Shown here: piece after piece, positions 1 through 64,000 of the stretch | How the letters are laid out: every line of letters starts with the position of its first letter | Position numbering within the stretch: the stretch's first letter is position 1 | Assembly: GCF_004010195.1 (NCBI RefSeq) | Contig: NC_057712.1 | Span: 81,428,696-81,492,695 of the forward strand | Direction of reading: 5' to 3' | Length of the DNA: 64,000 bases | Source: Chiloscyllium plagiosum | Taxonomy: Eukaryota | Program-made: the position numbers and the translations under genes | The notes under the pieces: model-generated | Told to the model about the DNA's origin: nothing | The model's database searches: none | Seen by the model: the letters and a program-made list of their open reading frames with translations, nothing else

Positions 1-484
1 TTTCCCTCTTAAGTATACTCCTACTTCCTTTATACTCTTCTACAGATTCTCTCAATCTATCCTGTCTATACCTGAGATATGCTTCCTTCTTTTTCTTAAT
101 CAAACCCTCAATTTCTTTAGTCATCCAGCATTCCTTGTACCTACCAGCCTTCCCTTTCACCTTGACTTGAATATATTTTCTCTGGATTCTTGTTATCTCA
201 TTTCTGAAGGCTTCCCATTTTCCAGCCATCCCTTTACCTGCGAAGATCTGCCTCCAATCAGCTTTTGAAAGATTTTGCCTAATACCATCAAAATTGGCCT
301 TTCTCCAATTTAGAACTTCAACTTTTAGATCTGGTCTATCCTTTTCCATCACTATTTTAAAACAAATAGAATTATGGTCGCTGGCCCCAAAGTGCTCCCC
401 CACTGACTCCTCAGTCACCTGCCCTGCCTTATTTCCCGAGAGTAGGTCAAGTTTTGCACCTTCTCTAGCAGGTACATCCACATG
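1..484 (-). mobile_element. CR1-type LINE ORF2 fragment (end of APE endonuclease and linker), runs off the window start
   Basis: Minus strand translates without stops as VDVPAREGAKLDLLSGNKAGQVTEESVGEHFGASDHNSICFKIVMEK...LNWRKANFDGIR...WEAFRNEI...WMTKEIEGLIKKKKEAY. It has the APE LDL and SDH motifs and a CR1-type linker. Confidence 0.9.
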
Positions 485-1290
485 CATCCAGCTCCTGGAT
501 TAGACCAGCTGAATCTTAAGCCTTTTTACTTGCTGTATGATCACTCACTTGCTCTGAGCCTACATGCATGCTCACATCATCTCTACTTTATATTGCCCTG
601 TTTTGTTTTGCATTTTGCACTTTATCCTTTAACCAGAGGTACCAGGTTTATATTACCTCTGTCTTGCTGTGCCATTTAGGACAGACACAATGGCAAGAAG
701 CTTGTCATCGCTGTCAGCAGGCCTCAGTCAAGTCAAGAGTGATAGCCTTCACTTTGGGGATCCAGCACAGTAAGTCAAGGGCATTCTCTGTTACCAGACC
801 AGGGGCTTGGATTTGTCCAGTCAACCATTTGGAGTAGTCAGAGTTAGAATGCTGTCACATAGAGTCATAGAATCCTACATGGAGGCAGGCCCTTCACATA
901 AGTGCTGACAAAATGAATGTTGGGCAGCCACGCCTCATTTTGACACTTTTTGCCCTATTATGGGTTGTTTTCTTCCTACAATGATAGGGAGGCAGGTAAT
1001 TATAATAGATGAAAGTTAGTTGCAGAGCTGTTACTTTCTGTCTAGGTGGGGATATGTCCTGAGTGAGTGAATGGGCAGCGCAGAGGGCATGTAGGCAAAG
1101 TGGTGTCAGGATTTGAGGTGAGTGCCAGTGAGTGAGGGAAGGTGTTACAGGCAATAATTTGTTGGAAGTAGTAGAGTAGAAGAGAGAGTGAATGTGAAGT
1201 ACTAGATAAAAGGAAAGCCCTGGCCTGACAGCATTCATCCTGATACAGAACAGGCTTTTAAAGACAGGCTGAGAGCAAGGGATGTCGTTG

Positions 1291-1490
1291 ATTGGATTAG
1301 ATTAGATCAGATTAGATTCTCTACAGTATGGAAACAGGCCTTTCGGCCCAACAAGTCCACTCTGACCCTCCGAAGAGTAACCTACCCAGACCCATTCCCC
1401 TACGCCCTATATTTACCCCTGACTAATGCACCTATCACTACAGGCAATTTAGCCTGGCCAGTTCACCTGATCTGCATATCTTGGATTCTG
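1291..1490 (-). mobile_element. HE1-type SINE, 3' half
   Basis: Reverse complement of the 3' half of the full copy at 1695-2009 (GGAAACAGGCCTTTCGGCCCAACAAGTCCAC..., GGCAATTTAGCCTGGCCAGTTCACCTGA), with a (TCTAA)n tail at 1291-1318. Confidence 0.85.
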
Positions 1491-1694
1491 TGATACCTCA
1501 GCAGTGGAGAGTTGTTTCAGGAACAGTGCATGGTAGTATAATGTTGGAATCAGACATGAAAGTTGCTGTGGGGTAGAGTGGTCATTGATATAGCACATTT
1601 GGTAGATACATTGAGAAAACACACTCGGCCTCACAGTGATGAAGGTCCAAGAACCTGAAAGTAAAGTGTATTTGCCAAAAGAAAATGGAAGATT

Positions 1695-2009
1695 GGGCGG
1701 CACGGTGACACAGTGGTTAGTACTGCTGCCTCACAGCGCCAGAGACCCGGGTTCAATTCCCGCCTCAGGCGACTGACTGTGTGGAGTTTGCACGTTCTCC
1801 CCGTGTCTGCGTGGGTTTCCTCCGGGTGCTCCGGTTTCCTCCCACAGTCCAAAGATGTGCAGGGCCAGGTGAATTGGCTATACTAAATTGCCCGTAGTGT
1901 TAGGTAAGGGGTAAATGTAGGGGTATGGGTGGGTTTCGCTTCGGCGGGTCGGTGTGGACTTGTTGGGTCGAAGGGCCTGTTTCCACACTGTAATGTTATC
2001 TAAAAAAAA
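1695..2009 (+). mobile_element. Full-length HE1-type tRNA-derived V-SINE
   Basis: GGGCGGCACGG start, Pol III A box GGTGACACAGTGG, B box GGTTCAATTCC, V-domain GTGTGGAGTTTGCACGTTCTCCCCGTGTCTGCGTGGGTTTCCTCCGGGTGCTCCGGTTTCCTCCCAC, and CR1/HER1-shared tail GGGTCGAAGGGCCTGTTTCCACACTGTA. CpGs are largely retained, suggesting a young copy. Confidence 0.92.
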
Positions 2010-2169
2010 CGATCAGTTTTTTTCTTGTCACAAGCACATGATTGTACGATTTCATGAGGATTTCATGTTGCCTCACTCTGCAGGATATTATCAATCACAC
2101 TCACATTGCTTTTCCAGGCACAATATGACATATCTGCCTTAACCACACCCAAAAGGGATTTAACTCCTT

Positions 2170-2285
2170 CAGGTGGATAGAAGTGGTGTGCAGGGATAGG
2201 GCGTAGAATCAGTGTAGGCAGGATGGGCTGAATAGCCTCCTGGTGTGCTGTGACAGTCCTGTGATTCTGCGATTCAGTGATTCTG
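2170..2285 (+). mobile_element. Old CR1-type 3' tail fragment
   Basis: GATGGGCTGAATAGCCTCCTGGTGTGCTGTGACAG followed by (GTGATTCT)-like tail repeats, matching other CR1 3' ends in the window. Confidence 0.55.
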
Positions 2286-4880
2286 GTAAATGGCCATCAT
2301 GGTATCGTGCAGATCCATGCTCAGTATTCTGGCATCAGGCATCATACCTTCATTCTGAGGCAATACAAAAATACAACGGGCACAAAATAAATAGTTTACA
2401 TCAAGTTTATGAATGAAATTATTCAAATTCCACTGAACAGAAATCTAATCACTCTTGTGTATTTCCTTAGTGCCTTTCTTCCTGATGTCTTTGCCTGTAC
2501 TCATATTCAAAATCAGTACTACCCAAAAATGACTGAGCATGGCTGGAGGAAGGGTTTGGCTTGGCTTTGATGTTCGCAAGCAGGTCTGGAGCTGGAACAC
2601 AAAGGAGTGCACCATCTCAATATGAAGACAGCAGCTTGGCTTGACTGGCAGACAGGCAAAAGCAACAGATGAAATGGGGGCATGAACTGCTGTTTTCCTG
2701 AGAGATGAGAAAAAAATTGTGCTCCAAGATGCCGTTTTAACCCAGGTAATATTTTGGAGGGCAGAAGGCTGGATAGCTCGGACATCCCCTCATGCACAGC
2801 AACAAATTTGTGGGAGGGGAGCTCTCATAAGTTGAGTGTGAGAGCTTTATTGAGATGCTTGGGTGGAAGCTGCTTGTGCTATAATAGCTAAGGGAAAGCA
2901 GCGACTGGATGCTACATCATGGTTGGGTGTACAAGTGTGTGAGTGGAGTTGACCACCATGTCTACATTGCAAAGAAAGGATTCAAAAGCTTTGTGCAAAG
3001 TCTGGTTAATGCTGAACCACAGCTTTCCTGGGAGGTTTCAGATAGTGAGCGCTGTCTTCAATTGGGGTGTCAGGCTATTCAAGGATGTGCAACTGGCCAC
3101 CTTCTGGTTATCAGCTGCAACTGGCAAGAGGGAGGGAGAAGTGTTAGATGTTATTTGACAAATGTGTTTGACTGCTTATATTGTCATGATTGAACATTTC
3201 ATAGTGTGTGCAAACTGTGAGATGGAGATGTAAGCAGTGCAAAAGGTGGGAATAAGTAATGTAGCATTTGAATATCAGATAATATTGCTAACTGATATTG
3301 GCAAAGATAGTTAGTAGGTGACTAAAGGACTGACAGTAAGCTGAGTAGTGTCTAAGGCTGGTGGCACAGTTGATAGGATATTGCTTTTGAAGTTGCATTT
3401 GCTGACTTTGATCACTCATGTTAGGACCTTCTTGCAATACTGTAACCAAATCCTCAGAGATCAACTCCTGATATTCAACTCAATGACTATCTGCTTCCAC
3501 TGCCTTCTTAGTCTACTGTCCCCCGTAAATACAATATATCCATTATTTTGCACTTTCTAAACCAAAGTCTCCAATGTAGTGTGTGAAAATCTTGGAACCC
3601 AGTCTCTCCTATGTAATGCTGTGCTCATCAGTATCACTTGTACAGCAGCTTACTGTGCTAACTCCAGCTACAACAAACCTCCCCTATCGGAAATGCAGCC
3701 TTGTTTTAACTCTCCTGGCCTCTCACAATTTTGGGTTCCCTGTGAAGAGTACAATCACTTAGTAATGCAGTTAATGCTGGCTGCACACTGTAAACATATT
3801 AATCAGCAAGCAACACAAAGTTGGCAAGCTGTCTGTGTGACACTAAATGGGCATGGGTTTGCAATCTCTGCACCTGTTTTACAGAACTATCAAATTTAAC
3901 CCCTACATTTTTTGTTGATTAGATTGAGGAAAAAATATTCTCCATACAAAATTAAAGCATGGCGCATAATCATTGTGATGTTTTGTAATATCTCCAAAAT
4001 TTATTCAGTGAGCAGGAGCTGTTCGTACTCTATATTCCCTGGCATCCTTACTACAAAATATTTTGAAACAATATGGAACTCTAATGGTAGCCACAGTAAA
4101 GCCCAAAGACCATTTTCAGCAACAATGTGGTTTAGAACATCCTAACAAAATGCTCATTTTCTTTGCATGTTTCAGTTGGACTTTTGACACTATCTGCCAT
4201 AATTTAAATATGCTATACCATATTAGATATCACAAGTTAAATTAGCCTGCTGCATGTAAGCTTCCAATAGTTTTGGTAATAAATTCATTTCCAATAATAC
4301 CCTGTAATTAAAATAAAATGATGAACCTTTTAAGTCCTTGGAAGCACAGATTTGTTATAATACAATTTTATGAGAAAGTTCATTAAATAATGAGGAATTA
4401 CACTTGTTCAGTGTAAGTATTAGTCTCACTATCAGAACCACAAGAGAACATGCTTTGTCATTACAAAACAGCTGAACAAGTGTAAGAATTAAGGACTGTT
4501 AATTTTATCCATTCCCCTAGAATTAACTGAGTGCCACTTACTGATGGGTACATGGATCAGCTTATTTTTAAAAGATGACATACTGTAGATACCTGCTCGT
4601 GAAGGAAGAAATGATCACTGGAAGTTACGAAACATGAAAGGGGAGGGATGGAAGAAAGACTGAACTAAGAAGGGTTGCAAGCTCAGGGAAGAGAAATCTT
4701 CCATGAATGGCTAGTGATGTTTGTGAACAATGCCAAGGTTGGGAAGAGGATTGAGAGGTGATCAGCAGCTGCCTGCAGGTTTAATATGCAATAAAGAGGA
4801 GGACTCTTCATTCTTCTAGTCCAACATTCTTATCCTTATGAGTGATGACTTGGTCCTCTGGTTAGGCTGCATTTAGTTTA

Positions 4881-4965
4881 TAGAATAGAATCCTTACAGC
4901 GTGGGAACAGGCCCTTCGGCTCAACAAGTCCACACCAACCCTCTGAAGAGTAGCCCACCCAAGGC
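4881..4965 (-). mobile_element. HE1/HER1 3' tail fragment
   Basis: TACAGCGTGGGAACAGGCCCTTCGGCTCAACAAGTCCACACCAACCCTCTGAAGAGTAGCCCACCC matches the HE1 tails at 1291-1490 and 23435-23730. Confidence 0.8.
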
Positions 4966-6671
4966 CACACTTGTGTTGCCCTAGCCTTGTAGTAGTAAGG
5001 TAATAACAGTTTCAAGGTGGACTGGAAACTGAATTTACTTTTTAAAACAACTTTCCACTTTGGCAAGAGCACTGTGCACTGGTTTAACGGCTAGAAAATG
5101 GTTACTGTTGAAGAAAATGGTTGCGCAGCGATGGCATCAAACTTTTCTCAGCCTATCATCTGTTTCTCAGATGAAAATCCATGTACCCACATTTTTGTTG
5201 CTAGTTTCAGTTCTGAGGGCAAAGTGGCTGTGGAATGATGGAGGGGTTTTCCATTTAAATGTCAGTGGCTAGTGCTTGTTGTCATGACAATGGATCATAC
5301 CTGAAGTATTACAGCCACTCATTAACTTTTAATTCCAAAGTATATTTTTCAAAAGAGGACTGTGACAGACAAATAAAAATGGACTGTAGGGGTAAATTCA
5401 ATGTTGTCTGTTAGAGTACTGTGTGGGATCCATGGAATGTTATGCCTGTAGAATGTTCGGGAAATTTAAACCAGAAGGAGAGATGTCAAATAAAAGCAAA
5501 ATACTGCTGAAATCTGAAAGAACAAATGTAATAGGAAGAGACAAAGAGGGAGCTGAGTATCTGTCCCTCTTTCAGGAAAAAGCCACCTCTTGCAAAGACT
5601 TTTTGTGCCTTACCCTTCAAAGAATATATAAAGAAGAGTTAAAAACTGACTTCAGTCTTGGTCTGGGTGTACTAGTGGAAGAAGATGTGCTTGTGAATTG
5701 AGGTTTGTGTATAACAGGTTGGGCTCAAGTGCTAGTGTACTGTACAGTCAAAGTCATATCTACATTTCAAATAAAACTACCTTCTCAGTGGAAGTCAACC
5801 AGCTAACAAGCCAATCAAATTGAATTAAAGTAACAGAAGGGCTCACCCAATCTGAGTGCTACCAAATAATCATTGTCAAAAAGAAAAGGACAACGTTTTT
5901 CAACTAAATATTGTGCTTTGTTTACTCAAGTGTTCTTAATAGATTTTTGTAAATATTTTCCTTTGTAAACTCAAAAAACCTATGTTAAACTGGCTCCTTT
6001 TAAAATTTAACTTAATTTGCTCTTGGAGAAAGGCATTCACAACAATAGGATCCTTTTCAAATTAAACTTATTGTTATCAACTATGGGGGTGGATAAAGCA
6101 TACTAAAAATATAAGCCAGCAACTAAGTTATGACTGGATCCTTGAAAATGTACTCATAAAACCCTACTTGCTGAGTGAGTGCATGTAGTGAGTTAAGCAA
6201 CAACACTTCAAAAGGAATGTATGACACATATTTAAAACTAGTAATAAGCTTTCTGAACATCTTGCTGAGTAGCCTGAAAGTCTGAAGAAGGGCTCAATCC
6301 AATGTGATGAACATGCACACATGTATCTGTCATGCCAGAAATGTACTGCTTGCTGTTTTGACACTTAGACACCTGTTTTATCCCTGATTCTTTCTCTGCA
6401 AATCATTATTGCACACCTCCTGTGTTGACCAACATTTACCTTGGGAGGAAGCAATTCAAACGTACTGATCTTAGTGAAGTATTAGGAAATTGCTATATCT
6501 GATACCAAATTTAGTTTAAAATATGGACCCATTAGGAGATATACTGAGACACGCTCACATAAAATCCTTGCAGTTAGGTTGCTTACTCAGTCAAGATGGA
6601 TAGACATTAACTCTGCATCCTGAAATGTAAAACGACAGCTTCTAACTCAGCCTGATATCCAACTGATTAAC

Positions 6672-7612
6672 AAGAACATAAGAACAGGAACAGCCATTCA
6701 GCCTATCACACCTATTTCAACATATAATACAATCATATCTCACTGAAGACTTCAATGCCATTTGTCTATATTTTCCCTATAGCCCTTGACACTACTGGTA
6801 ATCAAAAAATCTGTCGACCTCTATTTTAAATATGCTCAAATACTGAACTTTCCACAACACTTTGGGATACAGAGTTCCAAAGATTCACAACCATGTGAGT
6901 AAAATAGTTTCTCCTCAGCTTTGTTAATACGTTGAATTATGTCCCTGGTTCTCACCTCCCAAACCAGGGGATAAAGAAAGCAGACCCAGTTTCTCAATGT
7001 CTGTTCATAGGACAAGCTTTCCATCTTGAGAACAAGTCTGGTGAAACTTTGCTGTAATCCTTCTATGGCAGTAAATCCTGTTTGGGAAAGAGAGCAAAAC
7101 TGCACCCACTACTCCAGGTGCAATTTAACCAAGCTTCTACATAACTGGAGCAAGAATTCACTACTCTTGTACTCAAGGCCTCATGAGGTAAAGGCTAACA
7201 TTCCATTAGTTTCCTATCAGCTTGCTGCACCTGCATGTTTGCCTTCAATGTCTTATTGACAAGGACTTCTGTGTTCCTTTGTTCATTGACACGTTTCAAG
7301 TTCTTAACATTTGTAAAATATACTGTGCATCTTTCCTCCTACCAAAGTGGATAACCTAACGTATTTCTACATAATATTCAATTTGCCATGTCCTTGCCCA
7401 CTCAGTAAGCCTATCTAAATCCTCCTGAAGCCTTTTTACATCTTCCTCACAATACACAGTCCCATTTGCCGTCATTATCGTTCGAAAATTGGAAGTATTG
7501 CAATTGATCTCCAACCCCAAAACATTGAAATATGTTTTGAACAGCAAGGATACCACTTACTGATACTTGCAATACCTCATTAGCCACAGCCAGCTAACAT
7601 GAGAATTACCTA
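6672..7612 (-). mobile_element. Degenerate CR1 LINE (RT C-terminus and 3' UTR), part left of the LTR insertion
   Basis: Minus-strand remnants EEDVKRLQEDLDRLTEWARTWQIEY and AIEGLQQSFTRLVLKMESLSYEQTLRN; 3' tail AAGAACATAAGAACAGG. Continues after the LTR element at 14124. Confidence 0.85.
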
Positions 7613-8252
7613 TGTCACAAAGCTGGTTTATTTTTTCTAAAAGCTGTTCCTTTCCTCAAGGATACTATGTCCTTGATTTTTTTCAGAAGGCCAATAAACT
7701 GCTCTTGGTGCAGATTAGATTGGTTTGGTACAGAGATTAAAGGGTATTGAGAGGCCTTTTTGTTTATATGTAAACAGGTAAGACTTCAGGCCAAAGTGGT
7801 CATGTTTTAGAAGTGACCTGTAGAATGAAAAGGGAGTGGTCAGCTCTCTAGCTGAGCAGTTTATATCAGTCCAGAACTAGTTGGGAGTTCAACAGTGAGC
7901 TGTGTAGAAATAAACTCTCTCTCTTTCTGCCCTTCTAACTTGAACCTGGAAACATCTGTTCCATTTATACTGGTTTTTAAGGGGGGTTTGCTTATTGGGA
8001 TGGTTGTGTATATTTGGAACAGCATAGTTAAGTCTAGTTTGGATAGGCTGAGTTATGTAGGGGTTCTTTATTCTGTTCTTTGTGTTTCATTGTGTATTTT
8101 TGTGAATAGATTTCTGTTTTAAAATCTATTAGTCAACCTAGTGACCTCACTCTGGGTAATTTTCACTGTACACTTACTAAAACAAATTGCAAAGTTATGG
8201 TCTGGGCTGCCTGCTTAAGAATGTTTTAAGTGGTCTGGCCTAGTCCATAACA
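7613..8252 (+). repeat. 5' LTR (640 bp)
   Basis: TGTCACAAAGCTG...GTCCATAACA; direct repeat of 13496-14123. Confidence 0.95.
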
Positions 8253-8255
8253 GAT

Positions 8256-8274
8256 TGGGGGTTCTTTACGGGAT
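8256..8274 (+). promoter_or_regulatory. Degenerate primer binding site, tRNA-Pro-like
   Basis: TGGGGGTTCTTTACGGGAT 3 nt after the 5' LTR resembles the tRNA-Pro PBS TGGGGGCTCGTCCGGGAT. Confidence 0.6.
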
Positions 8275-8352
8275 TTTAAACGGCGAATGATAGGTGCTAG
8301 TGTCTTTATTTCGGATATTGGTTTGGTTGGGTCAATAAAGCTTGGGATAGTA

Positions 8353-9600
8353 ACGGCTCTTTCAGTCGCCAAAAGTTTTCTGGATATGGAAGTGGTGACT
8401 TTGGAAGTTTTGCAAAAGGTGAATAAGACCAAGCTGCAGGAATTAGCAGAGAAGCTGGAATTAGAACTGCCTGCTTCTGTGAGGAAAGGAGAGATAATTA
8501 CAGCAGTAGCTCAGCATTTAAACTTGCTGGAGAAATCATCAGAATCTATAGAGATGGAAGAATTCAGTTGCAAATGAAACTGCTTGAGTTAGAGGCGAGA
8601 AATAAGGAAAGAGCAGCAGAAATGAAACAGTTTGAGTTATGATTGAAAGCAGAAGAGAGGGGAAAAGAGACAGCAGCAGAACAGAGAGAGAAAGAGAGAG
8701 CAGCAGAAGACAGGGAAAAAGAGAGAACAGGGAAAGAAAAAGAGAGAGCTTTTGAACTTCAAAAACTGACACTTAAAAAGGAAAGTCAACTTAAAAAGCT
8801 GGAGATAAAGGCTGAGGATAGGCTTAGTGAGGAAGAGAGTGAGAATGAGCAAGCTTTTTTCATATCATTTGAAAAGGTGGCTAAACAAGTGCAGTGGCCA
8901 GTGGCAATGTGGGTTTTGTTGATCCAAACAAAACTTGTAGATAGGCCGAGTGAGGTATCGACATCACTATCAGAGGAGGCATTTGGGAAGTATGAGGAGG
9001 TGAAAAAAACACATTATTAGTGTATATGACCTTGTACCAGAAGCCTATAGACAACGTTTCAGGAATCTAAGGGGGGGCCCTGGTCAAATCTGTATTGAGT
9101 TTGAATGGATCAAACAGAGCAATTTTGATAGATGGAGAAGAGCTTTAAAAATTGAGCAAATCTATGATGCCCTTAGAGAGGTAATTATTTTAGAGGAAAT
9201 CAAAAATTCTCTGCCTGAGGTAGTGTGAACTCATGCGGAAGAGATGAGAGTCAAAACAGTAAGGTTAGCAGCTGAGGTGGTTGATGTTGATGAGCTGGTC
9301 CATAAAACTCGGTTTGGCTTCCAGAATCAATTTCAGTCCATGAGGGAGAGAAATTGAGGCAAAGAGAAATCCTCACGTGGAAAGGGAAAGGTAACTCTCA
9401 GTGAAGATCATACGGGTAATTTTCCGCATGGGGGGGGACAAAGAAGTTAAAAAGCTCCAGTGTTTTCATTGTAATAAAGTGGGCCACACAAAATTGCAGT
9501 GTTGGTGGGCTTGGAGAAAGCCAGATGTGGAAAAACTGGACAAGCCTGGAAGTTTTGTTGGACTAGTTAAAAAAAAGCACAAGGGAAGTTAGACAACTGC
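8353..9600 (+). pseudogene. gag: gag pseudogene: N-terminal helical domain, coiled coil, SCAN-like capsid, zinc knuckle
   Basis: ALSVAKSFLDMEVVTLEVLQKVNKTKLQELAEKLEL (probable start ATG>ACG at 8353), then an E/K/R coil, AFFISFEKVAKQVQWPVAMWVLLIQ...YDLVPEAYRQRFRNL...FDRW...LREVIILEEIKNSLP, and CFHCNKVGHTKLQC. Confidence 0.85.
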
Positions 9601-10711
9601 CTTCGAGTGTACAAGATGATCAGAGGTTGATTAAGGAGGAAGTGCCAGATCTGCTTAAAAATATACATGCAAGGGTAAAGTTTATCCACATAGACCAGGA
9701 GCAGTCGGTAAGGAGGTTATAATATTAAGGGACACAGGATCCTCTCAGTCTGCAATGCTGAAGGGTGAGGGGATATGTACTCTTGAGGGACTATAGCCAG
9801 AAAAGGCACTGGTAACAGGAATTCATGGTGAGACAAAAAGTGCTCAATTATGTAAAGTGAGGCTAGAGAGTCAAGAGAAGAGTAGAGAATTTGTGGTAGG
9901 AGTACTGGACAAACTCTCAGCTCCAGGAATACAATTTGACCTTGCAAATGATATGGCTGATTCACTAGTAAGCATGCTGCCTACTCTTGTTGAAAAGTCA
10001 GTGGAGATGCAGACAACTGAAGAAATGAAGAATTTTATTCGGGTATTTACCCAGATTGTGTGATCACAAGATCACAGAGGCACAAGCTGAAGCAGGAGAA
10101 ACTAAAAGACACAGATGAGGAAGCTGGCATAGTTTTATCCGAGACATTTTTTGATCAGATAAGTGGGACAGCGCAGGAGCAAATAGGTAAACATGCAAGT
10201 ATCTTTAACTCTGCTAAGCTTATCGAATTATAGCAAAAAGATGAGAACTTAAAACAGTTGTATCAAAAGGCATTGACAGAGAAGGAGAGTGAATTCATTC
10301 ATGTGTGTAATTACTTAACAAATGATGTACTAATGAGGAAATGGAGACCATCATACATTCAAGCAGCTGAGAAATGGGCAGAGATTCATCAAATTGTTTG
10401 GCCAGTAAGCTATAGAAAGGAGGTGCTGTGAGTGGCGCATGAACTACCACTTGGAGGTCATTTAGGGGTGAGGAAAACACAGACTAAAACACAAAGATAT
10501 TTTTACTGGCCTGGATGACACAAGAATGTAGTTGAATTTTGCCAGCTAATTGGAAAACCACAGGCAGTAATAAAATCTGGACCTTTAATACCTATTCCAG
10601 CATTTGGGGCACCTTTCACAAGAGTCTTGATTGATTGGGTAGATCCCCTGCCTCAACAAAAAGTGGAAATAAGTATTTATTAACAATAATGGATATATCA
10701 ACTAGATTTCA

Positions 10712-10771
10712 GAGGAGAAAGTGAGGTCTGCAGATGCTGGAGATCAAAGTTGAAACTTTATTGCTGGAACA
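10712..10771 (-). mobile_element. Penelope-like pLTR 3' fragment inserted in the integrase gene
   Basis: GAGGAGAAAGTGAGGTCTGCAGATGCTGGAGATCAAAGTTGAAACTTTATTGCTGGAACA is the exact reverse complement of the 3' end of the copy at 11956-12087. Confidence 0.85.
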
Positions 10772-11955
10772 TTTGGGGCACCTTTCACAAGAGTCTTGAT
10801 TGATTGGGTAGATCCCCTGCCTCAACAAAAAGTGGAAATAAGTATTTATTAACATGTATGTATTTTGAACTTAGATTTCAGAGGCAATCTCATTACGCAT
10901 CATCACAGCTAAAAGGATTGTAGAAGAATTATTTACATTTTTTATCAGATGTATACTACCAATAGAGAGCCAGTCAGTTCAAGGATTAACTTTCACATCC
11001 AGACTATTCAAGGAGATTATGGATAACGTGAGAATAAAGCAATTCAAATCTACTGCGTACCATCTGGAATCACAGGGAGTGCTAGAGAGATGGCATCAAA
11101 CACTAAAGACCACGTTGAGGGCTTATGGTCAGGATATATCCAGATGATTGGGATAAGGGAGTTCTGTTTGTACTTCTTGTGATCAGAGATGCACCGAATG
11201 AATCAACCAAATTCAGTCCATGTAAATTAATTTTTGGGCATGATATAACAGGACCGTTAAAATTGATTAAGGAGAAATTAATAAGGCAGAATTCAGAGAC
11301 ACTATGTCAAATTTTAGAGAACGATTAAATAGAACTGGAGAGTTGGCTAGACAGCATCTAGACGTTTCACAGCATATAATGAAACAGGAAGTGGATAACA
11401 AAACACAAATTTGCAATTTTGGAATTGGGGATAAGGTATTGGTGTTACTTCCAGTGACAGGTGAACCTTTAAAAGCTGGGTTTAGTGGACCTTATCAAAT
11501 TGAGAGGAAATTGAGTGAGATGAACTACTTGATAAGGACTCCTGACTCCAGAAATCTCACAGAGTATGTCATTTGAATATGCTCAAAAGGTATTCTGAGA
11601 GAGAAGGAAAGCAAGAGAAGAAGGTGTTAATAATTACAGCACAGAAGGAAGGGCCAAGTTCAGAGGATTCTGAATTAGACATTCCTCAAACCAAATTGGA
11701 CGATGCGGAAGTTGTCACAAATTGGGACAAATTATAGAGTTACCTTCCACAAGGAAATCAAAATGACCTGAAAGGAGATATGTGGAAATAACTGGGAAGT
11801 ACTACCTAATTGTGTATAATGTAGATATAGGAGGTGCTGTTCTGCTTAAGCAACACCTTATAGGCATAATCCTCTAAAGTTGGCACAGGTTCAGAAGGAG
11901 ATAGAGCGCATGCTCCAAGATGGCATAATCTAAGTGCGTTACAGTGAGTGGAGCT

Positions 11956-11993
11956 GATTCCTGAAGAAGGGCCTGTGCCCGAAATGTCGAATC
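11956..11993 (+). ncRNA. Minimal type I hammerhead ribozyme motif
   Basis: GAUUC (stem I) CUGAAGA A GGGC-CUGU-GCCC (stem II) GAA A-UG-U C GAAUC (stem I'). Core boxes are intact, stem I is a perfect 5 bp, and predicted cleavage is after C11988. The stem III palindrome ACGU is mutated to AUGU. Confidence 0.75.
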
Positions 11994-12087
11994 TCCTGTT
12001 CCCTGGATGCTGCCTGACCTGCTGTGCTGTTCCAGCAATAAAGTTTCAACTTTGATCTCCAGCATCTGCAGACCTCACTTTCTCCTC
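11956..12087 (+). mobile_element. Penelope-like pLTR fragment inserted in RT, TSD GGAGCT
   Basis: Interrupts the RT WSSP motif; GGAGCT at 11950-11955 and 12088-12093. Related to the pLTR attached to the Penelope endonuclease remnant at 38651-39091. Confidence 0.85.
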
Positions 12088-13495
12088 GGAGCTCACCTTA
12101 TCGTCATGGCGCCAAAGCCAGATGGTACCCAACGGTTATGTGTGGACTATCGCAAAGTCAATGCTGTTACAGAGATAGAGCGCATGCTCCAAGATGGCAT
12201 AATCTAAGTGCGTTACAGTGAGTGGAGCTCACCTTATAGTCATGGCGCCAAAGCCAGATGGTACCCAACGGTTATGTGTGGACTATCGCAAAGTCAATGC
12301 TGTTACAAAGACAGTTAGAGGACTGTGTCTAAAAAATGGGACAAGCAACTTACATTTCTAAGTGGGACTTGCTCAGAGGCTACTGGCAAGTACCTATGTC
12401 AGAGAGAGCAAAGGCAATTTTGGCTTTTGTAACACCAAATGAACTATATCTGTTCAAAGTCATCCCAACTGGTATGAAAAACTTTTCAGAGACTGACTAA
12501 TAAGGTCATTGCCGGATTACTCAACTGTGTGATGTATATTGATGACCTGCTGATTTTTAGACACTTTTGGAAGGAACATTTACAGTGTTTATGAGACTTA
12601 TTCAATCAACTTCAGAAGGCAGGCTTGGTGGTAAACCTAGCTAAAAGGGAATTTGCCAAAGCCCAAGTCACCTTCCTGGACCATGTTATTGGACATGGAC
12701 AAATGGCCCCACGATGAGAAAATGAAAGTAATTGGGGATTTTCCACACTGTTGACAAAAACGCAGTACTATGGGATTGAGTGGATTTTACTGAAAGGTTG
12801 CGCCGAACTTAAGCAGTGTGGTTGTTCCACTCACCGAATTGTTAAAAAAGGGCAAGACGTTTCAGTGGACAGCAGACTGTCAAAAGGCATTTGACAGCAT
12901 AAAAACTGTGTTAACCTCTACCCCAGTATTAGCCACATTGGATTACACGAAGCCTTTCAAGGTGGCTTTCGATGCCAGTGATTTGGGTGTCAGTGCATTG
13001 CTCTTGCAGATGGATGACGAGGGAATAGAAAGACCCATCGGGTATTTTTCCAGGAAGTTGAACGGTCATCAACAGAAATATTCACCAGTGGAGAAAGAGA
13101 CTTTAAGCTCTTTACGACATTTCAGTGTTTATATTAACAGCATTGCATCTGAGACAATCATACACACTGATCATAACCCATTGACATTTATGGGATAATT
13201 TAAGGACAAAAATGCCAGACTGTTTAGGTGGAGCTTGTTGTTGCAGCCATTCAATTGTGCATGTGGCAGATTGTGAAAACGTGATTGCCATTGTGTTATT
13301 GAGACTCGAATGAGACACGGAGATGTTTGCTGGCAAGTGTGCCACAGCCTTAATTCGAATATGGTTGAGCATGTTTGCATGTGTACAGTTAGTATAATGT
13401 CTATGTGCGTTTAGGCTACTAACCGGGTCTTTGAATGTTTTTAAAAATAAAGCCATCTTTTGGTATTGATGGTTCATTTTTTTTAAGCGAGGTGG

Positions 13496-14123
13496 TGTCA
13501 CAAAGCTGATTTCTTTTTTCTCAAAGCTGTTCCTTTCCTCAAGAATACATGACCAGGTTTTTTTTCAGAGTGGTAATAAACAGCCCGTGGTGCCAAATAG
13601 ACTGGTTTGGTACAGAGATTAAAGCGTATTGAGAGGCCTTTTTGTTTATATGTAAACAGATGAGACTTCAGGCCAAACTGGTCATGTTTTAGAAGTGACC
13701 TGTAGAATGAAAAGGGAGTGGTCAGCTCTCTAGCTGAGCAGTTTATATCAATCCAGAACTAGTTGGGAGTTCAACAGTGAGCTGTGTGGAAACAAACTCT
13801 CTCTCTCTACCCTTTTCACTTCAACCTGTAAACATCTGTTCTATTTATACTGGTTTTCAGGGGGTTTGCTTATTGGGACTGTTGTTTATATTTGGAACAG
13901 CATAATTAAGTCAAGTTTGGATAGGCTGAACTCTGTAGGGTTTTTTTTGTGTTTCATTGTGTAATTTTGTGAATAAATTTCTGTCTGTTTTAAAATCTAG
14001 AAGTAGACCTAGCTACCTCACTCTGGGTAATTTTCACTGTACACTTACCGAAACAAATTGCAAAGTTATGGTCTGGGCTGCCTGCTTAAGAACGTTTTGA
14101 GTGGTCTGGCATAGTTCATAACA
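13496..14123 (+). repeat. 3' LTR (628 bp), preceded by a degenerate polypurine tract AAGCGAGGTGG
   Basis: TGTCACAAAGCTG...GTTCATAACA; direct repeat of 7613-8252. Confidence 0.95.
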
Positions 14124-15060
14124 CCTATCTGCTCTCTGTTTAGTGTCTGTTAGCCAATCTTTAATTTATGGCAGTGCATTGTCTGCTATCTCATTTGCTA
14201 ACCAACCTCCTGCAGGAAATCTTATCAAAAGCCTTCTGAAAATCCATTGTCCATCAACTCTCCTTTCCCAGTTTTGTTCATAACCTCCTCAAAAAAAGTC
14301 CAACAGGTTCATCATACGTGATTTTCCTTTTGCAGCTCCTTGTTGACTGTGCCCAATCAGATCATTATTATGCAAATAGCATTTATCATTCTTGCATTTT
14401 CCTTTCTAGAGATATAAGGCCAGCAGGTCTATAGTTCCCTGTTTTCTCTTTTTTGTTCACCTCTTAAGAATGGGGTAACATTTACTATTTTACAAACTAC
14501 AAGAATCATTCCAGAATTTGTAGAATTTTAAAGATGATCACTTATAGATCAACTATTGCAATAGTCATCCCCTTCAGCACTCTGGGATGTAAAATATCCC
14601 TCCTGGAGATTTAATGACTTTCAGCTTGATTAATTTCTCCAGGGAAACATTCGTACGATTGCTAATGCTAATTTCCTTCAATTCCTCATTCTTCTTAATC
14701 ACTTGCATCTCTAATTCTGGGACAGTTCTTATACCTTCTTCAGTGAAAACTGAAACAAACTAGTTATTTAGCTTCTCTGAATTTCTCTATTTCCCATTCA
14801 AATCCGTCTGTAATAGACCTTCATTTGTATTAGCCAAATGTGTTCTTTTCACACACATATAAACATTTCTATAGTCTGTTTTCATGTTTTTGCTATATTG
14901 CCTTCATTTTCTATACTCTCCTTACTTTTTAGTTTCTTCGTCCTCCGTTGTATTCTAGAAACCTCCCAATTCTCAGATTTACAAATATTTTGACCACTTT
15001 ATTAGCCTTCCTTTAAATGTTATACACTATTAAACATCCTTTGTCAGCTATGTTGGGTTG
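14124..15060 (-). mobile_element. Degenerate CR1 LINE, part right of the LTR insertion
   Basis: Resumes the CR1 RT broken at 7612 (CTTATCAAAAGCCTTCTGAAAATCCA = reverse of DFQKAFDK; GGCCAGCAGGTCTATAGTTCCCTG = reverse of GNYRPAGL). Confidence 0.8.
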
Positions 15061-16046
15061 TTGCACTTTGTAATATTCTGACCGGCCCATACTTGCTCTC
15101 TGCAAAACAATATTCTGACAAATTTCCCATTATTCTGGTTTCATTACTTTAATACTTCCACAACTGCCATGAAATTTTACTGCATCACCCAAGTGGCATT
15201 CATGTAACTATTCTTTCTTAACATGTTGATGTAGTTTATGCTTCACTAGCTTTCTAAATGAGGACAATACCATTGCAAATTATAATGTTCTGTGTTTTTT
15301 CACAAAAGGAGTGAAAATTAAGAAATAGTGAAATGGTAACAAGAGAGTTAAGACCATGCTGAAAATTTGTTGGATTTTGTTCATAACTTGTGTATGTTGT
15401 TTCCTGATGGTGATGCAAGTTTTGAAGTTGTCATTTATGGTTCACAGTGTGTGGCTTGTCTTCTCAGGCTTGATAAGACAGTTTTCCTGCATGAAGCAAA
15501 TTAAAGCACTTTCACAGCAAATTAGGCACAGCATGAGAATACAGCATAGGGGGAAAGTAGACCTTGAATTTTCTCAAACATCTCACACTTGTATTTATGA
15601 AAAATTGAATGTACTACTTTATCAGTTACTAGTGTGATCTGCATCCATTTGCTTTAAAACTTTCGAAATATGATATCCTAAAGCTCTTTTGGAATAGATA
15701 TTCTTCACTATCCAGGAGCCAAAGGTTTACTTTGTAATGCAGATGTGATGGTCAAGCAAAATGAGACTACTTCCTAATGAGGCCTTTACAATTCTTTTAC
15801 CTAATGTGCTTCAGCCAATTTTACAAACAAATTAAATGATACTGTTTACACTATGCATTGATGTGAAGCTAAAGTATCTTCCTATTCGCATAAGCTGCAA
15901 TGTTACTTATGTCAGTGTAAACCATTGCTTGTTGTGGCCGTGTAAAGTTCATTTTGTGAGGGTGTACTACCAATGGCTCACCCAACATTCTTGAATAATT
16001 GGAAGCCCTGTACATTAAATGCTCACAATCACATTGAGTGGAGGTA

Positions 16047-16208
16047 AAATCAAAATGTGCTGGAAATACTCAGCAGGTCCGGCGAAGAGAGAAACAGTTA
16101 ACATTTCAGATCATTGATCTTGCTTGGCCTATTTCTCTGCTCTATTCTGTTGTTCACTTCACAAATGCTGCCTGACCTCTTGAGTGCTTCCAGCATTTTG
16201 TGTTTTCA
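16047..16208. mobile_element. Old foldback Penelope-like pLTR remnant
   Basis: Inverted arms CAAAATGTGCTGGAAATACTCAGCAGGTC and GACCTCTTGAGTGCTTCCAGCATTTTG; contains the family motif ATGCTGCCTGACCT. Confidence 0.65.
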
Positions 16209-18220
16209 AATTAACCACATTATTTTGCTTTTGTCCCATTATTTGAGATGTGCTTTCAATTTGAGACTCTTTCAATATATTAGAATGCAGTGATAGTGAT
16301 AATTCATGTTTCATAAGGGTATTACTTTTTGTGGAAGGTAAGGGTCAATATGTACTGAATTTGAAGGGTTGACCATTAACAAGTATGTCTGATTTACATA
16401 CAGAGACTTAGGTCCACTGGTCCCATGTGGGACAATAGGCTGCGAGTCTCGGACACCAGTCATAATAACTTGCAATCTCTTTGGCTCCAACCCAGGCGGA
16501 GTCCCACTCATAGAGGGGTTCCTTAAATGTACTTTGTAAGGTTTTATTTCGCTAGCCTAGTTTATTTTCTCATTGATGGTCCTTCCATTGCCACTTATGT
16601 GGGACATATGTCAATGAGGTTAAATCTGTGTCCCCTGTAAGACTCAGTCACTTGTCTGTCATGATATATAGTAGGTGCCTCTGACAAGTCCTGTGTAGCA
16701 TGTTTTCATTGGTAATATTCTCTCTCTAAACATAGACAAAGCTGGTGGAAAATGTCTAATTTATGTGACACCTTTGTGGTACTCTTCCATGTTTTGTTGC
16801 ATAGATTGCAGTTGGCACCACAATAATCACTCAAAATCATAGATTCGTGGTTATGTTGTTGGTGCTGAATATCAAGACCATCTGAAGTTACAATGATCAT
16901 CACAGAAGTACAGCCAGGCTGCACAGTCTCCCCCATTCTTTTTCCTCTTGGTTATTGATTTCTTTATGAGGAAGGTTTTGGTGGGTGATGATCCATCCTG
17001 TGACAATACCATTGATTAACAAAGCAGGGTTTCACAGACTGTATTAGCTTATAGGCCATTTACCACAACCAATCCTGAGCAAGCGTACTGATCTTAAGAG
17101 TAGCAGAGCCAATGTTGGTCCAGGCATCAGCTGTGAGAAGAGCAAGATGAGACTGATGAGGACTTTATCATCACCATTGAGGAACTGAACCTTGGATGTT
17201 GACCACCTCCCTTGCCTAGTAAGCAACATTTCTGGGGGCTGATGCAGAGATAGATATCCATTGGGAGTTGACAAAGCATATCTGATCTGCAACAAACATT
17301 AGAGACATCCATTCTCTAATTCCTGCTCATATTTAGATCAGCAAGTCCTCCAACACAGCTATGGTTAAATTTTGATTTTTTTTTAACACAAAAATGGCCA
17401 CTATGATCCATCTGTGCATATCAGTCCCTGGTTACATCATTCCCTGAAGAGAAACATCCAGTCTTCAATTAGAGCTTAGCATACTTCACTGAAACTAAGG
17501 AACTAGATCAAATCTAGTCTACCTATTAAATATGGACTGGGAAACTAATTTTTTGCCACCAAACTATTTTTCTTAAACTCTGGCATGATTCCATTTTGTG
17601 CTATTACCCTGTGGAGTATTACTGTTAATAAAATTGTGAATCAGTTAACCTTGTTGCAATTGAGAGAACGGAACAGTCCTGTTCAAATCTATTGCTAATG
17701 CTGTCCTTTAAGGAATGTGCTAATCCCTCCTAGTGGTGGCATTACCCCTTAACACAGCCAGGAAGCATGCATACTGGCATAGCAATACTTAAAAATCTAA
17801 ATACCAAATATGACACTATTCCAAGAGGTGTCACTCTGCTTTTCATTCTCTAATACCTGCATCACTTACTTTTGGGAATTGAACGAGGCAGCATGGATCT
17901 GCAAAAGGATCAAGAACTCCAAGGATAGAAATATATGCTATAGCTCCTGACAAGTTTCAGATAATCAAAGGTTGTTGACTGTGCATTTGCTTGACATGAG
18001 TGCCTGTCAGTGAGAGGTACTACATTCCCCAACTCCAAGAAGCAAGCAAAAAGACCAAGCAGGATATGCATTTCAGGCTTTCTGCAGAGTGAGTGCCCCA
18101 CCCATTGCTGGCTGAATACTAGGGCTGATGGCAAGTTGGCATTTATAGCCTACTTAAGGGCCTTAATAGGCAATGAGACAGGAAGGTTGTCTAGGCAATT
18201 TGCCAGACCAGAGTAATAGG

Positions 18221-18401
18221 TAAGCAAGCAGGAAGCTGGGAGAACACAGCAAGCCAGGCAGCATCAGGATGTGGAGAAGATGATGTATCAGGTGTAACCC
18301 TTCTGAAGAAACGTCGACTTCTCCACCTCCAGATATAGCCTGGCTTGCTGTGTTCTTGTCTACCTTGGATTCCAGCATCTGCAGTATTTTTTGTCTCAGA
18401 T
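18221..18401 (+). mobile_element. Foldback Penelope-like pLTR element, TSD GTAATAGG
   Basis: Perfect inverted arms AGAACACAGCAAGCCAGGC / GCCTGGCTTGCTGTGTTCT; central CTGAAGAAACGTCG; tail GATTCCAGCATCTGCAG. GTAATAGG at 18213-18220 and 18402-18409. Confidence 0.8.
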
Positions 18402-19206
18402 GTAATAGGGGCAGAGACAGAAACACAGTGAGACCCACATGGCTTTTCTCAACTTATTAAAGGCCTTCCATCTATAGGCACATATTGGGGAAATCATTCA
18501 ATTTTAGCAATGTTTCACATCTGTAACATTTCAGCAAATTTTCAGCATGAATGAATACAATTTTGCTTTTGCACAAGCTGATGTCTATTCATCTAGATTC
18601 TGTAGAAAATATATGAGTTACCATGAAATATGTACCCAAAAGGGTCCTTGTATTTCATTCTATTGTGACCTGTCTGATGAAAACACGTACATTTTTTGCA
18701 AGAGATTCATAGATGGTTTTCAGCAATTGACAAAAAGATGCTATCAAAAATGTACACATAATTGCTGAATGTTAATGGTAGAGATGTTGCAGAAACAACA
18801 CTACTCCCTCACAGACAGCACTTACTTCCTTAATCTGAGAAAAAGGAAATATTTGGATTGTAGAATTTTACTCATTATTAAATGCTGCTGGTAGACTGTA
18901 CTGATCATACCAGTGTTTGTTTCTCAACTGATGTGGAGCAATGTATGGCTGCACCTGGAGAATTAGGATTCTTGAGAGCAAAGAAGAGGCTAATTGGTGC
19001 AAATAACTGGTGTACAAGGTGTTTGGGACTGAAAGGGTTAATGCTAAGCAGTGCATTAATGTCTACCCTATGTGATTATGTCGAAGGGACTTTGGTGGGA
19101 GCACAATTGTCGATTTCAAAAAGAGACAGAACTACCAGCTATCCCTTCTTGTAGTTTTCTTAATAGCTGTATCCTTTGATTTAAATGTCCAATTGCTTTC
19201 CAATTC

Positions 19207-19290
19207 AAAAAACAGAAAGTACTGGAAAAAGGTCTGGCAGCTATTGTGCAGAGAAAAATAGAGTTAATGTTTCCAGTTCAGTGACCCTTC
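19207..19290 (-). mobile_element. Old Penelope-like pLTR remnant
   Basis: AAACAGAAAGTACTGGAAAAAGGTCTGGCAGC...GAGTTAATGTTTCCAGTTCAGTGACCCTTC resembles the reverse complement of the copies at 33770 and 56178. Confidence 0.5.
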
Positions 19291-20310
19291 CGATGGTTGG
19301 AGTCAATCCTAGCAAAAAGGAAGAAGACTGTTATTGTTGAAGGCCACCATCTAATCGCAGGACATCACTTCATGAATTTATAAGTGTAGTGTCCAAGGCC
19401 CAATCATTTTTAGCTGTTTCATCAATGTCCTTCCCTCCATGATGAAGTCAGAAATGTGGATCTTCACTGATGTTTGCACAATGTTCAGTAGCATTCGTGA
19501 CTCCTCCGATATTGAAATAGTCTGTGCCCATATGCAGCAAGACCTGGTCAACATCCAGGCTTGGAGAAATGGCAAATAATATTCATGCCACACAAATGCT
19601 AGACATTGACTATCACCAAAAAGAGGGAATCCAACATTGCCCTTGTCGCATACAATAGCATTACCATTGCTGAATTGTTCACTATCAATACCCTGTGGTT
19701 ACACTTGACCAGAAATTGAATTGGACTGGTCTTTAAAGTCTTGTGACAACAAGAGTAGGGGAGCAACTGGGAACGCTGCAGTGTTAATCTTAACTGCTGG
19801 CTCCCCAAAGTCTGTACACCATCTTTAAGGCACAAGTTAGGGATGTAATGGAGTACTCTCCACTTGCCTGAATGAGTGCAGCTCCAGCAATAGGCAAGAA
19901 ACTCAACATCATCTAACACAGATCAGCTTGCTTGATTGATAGTTCAACATTCACTCCGTCCAACCTCAATGCATAGTGGCTGTAGTACATACATCAAGGA
20001 GATGCACTATAACAATTCACCTTTCAAACCTAAATTTCTGCCAAGTCGAAAAACAAGGGTAGCAGATACATATGAACACCACTGCCAGGAGTTTCCCCTC
20101 TAAACTACATGCTATCCTGACTTGGAAGTATAACCCTGTTCCTTCACTGTTGCTGAGTGAAAGTCCTGGAACTCTCTTCCTTATAGCACTCTGGAGTCCC
20201 TACACCTTGCAGTGGTTCAGGAAGGGAAGCCCATCACCACCTTCTGAAAGAGTTGGAAAATATATATAGGCCTCACCAGTGACGTTATATCTCACGACTA
20301 AATAACAAAG
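19291..20310 (+). mobile_element. Degenerate CR1-clade LINE (RT and 3' end), same family as the LINE hosting the tandem array
   Basis: Remnants WLESILAKRK, GPIIFSCFINVLPSMMKSEMWIFTDVCTMFSSIRDSSDIEIVCAHMQQDLVNIQAW, IFKAQVRDVMEYSPLA. Matches SCFINDLSSNARSDTGMFVD...IQAW at ~49400-49550. Confidence 0.85.
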
Positions 20311-22939
20311 AATTCTTTAGCTCTGGAATCTTGCATCTAAAATTCTCTGTCCTCTCTGTTTGGCTATCCCAAAAGTCTAACTTGCTGGTAGGAACTTCTC
20401 AGTTAAATTCTGCTAGCCAGCATACTGAATTTCAACAAGCTCTGCTGGAAAGAGAAAACACTTACTTTGCAGCCGTATTGTTCTTAAAATGAAAATTTTA
20501 CTTGAGACCAGGACCAATATATTCTCAATATATTCTCCCCCAGTAATTAACTCCTAGTTGACCTGTTTGTAATTTTACCTTCCATGCAATTTTGTCACAT
20601 GAGCCTTTACTGGAAGCCACTTGCTTCACCAGAGATCTAGGTTTACTTCTAATTAAGTTCCCAAAGATTTTTTGTCCAAAGTATGTGAACTATCACACTG
20701 GAAATGATCCCCACTTGAATCCAGCTGTCGCCCTCTGGCAATAGTTTTCCCTCTTGGCAATCAGCCAGGCTTTCATTTGGCTAAAGCCAGGCATAAATGA
20801 GAAGAAAGTGAGGTCATTCCATTAACTTTGGCAGCATGGACATATCCCCAGATGTGCTGGATAGTTCCTGTGCCCATCCCTCTTATAAATATCACATCCT
20901 TTATGCAAATCTAAAGGGAACTAGATATTAACAGGAAAAAGAATTATTATAGAATGAACTTTAGGAGGACAGTGGGATTAGACCAACAGGGACAGTTTTT
21001 GTCTTAGTCAGGAGCAACAAATTGCCTCTCTGTTGCAGAACACATCCAATTTTCATTTCACAGAGGTGAAAAAAAATCAATTTTGTTAAATAAGCACCTT
21101 TATTGAGGCACGTTATCAAAGTATATAAAATGTCATTACAATTTTGATATCTTAGCTGAAATTATTTCACCATTTATCCTAGATTAGACCGGATAGTTGA
21201 GCACCCTTGGACATGCCAGTAATATGCTCAATGATCACTGGTGGATGAATGGATCTGGCATTTGCAGCTGAAAAAAGGGCAATGATGTCATTAACAATGG
21301 CTATGGACTATAAATTCAATCTCCCAGAAGTAAAAGAATGCTGCCACATTCAGCATTCACTTACATTACAATTTTAAATGAGCTTCTCATGGAGAGAGAG
21401 AGCTGGTGTTGATGTGATGTATTCCCACATGAGTGAAACCCATTAGTTTTTGACAGTGTGGAATTCTGTTGTGCTATAAAATTGGGATGTTACTCATGGT
21501 TGTTCATGATGAAAGAGATGAGCAATTATGCTTTGCCTAAGGCATCTGTACAAAGGTGCTTGGCTCACCTTACAAATATCTCAAGCAGAAGCCAGCTCTG
21601 AGCCTGCAGAATAGAAATAAAGTTTGATTTGGGGTGAATGGGATAGATGATGAAATTGGTAGAGCTAAGCAATGCTCTTTAGTCAAATGTAGGTAGGAGA
21701 GGCTCTGAACATATATTCAAAGGTACTAATGGGTGGGTGCCATGTGTCAGGAATACAGTCTAACATCTCTCAGTTACATGTTATTCTCCATTTTCCAAAG
21801 GGAAAGCAAATGGTGCCCTGTAAGAAATAAAAGCAACAAAGAATGTCTTCTTGGCAATTTGCATTTTTAAAAAAATGACAAAACAGTTGACAAAAGCAAA
21901 ACATGTAACCAAACGTTACTGAGAAGTAAACTCTAAGTTCACCTGTAAAGATTCAGTTAAAGCCCCTTCAAATTCTTTGTGGCACTGAACACCCAGCTAC
22001 CTCTTTCACATGGGGAATGAATTTGGATGAACATAAATGATGTGAATATGTTAGAAAATGAGATTTATGATGTTAAGTTATTATTGTTCTTGCAATTTGT
22101 GACTCCCTGTTCAAAAATTCAGAATAAGATCAGAAAATGGAATGAGCATGAAAGTAGCTGTTGATCCTGCCTGTGATATTTAATTGAGGTGATGGGGGTC
22201 ACAATCCTGAGTAGCAAGCTGGCAAAAGCCCAGGACTGCCTCCATTGTGGAATAATACGCCTTCCAGGATTCAGGACCCCAGAGGTGGGACGAGGGCAGG
22301 AATGAGGTAGAAACTCCATCACTGAGAGTTGCTAGCCAGTTATAGGTAGAGTTAGTTGAAGATATTAGCAGGAAGAGTGACGGCAGCCATCCAGGGAAAG
22401 GCTGAAGATGATCAAAGAATGCAGGCCACAGAAAAATGAAAGGTCATGAGGCGGGGGTCGTGGGTCAGAAGCTGTGATAGGGTGACTGCTGTTAGACTGT
22501 ACTCTCAGGCTCAAATATCTGGCAGTGATTAAGAAACACAGCCTCTAGAGGTTCAGATTTTGTAGGAAAACTGTTACAGGTCTTTACTATCTGTTGCAAG
22601 AAAAAGTGTCAACAAAATGAAAGAGAGTTAGTACTGCCAACAGTTGTTGAGATGAGCAATGCGTTCAGTTTCTAAAACTTTGGCTGTCAATATGTTGCTA
22701 CAGGAATAGTAGCTTGTTCGTTTCACACTGATGTATTTATGAGTCCATTATGCAGCAGAGCCAATGGTCCAGATCTTCCTGTTTCCAGATCATGAGAGAC
22801 CAGATGGACCCCACAAGGAGACATGTCAGAACTCCTTGGAAGTCCAGAGAAACTGACAATGTGGGAGTTACCCATGAATTTTAACTTCTATTGGTCAATT
22901 ACCCTGAGTCCAGAGCACTCTGAAAAGGGCTACAACTCT

Positions 22940-23960
22940 GAGTTATAGAGTACAGTATGGAAACTGACCCTTTGGTCCAACTCGCCCATGCCGACCAGAT
23001 ATCCAAATTCATCTAGTCCCATTTGCCCAGCGTCTGGCCCATATTCCCTAAATCCTTCCTATTCATATACCCATCCAGATGCCCTTTAAATGTTTTAATT
23101 GCATTAGCCTCCATGCTTCCTCTGGGAGCTTATTCCACACACACACCACCCATTGAGTGAAAATGCCCCTTGGAATCCTTGTAAATCTTTCCTCTCAGAC
23201 CTTAGTCCTATACCCTCTAGGTTTGGACTCCCTACCTTGTGGAAAAGACCTTGACTGTTCACCCTATCCATGCCCCTTAAGATGTTATAAATGCTGTAAG
23301 GTCACCCCTCAGCTTCCAACGCTCCAGGAAAAATAGCCCCAGTCTATTCAGCTTCTCCCTACACTCAGGCCCTCCAACCCTGGTAACCTCTTTGTAAATC
23401 TTTTTGGAACCCTTTCAAGTTTCAGAACATTCTTTTTTAGATATTCCCTGCACTGTGGGAACAAGCCCTTCGGCCCCACAAGTCCACACCAATCCTCTGA
23501 AGAGTAACCCACCCAGACCAATTTCCCTTTGACTAATGCACCTCGCACTATGGGCAATTTAGTGTGGCCAATTCACCTGACCTGCATATCTTCGGATTGT
23601 GGGAGGAAACCCACACAGACACAGGGAGAATGTGCAAACTCCATACAGACAGTCACCCAAGGCTGGAATCGAACTTGGGCCCCTTGTGCTGTGAGGCAGC
23701 AGTGTTAACCACTGAGGCACCATGCTGCCCTATAGTAGGAAGACCAGAATTGAATGCAGTATTCCAAATGTGGCCTTACCAATGTACAGTCACAACATGA
23801 CCTACCAACTGCTATATTTCATGCACTGACCAATAAAAACAAGCTTACCAAATGTGTTCCTTACTGCCGACCTGCAACTCTACATTCAAGGAACTAAGAA
23901 CCAGCACAATGAGTTTTCTTTGTTTGGCAACACTCCCAGGACTTTATCATTAAGAGTATA
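22940..23960 (-). mobile_element. CR1/HER1-type LINE 3' portion interrupted by an HE1 SINE
   Basis: Minus strand LKLERVPKRFTKRLPGLEGLS and LVRPHLEYCIQFW; tail TACAGTATGGAAACTGACCCTTTGGTCCAAC. Confidence 0.85.
23435..23730 (-). mobile_element. Full-length HE1-type V-SINE
   Basis: Reverse complement of the 1695-2009 copy, from GGGCAGCATGGTGCCTCAGTGG (A box) and GTTCGATTCC (B box) through the V-domain to the tail. Confidence 0.9.
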
Positions 23961-26779
23961 AGTTGAAGACATCAGAGTGTTCTAATTTAATTATCTGAAT
24001 GGTAGACTGATTCAACAGTTCTAATGTCTGTATAAGTATGCAACTGACCCTCTTGACTTTTTAACTCCACCTCCAAACTGGCCGACTCCCCTTGACATCT
24101 CCCGACATCAACACAATCTTTAAGCCATAAATGCAGACTAATTGTTTCTCCTGTTAATATTGTTTCAAAATGCCAGTTTGAGTTAAGATGATGCCTTTGG
24201 TACTTACAGTTAGTTCTTTACCCTTTTTAAACAATCCACTACTCCTTTACAGTAATTTTCTCATGGAAAAACTAAGTGCAGGGGCTGACTGCTGGGTTTC
24301 CCAGACAGCTACACAGATTCAATGTGATCCTGGATGTTGGGTCAAACATTGCTTTGGAACTATATAAGAACTAGTTTTATGCTTGAATGATATTCTCTAC
24401 TTCAGCTTTCTTTTTTGATGGTTCAGGCACTCTTGGGATTTGGAGGTGTGGATGCTATCACTGCGTTACAATTGAATGTCTTATCTCCTAAGCTTCTTTC
24501 ACATTTAGTGATGCCCAACTCATTAGCAATTTAATGAACAGTCTGTCAAATGTACATTAATATCTCTAGTTTAGGTTCTTAACTGCCTCCTAATTGTAGT
24601 TGACAATTAATTTGGAGGATTTAAGGCAGCTGCATTTTTATTGGCTTCTCCAGCGTGCAGAAGAGAATTCCTGTCCTGTGCATGGACTGAAAGACTTATA
24701 TTGTGAGGAAATCAACAGCAGAAAGTGTTCACAGAAATTTTCAGTAGCTGAAGATTATTGCTTGATTATTTTCTGAACCATAGAATCTAACCCTATACAG
24801 ACATGTTTACCTCTTAATGCTATTCTTTTAGATATCCATTACACTTGATTCATCTCCATAGTTTTCCACACGTTATGTTGTTTTTAATAATTGCTTAACA
24901 TCTACAGGAAACCAATGTATGCAGAAGAATTTAAGGTAAGCCTGATGTGGGAGCTATAATAGTTCAAAAGCTAATTGTTAGATCAATGTTAAACTCCTTC
25001 AAAATGTTTCACTGAAATAATTGCAAATGTTACCTCACATTTGACTGAGTAAAATATACAACTTGTATTTCCCCTACTGAAGTCCAGCATCTTTTGTTGG
25101 GGTGTGCTATGCCTCCAGCCACTGTGGGTGTATCCTACCAGCAACATTTCATTTTGAAAGGACATTCATATGGCTGTCCTCAGTGTGTATGGAAGCCTGT
25201 GAACATAACTAGTTGGTGTAATGCCAGAATATCTCTTATGGACAACACTGGTCCACTAAACAAATTTGCACATCACTGCAAAGAATATGCGCTGGGCTTC
25301 ATTTTGTAACCTGCAGTGTCATTAAAGAATTAGGTAACTAACTTACAGCTAGGGTGACTAACTCACAGCCTAGGTAAGTTTTGAAGAACTTGAACAATTG
25401 CAAAGTGTCTGCAGTGTTTGTGAAGGTGATGTGGTGAGTTCCTGCATTTGCCAAGACAGAGATGTATGTGACCTGTCCACACAAAGGCTGCAACATGTTT
25501 ACAAGGTTATATTGGCAGTCACCTTCTAGGTCAACAGGGAGATAGAACAATGGAGATATGCACAATGTACAATGCACAATGGAGCCAGATGCTGTGTGAT
25601 AGAAATTGACAATAATAGAAATTGTCCAGTTCCAAAGTACTTCAATGTGTATGTTGTTTAACTCACTTCATTGAATTCCTTATTTGGGTCCTCTGCAGCA
25701 GAATTCACCTGTGACCTTGCTCTCTCGTTAACTGGCAAGCATACCACTCTTTACTCCTGTTGTAGCTGTGGCTCATGTATGCTCAGTAATTCACTACGCA
25801 TTGTTCCAACTCAATATTACTCTCCAACTCTCCAAGATATATGCAGTTCCTGTATCTGAGCTGGCAATAAGTGATAAGACTGATTGAAAGGTTCAGCGCT
25901 ATTGCTCGCTCCTCCTCCTGCTGCTGCTGCGATTGGGCAGCAGCTGGGTATTCAAGATTAGAAATTCATAAGTGAAAGCTTTTGTGAGGAAAGGAGGGCG
26001 AGTTTGGCAAACGTGTTGTCCATGGTCAGACCATCAGCAGTTGGTTAGAATGCTGAATAGCACAGCGAGGATGTCTGGCAATTCAGAAGGAACATTATGC
26101 ACAAAAGTATCTTAATTCCTAAATATGCTCAAATGTCTGATGACATGGGCTCTGTTGCTACTGGATTCATGATCCAGAGAGCTATCTTCTCTGCGAAGCT
26201 CAGGAGATATAGGCTGCTTATTTCCTTGGTAACTGTATTCCCTTACATTGTATGTCACCTTATCCTTCAAATGAGAGAGATAAGAACATTAGTAATCATA
26301 TTGCATTTTGTTTGGGGATACACTTATCATAACTAAACAACTGGAGGTATGTGGATGAAGCAAGAGGTGGGAGTGAGACTGAGAGATCTGGTAATAGAGT
26401 GAAGGTGAAATTGAGTATCTGGGTGTTAGTTATTGAACAGCAGGAGATGGTGGCAATGAATTCAGCAGGCAATATCATGTGACAATGCATTTACAGACCC
26501 TAACCCTTCATGAAATCATTCATGGTCATTGGTGGTCCCTCAATTCAAGAACGACATCTGTTTAGTGTCATGAGTTCCTGTCACAGTGATAAACAGATCA
26601 ATTCTTGACCCACAAAATTTTGGATATTTGGGGCAGGATGTCCCAAGCAGCTGGGTGAATTAGAGTGCAGAATTTTCTTCTGTTTCTTTCCTTTTGTGTC
26701 AGCACTCTGCCTCATCATTAAGATGTTGTAAGTTAAAGCATGGTGTAGCTTTATGGACAAGTTGTCATCTTTCTAAATT

Positions 26780-27692
26780 AGCGTGTCTAAAGGATTGACT
26801 AACTAATAGAAATCAGAGGTTTAGGATAAAGGGAAGCTTTTTTGGGATGGCACCTTGAAACTAATGGTGAGCCACAGTGCTGGAGCCACAATTGTTTACA
26901 ATGTATATTAATGACTTAGCCGATGGAATATGATGGGGGAAAGTGCGTGAAGTTATGTGCTGTGGCAGGAAGAATAGAGAAGGTGAATATTATTTTAATG
27001 GAAAAAACATTGCAGAAACCTACATAACAGACAGATCTGGAATTCTTGGTGTATGAATCACAAAAAGCTTATATCTAAGTTCAGCAGCTATAGGAAAGTC
27101 AAATGGAATGTTGGTCTTTAATTCAACGAAAATGCAATAGGGAGGTAAAACTGCACAAGGCACCAGTTAAACCTCAGCTGGAATACTGTGAAAAGTTTAG
27201 GGCCCTTTAACTAAGGAAAGATAGACTGATGTTGGATGCGGTCCAGAGAAGGATAACTCGGCTGATTCAAGGTAAGGATGGACCATCATGTGTGGAGAGG
27301 TTCAGTGGATTGTTTCTGGGAAATTGAGGAATGAAAGCTGACTTTATTCAAACATATCACATTCTTAGAGGACTTGACAGGGTAGATGTGGAAAGGCTCT
27401 TTCCCCCATAGGACAGTCTAGCACTGGAGGGCATAATCTTAGGATAAGAAATTGCACATTTAAGAATTTATTTTGAGGGTTGTGAATCTATTGAATTCTT
27501 TACCAGAGCAGACTGTTGAGATTGGGTCATTAAGTATATTCAAGACTGAGATGAAATTTTAATCAGTAAGGGAATAGGGAGTAGGCAGGAAAGTGAAGTT
27601 GCTGATTATCAGATCAACCATGATCTCATTGAACAGCAGAGCAGACACTATCGGCTAAATGGCTTGCTTCTGGTACTATGTGTTCTGGCCTT
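26780..27692 (+). mobile_element. Degenerate CR1 LINE (RT C-terminus and 3' UTR)
   Basis: Remnants VLEPQLFTMYINDL, PQLEYCEKF, MLDAVQRRITRLIQG, ILRGLDRVDVERLFP; tail GGCTAAATGGCTTGCTTCTGGTACTATGTGTTCT. Confidence 0.8.
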
Positions 27693-27744
27693 AAATGATT
27701 ATCAGTAAGGTCCTCAGAGTGTCAATACTGCTGAGCGGACAACT

Positions 27745-27846
27745 ATAGAATAAAGTAGCATCATACTGGTCTCAAATGTACACTCTGTTTCTCTGTTGAC
27801 ATGCTGCCAGACATGCTGAGTTTCTGCAGCATTGTCTGTATTTTCT
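27745..27846 (+). mobile_element. Old Penelope-like pLTR remnant
   Basis: CTCTGTTTCTCTGTTGACATGCTGCCAGACATGCTGAGTTTCTGCAGCATTGTCTGTATTTT, the same motif as 33770-33870 and 56178-56275. Confidence 0.55.
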
Positions 27847-30356
27847 ATAGAGTGCCTTTGATGTGTTTTCTTTGTCATTCCTAGAATACTGGCTATTTAA
27901 AAACTGAGAAAACAAGATCTAAAGGAGAAGGTGAATTTTGGCCATCTGGATCCACCCAGTCCATCAAAGCTAATTTTGTAGCGGTGTAGGCTGAATGTTT
28001 GTGGAGCTAGCTTCAAGAAGAATTTGTTTGACAGTTTTCCATTGAATCTGGAGGGTGTGGTGCTGGCATAACTGGTGGAATTTCTCTAGCATTTGTAGGT
28101 GTTCCTGACACACAGTCCAGATTTCATTCAGTGGAATGATGACATTTCAAGTAAGTGGAGGGTATTCTAAAAAGGACCGCTCAATCACAGATACTGCTGC
28201 CCTCTGTCCCAGCATGGATGTCTAATGACTTTCATGTTTCTAGTGCCTCTGTGCAGATTTATGACTCTCAGAGTCACAGTCCTGTCCCTGTTGCCAATTC
28301 TCCTTGTCCACAGACTTAACAAATGAATCCAGATGGAAGCCAGTGTGTTATTTTGGTTAATGTTGGGACCTTGGGGTACTGTTGTTGTTCACACTGACTT
28401 GACGAGTTGATCAGCTTTCTGGGACAAGTTGAGCCGCGATGACCGGTACGCTGTGGCAGACTCCTTCCACCTTTCTGGTAGTTGAGACACACTGTCATCC
28501 ATCTTCTGTTCTGTTGCTGGGATTCTTGGGCCACACTTTGGCTGGCACCTCACCTTGAAGTTGCTGCTATGGGTGATCTTCCCAGGAGCAAGAATTTCCT
28601 GACTGCATTGCACTTAGCGGATGACACTGGCTTTTCAACCAAATCAAAGCGGTGGTCCACACAAAACTGATATCATTAGACTCCTGTGATTACTTGCTTC
28701 CACTCCCTTCTGAGGTTGGTCCTTGTTAGATGGACTCATGGTCCCTGCAGAACAATGTTTTCTTTCTTTGTTAACATCCTGCACCACTAACCACTTCTGT
28801 GCTGCAGCCATGATGCTGGAACACCCCTTTGTTCTGCTTATTAATTTTCAAAGTTTCAAATTCCAGAAATGTTATGCAGTGGCACATCCCTTTGAGAGGG
28901 ATTGCCTTTAAGAAGTTCCAGGTGGCTGGATCATGTGTTATTAGTGCTATAAAGATCAGCCTGTTGTTCTGTGTCAAGACAGCCATTTGCCTGAAGAGGC
29001 AACAAGCATTATGATACCTGCTTGACCTATGTTTATTATTATGGTAGCAAAGTGGGACCACTCTACTGGAACCGCCACAGGAAGTTACAAATTGTGATCA
29101 CTGTGCCCAAATATCAGTATAACCTAATTTCTAGTACAAAGTGTGAAACGGAAGGGTCCCCAACTGCTGACACTGCTCTCAATTCATACTTCACAGCATA
29201 AATCCATGCTCAATGCAGTTTGTTTGCATAAATTTTATTGCATAGTCGAATTGAGAGTCAAAGTACATACTTCCTGAAGTAGTTTTGCAAAATTACTAAT
29301 AATACAGCTTCTGTGGGTCAAATTTCCAAGGATAAGTATAATGAAAAAAATATCAATTAAATAAAAATCTGCTCAATTAAAGAAAATCAAACAAACAAGT
29401 CATGACCATATCTGGGTGGCTGTGTATTTTATTGATACTCCCTCAAAAAATCCTTACGTTAACATACAAAGTCAATTTAAATTAAATGCTTATACTGTAG
29501 AAATCAGTACTGGAAATTGCTTATGTTATTGCTGAGAGTACATGAAGCAAAATGGCCTTTGTATTCATTCAGTCCTTCAGTTAATTGAGGCAGGAATTAG
29601 TATCTTGTTATCCATGCCATAAAATGATGATTAAAATAAGATAAAAGTCCATGGTCACATCCTGTGGGATGATTAGGGATTCTTATCTATAGTTACTGTA
29701 ATGCAGAGAATAATTTGAGTTACTTGGCTAATGGCAGAGATCACAGCTTTGTCCCTTTAGAATCTTCCCACTGTTATTAAAGTGCTTCAAGTGTAATAAA
29801 CTGCCTCTGAATGAGAGTAAATTACAAATTAGTACTGAATGTGACAAGCAATTCAAACTACTAAAGTCTGTTTGTTGTCTAATAAAATTGTTAGTTGTAT
29901 CTGTTGCAAGATTAGAATGATTTTTACAGCAATACTTAATTTATCACACTGAAACTAATATTTTAATAATCACAGAATCATACATTTTTACAGCACTGAA
30001 GAAGACCATCCAGCTCAAAGCTGTGGTGAAAGATGCATTCATTATAAATAATTCCCTTAACCTTATCCTTTTCATTCATTTAAAGTTTTCATTTTTGAAC
30101 ACTGATTCACTTCAGTTAGAGGTTATTATAGATTTTGCTTCTATCATTGATTTCAGGTCAATATCATAACAACTGTTTGGGCACAAGTTTGAATTATTTC
30201 ATTCAATCCCCAGCAGAAAATTGATGAAGAGCCCACTATGCTCTACCAGGCTGCCCAGCAGTCATTTAATGCTTCAAGGGGCATTAAATAGTTCAGAAGG
30301 AGACTTCACACTACTCTGGGAAGGAAGCATTGCCTCCAAGAGTTGTCTCCCAACAA

Positions 30357-31084
30357 GGGCAGGACATATACAATTAAAGGCATGATCCTGGGTAGTGTTG
30401 TGGAACAGAGAAAGACTAGGGGTTCAGGTAGATAATTCTTTGAAATTTGAGACAAAGAAGTTGTTTAAGAAGTTGTTTAGCACACTTGCCTTCATTGCTC
30501 AGACCTTTGAGTTTAGGAATTGGGATGTCATGTTGACAGTGTGGAATACTGTGTACACTTCTGGTCACCCTGCTGTAGGAAGGATATCATTATTTTGGAG
30601 AGGATTCAGAAAAAAAAAATTACCAGGGTGTGAATGGGAATGGAGGGTTTGAGTTATAAAAATAGACTGGATAGCCTGGGACTTTTCTCGTTGGAGCACA
30701 GGAGGTTGAGGGGTGACCTTATAGAGGTTTATAAACTCATGAGGGGCATAGATAAGCTGAATTGCAAGGGTCTTTTCCTGCGGGTGGGGGAGTTCAAAAC
30801 TAGGGGACATATTTTTAAGGTGACAGGACAGAGTTTTAAAAATGTCATGGGAAGTAATTTTTTTTTACACAACGAGTGGTTTGAGTGTGGAATGTACTAC
30901 CAGAAGAAGTGATGGATGCAGGCACAGTTACAATGGTTATAAACCATTTGGATCAGTACATGATTAGGAAAGTTATGGAGGGATATGGGCCAAATGCAGG
31001 CAAGTGTGACTAGTTTAGTTTGGGAATGTGGTTGGCATGGACTAGTTGGGCCAAAGGGTCTGTTTCCGTGCTATATGACTCTAT
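30357..31084 (+). mobile_element. CR1/HER1-type LINE 3' end
   Basis: ORF remnant MEGLSYKNRLDSLGLFSLEHRRLRGDLIEVYKLMRGIDK...FKTRGHIFKV; tail GGGCCAAAGGGTCTGTTTCCGTGCTATATGACTCTAT. Confidence 0.9.
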
Positions 31085-33767
31085 ATGGCTGACAGTCTGC
31101 TGGTCCCAGCAGCACAATGGCAACTCTTGGGATTCCATGCAGTTGCATTGAAGACCATTGTTGGAATTGAAAGGAGAAGTAAGTGGAAGACTTTTGGCAA
31201 TGTCATGCATTTGTGATGGGGTCCTTCAATGAGTCCAAGAGGTCTGTAAGAAAGGATAAATTCCCCATTTTCGACCAATAAACCAATGTGTGACAGCTGG
31301 TGGTCTTTGAACCCTGTTGTCTCCTCTGTCCACAATGGAAACAGTTGTACCAGGACCAGAAGGTATCTGTTAAAGATATTTAACTAGTTAAAGGTTAGGT
31401 GGGCCATTTGATGTATCTCCAGCCGCACATAAAATTGTGGAGGTGTTGGGACAGTGGATGGATGCCCTGACTGTCTGGCTGCCATCTGCTCCTGGAAAGT
31501 ATACGATACTGCCCTGTGTGTAAACTAGATGTCTCCTAATCTGTCATTTCTTACATTTGTTGGTAATCATTTTAAATGCATGCCTTTTGGTTATCGACCT
31601 GATCACTAAAACTGTAGTACTGTACGTCTAATCTTGTGGCCTCTGTGAGCGTGTCTTGTTACTAGAAATCTGAGATTTCCAAATCACTATAAACAACTAA
31701 CCTCCAAAATAATATTCTTCCAACATCCTTATTTCATAGTTTATCATATTTATTTATCAGTTGTCAGTAGTTTTTAGCAAAGTTGTTGATTGCCAGTGTC
31801 ATTAACACAATTTCACATAGATTTATTGAATTACATGCAGTATCTGATAACTGCTTTATCAAAGTGCAAGCTTTTAAGTGCTAGCTCAAGTCCGAGAGGT
31901 GGGAGACATTTCTATGCAGTTTATACTGTCTACCTCTGCATAGTAAGTCCCTGGTCTGCTGATTTATAAATGTTGTCCTATCCTTTTACAAAACTATATT
32001 TACCAGAATTTACAACTTTGCCACTTCTCAGGTGAAGACCTTGTCTTATGTTAAATATTTTTTATGTTCTAGCAATTGCATATTTTTCAAGTACAATCCT
32101 AGTCACTAATTCTTTAGTTCTTTTTGCATGTATCTAGCATTAAGTTTAATCTTTTGGCAAATGGCAAAGCTAGCCCTCATGAGTTAGGTCCAGCCATACT
32201 GAAATATAATATTTGCTCAGAACTACAGTAAGTTGCTTGCGAGTTTTGAAGAGTACTGTTGCCGAGTACTTCTGAAAAAAAAAGCAATCAGGCCTTGCAT
32301 CTTATGGCAAAAATAGAGCACGGTCAAGAGAATTTAAAACTGCAGAAAGTAATCTCTGATGGATTAAGAACAGAGCAGCAATTTTGCATATTCAGATTGA
32401 TTCAAAGAGCAAAAATGCTCAAATTTGCACAACATTGCTATCATTTAAATTTATTTTGCATTATATTTCAATCAATTTCACTCAGTAAGATAGAGGTATT
32501 ACTGAACCCATATTTAATGTCTCAAGAAAATTATGTTTCTATCGCTAAAGCTGACATTCAAGAACTATTCAGACATGGCTATTTTATTTTCATGAATGTG
32601 ATACATCCAAGTTAAGTCAACTGGTAGCAATGATTAATTAAAACAATGGAATTTCTCATGTTGGCAGTCGGCAGTGGCAAGTATTGTCACTGATTTGTAT
32701 TAACTAATATCAAGATGTAATGCATTATTGCAAGAAATGAAGTGAAAAGGTTATAAATATTAAGCTATTGTTATCAAAAATGTTATTTCTCCTTTTGTGT
32801 ATTAAAGCAAATAAAATTAATAATTCAATGGTGCACCAAAGTCCTTATATTTTATTTTCCCAAGCTCAGGATTGAACAGAAGTGGGCTTTTGAGGCTTAC
32901 AAGCCTGTTCCTTTCTTAACTTGGACCATTGTTAATCTGTATCGTAACTCTAACTTCCTTGCCTCCCCTGTGGGAGTTCTGTAAGCCTTTATACACTTAG
33001 CCAACAACAAATGATGCTACACATTTGAGAATTGTGCTGCATTGGAAATGACAAAAAATTAGGATATTTTGACTGTACAAAAATAGGGCTTTCCTGCTTG
33101 GTGACATTTCTTTTTAAGATGCTTTATCTCAATGCTTCCACCTCACAGCTCTGTTAATGTGGCTGGGCTAAGGTCTCAACTGCATTGGTGCCAGAAAATG
33201 TGATACAGCATTTGGGTCATCCTCAGGTAAAAACTCTGAGAGTTTGAAAGGTAAATAAACAAATCTCATGCAAAACAAAGGAGATTGGTCCTTACAAAAC
33301 TTATTATACAGATGGATAATGAAAGATAACGAGTGACATTAATGTACTTCAACAAACTTGGATATTTTCATTAGCTGAAAGTGTTAAAAGTTATATTTAT
33401 TGACTATCTTCTCACTGTAGCTCAGTGCCAGTTGAAGTTTCTTGTTAAGTTAATAAGCAGTGGCTGTGATTGTGCCAGAGAATTTCAGTGCATTGAGAAT
33501 TTCATTATGATAAGTGCTCGCAGTATAGAAAGTAAGTGGAATTTTTGAATGATCCATGGGGAAAAGGCTTAATTAAAAATCGCATCATTGAGAAACTTTT
33601 CTTTGTGGCATTATGAAGTACTGGACTGCTTTGATGTCTTGAAGTCAGATCTAATCAACATAACCTCCAATACAATCAATTTGAGACAGTGACAATGATC
33701 TTGTTTTACTTGTATTTGAGAAAAAAAACATTTAGTTGCTTGTCAGATGAGTGATAATGCTATATTT

Positions 33768-33872
33768 AATTCAGAAGAAGTGACATGCTGAATTTGAAAC
33801 ATTAACTGTGTTATTCTCTCCCTAGATGCTGCAGACCTGCTGAAATTCTCCAACACTTTCTGCACTTTTGTT
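33768..33872 (+). mobile_element. Old Penelope-like pLTR remnant with eroded hammerhead
   Basis: AATTCAGAAGAAG...TTGAAACATTAACT...AGATGCTGCAGACCTGCTGAAATTCTCCAACACTTTCTG. Confidence 0.55.
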
Positions 33873-33919
33873 GTTACATTGTAAGTTATTCTTTACTTCG
33901 AGAAGTCATCAAGATACTC

Positions 33920-34490
33920 GAGTCATAGAGTCATAGAGATATACAGCATGGAAACAAACCCTTCAGTCATACTTGTTCATGCCAAACAATATCCAAAATT
34001 AATCTAGTCCCATTTGCCAGCACTTGGTCCATATTCCTCTAAACCTTCCTATTCATTAACCCATCCAGATGTCTTTTAAACCTTGTAATTGTACCAGCCT
34101 CCATCACTTCCTCTGTTAGAGATAAAAAAAAAACTACAGATGCTGGAATCCAAGGTAGACACGCAGGAGGCTGGAAGAACACAGCAAGCCAGACCACATC
34201 AGGAGGTGGAGACTTTTGGGTATAACCTGAAGAAGGGCTGTATCTGAAACATTGACTTTTCCACCTCCTGATGCTGCCTGATTGCTCTGTTCTTCTAGTC
34301 TCATGTTCGTTCACCACTTCTTCTGACAGCTCATTCCATATATGCACCACCCTGTGTGTGAATAAGTTGTCCCTTGGGTCCTCTCATCTTAAAACTATGC
34401 CCTCTAGTTCTGTACTCCCCCAGCCCTGGGAAAAGACCTTGTCTATTTATCCTATCCATGCCCCTCATGATTTTATAAACCTCTATAAGG
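33920..34490 (-). mobile_element. CR1/HER1-type LINE 3' end
   Basis: (GAGTCATA)2 tail, TACAGCATGGAAACAAACCCTTC, and the reverse of LIEVYKIMRGMDR; interrupted at 34116-34311. Confidence 0.85.
34116..34311 (-). mobile_element. Foldback Penelope-like pLTR element, ~14-bp TSD
   Basis: Same subfamily as 18221-18401 in the opposite orientation; arms CATCAGGAGGTGGA / TCCACCTCCTGATG. TSD CATCACTTCCTCTG (34102-34115) / CACCACTTCTTCTG (34312-34325). Confidence 0.8.
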
Positions 34491-34920
34491 GAAACTAATA
34501 TTTTGATCTAATGTTACACAAACAATTGAAAAATAAGGATACATCTTATTATTTAAATTTAATTAATTTGCTGAAAAGCACTCTCTGTAATCTGGAGGAA
34601 TTTCCAATATTATAGATTAAATGTCAATAACCTTCTCCATTGCACCAGCATAAGTGACAAAATCTTCTGTTCAGGACATCTCACTCATTCTAACTCTGTT
34701 ACTGTTGTCACCTCCAATCTAGTCTCATTCTCTACCATTCTCATTATTTCCTGCAATGCCTTCCATCTCTCGCTGTCACTGAGCCCAACCCCTGACGCTC
34801 TAACCCTGCTAATCAATTGCTTGGGACATCTCCCTACCTGCAACAAAAGTAACAGCTCAGCTGTGCACTTTTATCTCCTTTAAAATATGTGTCTGATATT
34901 CAAGAGGAAAACAACTCACA

Positions 34921-35052
34921 ATTTTTAATCATTCATGGAATGTAGGCATCACTGGCTGGGCCAGCATTTATTGCCCAGGGAGCAGTTAAGAGTCAGCCAC
35001 ATTGCTGTGTGTCTGGATTCACATGGAGGTTAGTCCAGGTAAGAATGGCAGG
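34921..35052 (-). mobile_element. SINE 3' fragment sharing a CR1-clade tail (SacSINE/DeuSINE-like, family name tentative)
   Basis: Reverse complement CTTACCTGGACTAACCTCCATGTGAATCCAGACACACAGCAATGTGGCTGACTCTTAACTGC...GGGCAATAAATGCTGGCCCAGCCAGTGATGCCTACATTCCATGAATGA. Confidence 0.6.
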
Positions 35053-35239
35053 TGAGAAAAGTGGCTAGTTTCCCAACGGTGTATCCCATGGAGATCTGTC
35101 TGCTAGTTAGATGGGGAAATTCTTGCTCCAATCTGGGGCAATGTTAGACATGGATGTGGGACAATGAAGTTGCCTAGGAAAGTCACTCCCTTGCCCTTGT
35201 CTGTGACAACCATCTCCATTCTACAAAAAAAAATAAAAA

Positions 35240-35501
35240 GATATAATTATTATCCCTGAATATGTCCTGTTCTACCAGCAAGACAAACCTAACAGAGATA
35301 TTAGCAAAAATTATTACAGTCAGGGGTTGCCTTGGGAATCTTAAACAATGATTTGGATGCCATGAAGTCTCTTGTGATTACAACGTGCTGCCACCCTCTT
35401 CAGATGATGAATCAGTGCACCTCCATGTTGAACATCACTTGAAGAAAGCACTAAGTGCGCCAATGTTCTGCAGGGGCAGTGGCCATCAACAAGAATGGCT
35501 C
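35240..35501 (+). mobile_element. CR1-clade LINE ORF2 endonuclease, left flank of the array
   Basis: Remnants IIPEYVLFYQQDKPNRD, ITT..PPSSDDESVHLHVEHHLKKAL, HQQEWL running directly into the first array unit GNITTDRNDPVL. Confidence 0.8.
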
Positions 35502-35802
35502 GGCAACATCACTACTGACCGAAATGATCCAGTCCTCAGCTTCATCACTACTGATCGAAATGATCCAGTCCGCGGTACCATTATTACTGATCGAAATAAT
35601 CCAGTCCGCGGTACCATTATTACTGATCGAAATAATCCAGTCCGCGGTACCATTACTATTGATCGAAATTATCCAGTCCTCAGCACCATCCCTACTGAGT
35701 GAAATGATCCAGTCCTCAGTACCATCACCGCTGATTGAAATGATCCAGTTCTCAGTGCCATCATGACTGATTGAAATGATCCAGTCCTCCATATCATCAT
35801 TA

Positions 35803-35938
35803 CTGTGTGTCTGGATTCACATGGAGGTTAGTCCAGGTAAGAATGGCAGGTGAGAAAAGTGGTTAGTTTCCCAATGGTGTATCCCATGGAGATCTGTCTG
35901 CTAGTTAGATGGGGAAATTCTTGCTTCAATCTGGGGCA
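35803..35938 (+). repeat. 136-bp copy of the upstream flank (35005-35140) embedded in the array
   Basis: Identical to 35005-35140 except for three C/T differences. Confidence 0.95.
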
Positions 35939-37710
35939 CCATCACTACTGATCAAAATGATCCAGTCCTCAGCATCTTTCACTACTGATCGAAATGATCC
36001 AATCCTCAGTACCATCATTACTAATTGAAACAATCCAGTCCTCAGTACAATCATGACTGATCGAAAGATCCAGTCCTAAATACAATCATGACTGATTGAA
36101 ATGATCCAGTCCTCCTTATCATCATTACTGATCAAAATGATCCTGTCCTCAGTACAATCACAACTGATCAAAATGATTCAGTCCTTGGTACCATCAATAC
36201 TCATCGAAATAACCCAGTCCTCAGTACAATCATAACTGGTTGAAATGATCCAGTCCTTGGTACCATCACCACTGATCAAAATTATCCAATCCTCATTATC
36301 ATCACGACTGATCAAAATGATCCAGTCCTCGGTATCATCACTACTCATTGAAATGATCCAGTCCTCAGTACAATCACGACTGATCGAAATGATCCAGTCC
36401 TCAGTATCATCACAATTCATTGAAACGATCCAGTCCTCAGTACAATCATGACTGATTAAAATGATCCAGTCCTTGGTACAATCACTACTGATTGAAATGA
36501 TCAGTCCTTGGTACAATCACGACTGATCAAAATGATCCAGACCTCGGTACGATCACCACTCATTGAAATGATCCAGTTCCTCAGTACCATCACAACTGAT
36601 CGAAATGATCCAGTCCTTGGTACAATCGCTACTGATCAAAATGATCCAGTCCTCGGTACGATCACTACTCATCGAAATGATCCAGTCCTCAGTACCATCA
36701 CTACAGATCGAAAGATTCAGTCTTTGGTATCATCACTACCGATCGAAATGATCCAGTCCTCTGCACCATCACAACTGATTGAAATGATAAGTCCTCAGTA
36801 CAATCACAACTGATCGAAATGATCCAGTCGTCGGCACCATCACTACTGATTGAAATGATCCAGTCCTAAATACCATCACTACTGATTGAAATGATCCAGT
36901 CCTTTGTACGATAACTAGTCATCGAAATGATCCAGTCCTCAGTACCATCACTACTGATCGAAATAATCCAGTCCTCAGCACCATCACTACAGATCGAAAC
37001 GATACAGTCTTTGGTACCATTACTACCGATCGATGTGATCTAGTCCTCTGCACCATCACTCCTGATCAAAACGATCCAGTCCTCAGTAGCATCACTACGG
37101 ATTGAAATGATCCAGCCCTCTGCACCATCGCGACTGATCAAAATTATCCAGTCCTCGGTATCATCACTACTCATCGAAATAATCCAGTCCTCAGTACAAT
37201 CATGACTGATCGAAATGATCCAGTCCTCAGTACCATCACTCCTGATCAAAATGATCCAGTCCTCAGTAGCATCACTACGGATCGAAATGATCCAGCCCTC
37301 TGCACCATCGCGACTGATCAAAATGATCAGTGCTCGGTACAATCACGACTGATAAAAATGATCCAGTCCTCAGCAACGTCATTACTGATCGAAATGATCC
37401 AGCCCTCGGTACCATCACAACTAATCAAAATGATCTCGGCCTCAGCAAGATCACTACTAACCGAAATGAACCAATCCTCAATACCATCCTTACTGATCGA
37501 AATGATACAGTCCTTAGTGCCCTCATGACTGATTGAAATGATCCAGTCCTCCTTATCATCACTACTCATCAAAATAATCCAGTCCTCAGTACAATCACGA
37601 CTGATCAAAATGATCCAGTCCTCATTATCATCACGACTGATCAAAATGATCCAGTCCTCATTATCATCACTACTGATTGAAATAATCCAGTCATCGGCAC
37701 CAACACTACG

Positions 37711-37817
37711 GAAACGTCGATTCTCCTGTTCCCTGGATGCTGCCTGACCTGCTGCGCTTTTCCAGCAACACATTTCCAGCTCTGATCTCCAGCATCTGCA
37801 GAACTCACTTTCTCCTC
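37711..37817 (+). mobile_element. Penelope-like pLTR fragment inserted in the array
   Basis: GAAACGTCGATTCTCCTGTTCCCTGGATGCTGCCTGACCTGCTGCGCTTTTCCAGC...CAGCATCTGCAGAACTCACTTTCTCCTC, a close relative of 11956-12087. Only the 3' half of the hammerhead is present. Confidence 0.85.
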
Positions 37818-38650
37818 AAAATGATCCAGTCCTCAGTATCATCACTACTGATTGAAATAATCCAGTCATCGGCACCAACACTACGGATCAAAATGATCCA
37901 GTCTTTGGTACCATCACAACTGATTAAAATGATCAGTCCTCAATACAATCACGGCTGATCAAAATGATCCAGTCCTCTGCACCATCAACTACTGATCGAA
38001 ATGATCCAGTCCTCGGTACGTTCACTACTCATCGAAACGATCCAGTCCTCAGCACCATCACTATGGATCGAAATGATCCAGTCTTTGGTACCATTACAAC
38101 CTATTGAAATGATCCAGTCCTCTGCACCATCACTCCTGATCAAAATGATCCAGTCCTCAGTACCATAACTACAGATCGAAATGATTCAGCCCTCTGCACT
38201 ATCGCGACTGATCAAAACGATCCAGAACTCAACACCATCACTACTGATCAAAATGATGCAGCCCTCAGCACCATCATTACTGATCAAAAGGATCCAGTCC
38301 TCTGCACCATCACTACTGATCGAAATGATCCAGTCCTAAATACCATCACTACTGATCGAAATAATCTAGTCCTCGGTACGATCACTACTTATCAAAATGA
38401 TCCAGCCCCCAGTTCCATCACTACTGATCGAAATGCTCCATTCCTCGGTACGTTCACTACTGATCAAAATGATCCAGTCCTCAGTACCATCGCTACTGAT
38501 CTAAGCGATCCAGTCCTCGGCACCATCACTATGGATCGAAACGATCCAGTCTTTGTTACCATTACAACCAATCGAAATGATCCAGTCCTCTGCACCATCA
38601 CTCCTGATCAAAATGATCCAGTCCTCAGTACCATAACTACAGATCGAAAT

Positions 38651-39091
38651 GAGGTAAAAACAATGACTGCAGTTGCTGGAAACCAGATAACTGGATCAGT
38701 GGTGCTGGAAGAGCACAGCAGTTCAGGCAGCATCCAACGAGCAGCGAAATCAACGTTTCGGGCAAAAGCCCTTCATCAGGAATAAAGGCAGTGAGCCTGA
38801 AGCATGGAGAGATAAGCTAGGGGAGGGTGGGGGTGGGGAGAGAGTAGCATAGAGTACAATGGGTGAGCGGGGGAGGAGATGAAGGTGATAGGTCAGGGAG
38901 GAGAGGGTGGAGTGGATAGGTGGAAAAGGAGCTAGGCAGGTCGGACAAGTCAGGACAAGTCATGGGGACAGTGTTGAGCTGGAAGTTTGAAACTAGGATG
39001 AAGTGGGGGAAGGGGAAATGAGGAAGCTGTTGAAGTCCACATTGATGCCCTGGGGTTGAAGTGTTCCGAGGCGGAAGATGAGTCGTTCTTC
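38651..39091 (-). mobile_element. 5'-truncated Penelope-like element: end of GIY-YIG endonuclease, pyrimidine-rich UTR and pLTR
   Basis: Minus strand EERLIFRLGTLQPQGINVDFNSF fits the Penelope endonuclease C-terminal E..I..L.T..P.G.N motif, followed by a C/T-rich tract, the hammerhead motif and the GGATGCTGCCTGAACTGCTGTGCTCTTCCAGCA tail. Confidence 0.85.
38748..38783 (-). ncRNA. Minimal type I hammerhead ribozyme motif
   Basis: Minus strand AUUC CUGAUGA A GGGC-UUUU-GCCC GAA ACGU U GAUU. Canonical CUGAUGA/GAAA core, palindromic ACGU stem III, cleavage triplet GUU, weak stem I. Confidence 0.7.
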
Positions 39092-42000
39092 CCCAGTACG
39101 ATCACTACTCATCAAAATGATCCAGTCCTCAGTACCATCACAACTGATCGAAATGATCAGTCCTCGGTACAATCACGACTCATCAAAATGATCCAGTCCT
39201 CTGCAACATCACTACTGATCGAAATCATCCAGTCCGAGGTATGATCACTACCCATCAAAATAATCCAGACCTCGGTACCATCACTACTGATCGAAATGTT
39301 CCAGTCCTAAATACCATCACAACTGATCGAAATGATCCAGTCCTCGGTACGAGCGCTACTCATCGAAATGATCCAGTCCTTTGCACCATGACGACAGATT
39401 GAAACAATTAAGCCCTCCTTACCATCACTACTGATCGAGTTGATCCAGTCCTTGGCACCATCACTACTGGTCCAAATGATGCAGTCTTCTTTACCATCAC
39501 TACTCATCGAAATGATCCAGTCCTCTGCATCATCAATACTGATCCAAATGTTCCAGTCCTCGGCACCATCACTACTGATCGAAATGATCCAGTCCTCAGA
39601 CCATCACAACTAATCGAAATGATCCAGTCCTAGGTACGATCACTACTCATCAAAATCAACCAGTCTTCGGTACCATCATTCTGATCGAAATGATCCAGTC
39701 CTAAATACCGTCACTACTGATCTAAATGATCCAGTCCTCAGCACCAGCAGTATTGACCCAAATGATGCAGTCTTCAGTACCATCACTACTCATCGAAATG
39801 ATCCAGTCCTCTGCACCATCAATACCGATCGAAATGATCCAGTCCTCGTTACGATCACTACTCATCAAAATGATCCAGTCCTCTGTAACATCACTACTGA
39901 TCGAAATGATCCAGTCCTCTGCACCATCACTACTGATTGAAATGATCGAGCCCTTGCTGCCATCGGTACCAATACTTCTGATCAAAATGATCCAGTCCTC
40001 TGCATCATCAATACTGATTGAAATGATCCAGTCCTCGGCACCATCAGTACTGATCCAAATGATGCAGTCTTCGGTAACATCAGTACTCATCGAAATGATC
40101 CAGTCTTCTGCACCATCGATACTGATCGAAACGTTCCAGTCCTCGGCACCCTCAGTACTGATCAGTATCATCCAGTCTTTTGCAACATCAGTACTGATCA
40201 AAATGATCCAGTTCTCAGCACCATCAGTACTGATCAAAATGATCCAGTCTTCGGCACCATCAGTACTGATCGAAATGATCCAGTCCGCGGAACCTTCATT
40301 GCTGATCGAAATGATCCAGTACGTGGAACCATCACTACTGATCGAAATGATCAAGTTTTTGCTACCATCACTACTGATCGAAAGGATCCAGTCCTCTGCA
40401 ACATCACTATTGATCGAAATGATCCAGTCCTCAGTGCGATGAATATAATCAAAATGATCCAGTGCTAAGTACCATCTCTACTAGTCGAAATGATCCAGCC
40501 CTCAGCATCAACACTGCTGATCGAAATGATCCAGTCCTCTGCACCATCGCTACTGATCAGATGGTCCAGTCCTCAGTACAATCATGACTGATCGAAATGA
40601 TCCAGTATTCGATACCATCACTACTCATCGAAATGATCCAGTCCTCGGTACAATCACGACTGATTGAAATAATCCAGTCCTTGCTACCATCACTACTGAT
40701 CAAAATTAACCAGTCCTCATTATCATCACGATTGATTGAAATGATCCAGTCCTCAGCATCATCCTACTCATCGATATGATCCAGTCCTCAGTACAATCAC
40801 GACTGATTGAAATGATCACTCCTCAGTACAATCACGACTGATCGAAATGATCCAATCCTCGACACAAACTACTGATCGAAATGATCCAGTCCTCGATACG
40901 ATAACTTCTCATCGAAATGATCCAGTCCTCAGTACCATCACTACTGATCAAAATGATCCAGTCCTCAGTACCATCACTACTGATCAAAATGATCCAGTCC
41001 TCGATACCATCACTATGGATCGAAATGATTCAGTCTTTGGTACCGTCAGTACCGATTGAAATGATCCAGTCCTCTGCACCATCACTACTGATCGAAATGA
41101 TTAGGTCTCGGTACAATCACGACTGATCGAAATGATCCAGTCATCAGCATCATCACGACTGATCGAAATGATCCAGTCCTCTGCACCATCAGTACTGATC
41201 AAAATAATCCAGTCCTCAGCACCATCAGAATTGATCATAATAATCCAGTCCTCAGCACCATCAGAATTGATCATAATGATCCAGTCCTCAGCACCATCAC
41301 TACTCATCGAAATGATCCAGTCCTCTGTAACATCACTACTGATCGAAATGATCCAGTCCTCTGCACCATCACTACTGATCGAAATGATTGAGCCCTTGCT
41401 ACCATCAGTACCATCAAAACTCATCGAAATGACCAGTCCTCTGCATCATCAATACTGACCCAAATGTTCCAGTCCTTGGCACCATCACAACTGATTGAAA
41501 TGATCCAGTCCTAGGTACGATCACTACTCATCAAAATGATCCAGTCTTCGATACCATCACAACTGATCAAAATGATCCAGTCCTAGGTATGATTACTACT
41601 CATCAAAATGATCCAGTCCTCGGCACCATCAATACTGATCGAAAATATGCAGTCCTCAGTACCATCACTACGGATCAAAATGATCCAGCCCTCTGCACCA
41701 CCGCGACTGTTCAAAATGATCAGTCCCTGGTACAATCACGACTGATCAAAATGATCCGGTCCTCGGCACCATCACTACTGACATCACTACTGATCGAAAT
41801 GATCCAGTCCTCTGCACCATCACTACTGATCGAAATGATCCAGTCCTCTGCACCATCACTACTGATCGAAATGATCCAGTCCTCTGCACCATCACTACTG
41901 ATCGAAATGATCCAGTCCTCTGCACCATCACTACTGATCGAAATGATCCAGTCCTCTGCACCATCACTACTGATCGAAATGATCCAGTCCTCTGCACCAT

Positions 42001-45000
42001 CACTACTGATCGAAATGATCCAGTCCTCTGCACCATCACTACTGATCGAAATGATCCAGTCCTCTGCACCATCACTACTGATCGAAATGATCCAGTCCTC
42101 TGCACCATCACTACTGATCGAAATGATCCAGTCCTCTGCACCATCAGTACTGATCAAAATAATCCAGTCCTCTGCACCATCAGAATTGATCATAATGATC
42201 CAGTCCTCAGCACCATCACTACTGATCGAAATGATCCAGTCCTCAGCACCATCACTACTGATCGAAATGATTAGATCTCGGTACAATCACGACTGATCGA
42301 AATGATCCAGTCCTCTGCACCATCAGTACTGATCAAAATAATCCAGTCCTCTGCACCATCAGAATTGATCATAATGATCCAGTCCTCAGCACCATCACTA
42401 CTGATCGAAATGATCCAGTCCTCTGTAACATCACTACTGATCGAAATGATCCAGTCCTCTGCACCATCATTACTGATCGAAATGATCCAGTCCTCTGCAC
42501 CATCATTACTGATCGAAATGATTGAGCCCTTGCTACCATCAGTACCATCACTACTCATCGAAATGACCAGTCCTCTGCATCATCAATACTGACCCAAATG
42601 TTCCAGTCCTTGGCACCATCACAACTGATTGAAATGATCCAGTCCTAGGTACGATCACTACTCATCAAAATGATCCAATCTTCAGTACCATCATTACTGA
42701 TCGAAATGATGCAGTCCTCGTACCATCACAACTAATCGAAATGATCCAGTCTTAGGTACAATCACTACTCATCAAAATGATCCAGTCTTCGGTACCATCA
42801 ATACTGATCGAAATGGTCCAGTCCTCGGCACGATCAGTACTGATCGAAATGATCACTCCTCAGTACAATCATGACTGATCAAAATGATCCAATCCTTGGC
42901 ACCATCACTACTGATCGAAATGATCCAGTCCTCAGTACGATCACTTCTCATCGAAATGATCCAGTCCTCAGTACCATCACTACTGATTGAAATGATCCAG
43001 TCCTCGGTACAATCAACACTCATCGAAGTGATCCAGTCCTCTGCACCATCACTACTGATCGAAATGATCGAGCCCTTGGTACCATTGGTACCATCACCAC
43101 AGATCAAAATGATCCAGTCCTCTGCACCATCACTACTGATCAAAATGATCCAGTCTTCGGCACCGTCAGTATTGATCCAAATGATGCAGTCTTCAGTACC
43201 ATCACTACTCATCGAAATGATCCAGTCCTCTGCACCATCAATACTGATCGAAATGACCCAGTCCTTGGCACCATCAGTACTGATCGAAATGATCCAGTCT
43301 TCGGCACCGTCAGTACTGATCCAAATGATGCAGTCTTCGGTACCATCACTACTCATTGAAATGATCCAGTCCTCTGCACCATCAATACTGATCCAAATGT
43401 TCCAGTCGTCGGCACCATCACAACTGGTCGAAATGATCCAGTCCTAGGTACAATCACTGCTCAAGATGAACCAGTCTTCGGTACCATTACTGCTGATCGA
43501 AATGATCCAGTCCTAAATACCACCACTACTGATCGAAGTGATCCAGTCCTCTGCACCATCAATACTATGCATCAAAATGATTCAGTCTTCGGTACCATCA
43601 CTACTGAAAGAAATGATCCAGTCCTCTGCATCATCACTACTGATCGAAATGATCCAGTCCTGTGCACCATCAATACTGATCGAAATGATCCAGTCCTCGG
43701 CACCCTCAATACTGATCGAAATGATCCAGTCCTCGGCACCATCAGTACTGATCGAAATGATCCAGTCCTCTGCGCCATCACAACTGATCAAAATGATCCA
43801 GTCCTCTGCACCATCACAACTGATCGAGATGATCACTCCTCAGTACAATCACGACTGATCAAAATGATCCAATCCTCGGCACTACTGATCGAAATGATCC
43901 AGTTCTCGGTACGATCAATTCTCATCGAAATGAACCAGTCCTCTGCACCATCACCACTGATCGAAATGACCCAGTCCTCGGTACGATCACTACTCATGAA
44001 AATGATCCAGTCCTCGGCACCATCAGTACTGATCGAAATGATCCAGTCAACGGCACCATTATTACTGATTGAAATGATCCAGTCCTTTGCATCATCAATA
44101 CTGATCAAAATGATCCAATCCTTGGTTCCATCATTACTCTTCGAAATGATCCAGTCCTCCTTACAATCGCTACTGATCGAAATGATCCAGTCTTCGGTAT
44201 GATCACTACTGATCAAAATGATCCTGTCCTTGGTACCATAATTACTGATCAAAATGATCCAGTCCTTCTTACCATCACTACCGATTGGAATGATTCAGTC
44301 TTCGGTATGATCACTACTGATCAAAATGATCTAGTCCTTGGTACCATCACTACTGATCGAAATGGTCCAGTCCTAAATACCATCACAACGGATTAAAATG
44401 ATCCAGCCCTCCTTACCATCACTACTGATCCAAATGATGCAGTCTTCTGCACCATCAATACTGATCAAAGTGATCCAGTCCTCGGCACCATCAGTACTGA
44501 TCCAAATGATTCAGTCTTCGGTACCATCACTACTCATCGAAATGATCCAGTCCCCTGCACCATCAATACTGATCGAAATGATCCAGTCCTCTACACCATC
44601 ACAACTGATCAAAATCATCCAGTCCTTTGCACCATCAGTACTGATCAAAATGATCCCGTCCTCGGCACCATCTGTACTGATCAAAACGATCCAGTCCACG
44701 GAACCATCAAAGCTGATCGAAATGATCAAGTCATTGCTACCATCAGTACTGCTCAAAATGATCCGGTCCTCGGCATCATCAGTACTGATCGAAATGTTCC
44801 GGTTCGCAGCACCATCACTACTGATCGAAATGATTGAGTCGTTGCTACCATCAGTACTGATCAAAATGATCCAGTCCTGGGCATCATCAGTACTGATCGA
44901 AATGATCCAGGCCACGGAACCTTCAGTGCTGATCGAAATGATCCAGTCCGCGGAACCATCACTACTCATCGAAATGATCCAGTCCCCTGCACCATCAATA

Positions 45001-48000
45001 CTGATCGAAATGATCCAGTCCTCTACACCATCACAACTGATCAAAATCATCCAGTCCTTTGCACCATCAGTACTGATCAAAATGATCCCGTCCTCGGCAC
45101 CATCTGTACTGATCAAAACGATCCAGTCCACGGAACCATCAAAGCTGATCGAAATGATCAAGTCATTGCTACCATCAGTACTGCTCAAAATGATCCGGTC
45201 CTCGGCATCATCAGTACTGATCGAAATGTTCCGGTTCTCGGCACCATCACTACTGATCGAAATGATTGAGTCGTTGCTACCATCAGTACTGATCGAAATG
45301 ATCCAGTCCTGGGCATCATCAGTACTGATCGAAATGATCCAGGCCACGGAACCTTCAATGCTGATCGAAATGATCCAGTCCGCGGAACCATCACTACTCA
45401 TCGAAATGATCCAGTCCCCTGCACCATCAATACTGATCGAAATGATCCAGTCCTCTACACCATCACAACTGATCAAAATCATCCAGTCCTTTGCACCATC
45501 AGTACTGATCAAAATGATCCAGTCCTCAGCACCATCAGTACTGATCAAAACGATCCAGTCCACGGAACCATCACTGCCGATTGAAATGATCGAGTCATTG
45601 CTACCTCTGATCAAAATGATCCGATCCTCGGCATCATCAGTACTGATCGAAATGTTCCGGTTCTCGGCACCATCACTACTGATCGAAATGATTGAGTCGT
45701 TGCTACCATCAGTACTGATCGAAATGATCCAGTCCTGGGCATCATCAGTACTGATCGAAATGCTCCAGGCCACGGAACCTTCAGTGCTGATCGAAATGAT
45801 CCAGTCCGCGGAACCATCACTACTCATCGAAATGATCCAGTCCTCTGCATCATCAATGCTGATCCAAATGTTCCAGTCCTCGGCACCATCACAACTGATC
45901 GTAATGATCCAGTCCTAGGTACGATCACTACTCATCAAAATGATCCAGTCTTCAGTACCATCACTACTGATTGAAATGATCCAGTCCTAAATACTATCAC
46001 TACTGATCAAAACGATCCAGTCCTAAATACTATCATTACTGATCGAAATGATCCAGTCCTCGGTACGATCACTACTGATCGAAATGATCCAGTCCTCGGT
46101 ACGATCACTACGGATCAAAACGATCCAGTCTTTGATACCATCACTACTGATCGAAATGACACAGTCCTCTGCACCTTCACTCCTGATCAAAATGATCCAG
46201 TTCTCAGTACTATTACTACGGATTGAAATGATCCAGCTCTTTGCACTATTGCGACTGATCAAAATGATCAGTCCTCGGTACAATCACGACTGATCAAAAT
46301 GATCCAGTCCTTGGTATGATCACTAATCATCAAAATGATCCAGTCTTCGGTACCATCACTACTGATCGAAATGATCCAGTCCTAAATACCATCACAACTG
46401 ATCAAAATGATCCAGTCCTCCGTACGATCACTACTGATCGAAATGATCTGGTCCCAAATACCATCACAACTGATCAAAATGACCCAGTCCTCGGTACGAT
46501 CACTACTCATCGAAATAATCCAGTCCTCGGTACGATCACTACTCATCAAAATAATCCAGTCCTCGGTACGATCACTACTCATCGAAATAATCCAGTCCTC
46601 GGTACGATCACTAATCATCGAAATGATCCGGTCCTCGGCACCATCACTACGGATCGAAACGATCCAGTCTTTGATACCATCACTACTGATCGAAATGACA
46701 CAGTCCTCTGCACCTTCACTCCTGATCAAAATGATCCAGTTCTCAGTACTATTACTACGGATTGAAATGATCCAGCTCTTTGCACTATTGCGACTGATCA
46801 AAATGATCAGTCCTCGGTACAATCACGACTGATCAAAATGATCCAGTCCTTGGTATGATCACTACTCATCAAAATGATCCAGTCTTCGGTACCATCACCA
46901 CTGATCGAAATGATCCAGTCCTAAATACCATCACAACTGATCAAAATGATCCAGTCCTAAATACCATCACAACTGATCAAAATGATCCAGTCCTCCGTAC
47001 GATCACTACTGATCGAAATGATCTGGTCCTAAATACCATCACAACTGATCAAAATGACCCAGTCCTCGGTACGATCACTACTCATCGAAATAATCCAGTC
47101 CTCGGTACGATCACTACTCATCGAAATGATCCAGTCCTCTGCACCATCACTACCGATTGAAATGATCCAGTCGTCAGCACCATCACAACTGATCAAAATC
47201 ATCCAGTCCTTTGCACCATCACTACTGATCGAAATGATCCAGTCCTCAGCACCATCACTACTGATCGAAATGATCCAGTCCTCTGCACCATCATTACTGA
47301 TTGAAATGATTGGGCTCTTGGTACCATCGGTACCATCACTACTCATCGAAATGATCCAGTCCTCTGCATCATCAATACTGATCCAAATGTTTCAGTCCTC
47401 GGCACCATCACAACTGATTGAAATGATCCAGTCCTATGTACGATCACTACTCATCAAAATGATCCAATCTTCGGTACCATCACTACTGATCGTAATGATC
47501 CAGTCCTCGTACCATCACAACTGATCGAAATGATCCAGTCCTAGGTACGATCACTACTCATCAAAATGATCCAGTCTTCGGTACCATCACAACTAATCGA
47601 AATGATCCAGTCCTAGGTACGATCACTACTCATCAAAATGATCCAGTCCTCGGCACCATCAATACTGATCGAAACAATCCATTCCTCAGTACCATCACTA
47701 CGGATCGAAATGATCCAGTCCCCTGCACCATCTCTACTGATCAAAATGATCCAGCCTCAGTACCATCATTACTGATCAAAAGGATCCAGTCCTCAGCATC
47801 CTCACGACTAATCAAAATGATCCAGTCCTTGGTACCATCACTACGGATCGAAATGATCCAGCCCTCGGCACCATTATTACTGATTGAAATGATCCAGTCC
47901 TTTGCATCATCAATACTGATCAAAATGATCCAGTCCTTTGCACCATGATGACGGATCGTAATGATCCAGCTCTCCTTACCATCACTACTGATCCAAATGA

Positions 48001-48728
48001 TCCAGTCCTCTGTACCATCAATACTGATCGAAGTGATCCAGTCCTCTGCACCATCAATACTGATCCAAATGATACAGTCCTCTGCACCATCAATACTGAT
48101 TGAAGTGATCCAGTCCTCTGCACCATCAAAACTGATCCAAATGATCCAGTCCTCTGCACCATCAATACTGATCAAAATGATCCAGTCCTCAGCACCATCA
48201 GTACTGATCAAAATGATCCAGTCCTCAGCACCATCAGTACTGATCAAAATGATCCAGTCCTTAGTACCATCACTACTGATTGAAATGATCCAGTCCTCAG
48301 TGTGATGACTACGATCAAAATGATCCACTCCTTGACACCATCACTACAGATCAAAATGATCCAGTCCTCTCCACCATCACTACAGATCGAAATGATCCAG
48401 TCCTTTGCACCATGACGACTAATCGAAATGATCCAGTCCTTGGTACCATCATTACCGATCGAAATGATCCAATCCTCTGTTACATCACTACTGATCGAAA
48501 TGATCCAGTCCTCGGCATCAACACTACGGATCGAAATGATCCAGTCCTTGGTACCATCACTACTGATCAAAATGATCCAGTCCTCGGTACCATCACTACT
48601 GATCGAAATGATCCAGTCCTCTCCATCATCAATACTGATCAAAAGCATCCAGTTCTCAGTACCATTACTACTGATCGAAATGATCCAATCCTCAGTAGGA
48701 TCACGACTGATCAAAATGATCCATCCTA

Positions 48729-49565
48729 AAGTTAATTGCTCGTAGACTGCAGCAGGTAGTCATTGGACCAACAAGAGCGAGAATACTACTTGATCTCATC
48801 CTCAGCAATCTACTTGTGACAGATGTCTCCATTATGACAGTGTTGCTATTTATTTTCATAAGTCACATTTCGCTTGGTTGATTGATTTAAGTTCCCAAAT
48901 TGGACAGTTATGGCAGATTGCATTATGAAACAGTGACTATTTTTGCAAAAGAAAATTAGTCACCAGTGAATATTGGACTGAATTTTAAGATGTTGTCCTG
49001 TGGCTCCAATTATTTGATGAATCACTTTGCAAAGTGATCATTACATTGTGGAAACAACATCCAATTTTCACACTGACGATACCCTCCATCCTGTTCCGAG
49101 GCGCTATCACTGTCCCAAATGGCATATATTTTGAATATATCCAGAACTCAAAACTACGCATCCATGAGCTGCTGTAGACTACCAGCAGCAGAAGAAATGT
49201 ATTCAACTATAGTCTGTAACCACATGGCCAGGGCGTATCGCCCTCTCCAATTACCATCATGCCAGAGCATCTACCTGAAAAATGCAGGAGAGCATGCTAA
49301 GAGTACAACTGCAAGAAGCAGCACCAGGCATACATAAAAATGAGGAGTCAACCAAGGGAAGATACAAACACTACTGCATGTGGAATAGGCCAACCGCCTA
49401 TAGTTGCTTCATTAATGATCTTTCCTCCAATGCCAGATCAGATACAGGGATGTTTGTAGACAAATGCAAATGTTCAGTAACATTTGCAACTCTTCAGATT
49501 TTAACGAAATATGGAAAATATATCCAGGCTTGGGTTGCTATTTGGTAAGTAGAATTTGCACCAAT
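48729..49565 (+). mobile_element. CR1-clade LINE ORF2 continuing right of the array (endonuclease end, linker, RT piece; deleted and interrupted)
   Basis: KLIARRLQQVVIGPTRARILLDLILSNLLVTDVS immediately after the last unit, then IVETTSNFHTDDTLH..RYHCPKW, QNYASMSCCRLPAAEEMYSTIVCNHMAR, QEAAPG/HQAYIKMRSQP, SCFINDLSSNARSDTGMFVD and IQAWVAIW. Confidence 0.85.
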
Positions 49566-50113
49566 ATCCTTCCATAACTTTAATCTTCATCCCAGTGGTA
49601 CTTTAATTTTTGTGATTATGACTGCTTGCTTTTACCTGTATTTTTGTGTGCAGATGTCATCTAGATCAAACCCGAAGTGTGGCCCGTTCCTGATCAGATC
49701 AGTACCATCATGAGGAAACAATGAACACAAAGAATCAGTTCTCGCACCCGTTAAGTATTATTGGGGTGTATTATTTCTCATTCTAGAGTAATGTGCAGAA
49801 ACTACACTAGATGGCACCCCAGCCATTGCAAGTCACCTGCAACAGCCCCCGTTTGTTCATACATTGTAACAGAGAACTCAGTTGCCATTGCTAAAGCAGT
49901 TTATTCCTACCTTCTAGAAACTAGATTTGCTGCAGGGCTTATTTTCTTTTATCTCACATTCTGAGAGTCTCTGCTTTGTTCAGGTGTAGAGAAAGTAAAA
50001 TTCTAAAACCAATTATTAAAATACTCAGTTGAATAAAGTAACAAATTACGTTGAGGAAGGACACTTCTCCATCTGTTTCACGTGAGATGTAGCTCCAGGA
50101 TAGGAGAAATTTA

Positions 50114-50314
50114 CAGGCAGTTCCCGGGTTGTGAACGGGTTCCATTCTGGAGTCCGTTCTTAGATCAATTTGTACGCAAGTTGGAACATCATGCAGAACA
50201 GTGTAAAACAGCTGTTCGTAAGTACAGGAAATGTTCATTTGTCAGATCATAAAAATTAAACCCCTATGGGGATCACGTTTTAAATTATTAGTGTTAATAA
50301 GTCAGGGACTCCTG
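50114..50314. mobile_element. Degenerate Tigger/pogo-like MITE (~200 bp)
   Basis: Left TA|CAGGCAGTTCCCGGGTTGTGAAC versus right GTTAATAAGTCAGGGACTCCTG (imperfect TIR). The right TA is not preserved. Confidence 0.55.
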
Positions 50315-51852
50315 TTTATCCCTTAAAACCATTTTATTACGAAAAGTATTGAGAGCACAGTAGTGAAATGTACTACGTTTTAACTATCCTTCTATTTAAT
50401 AAGACTAGATTGAACACATCTTACAATTCCTTTGCTTAGCCTTCAGTAAAGTATTTCTTAAGTGCAACTACCATATTACGACTTTTAGGACTGAAATCTA
50501 TTTATTTCATCTCCAATTTCAGCTCATAAAGTCCTGTATGCAATTAGATGAAAATGCAAACATTTATATGAATGAAATCTGTTTTAAAAGTTTATAAATA
50601 TGAAATATTATTTCAGATTCATTTCAATAACATTAATAAGGTTAATAATTATTAACTGACCAATTTCAGCTTCATTTGGAAGGACCAAAAGTACAATATT
50701 GCTTGGCAAATGCACAAAATGTATGTTAGCAGATTTGCATGTTTTGCACTCCATTGTAGGCTGTCTGAAGGGCAATCAAACAACTGTTGTCATATTGCAG
50801 TCCCCTTACAAAGATGAATTTCAGCCGCATTGTCTACTGGTGTAATGGAGTTCAGAAAAGCATCAAATTGCTTAACATGTAGCATATGAATTTGTCCTTT
50901 ATTGGACAGCAAGCTACAACTCTTCTGTATAAAAGCAGACAACCCAACAGAGTAGGGATAATTCAATGATCTGCCTTGCCTAATGTTGAGTGGCGTTCAC
51001 AAGCTACACGAGTTCTCAGGCAATTGTGGGTACACAGCCACAGTTCTCCATCAGGTTGAAGTAATAGATAATCACTCTGGCAATTTTCCAAGGATACTCC
51101 CTGTTAATGTCGCTCATGCTACGAAAACTAAATCCAAGAATTCTCCGTACACAGTGAAGACGAATGTTTGATTTTCACTAAGTGGAGTAAAATTCCCTTC
51201 AATTTGAAATCAGTTTGGATGACAATCTTAGGAATAAAAATCCTCTGGAAACTTTTGCATGCAAGCCTACATGGTCTTAATGCAAAATTTGGGAAGTAGT
51301 GTTTTTTCTTTTTGTTTTGTTTCAAGTATTTAAGTCTTTATCATTTAAGAAGTAGTTCTATGTCTCCATGAGCTAATTTATGCACGCTCTTTTTGCCAAA
51401 ACTCAAGCAAGAGTTGATTGCTAGTCTGGTAACATTCATCTGCTATATGTTACTACTGTTGCAAATGATATGCATTTAACGGCTGCTATCAACTGCACAA
51501 AAACGCATTTGCAGCAAACGGAGTGATCGTATGACTATGGCAAGTTAACTAGTCACAAAGGGTGCAATTACATTTCTCCAAATACCTTTTTTTAAAAAAA
51601 AACATGCATGCACGACCGTTGATGCCAGTTAATCAGTACACATGGTCGCAAAGAAAATTATAATTCATGAACAAAATAACCTGTTAACTCTCTAGTTAGT
51701 TTCATTTTTGTTAGTCTCTGTTCATGTACTGTATTCATAATATTTAAGTTGTGCAGGCCTCCTAATGGTATTAAAATTGTCTTTAGCTGTTGCTCGAGAA
51801 TCAGCTTGTTCCTAAGGTGATGTTACTTCTGCAGGAATGTCCTTCCTGTGCT

Positions 51853-51866
51853 GTTGCTATGGTAAC
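51853..51866. promoter_or_regulatory. RFX X-box motif
   Basis: GTTGCTATGGTAAC matches GTTRCYATRGYAAC, with a second half-site (CATGGCAAC) about 20 bp downstream, in a repeat-poor stretch. Confidence 0.45.
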
Positions 51867-52063
51867 TGATCTATTTCCTTTGCATGGCAACTGTGGACCT
51901 ATGGAACTGACAGCACTGAATTGGTAACCTGACTGGCTTACCAATACTCAGTCCTGGCAAGTACTTGACAGTTATATCAAAATGAAGCTTAGCTTTCTAT
52001 TATTTCACCTTGATTTTGTTAACTCTGTTCTGTGACTGTTTCTGGCCTTAGGTTTTTCTATTA

Positions 52064-52767
52064 CAGAGGAACCTCAATTATCCGAATATCAAATATCTGA
52101 ATTTCAGGTTATCCGAAGGAGATCTCAAGGTCCAAGTAGAAACATTATGTCAAAGTGCTGTTTCAACCCTGATTGTGTTTTTTGTTTACAGGCAAAATGA
52201 TTAAAAACAGACTCAGCTCACTGAAATGCTGCTGAGAACAGTCCTGGACAGTCCAGGCACCGTCTCTAAATGACTGACCTCCCACCCTCTCTCTCACCAC
52301 ATTTTCCCTGGAGTTCTAGATAGGTGTGTACCCTGAACCCCACCCCCCCCCCCCTTCCCCAGATAATCTCTGCAACATTGTCCTGTACAGGGTAGAGGTG
52401 GAATCTGTCAAAATGTTGCAGTAAAAAGGTGTCTGACTATGTGTGTGTGTGCTGTTTGGAGACTCACTCCACAAAGGCAGCAGCAGTCTTACTGTTGATA
52501 TATAGTCCAGCTGCCCCGGGGTGGGGTGTCGGCCAGGGATGCAGATGGCGGTCGGATGGGGGTTGGGGGCGGCAAGGGGCATCAGGGTGGGGGTGGATGG
52601 GGTTAGGGGGTGGGGTCTTGCAAGCAGTGTGGTTTTGCCTAGTCTCCTGAATGGGGAGCAGACATACCAGAAAACTCCGAGCCCCAGGGGAAATCAATTA
52701 ACTGAATAATCAATTATCGGAACGAAATACTGCCTGCCACTTCATTCAGATAATCGAGTTTCCTCTG
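52064..52767. mobile_element. Non-autonomous Tc1/mariner (Tigger/pogo-like) DNA transposon, 704 bp
   Basis: TA TSD at 52062-52063 and 52768-52769; 23-bp TIR CAGAGGAACCTCAATTATCCGAA / TTCAGATAATCGAGTTTCCTCTG (3 mismatches); subterminal TTATCCGAA-like repeats; no transposase. Confidence 0.9.
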
Positions 52768-52774
52768 TATTGAC

Positions 52775-53700
52775 AGAGTATTTGGGTGCCGCATGGTATT
52801 AGTTTTTGTACTGCATTACTTTCCAGGCCTTCAATAGGTGCATTTGTACTTGATTTCTTTGATCCTTTTGGTGATTTTAATTGCTACTCCAGCCTTTCCA
52901 TTTGAGTGGAGATAGTGTAGAAAAGATATATGATGTTGAATTTCTCAGTCAATTACAAAACATATACATTTTTCACTCATGAAGTTTGAGCCATTGTTGC
53001 ACATCACATTATCTGAAATGCCAGAAAAAAAAATACATGGCTTTCAGGCATTCTACAATCTCACTTAGATCTTACGTAGATGTCAGTTGGTCTGATTCAT
53101 AGGAATAAGAATAACAATCAACAATGACAAGATAATCAGTTGCTGCAAGACTGAAGAGGTCCACTCCAAGTTTCACCCATAGTGTGTCTCTGATGTCAAA
53201 TGTCCTAACTCTCTTTTTAGTTTGCTCAGCATTATGTATATTACAAATATTGTACTTCCTCATGCTGATGTTTGGCAGCAGGGCACCTCCCTTGCTTTCC
53301 TCAGCCTAGAATCAATGCTGTTGTCTTGTGTGGATGCATCGTTTTTTTTCATCTCCTTGGGGGTAATGATTTATCTGTTTCATTTTATTGGAACAAGATG
53401 CCATCTCAGGGTATCATATCATCTCTGTGTGCCCAATATTGTCTTATAACAACATTTGTGTCCTTGATGCTTTTAATCCATCCTTTTCTCACCACTTCCT
53501 GCATCAATTGGAAAGCCGCTTTTTGTTGTGTATTTTGCTCAATTTGAAGATAATAATTTTTCAGATTCAATGCCTCTGTTATGTTGGTGACTTCTAGTAC
53601 ATGTTATGCTGTTGGTTATCATTGAATCTGAATGAGTTCACACTCTCTTATATTCCTCAACTTTCTTTGTAGGGAGTGCTGCTGTCAATAACATCTGTTT
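52775..53700 (-). mobile_element. Old Ty3/Gypsy integrase remnant
   Basis: WVKLGVDLFSLAATDYLVIVDCYSYSYESDQLTST, then GISDNVMCNNGSNFMSE and HYLHSNGKAGVAIK, matching the integrase core GIP..SDNG..F and PQSNG.AE motifs. Confidence 0.8.
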
Positions 53701-53782
53701 CTTTCGCATGTCATGTCAAGATAATATCTTTACAAATGAAGTAATGTTTATTGCAGCAGATAGAAACAGTTTGCAGAAGACT

Positions 53783-54930
53783 AAAAGACGGAGTGAAAGT
53801 ACGGCCATTCAGCCCATCGAGTTCACTCTGCCATTCAATCATTGCTGATGGGCATTTCAGCACCACTTACCCGCACCCCCCCCGTATCCCTTAATTCCTT
53901 GCGAGATTAAAAATTTATTGATCTTTGCCTTGAAGACATTTAACGTGCCAGCCTCCACTACGCTTTGTGGCAATGAATTCCACAGGCCCACCACTCTCTG
54001 GCTGAAGAAATGTATTCCCATTTTAAATTGATCCCCTCTAATTGTAAGGCTGTGCCCATGGATCCTAGTCTCCCCACCTAACGGAAACAAATTCCCAGCA
54101 TCCACCCTTTCTAAACCTTGCATTATCTTGTAAGTTTCTGTTAGATTTCTCCTCAACCTTCTAAACTCTAATGAATATAATCCCAGGATCCTCAGCCATT
54201 CATCGTATATTAGGCCTTCCATTACAGGGATCATCCGTGTGAATCTTCGCTGGACAGAATGTCCTTCCTGAGTTGTGGGACCCAAAACTGGACACAGTAT
54301 TCTAAATGGGGCCTAACCAGAGCTTTATAAAGTCTGAGTAGCACATCACTGCTTTTACATTCCAACCCTCTTGAGATAAATGACAAGATTACATTTGCTT
54401 TCTTAGCCACGGACTCAATCTGCAAGTCAACCTTTAGAGAATCCTGGACTAGCACTCCCAGATCCCTTTGTACTTTGGCTTTCTGAATTTTCTCACAGTT
54501 TAGAAAATAATCCATGCCTGTATTCATTTTCCCAAAGTGCAAGACCTTGCATTTGCTCACATTGAATTTCATCAGCCATTTCTTGGACCACTCTCCCAAA
54601 CTGTCTAAATCTTTCTGCAGTCTCCCCAACTCCTCAGAACTACCTGCCTGAACGCCTAACTTTGTATCAGAGATAAACATTGCTAGAATGCCCCCAGTCC
54701 CTTCATCCAGATCATTGATATATAAAGTGAACAGCTGCAGCCAACACTGAATCCTACGGGACACCACTTGTCACTAGTTGCCATTCTGAAAAAGAACCTC
54801 TTATCCCAACTCTCTGCCTTCTGTCAGACAGCCAATCCTCAATCCATGCCAGTAGCTCACCTCAAACATCATGGACCCTCATCTTATTTAGCAGCCTCCT
54901 GTGAGGCACCTTATCAAAGGCCTTTTGATA
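53783..54930 (-). mobile_element. CR1 LINE (RT C-terminal half and 3' UTR), relatively young
   Basis: ORFs 54231-54767 and 53857-54285: LFTLYINDLDEG...DTKLG...LQKDLDSLGEWSKKWLMKFNVSKCKVLHFG...LYKALVRPHLEYCVQFW; VQRRFTRMIP...LGLYSLEFRRLR. Confidence 0.95.
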
Positions 54931-55150
54931 AGGCCTGATAAGATACTTTGTCATGGGGCTTGTGGTCACACTCCACTGTCACTTTCTCTCTTGCGATATA
55001 GGTTTAGATTAGCATATTCACAAGCAATGAAAATAACCGGACACTCATTCAATCTAAATGTTGCAATGTTCCATTTGCACTGGTACATAAATGTTGCTCC
55101 AAGTCCTATGTAATTGACAGCACAGGCAAGGTAACTTCATTATTGACACT

Positions 55151-55367
55151 GTAAAAGTGAAGTTGCCATTGTCCCAGAAGGCCTTAAGACTGCTCTTTCA
55201 TTAGAGAAAGAATGACTGGTGGTATTTTAACATTAGCATTGCCATGCTTCAGGCAAGGGGAAAGATTGAAAGAGAGAGTCCTTCATGCTAGCCTGCTCTG
55301 GTGCAGGAATTGAGCCCATGTTTATGTCAATCTACATTGCAAACCAGTGTCCAGCCAACTGAGCTAA
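55151..55367 (-). mobile_element. tRNA-derived SINE (second family)
   Basis: Minus strand TAGCTCAGTTGG (A box) and GGGCTCAATTCC (B-box-like), then a ~150-bp body ending GGCAACTTCACTTTTAC. Confidence 0.7.
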
Positions 55368-55429
55368 TTGATATTGTAGCACCTCAGCACTAGCCTTATT
55401 GTAGCAAATGCACTATTGATGATCATGGT

Positions 55430-56170
55430 TGCAGTTTTGCTGGGGTGCAACTGATCCAGCTTGCTGAAGATGCACCAATGCAAGTTGGAGAGTTTGCAGC
55501 CCAACAGACTGGGGCCAATATCCTCACAGGAGCATTTACTAGTAAGTTTGTGGAGAGAGTAAATTAGAGCGGCAAGGGATGAGAGCCTGAGTGGAGAGCC
55601 ACAGTAGAGGGAAACAAAGAAAGAAATGGAAGATGGAAAAGTAGCAAGCAAAGGTGAAAGGCAGGGGGAATCAGGGTTAGCAGAAAATTGGGCTAAAGTA
55701 CATAAAAAATGTGTAAACGTAAAAAAAACATAAATCTTAAGGTACTTTATCTTAAAGCATGCAGCATTTGCAATAAGGTAGTCAAAATATCAGTGGAAGT
55801 ATTTGTAAGCAGGTATCATACAATTTCAATTAGAGAAATCAGAAGGAGAAAGCAGAGAAACGGTCTGCCTAGCCTAATGTCAGTAGGAGGGAGAACACTG
55901 TGTTAAAATGAGTGTGATAACAGGATACATAAGTATCAAGAAAGTCATCATGTATTAATGAAAGGGAAATCATGTTTGACAATCATACACTTTTGTTTGA
56001 AGATGTAAATAGAATAGATGAGGGAGGATCCATGAGTGAGGTGCCTTTGAATTTTCAGAATGCTTTGATAAAGTCTTACATAATAGGTTAGTAAACAAAA
56101 TTAAAGCACAAGGGACTGGAGGTAACATACTGGCATGGATTGAACATTGATTAGCAGACTGGAAAGAGAG
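55430..56170 (+). mobile_element. Heavily deleted CR1 LINE (ORF1 esterase end, ORF2 start, RT piece)
   Basis: KLESLQPNR.GANILTGAFTS (SGNH DGLH region), LKVLYLKACSICNKV (ORF2 start), MKGKSCLT and FDKVLHNRLVNKIKAQGTGGNILAWIEH. Confidence 0.75.
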
Positions 56171-56177
56171 CTAGCAG

Positions 56178-56275
56178 GTTCTGTCGAAGAGTCTTACTGG
56201 ACTCAATGTTAATGCTGTTTCTTTCTTCATAGATGCTGCCAGATCTGTTAAGTTTCTCCAGCATTTTGTGTTTGT
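56178..56275 (+). mobile_element. Old Penelope-like pLTR remnant
   Basis: GTTCTGTCGAAGAGTCTTACTGGACTCAATGTTAA...AGATGCTGCCAGATCTGTTAAGTTTCTCCAGCATTTTGTGTTT. The stem II GAGTC/GACTC is still visible. Confidence 0.6.
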
Positions 56276-56277
56276 AA

Positions 56278-56690
56278 CCATCACTCTGTTTCCTATGCCT
56301 CAGCCAATTTTTTTATTCACATTGTTTATGTTTTTTGTTATCTCATGATCTTTAAATTTCCTCAAGTTTGTTGTGAGTCAGTGTATCCAACGGCTTTTGA
56401 TGTGCCCTTCTCCCTGTAATGGCTGTTACCTCTATAAAAAACTTCAGTAAGTAAACACAATTAATCCTTTACAAAACCCACGCTGACTCTTCTGAAACAA
56501 CCCACAACTTTCCAAGTGATGACTAATTCTATCACAAAAAATTGCTTCTGGATGTATCCCCACCTCCAGAGTGAAACGGATTGATCTGTATTTGCTATCT
56601 TTACAACCTTTTTTAAATAAGGCAATGTTTGTAATTCTCTGGTAGCACCCCAAATTCAGGCAAGATTGAAAGATACAAGTAAAGGTCATG
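56278..56690 (-). mobile_element. Degenerate CR1 RT fragment
   Basis: ITNIALFKKGCKDSKYRSIRFTLEVG...DRISHHLESCGLFQKSQRGF. Confidence 0.75.
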
Positions 56691-58619
56691 TACTTACCCC
56701 TTCTAATTATCTCAGTCTCTGGTTTACAGTCTGTGTTCTACCACAAGGCAGGGCAATTAATTCATTTTTTGGATAGTTTCAAGTTGAAATAAAGGTCTTG
56801 TAAAGTAAGCTGTTCACAGCAGATTGTGAGAGTTCTCATAGTTGGATTACCAGGAGGTTGGTTCTCAGGGCAAATTGAAGTTGGAACAGATTGATGTGTC
56901 CTTCTCTCTGTTGAAATCTCCTACTGGCACATTGTTGTTGTTATTTATCTTGGCTACATATTGACTTTTAGCTAGTTTGTGTTCTGACATTTTGATCACA
57001 GGATTGATGGTTCCATCACAAAGCAAGTAAACAAATGACAAACAATTTGTAGCTATTTCTTTTAAATCAGAGCAAGAAAGTACGGCTGTGTCATTTGGTT
57101 AATTATTTCTAAGTTCAACTTCTGTTCCAAAAAACGGCATGTTGATGTTGAGTCCAACATGTGGTGTTGTATGTTAACAGTTTTGAGGATTTGAGACAAT
57201 AAATATTTTTGTTCTTTGATGATAGCCCTTTCGTTTCAAGGAAGAGTCTTCATGCACATCAATCTAGCAAGTTCTTTTGCATTGGTTAATTCCTAAAAGA
57301 AGAAATGTGTGAATTTCCTGGATGGTTATGAGTGCCCATAATTAATTAATTAGAGATTTCATACTGTTTGTAGCTGAAAGGCCAAGAATTGTACATGATT
57401 TGTAGCAGCCATTTAAGTAGGGTGCTGCTGTCCAATGTTTAAAAGTATTGTTTGAAATTGCATAAAGTGATGTATTTATACTTGGCATGCCCGTTGGTAA
57501 AGCAAAGTTGTTGCATGCAATAAGTAACAAATATTTGAAAGATCCTATGGAGATTATAAAGTGTCTTCTTACCTTCATTGTTACAAGCATCTAGGCCATT
57601 GGTTTGATGAGGAATGATAATCCTTATATTGACATTGTGCATTTTATTTGTGAATGGCAAAGTGATGGCCCAGCAATGGCTGTAACAGAAGCTCACTACC
57701 TTCCAGCAAGTGACCTAACAATAATCCTTTCACTTCAAATAATGGTAGCTTTGATTACATTAAAATGAAGCTGCTATGTAAGTTCATCCTACATCATCTC
57801 ATGCTGGTGATAACATTCTGCCTTTACTTTAATAATTTCCATTTTTTTTTATTATGCACAGAGGCTCAAATAGCAGTGGCCTTTTATGGTCTGGGCACTT
57901 ACATAAACATTCTAATTGGGTAGATATCTGGGAAACCTGCTGCCTCTCAACCAATCCTAACCTAATCAGTATTCTACCCCCAATAAGTTTCCATGATTAA
58001 CTCGCTCAATAAACTGCTGGCAAAATGTAGGATTACCTACAATTGGATATTGTTTTCTAAGGGATTGAAGATATGAAATATTTGATATGGAGTTGTTGAT
58101 AGTTGGAAACTGGGTCGTGTTTGAGTTTGGAAAGAGGTGAGCAGGAGATTACCACCTACACCAGCACTTCTTATTTTAAAAATGAACTTGCTTCCCATGC
58201 TGCTGAAAGTATATTTTCTTGAAGTTCAATCTGTCCTATCACTGACTGGTGTGCAGCTGTTAAAAAAAATGACTGGAAGCGAACCTACCAAGTGAATCAC
58301 CTTCCCATTGAAACAGAAAACAAGCTTCTTAAAGCCATAGATAAATGAGTGGAAATAGACTGCTAAATCTCTCAGATTTGCAGTTCCTCCAAACTACTTA
58401 GAATGAAACGGCCATTCACCTTTCCTGGGCCCTGAGACACAGTAATAGCACAAATGCCTGCCTCTGAAATGCAAATGACATAGACCCAGAACTAGGGCAG
58501 ATGAATACATTAAAAAGCTGAATGGAGCTACCAGAATATATGGTGACTCCATGCACTCTTTTCTGCAGCACAGAGAAATGTGGCACCTAGTCCTGATATT
58601 GTTTACCTATTTGGAGTTG

Positions 58620-58715
58620 AACATTAACTTGCTATGATCTGCCTGTATTGCTTGTAAAGCAAAGCTTTCACTGTACTTAGGTACACGTGACTACAATAAA
58701 TCAAATCAATAATAA
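58620..58715 (+). mobile_element. Non-LTR retrotransposon 3' tail (L2 or Rex/Babar-like)
   Basis: GCTTTCACTGTACTTAGGTACACGTGACTACAATAAATCAAATCAA; a similar tail lies at ~60990-61070 (CTGTACTTGAGTACATGTTACAATAAAC plus AATTCT repeats). Confidence 0.5.
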
Positions 58716-60220
58716 TAATGTATCAATACAACCACAATGAATCTTTGGACATAAACATTGTGATAGCTCCCCTAAAATCAGATTGACAAATAAATATTCA
58801 GAGCAATGACTGGCATTGCTATTAGCACTACAATATTCATATTTAGTTTAGCCTGTCAGTCGTTGTTCTGCAGATGATAATAATGCTCATGGACAGCGAT
58901 CTTTTACTGTCGATTCTTGAGGCGTTCCTCCAGTTATCTGCTTGCAACAGTTTACCCAGCACGTGAAACACTGATGTGATTTATCTGAATGCTGTCAGTA
59001 CTATCTAACTCAATGGCCTGCCCTCTACTGTTCTTGCATTTTGAGTTTAGCTTACCACACAGTGAAAGTACCTTGTCACTAATCTTGCACACGTGCCATA
59101 TCTACAGCAAAGCAATCTTCAGCCACTGACTATTATGAATTGATATTCTGATTATGCTGCACAAGCGAAGAAAGAGCACTGCTCATTTTTAGCAATTTTG
59201 TCACTTGAGTCAGAGCTTGGGGGTTTAACTTCCATTCCAGAATTTGTGTATGTTAACCAGGCTGAACTCCAGTATGCTACGGATGGAACACTGTTCTGTA
59301 AATGACACGTTAAATGAAGGAACTGGCTGCATATGCAAAGTGGATGCTAATGGTACCATAACACTGTTTGAGGAAGATCAGAGTCCTCTTGAGGTTCCAT
59401 GCTATTCAACATTCATGAAACCAAAAAATAATAAAGGTATGTGCAATAAAAATATTGCTGGGAGCAATTTTCAAGATATTTCTTTTTTCCCTTTGTTTGA
59501 ACCTCAGTAATAACAAACAGTGGATGTTTGCTCTCGACCATTTGAATATTGATATGGTATGACCATGTGAGGGGACTTCAGAACGCAGTTTCTTTCATTG
59601 CATTTTGTGTGAATATCAACTACCACAAGCAAAACGTTGCAGGCTGGAGAAGGTGAGAGAGAGTCTAAAGTGAACTCCTCAATTTGATCTTCTCTTCAAG
59701 GTGAAATTTTAATGCTGCCAAAAAGATTTGATCCAGCATTATATTTACTGCAGCTGATGATCCTGATGCTAATGGTATCAGGTGCTCCAGAATACTACAG
59801 ATTTCAGCTGCTGCCTGATCAACTCGTTTGGCTCTTGTCTTATTGTATCTGTGAAAAAATAATCATTGAAAAGATCTGCTGCCAAAATGTGCCTACTTAT
59901 AATTCTGAAAAGCTTTACTTCCTGTAGAATTGACAGGGTAGTGAAAATGCATTGCTTTGTGCATGCTGTTCCAGTTGTCAAGTTATGTAATCAATGAACC
60001 TTTGTCTTCTGAGGGCAACCTATTAAGGCTGATTGTGGTGAGTTATAAGAATTTTATTTTGTAAATCATCAACATGTATTACAACAGTTACTATTTATCA
60101 TTAAGTTGAAAAGGGTGACTGTTGACTTTGGAAACAGTTGGGATTTGCTCCTGCCATTCTATATAAATCACGTTTATCTGGATTGTAACCTCTCAATACA
60201 AAACTTTGTACTGACTAAGT

Positions 60221-61260
60221 AGAATCAGAGTCTTACAGCACAGAAAGAAGCCATTTGGCCCATCGTGTCTGTACCAGCTCTTGAAGTAAACATCGCTACT
60301 TAGTGCCAATCTCCTGCTTTTTCCTCATACCCTTGCACAGTTTTTGGATCTAAACCATTGCCTGAAGCCCTTATGAATACATAATTGAATCTTCCTCCAC
60401 CACATTTCCAGGCAGCGCACTTCAGACTGTAACTACTCGCTGAGAGAAAAGCTTTTGTTATAACATCCTTGCTATTTTTGCAAATCACTCCAACGAAGAT
60501 TGCATTAGGAAACAGTAACTTTTTTGTTTAAAAAAGTCATAATTTTATTAACGACTGTTGGACTGAATGTTATCTATGCCTTAACTAGCTATTAACCTGT
60601 TGTGTTGCCTTCAAGATTCTATGAACAAGCACCCCAAAATCCTAAAGTCCTGCCTTTCATTGAGTACTCCCTGGTCTTGTTACCTTTTCTAATGTGCATC
60701 ACCTCACACTTATCAGAATTAAATTCCATCTGCCGTTGATCTGCCTTTCTGACCAATCTGTTCATATCCTCCTGTAACCTCAGAATTCTTCCTCACTGTC
60801 AACCACCCGGCCTACCTTCATGTCATCCTCAAGATTACTTAGGAGGCATGGAGGTGAAGCCCAGCTCAGACTACCTGCTTCAGAAGGACTGTAATGCTGA
60901 ATATTACTTTTGTTTTCTCATTTTTCTAATTTATACCTTAGACTTCTTTTCTAGGTATCTTTGTATCGCAGATGGCATCTGAGACGGCAACATTGTACAC
61001 TTTTTGCTGTACCCATTTCTCCCTGTACTTGAGTACATGTTACAATAAACATAATTCTAATTTTAATTCTAAATTGTACATCCCAGGTGAGGTCTAACAA
61101 ATGTCTTATCCGAATTCAACGTCAGCCCCTTGCTCTTCTACATTGTTTTTATTGGTAAAGCAGAGGATATTTCATGCTTCACTGACAGCTGTCTGCATAA
61201 GTCCTGTCACCTTCGGTGGTCTGTACATATCTAAAACCAGATCCCTCTGGTCCTCGACTC
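60221..61260 (-). mobile_element. Cluster of old CR1 fragments with an intervening non-LTR tail
   Basis: Tail TTACAGCACAGAAAGAAGCCATTTGGCCCATCG; reverse of LQEDMNRLVRKADQRQMEFNSDKCEVMH (60690-60780); reverse of FVRPHLGC (~61080-61100). Confidence 0.65.
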
Positions 61261-62904
61261 CTTGATTGGTTTACCCCATATTTTGTATTATCAATGTTCT
61301 TCCTATCTACTCTGTGTAGTTTAAACCCAGCTATATTTCACAACTGTCAAAATAAACATATCCGATCCCATTGCTTTCTGTTTGTGAAATATGGGAGGTT
61401 TTTATCTCTGCTATGTTCCTGTATAAATACATACCTATAATCATGTTAAATCTAAGGTACCATATTGTGTTTTCTCAAGATGAAGGTACATGTATTACAA
61501 CTTAGTGTTGGAAAATATCATGTCAAGTACACTATTTTGAGAGCAATTCTTAATATTATGTACAGATGTAAATTGCTCAGCTTAACTTGATTGGTGGAGC
61601 CAAACTTAATCAGATCACTTTGAGCTTTATATATATATGAAAGTTGTATTACTGTGCACAAATATTGCTTTGAATCCATTGATAACCTAAAATGGTTATG
61701 ATAGATGTACAGCCTTTGTTCTTGTTTGTTTAAAAGAGGCTGAACTTCTCCAAGTCTGCAATCATTTTCAAACTGGCAGAAATGGGATGGGACAGGATAG
61801 AGAATGAATTGTAATGTAAGGTGTGACAGCCATTGATTCTGGGTTCCATATTATGCTAAGTGGTGGTGCAGGAGAACCGCTTTCACTTTTGAATTTAAAA
61901 AAATGCGCAGTTAGTGTTTCTATTGTTCTTTCTTCCTATTCACTTAATCTGAATTGTGGTTTATAATTTAAGACATGGTTTGAAAGAGATGAGTTCTGAT
62001 GTGTATTGAAGTCAAAAAAATCATATCTGCGCACCTGATCTATCCAAAAGTGACAACAGTTCTTGTTTGAGCCCAGATTTACTACATTTACCTAGTTATT
62101 AGGCCAGTCCTAGGTTATAGAGAGAGTAGGATTTACTTTGAAGGTGACCTAGAATGGCGAACTAGAGGAAAATCTAAAAGGAACAACATTCCAAGTTTAT
62201 GTTGGCAATCACTTTCCAACATGCATGATAGAAAATAATCCCCTTAATATAAGAAAATCTAAAATGCAGTTAGTAAGAGTCTAATGATGGGACACGTTTG
62301 TAATAATGGTTGACAGTAATTAACCATAAACTACAACTGTTTGTTTGTAAGTGGGTGGTCAGATTTTGGCTTTTTATCCATATATATGATGGTGGTCAAT
62401 TGTTCATCGCCAGGTATTGAGCTATGCCCATGTTACGATTACTAAATGTTGCTCTTGGTTATCTGGTATTAACCATTGAGCACAACAATTGCCCTACCTT
62501 AGCTAATATCTTACATAGCCTGTGTTTCAACCACAACATCTGGTCCATAGAGTTAATCATCAATAGAATACAATACAATTGTGATGGGGTTATTTTCACA
62601 ATTTTGACTCTGTATGTCTTGCTATGCCAGCACACAGCTACAAAGAAAGTATCTCTGAGCATCTGCAACAATTTATTTTGGAATGGATTTTATACATTTA
62701 TTAATAAATTTACAATTGTTTAATGGAAATGGCTTATGGGTTTGAGCACTCACATTTTTTAAAAAGCCTCAAGTGAATTACACTCTCTTACAAGTACCAA
62801 ACAAGTTTTCCTTGATTTATCTTTTGTTCTCTTTGGTCATGTAGCTTTTGTGACTTGAGTTTGCCTTGCATAATTTGAATTGGAAAAATGATTTTTTTTT
62901 GTGG

Positions 62905-63320
62905 TACAGGTGTACCACCCTTGAAGTGAAAAAATGTCTCTTCATCTCAATGTTAAATGGCCTACTGTTCATCCTAACACCATGACCTTTTTTGGCTCTG
63001 GACCCTCTATCTAGGGACAACATTATTCCTCCATCCAGTCTTTCCAGACCTGTTAGAATTTGATAAGTTTCAGTGAAGTCCCCTGTCAGTCTTCTGAATG
63101 CCACTGAATGTCAGCCCAGTTGACCTGAATGAAAATCTGCCACCCCAGGAATTTGCCTCATGAATCTTCGATACATTCCATCAATAGAAAATATATCTTT
63201 TCTTAGGTAAGGAGATCAAAACGACACACAATACACCATGTGTGATCTCACCAAAACCCTGTACAGCTGCTGTAAGACTTACTTGCTCCTATACTCAAAT
63301 GAACTAGCAATTTTAAGGAC
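62905..63320 (-). mobile_element. Degenerate CR1 RT C-terminal fragment
   Basis: AFRRLTGDFTETYQILTGLERLDGG...GHGVRMNSRPFNIEMKRHFFTSRVVHL; LYRVLVRSH. Confidence 0.8.
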
Positions 63321-63659
63321 ATATTCAGTTTTTTTTTAAAAGTTATGCACTTAAATGAGAAGGAATAGTTTTAAAACCAATATTTTGAAAGGAAGACTAT
63401 ACAGTTTGAAAGCACGTAGCCTGACGCTCATGGCAAATATTGTAAATAACTGTTTGAACAAGCAATAATTGAAGTGGTTGGAGTCAAACTGCAGTTGAGT
63501 TTTGTATTCAGATGCAGTTTTATTCAGATTGATCTGTCTACTAGTGACCAATTCCGAATGATAAGCCTTTTGCTTGCCAAGAATCATGTGATTGTTTCTA
63601 AATAAGTAAACAGCTTGAAGTTGGAAGGGTGACAGAGTGGGTTTTGATCTCCACCAGCT

Positions 63660-63946
63660 CAGGCACATGGGATCAATATAGATTTCACCAGTTTCCTCAT
63701 TTCCCCTCCTCCCACCTTATCCCAGATCCAACCTTCCAACTCGGCACGACCCTCATGGCCTATCCTACCTGTCCATCTTCCTTCCCATCTATCCTCTCCA
63801 CCCTCCTCCCCGATCTATCACCATTACCCCCACCTTCATCTACCTGTTGCACTCTCAGCTATCATGCCACCACCCCACCCCCCTCCCCGTCCCACCCTCC
63901 CTCCTACTTATCTCTCCACCCCCTTGGCTCACTAGCCCCAGTTCCT
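63660..63946 (+). mobile_element. Penelope-like element 3' UTR fragment
   Basis: GGGATCAATATAGATTTCACCAGTTTCCTCATTTCCCC (GINIDFTSF) plus a C/T-rich tract homologous to the reverse complement of 38790-39055. It stops at TTCCT, where the hammerhead would begin. Confidence 0.8.
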
Positions 63947-64000
63947 CAGATGATGTCTTATCCACTGTCATTCTTTTTAATGAGGCTACCCCGTTACTCA

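Follow-up and report, generated by a model that had tools for sequence, protein, structure and literature searches.

The window, a 64,000-nucleotide stretch of the Chiloscyllium plagiosum genome, carries a tandem array of 36-bp units on the forward strand (positions 35502-48728; 13.2 kb), flanked on both sides by pieces of a LINE. The frame from 35202 reads SVHLHVEHHLKKALSAPMFCRGSGHQQEWL and passes into the first unit (35502-35537), which reads GNITTDRNDPVL; the array is in register with the endonuclease frame. A 1-bp deletion distinguishes the last unit (48694-48728), and from 48729 onward the sequence resumes as KLIARRLQQVVIGPTRARILLDLILSNL. The left birth junction is CT/C-GGC, and the right one, CT/A-AAG, is that of the LINE family. 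TRF called the array at 35507-48727 (period 36, 365.8 copies by length, score 11522). Tiling gave 354 slots, 345 of which were kept as real units (six of the nine dropped slots lie over inserts and three have more than 3 gaps), with a mean identity of 79% between unit pairs. These values agree with the preliminary description of this DNA, which reported about 350 36-mers over 13 kb inside a LINE endonuclease frame, with linker and reverse transcriptase remnants behind them.

The parent LINE copy starts at 35246. Its left remnant, part of the endonuclease ORF (35246-35501, forward strand), is collinear with family copies and departs from the family column majority at 61 of 254 bases; the GDFN region was removed by 12- and 6-bp deletions, and a 35-bp deletion lies further upstream. 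The right endonuclease remnant (48729-48848, forward strand; 34 of 120 bases off the family column majority) is followed by a non-LINE insert of ~200 bp (48849-49045), at a place where family copies have only ~20-40 bp; blastn of this insert against the fetched loci gave no match. Beyond it lie a LINE linker remnant (49046-49382, forward strand; 68-75% identity to copies, 79 of 312 bases off the family majority) and, after an internal deletion of ~0.9 kb at ~49383, a reverse transcriptase remnant (49386-49563, forward strand). Across this deletion the match in family copy L069 skips from 1836 to 2748. The DNA search with the linker remnant scored the best 40 of 572 candidates, 40 being scored per DNA search throughout. 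As a whole the parent copy departs from the family majority by ~25%, and the changes affect all three codon positions (16/22/23, 7/13/14 and 30/26/23 flank differences). The earlier statement that the parent is intact on both sides of the array thus has to be abandoned.

Pfam domain PF14529 was matched by three family copies (L014, E 2e-8; L050, E 3e-9; L052, E 6e-8), and the part of copy L051 that matches the reverse transcriptase remnant falls in an ORF with PF00078 (E 2e-15). With the endonuclease upstream of the reverse transcriptase in family copies, the parent qualifies, on predicted domains, as an APE-type LINE. None of its three short pieces in the window has a Pfam match of its own, and they were assigned by DNA collinearity. 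A homolog search for the LINE protein returned 10 unnamed or uncharacterised proteins, the best at 68% to a Heptranchias perlo protein. Among 1516 longer candidates, protein searches, which are weak evidence on this point, found no intact ORF2 at E 1e-20, and a PDB sequence search gave only five chance kinase matches (E 0.6-0.7).

Upstream of the parent, in antisense orientation, there is a high-copy repeat resembling a SINE or LINE tail (34930-35050, reverse strand), which we take to be SacSINE1-like. Contig depth summed over 34917-35040 was 1e4-6e5 in all four runs, and 13/37 family copies have a related segment, in sense orientation, at most 450 bp upstream of their endonuclease. If the LINE family is the SacSINE1 partner, the names given in published reports are CR1-4_DR-like (PMC3747384) or L2-2_CM (PMC5499810). 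The CR1 clade, named in the preliminary description, is thus one candidate for the parent, and L2 is the other.

Three inserts (141, 105 and ~440 bp) break up the array. The 141-bp insert (35798-35938, forward strand), located inside the ninth unit, is a copy of the upstream segment 35000-35140 (forward strand; 137/141 identical), with microhomology CATT.CTG at its left end and GGCA at its right end. The 105-bp insert (37711-37815) comes from the tail of a different, young repeat; its identity is 98% to a copy in L011 and 82% to DNA beside a GIY-YIG ORF in L074. The third insert (38651-39090, reverse strand) is a fragment of a GIY-YIG-encoding repeat, showing 75% over 24 aa to the ORF at L074:867-1334 (PF01541). 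The latter two are presumably of Penelope type.

Nearest-neighbour differences amount to 2.0-2.3 per unit toward both ends of the array (its left 5.7 kb and final 1.1 kb) and to 0.7-1.5 in the stretch between. Three young segments were distinguished. One is a recently homogenised run of ~13 near-identical units (41765-42244, forward strand; lag-1 identity 98.6%). The second is a 12-unit (432-bp) higher-order block in ~3 copies (44520-45845, forward strand), where identity at lag 12 is 98.7% over a run of 17 consecutive units. The third, a 15/16-unit higher-order duplication (46062-47139, forward strand), has 97.5% identity at lag 15 over 10 units and 98.3% at lag 16 over 5 units. The near-identical blocks, like the array length, are known from one assembly.

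Individual units diverge by 9-13% from their own column majority. The first unit was initially singled out for GACCGA, with GATCGA in almost all others; T at unit position 18 is indeed present in 337/345 units, but the full hexamer GATCGA occurs in only 128 (GATCAA in 79, GATTGA in 32, CATCGA in 29). In the family, this position is T in 33 and C in 7 of 46 rows, T being the majority; C18 accompanies A5 in 4/7 family copies, and the first unit has both C18 and A5. A junction-targeted sample of the family, in which 16/22 loci were located, is biased by its probe. The right-junction end GTCCTAAA, noted earlier in some units, was found in 13 internal units. A36 followed by AA occurs at 14/339 unit junctions, versus 1.3 expected if unlinked; one amplified event would suffice for this excess.

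Other copies of the LINE each contain one counterpart of the unit, exactly 36 bp long in 31/45 spanning copies (range 0-42 bp). The left flank end plus first unit and the last unit plus right flank, searched apart, identified one common 36-bp site (e.g. L002 1606-1636). This supports amplification in place of one endonuclease segment, as proposed in the preliminary description. TRF revealed an array at this site in 0/71 family loci, and none of these loci has a duplication there. The first unit is off the family column majority at 9/36 positions (75% identity); position 36 of the family unit is A in 40/46 rows. The array majority and the family majority differ at unit positions 5, 8, 22, 23, 26, 29 and 30, and these changes are carried in 288-343 of 354 slots. 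The first and last units have six of the seven, and the six private differences in both end units are amino-acid-changing. With position 3 included there are 8 differing positions, and 0/45 spanning copies share over 3 of them. The window's flank differences are shared to 14-25% by more diverged family copies, versus 4-10% by most others, and the reference family used as the yardstick may be a younger subfamily.

Genome searches for the array used sequence patterns. The exact motif was matched 68 times genome-wide, each time in the window, with 0 matches for the reversed control; with up to 3 mismatches 209 of 211 matches were in the window; the outside match listed is a plain LINE copy (L072). 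A two-unit pattern matched 63 times, 62 of these at the locus and one in G000:C101976. The latter was considered as a second array from the same LINE site and rejected: it is another 36-bp minisatellite, which has 52 copies and shows no register with the LINE. In the assembly, the array motif occurs at one locus only, with unassembled or collapsed arrays elsewhere possible. Two conditions had been named as refuting the origin in place, a LINE consensus lacking a counterpart of the 36-mer and identical arrays at many loci with unrelated flanks; both were examined, and neither refuted it.

A comparison with related species at the same site, which had been suggested earlier, was made with short-read contigs at the left junction. 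The junction is present in two related species, 3-4% away. In organism B, a single 691-bp contig spans 35000-35609 with 26 other letters, and in organism C contigs run on into the second unit, and each of the two junctions of the 141-bp insert is present. The array, at least its left part, is therefore older than the split from these two relatives. Dates are expressed here in substitution units; a mutation rate of 7e-10 per generation is given for the epaulette shark (PMC10587355).

We interpret the locus as a giant single-locus minisatellite whose 36-bp unit is in register with the surrounding LINE endonuclease remnant, likely begun by one tandem duplication in an already decayed copy, likely enlarged by repeated rounds of slippage and of unequal exchange, and showing no sign of function (probability about 0.88). 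The copy likely decayed before amplifying. It has drifted from the family, with changes over all codon positions, and the 36-bp segment would already have had 6-7 private changes when duplicated, since nearly all units and both end units have them. Homogenisation reaching both edges could likewise spread private changes, so that late birth stays short of proof. The first duplication may have been a polymerase slip or template switch across a 2-bp CT microhomology; a slip at CT would give internal junctions CTC/GG and leave the family CTA/AAG at the right end, as seen. Only this CT is shared at a 36-bp offset, in both the family and the window. Runs of at least 2 bp at this offset are common (48 across 886 family columns), so nothing singles out this site, and we infer the birth step. 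Stepwise growth would then explain the old ends and an interior with young 1-, 12- and 15-unit blocks, and the microhomology-bounded copy of the upstream flank within the array probably records template switching at the locus. At least the left part was in place before the split from the relatives, and other repeats inserted later. Hairpin-driven expansion was also considered and rejected: 310 full units had a mean of -2.3 kcal/mol, versus -2.5 for 37 family counterparts, and the possible stem of the unit is weak, the fold of a common unit being equalled or beaten by 12.6% of 500 shuffles.

A stronger reading of the same data is tentative and, on balance, doubtful. It takes the locus for a complete birth record that can be dated: a long-dead LINE copy would have seeded a multi-kilobase array at a late stage of its decay, and the growing array would repeatedly have captured its flanks through template switching, the captures being the 141-bp upstream copy and 13 CTA/AAT junctions copying the right border. 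If true, birth, capture and block duplication could be put in order directly by means of the unamplified paralogues and the three species sharing the array.

The array could instead have been made at insertion, by reverse transcriptase stutter or a template jump on the LINE RNA, and homogenised later. Many transposon-derived repeats have been suggested to begin during retrotransposition (Ahmed and Liang, PMC3389668), homogenisation does happen in this array, and the LINE copy has many deletions. The six private amino-acid-changing differences in both end units nevertheless make such an origin unlikely, as do the lower divergence of the units from their own majority (9-13%) than of the flanks from the family majority (25%) and the absence of a duplication at this site from all 71 other family loci. 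Satellites are often absent from assemblies or collapsed in them, and a mobile or multi-locus satellite, born in another copy of the LINE and converted or inserted here by homology, might thus have escaped notice. We consider this very improbable, as no donor array was found in the 3.56 Gb of assembly and the flanks continue in exact register across the two junctions.

It is just as improbable that the array was retained for a function, whether it encodes a Thr-rich repeat protein in the old endonuclease frame or acts as a CpG-rich regulatory element. The unit does equal 12 codons, the left part of the array is common to three species, the CpG observed/expected ratio is 0.72 in the array versus 0.20 in the remaining window, and a human 30-mer array in CACNA1C works as an enhancer (10.1101/311795). 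However, each of the six frames contains 213-316 stops (the longest open stretch is 513 codons), many units shift the frame, three inserts interrupt the array, and the CpG excess is explained by repeated copying of CpG-bearing units. The Pfam scan covered 64 ORFs of at least 95 aa in the window plus 10 kb on each side (2 array-overlapping ORFs of 66 were left out, and short exons would escape); it gave no host-gene domain above cut-off except a borderline collagen-repeat match in L074.

The locus is a large new case of a known class, the transposon-derived single-locus minisatellites. Its head-to-tail period of 36 bp lies within the 10-100 bp of minisatellite units, and its matches fall almost entirely within the one array, as in the single-locus class, which is defined by units closer to one another than to any other sequence of the genome. 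Classical satellites form very long or multi-locus arrays; here there is one 13.2-kb locus in the assembly, unassembled copies being possible. It was originally termed a satellite; by unit size and single locus it is a very long minisatellite. Ahmed and Liang treated a repeat as transposon-derived if its unit is at least 70% similar to the sequence of a transposon family or its array overlaps a transposon copy over one period or more; the present unit has 75% identity, and its array is enclosed by the copy. Their filter of at least 95% unit identity would drop most of this array (79%). The record of origin was first called unusually clear, and clear it is, but thousands of transposon-derived tandem repeats have been catalogued in human. 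No title or abstract opening found in the literature search, in which subscription journals are thinly covered and larger published cases may exist, concerned this locus or any array derived from a LINE in sharks. The locus adds a case and no new principle. Its value lies in the two preserved junctions, dozens of unamplified paralogues, a size far above average and its presence in at least three species. The origin of minisatellites is still poorly explained, and the locus offers a good worked case in which birth, flank capture and block duplication can be put in order.

In the human survey (Ahmed and Liang 2012, PMC3389668), 5,747/5,932 clusters of transposon-derived tandem repeats were single-locus, 601 being derived from L1, and 7,276 repeats covered 1.05 Mb, which by division is ~144 bp each. 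As in the human cases, an internal piece of one transposon copy was duplicated locally and then expanded, and, as in most of them, without flanking direct repeats. Unlike the mostly tiny human cases, the shark array has 13.2 kb and ~345 units at 79% identity, a comparison that does not extend to the largest human cases. The Haber-Louis model places minisatellite birth between direct repeats of 5-10 bp (PMC6947457, PMC3389668), whereas here only the 2-bp CT is shared at the unit ends; the two standard models explained only 6% of transposon-derived cases in that survey (PMC3389668). The CACNA1C 30-mer VNTR (10.1101/311795) is likewise a short unit expanded in place at one locus, with an array of 3 to >30 kb, structured variants and, where its units join, a CpG. 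Its unamplified state was taken from chimpanzee and its array is an enhancer, while here that state is read from paralogous LINE copies, and the array is common to three species and shows no sign of function; the CACNA1C unit is not termed transposon-derived in the available text of that report. Tandem DNA related to LINE coding sequence is also represented by the chicken HinfI and Cen repeats (CR1) and the hamster PROsat (L1 ORF2) (PMC9659126, PMC6947457). Those are satellite families known by their LINE similarity, whereas here a short unit lies at one locus, between the halves of its parent.

A single 36-bp tandem array was identified by TRF at 35507-48727 (365.8 copies by length, 76% matches), within a decayed LINE endonuclease remnant. 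Tiling with the first natural unit as the reference yielded 354 slots, and removal of six slots over inserts and three with more than three gaps left 345 real units. These are on average 79% identical in pairwise comparison; the last unit lacks one base. The junction translations of the preliminary description are correct: on the left, HLHVEHHLKKAL...HQQEWL continues as GNITTDRNDPVL (35502-35537), and on the right the frame reads KLIARRLQQVVIGPTRARILLDLILSNL from 48729. Its statement that nearly all units contain GATCGA holds for T at unit position 18 (337/345), but not for the full hexamer (128/345).

DNA searches of the same genome with the left and right flanks revealed dispersed copies whose longer matches are approximately 68-76% identical; from 323 and 572 candidates, respectively, 40 were scored in each search. 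Forty-nine copies (loci L002-L020 and L043-L072) were aligned, none being dropped and some pairs being near-duplicates; the window pieces were added separately. Since family copies match PF14529 and PF00078, the parent was assigned to the APE-type LINEs; its closest protein relative is a shark protein (68%). A SINE-like segment lies in the sense orientation no more than 450 bp upstream of the endonuclease in 13 of the 37 copies with readable upstream DNA (L002, L011-L014, L045, L047, L049, L054, L060, L065, L066 and L070), and ARAGORN found no tRNA in the 12 loci searched. Directly upstream of another parent-LINE copy, the expected place of this head is occupied by a 24-bp array of 12.8 copies (L050:509-798; G000:C10, ~2470640-2470930), one unit of which shares 12 bases with the head. 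Other repeats observed are a 33-bp minisatellite (L047:2379-3301, 28 copies), located after a LINE copy and with open frames on both strands, and an 84-bp repeat (L092:2463-3027, 6.7 copies), possibly a C2H2 zinc-finger array by its sequence.

Two separate searches, one with the left flank plus the first unit and one with the last unit plus the right flank, land on one site of a family copy (L002, 1606-1636), and L003, L016, L050 and L072 likewise show one shared site for both array borders. This counterpart is exactly 36 bp long in 31 of 45 spanning copies (range 0-42), and TRF detected no array there in any of 71 family loci. All 68 exact matches of a 23-base motif in 3.56 Gb fall inside the array; a 30-mer with up to three mismatches gave 211 matches, 209 of them within the window, and outside it, among the matches listed, an ordinary LINE copy. 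A looser two-unit pattern matched one other place (L041:4039-5900; G000:C101976), which holds an unrelated minisatellite with a 36-bp period (52 copies at 92% matches) and not a second LINE-derived array. The proposal that the array grew in place from 12 endonuclease codons is supported by the flanks in register and the single locus: the LINE family does hold a counterpart of the 36-mer, and the same array does not recur at many loci of the assembly. We place the probability of an in-place origin at nearly 0.9. The locus has the features of a transposon-derived single-locus minisatellite and lacks those of a classical satellite family; the preliminary description called it a satellite.

The parent element, described earlier as intact, is not: the copy starts at 35246, its GDFN region is gone, and it carries a deletion of ~0.9 kb and a foreign insert of ~200 bp (48849-49045) that has no match among the family loci and neighbouring DNA compared. 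Of 686 sites in the LINE copy, 174 (25%) deviate from the family column majority, the family median being 13.6%, and part of this divergence may reflect an older subfamily. The differences are spread across all three codon positions, as expected under neutral decay.

The array majority departs from the family majority at unit positions 5, 8, 22, 23, 26, 29 and 30 (288-343 of 354 slots), with polymorphic position 3 as an eighth difference. No spanning copy has more than three of these eight; among the 16 located of 22 junction-matched copies, A22, A23 and C29 are each found in one and A26 in three. Six of the seven changes are present in both end units. Array-specific change (7/35, 20%; 95% interval 8-37%) is close to the 25% of the flanks, and the units diverge from the array's own column majority by 12.6%, or by 8.8% once CpG-prone columns and position 3 are set aside. 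As the shared private changes approach flank divergence and the units are closer to their own majority, we infer from these sequence comparisons that most of the decay of the LINE copy preceded duplication of the unit. Alternatively to such a late birth, the private changes could have been spread by complete homogenisation reaching both array edges.

At unit position 36, 319 of 354 slots resemble the left border in having C, or T as its product of CpG decay, whereas the family has A. This matches a first duplication that would have been resolved inside the CT shared at both unit ends. The shared 2 bp are well below the 5-10 bp of the Haber-Louis model, such matches are common at a 36-bp offset, and the locus falls outside the birth criteria of that model. 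Folding was considered as a driver and rejected, as it does not single out the unit. A36 followed by AA, resembling the right border, occurs at 14 of 339 junctions (1.3 expected; the terminal unit may be included), and 13 junctions read CTA|AAT. One old event would account equally well for this linkage, as would the joint amplification of two point mutations.

Nearest-neighbour differences per unit amount to 2.0-2.3 towards both ends of the array (left 5.7 kb, last 1.1 kb) and to 0.7-1.5 between them. As represented in a single assembly, the array interior contains a 13-unit run at 98.6% identity, about three copies of a 12-unit block (98.7%) and a duplication of 15/16 units (~98%), and several unit variants are scattered over the whole array. 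This distribution fits stepwise growth, putatively through slippage and unequal exchange. The segment 35798-35938 is a 141-bp copy of 35000-35140 (137/141 identical), ending in microhomologies to the unit (CATT.CTG and GGCA), and may have arisen by two template switches. Two further inserts are fragments of another repeat family and entered the array later; they are related to a GIY-YIG ORF (PF01541) immediately outside the window, in a repeat noted at window 63600-64000 and L074:393-1563.

The left flank was present in 20 of the 24 sequencing runs listed, including those of two related species, B and C (33-37% of words); four of the 24 were compared over 34700-35609. For species B (run X12), one 691-bp contig reaches from 35000 across units 1-3, with 26 letters differing (4.3%). 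For species C (runs X17 and X18), a 129-bp contig reaches into unit 2, and C. plagiosum and species C differ at 16 of 468 sites (3.4%). Of the two junctions of the 141-bp insert, the right one was recovered from both X17 and X18 and the left one from X18; because both junctions occur in species C, at least the left part of the array, with its insert, is older than the split of these two species.

Stops are abundant in all six frames of the array, and a search of 64 ORFs for host-gene domains, which short exons would escape, returned retrotransposon domains and otherwise weak or borderline matches. The CpG observed/expected ratio is high in the array (0.72, versus 0.20 elsewhere in the window), an excess accounted for by repeated copying of units that contain CpG. 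The array is most likely neutral. LTR-retrotransposon remnants were noted at 11271-13195 (an RNase H match to PF17919 at E 1e-27, together with a weak match to the integrase C-terminal domain), and a 241-aa low-complexity ORF at L074:5851-6573, whose collagen-repeat match lies exactly at the cut-off (27.2 bits), probably reflects an open frame through a tandem repeat.

Tandem repeats that derive from transposons form a known class. In humans 7,276 have been reported, including 601 that stem from L1; most are short, occupy one locus and lack flanking repeats (PMC3389668), and reviews catalogue LINE-ORF-related satellites as well as minisatellites grown within Alu, B1 and MaLR (PMC9659126, PMC6947457). 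In CACNA1C one 30-mer has grown in place to 3-30 kb (10.1101/311795), and in the human reference, VNTRs confined to one locus have up to about 300 copies (10.1101/2021.03.25.437092). The array described here is a real, new and large case of a transposon-derived single-locus minisatellite, distinguished by its size, both junctions in register, its inferred late birth and a record across three species.
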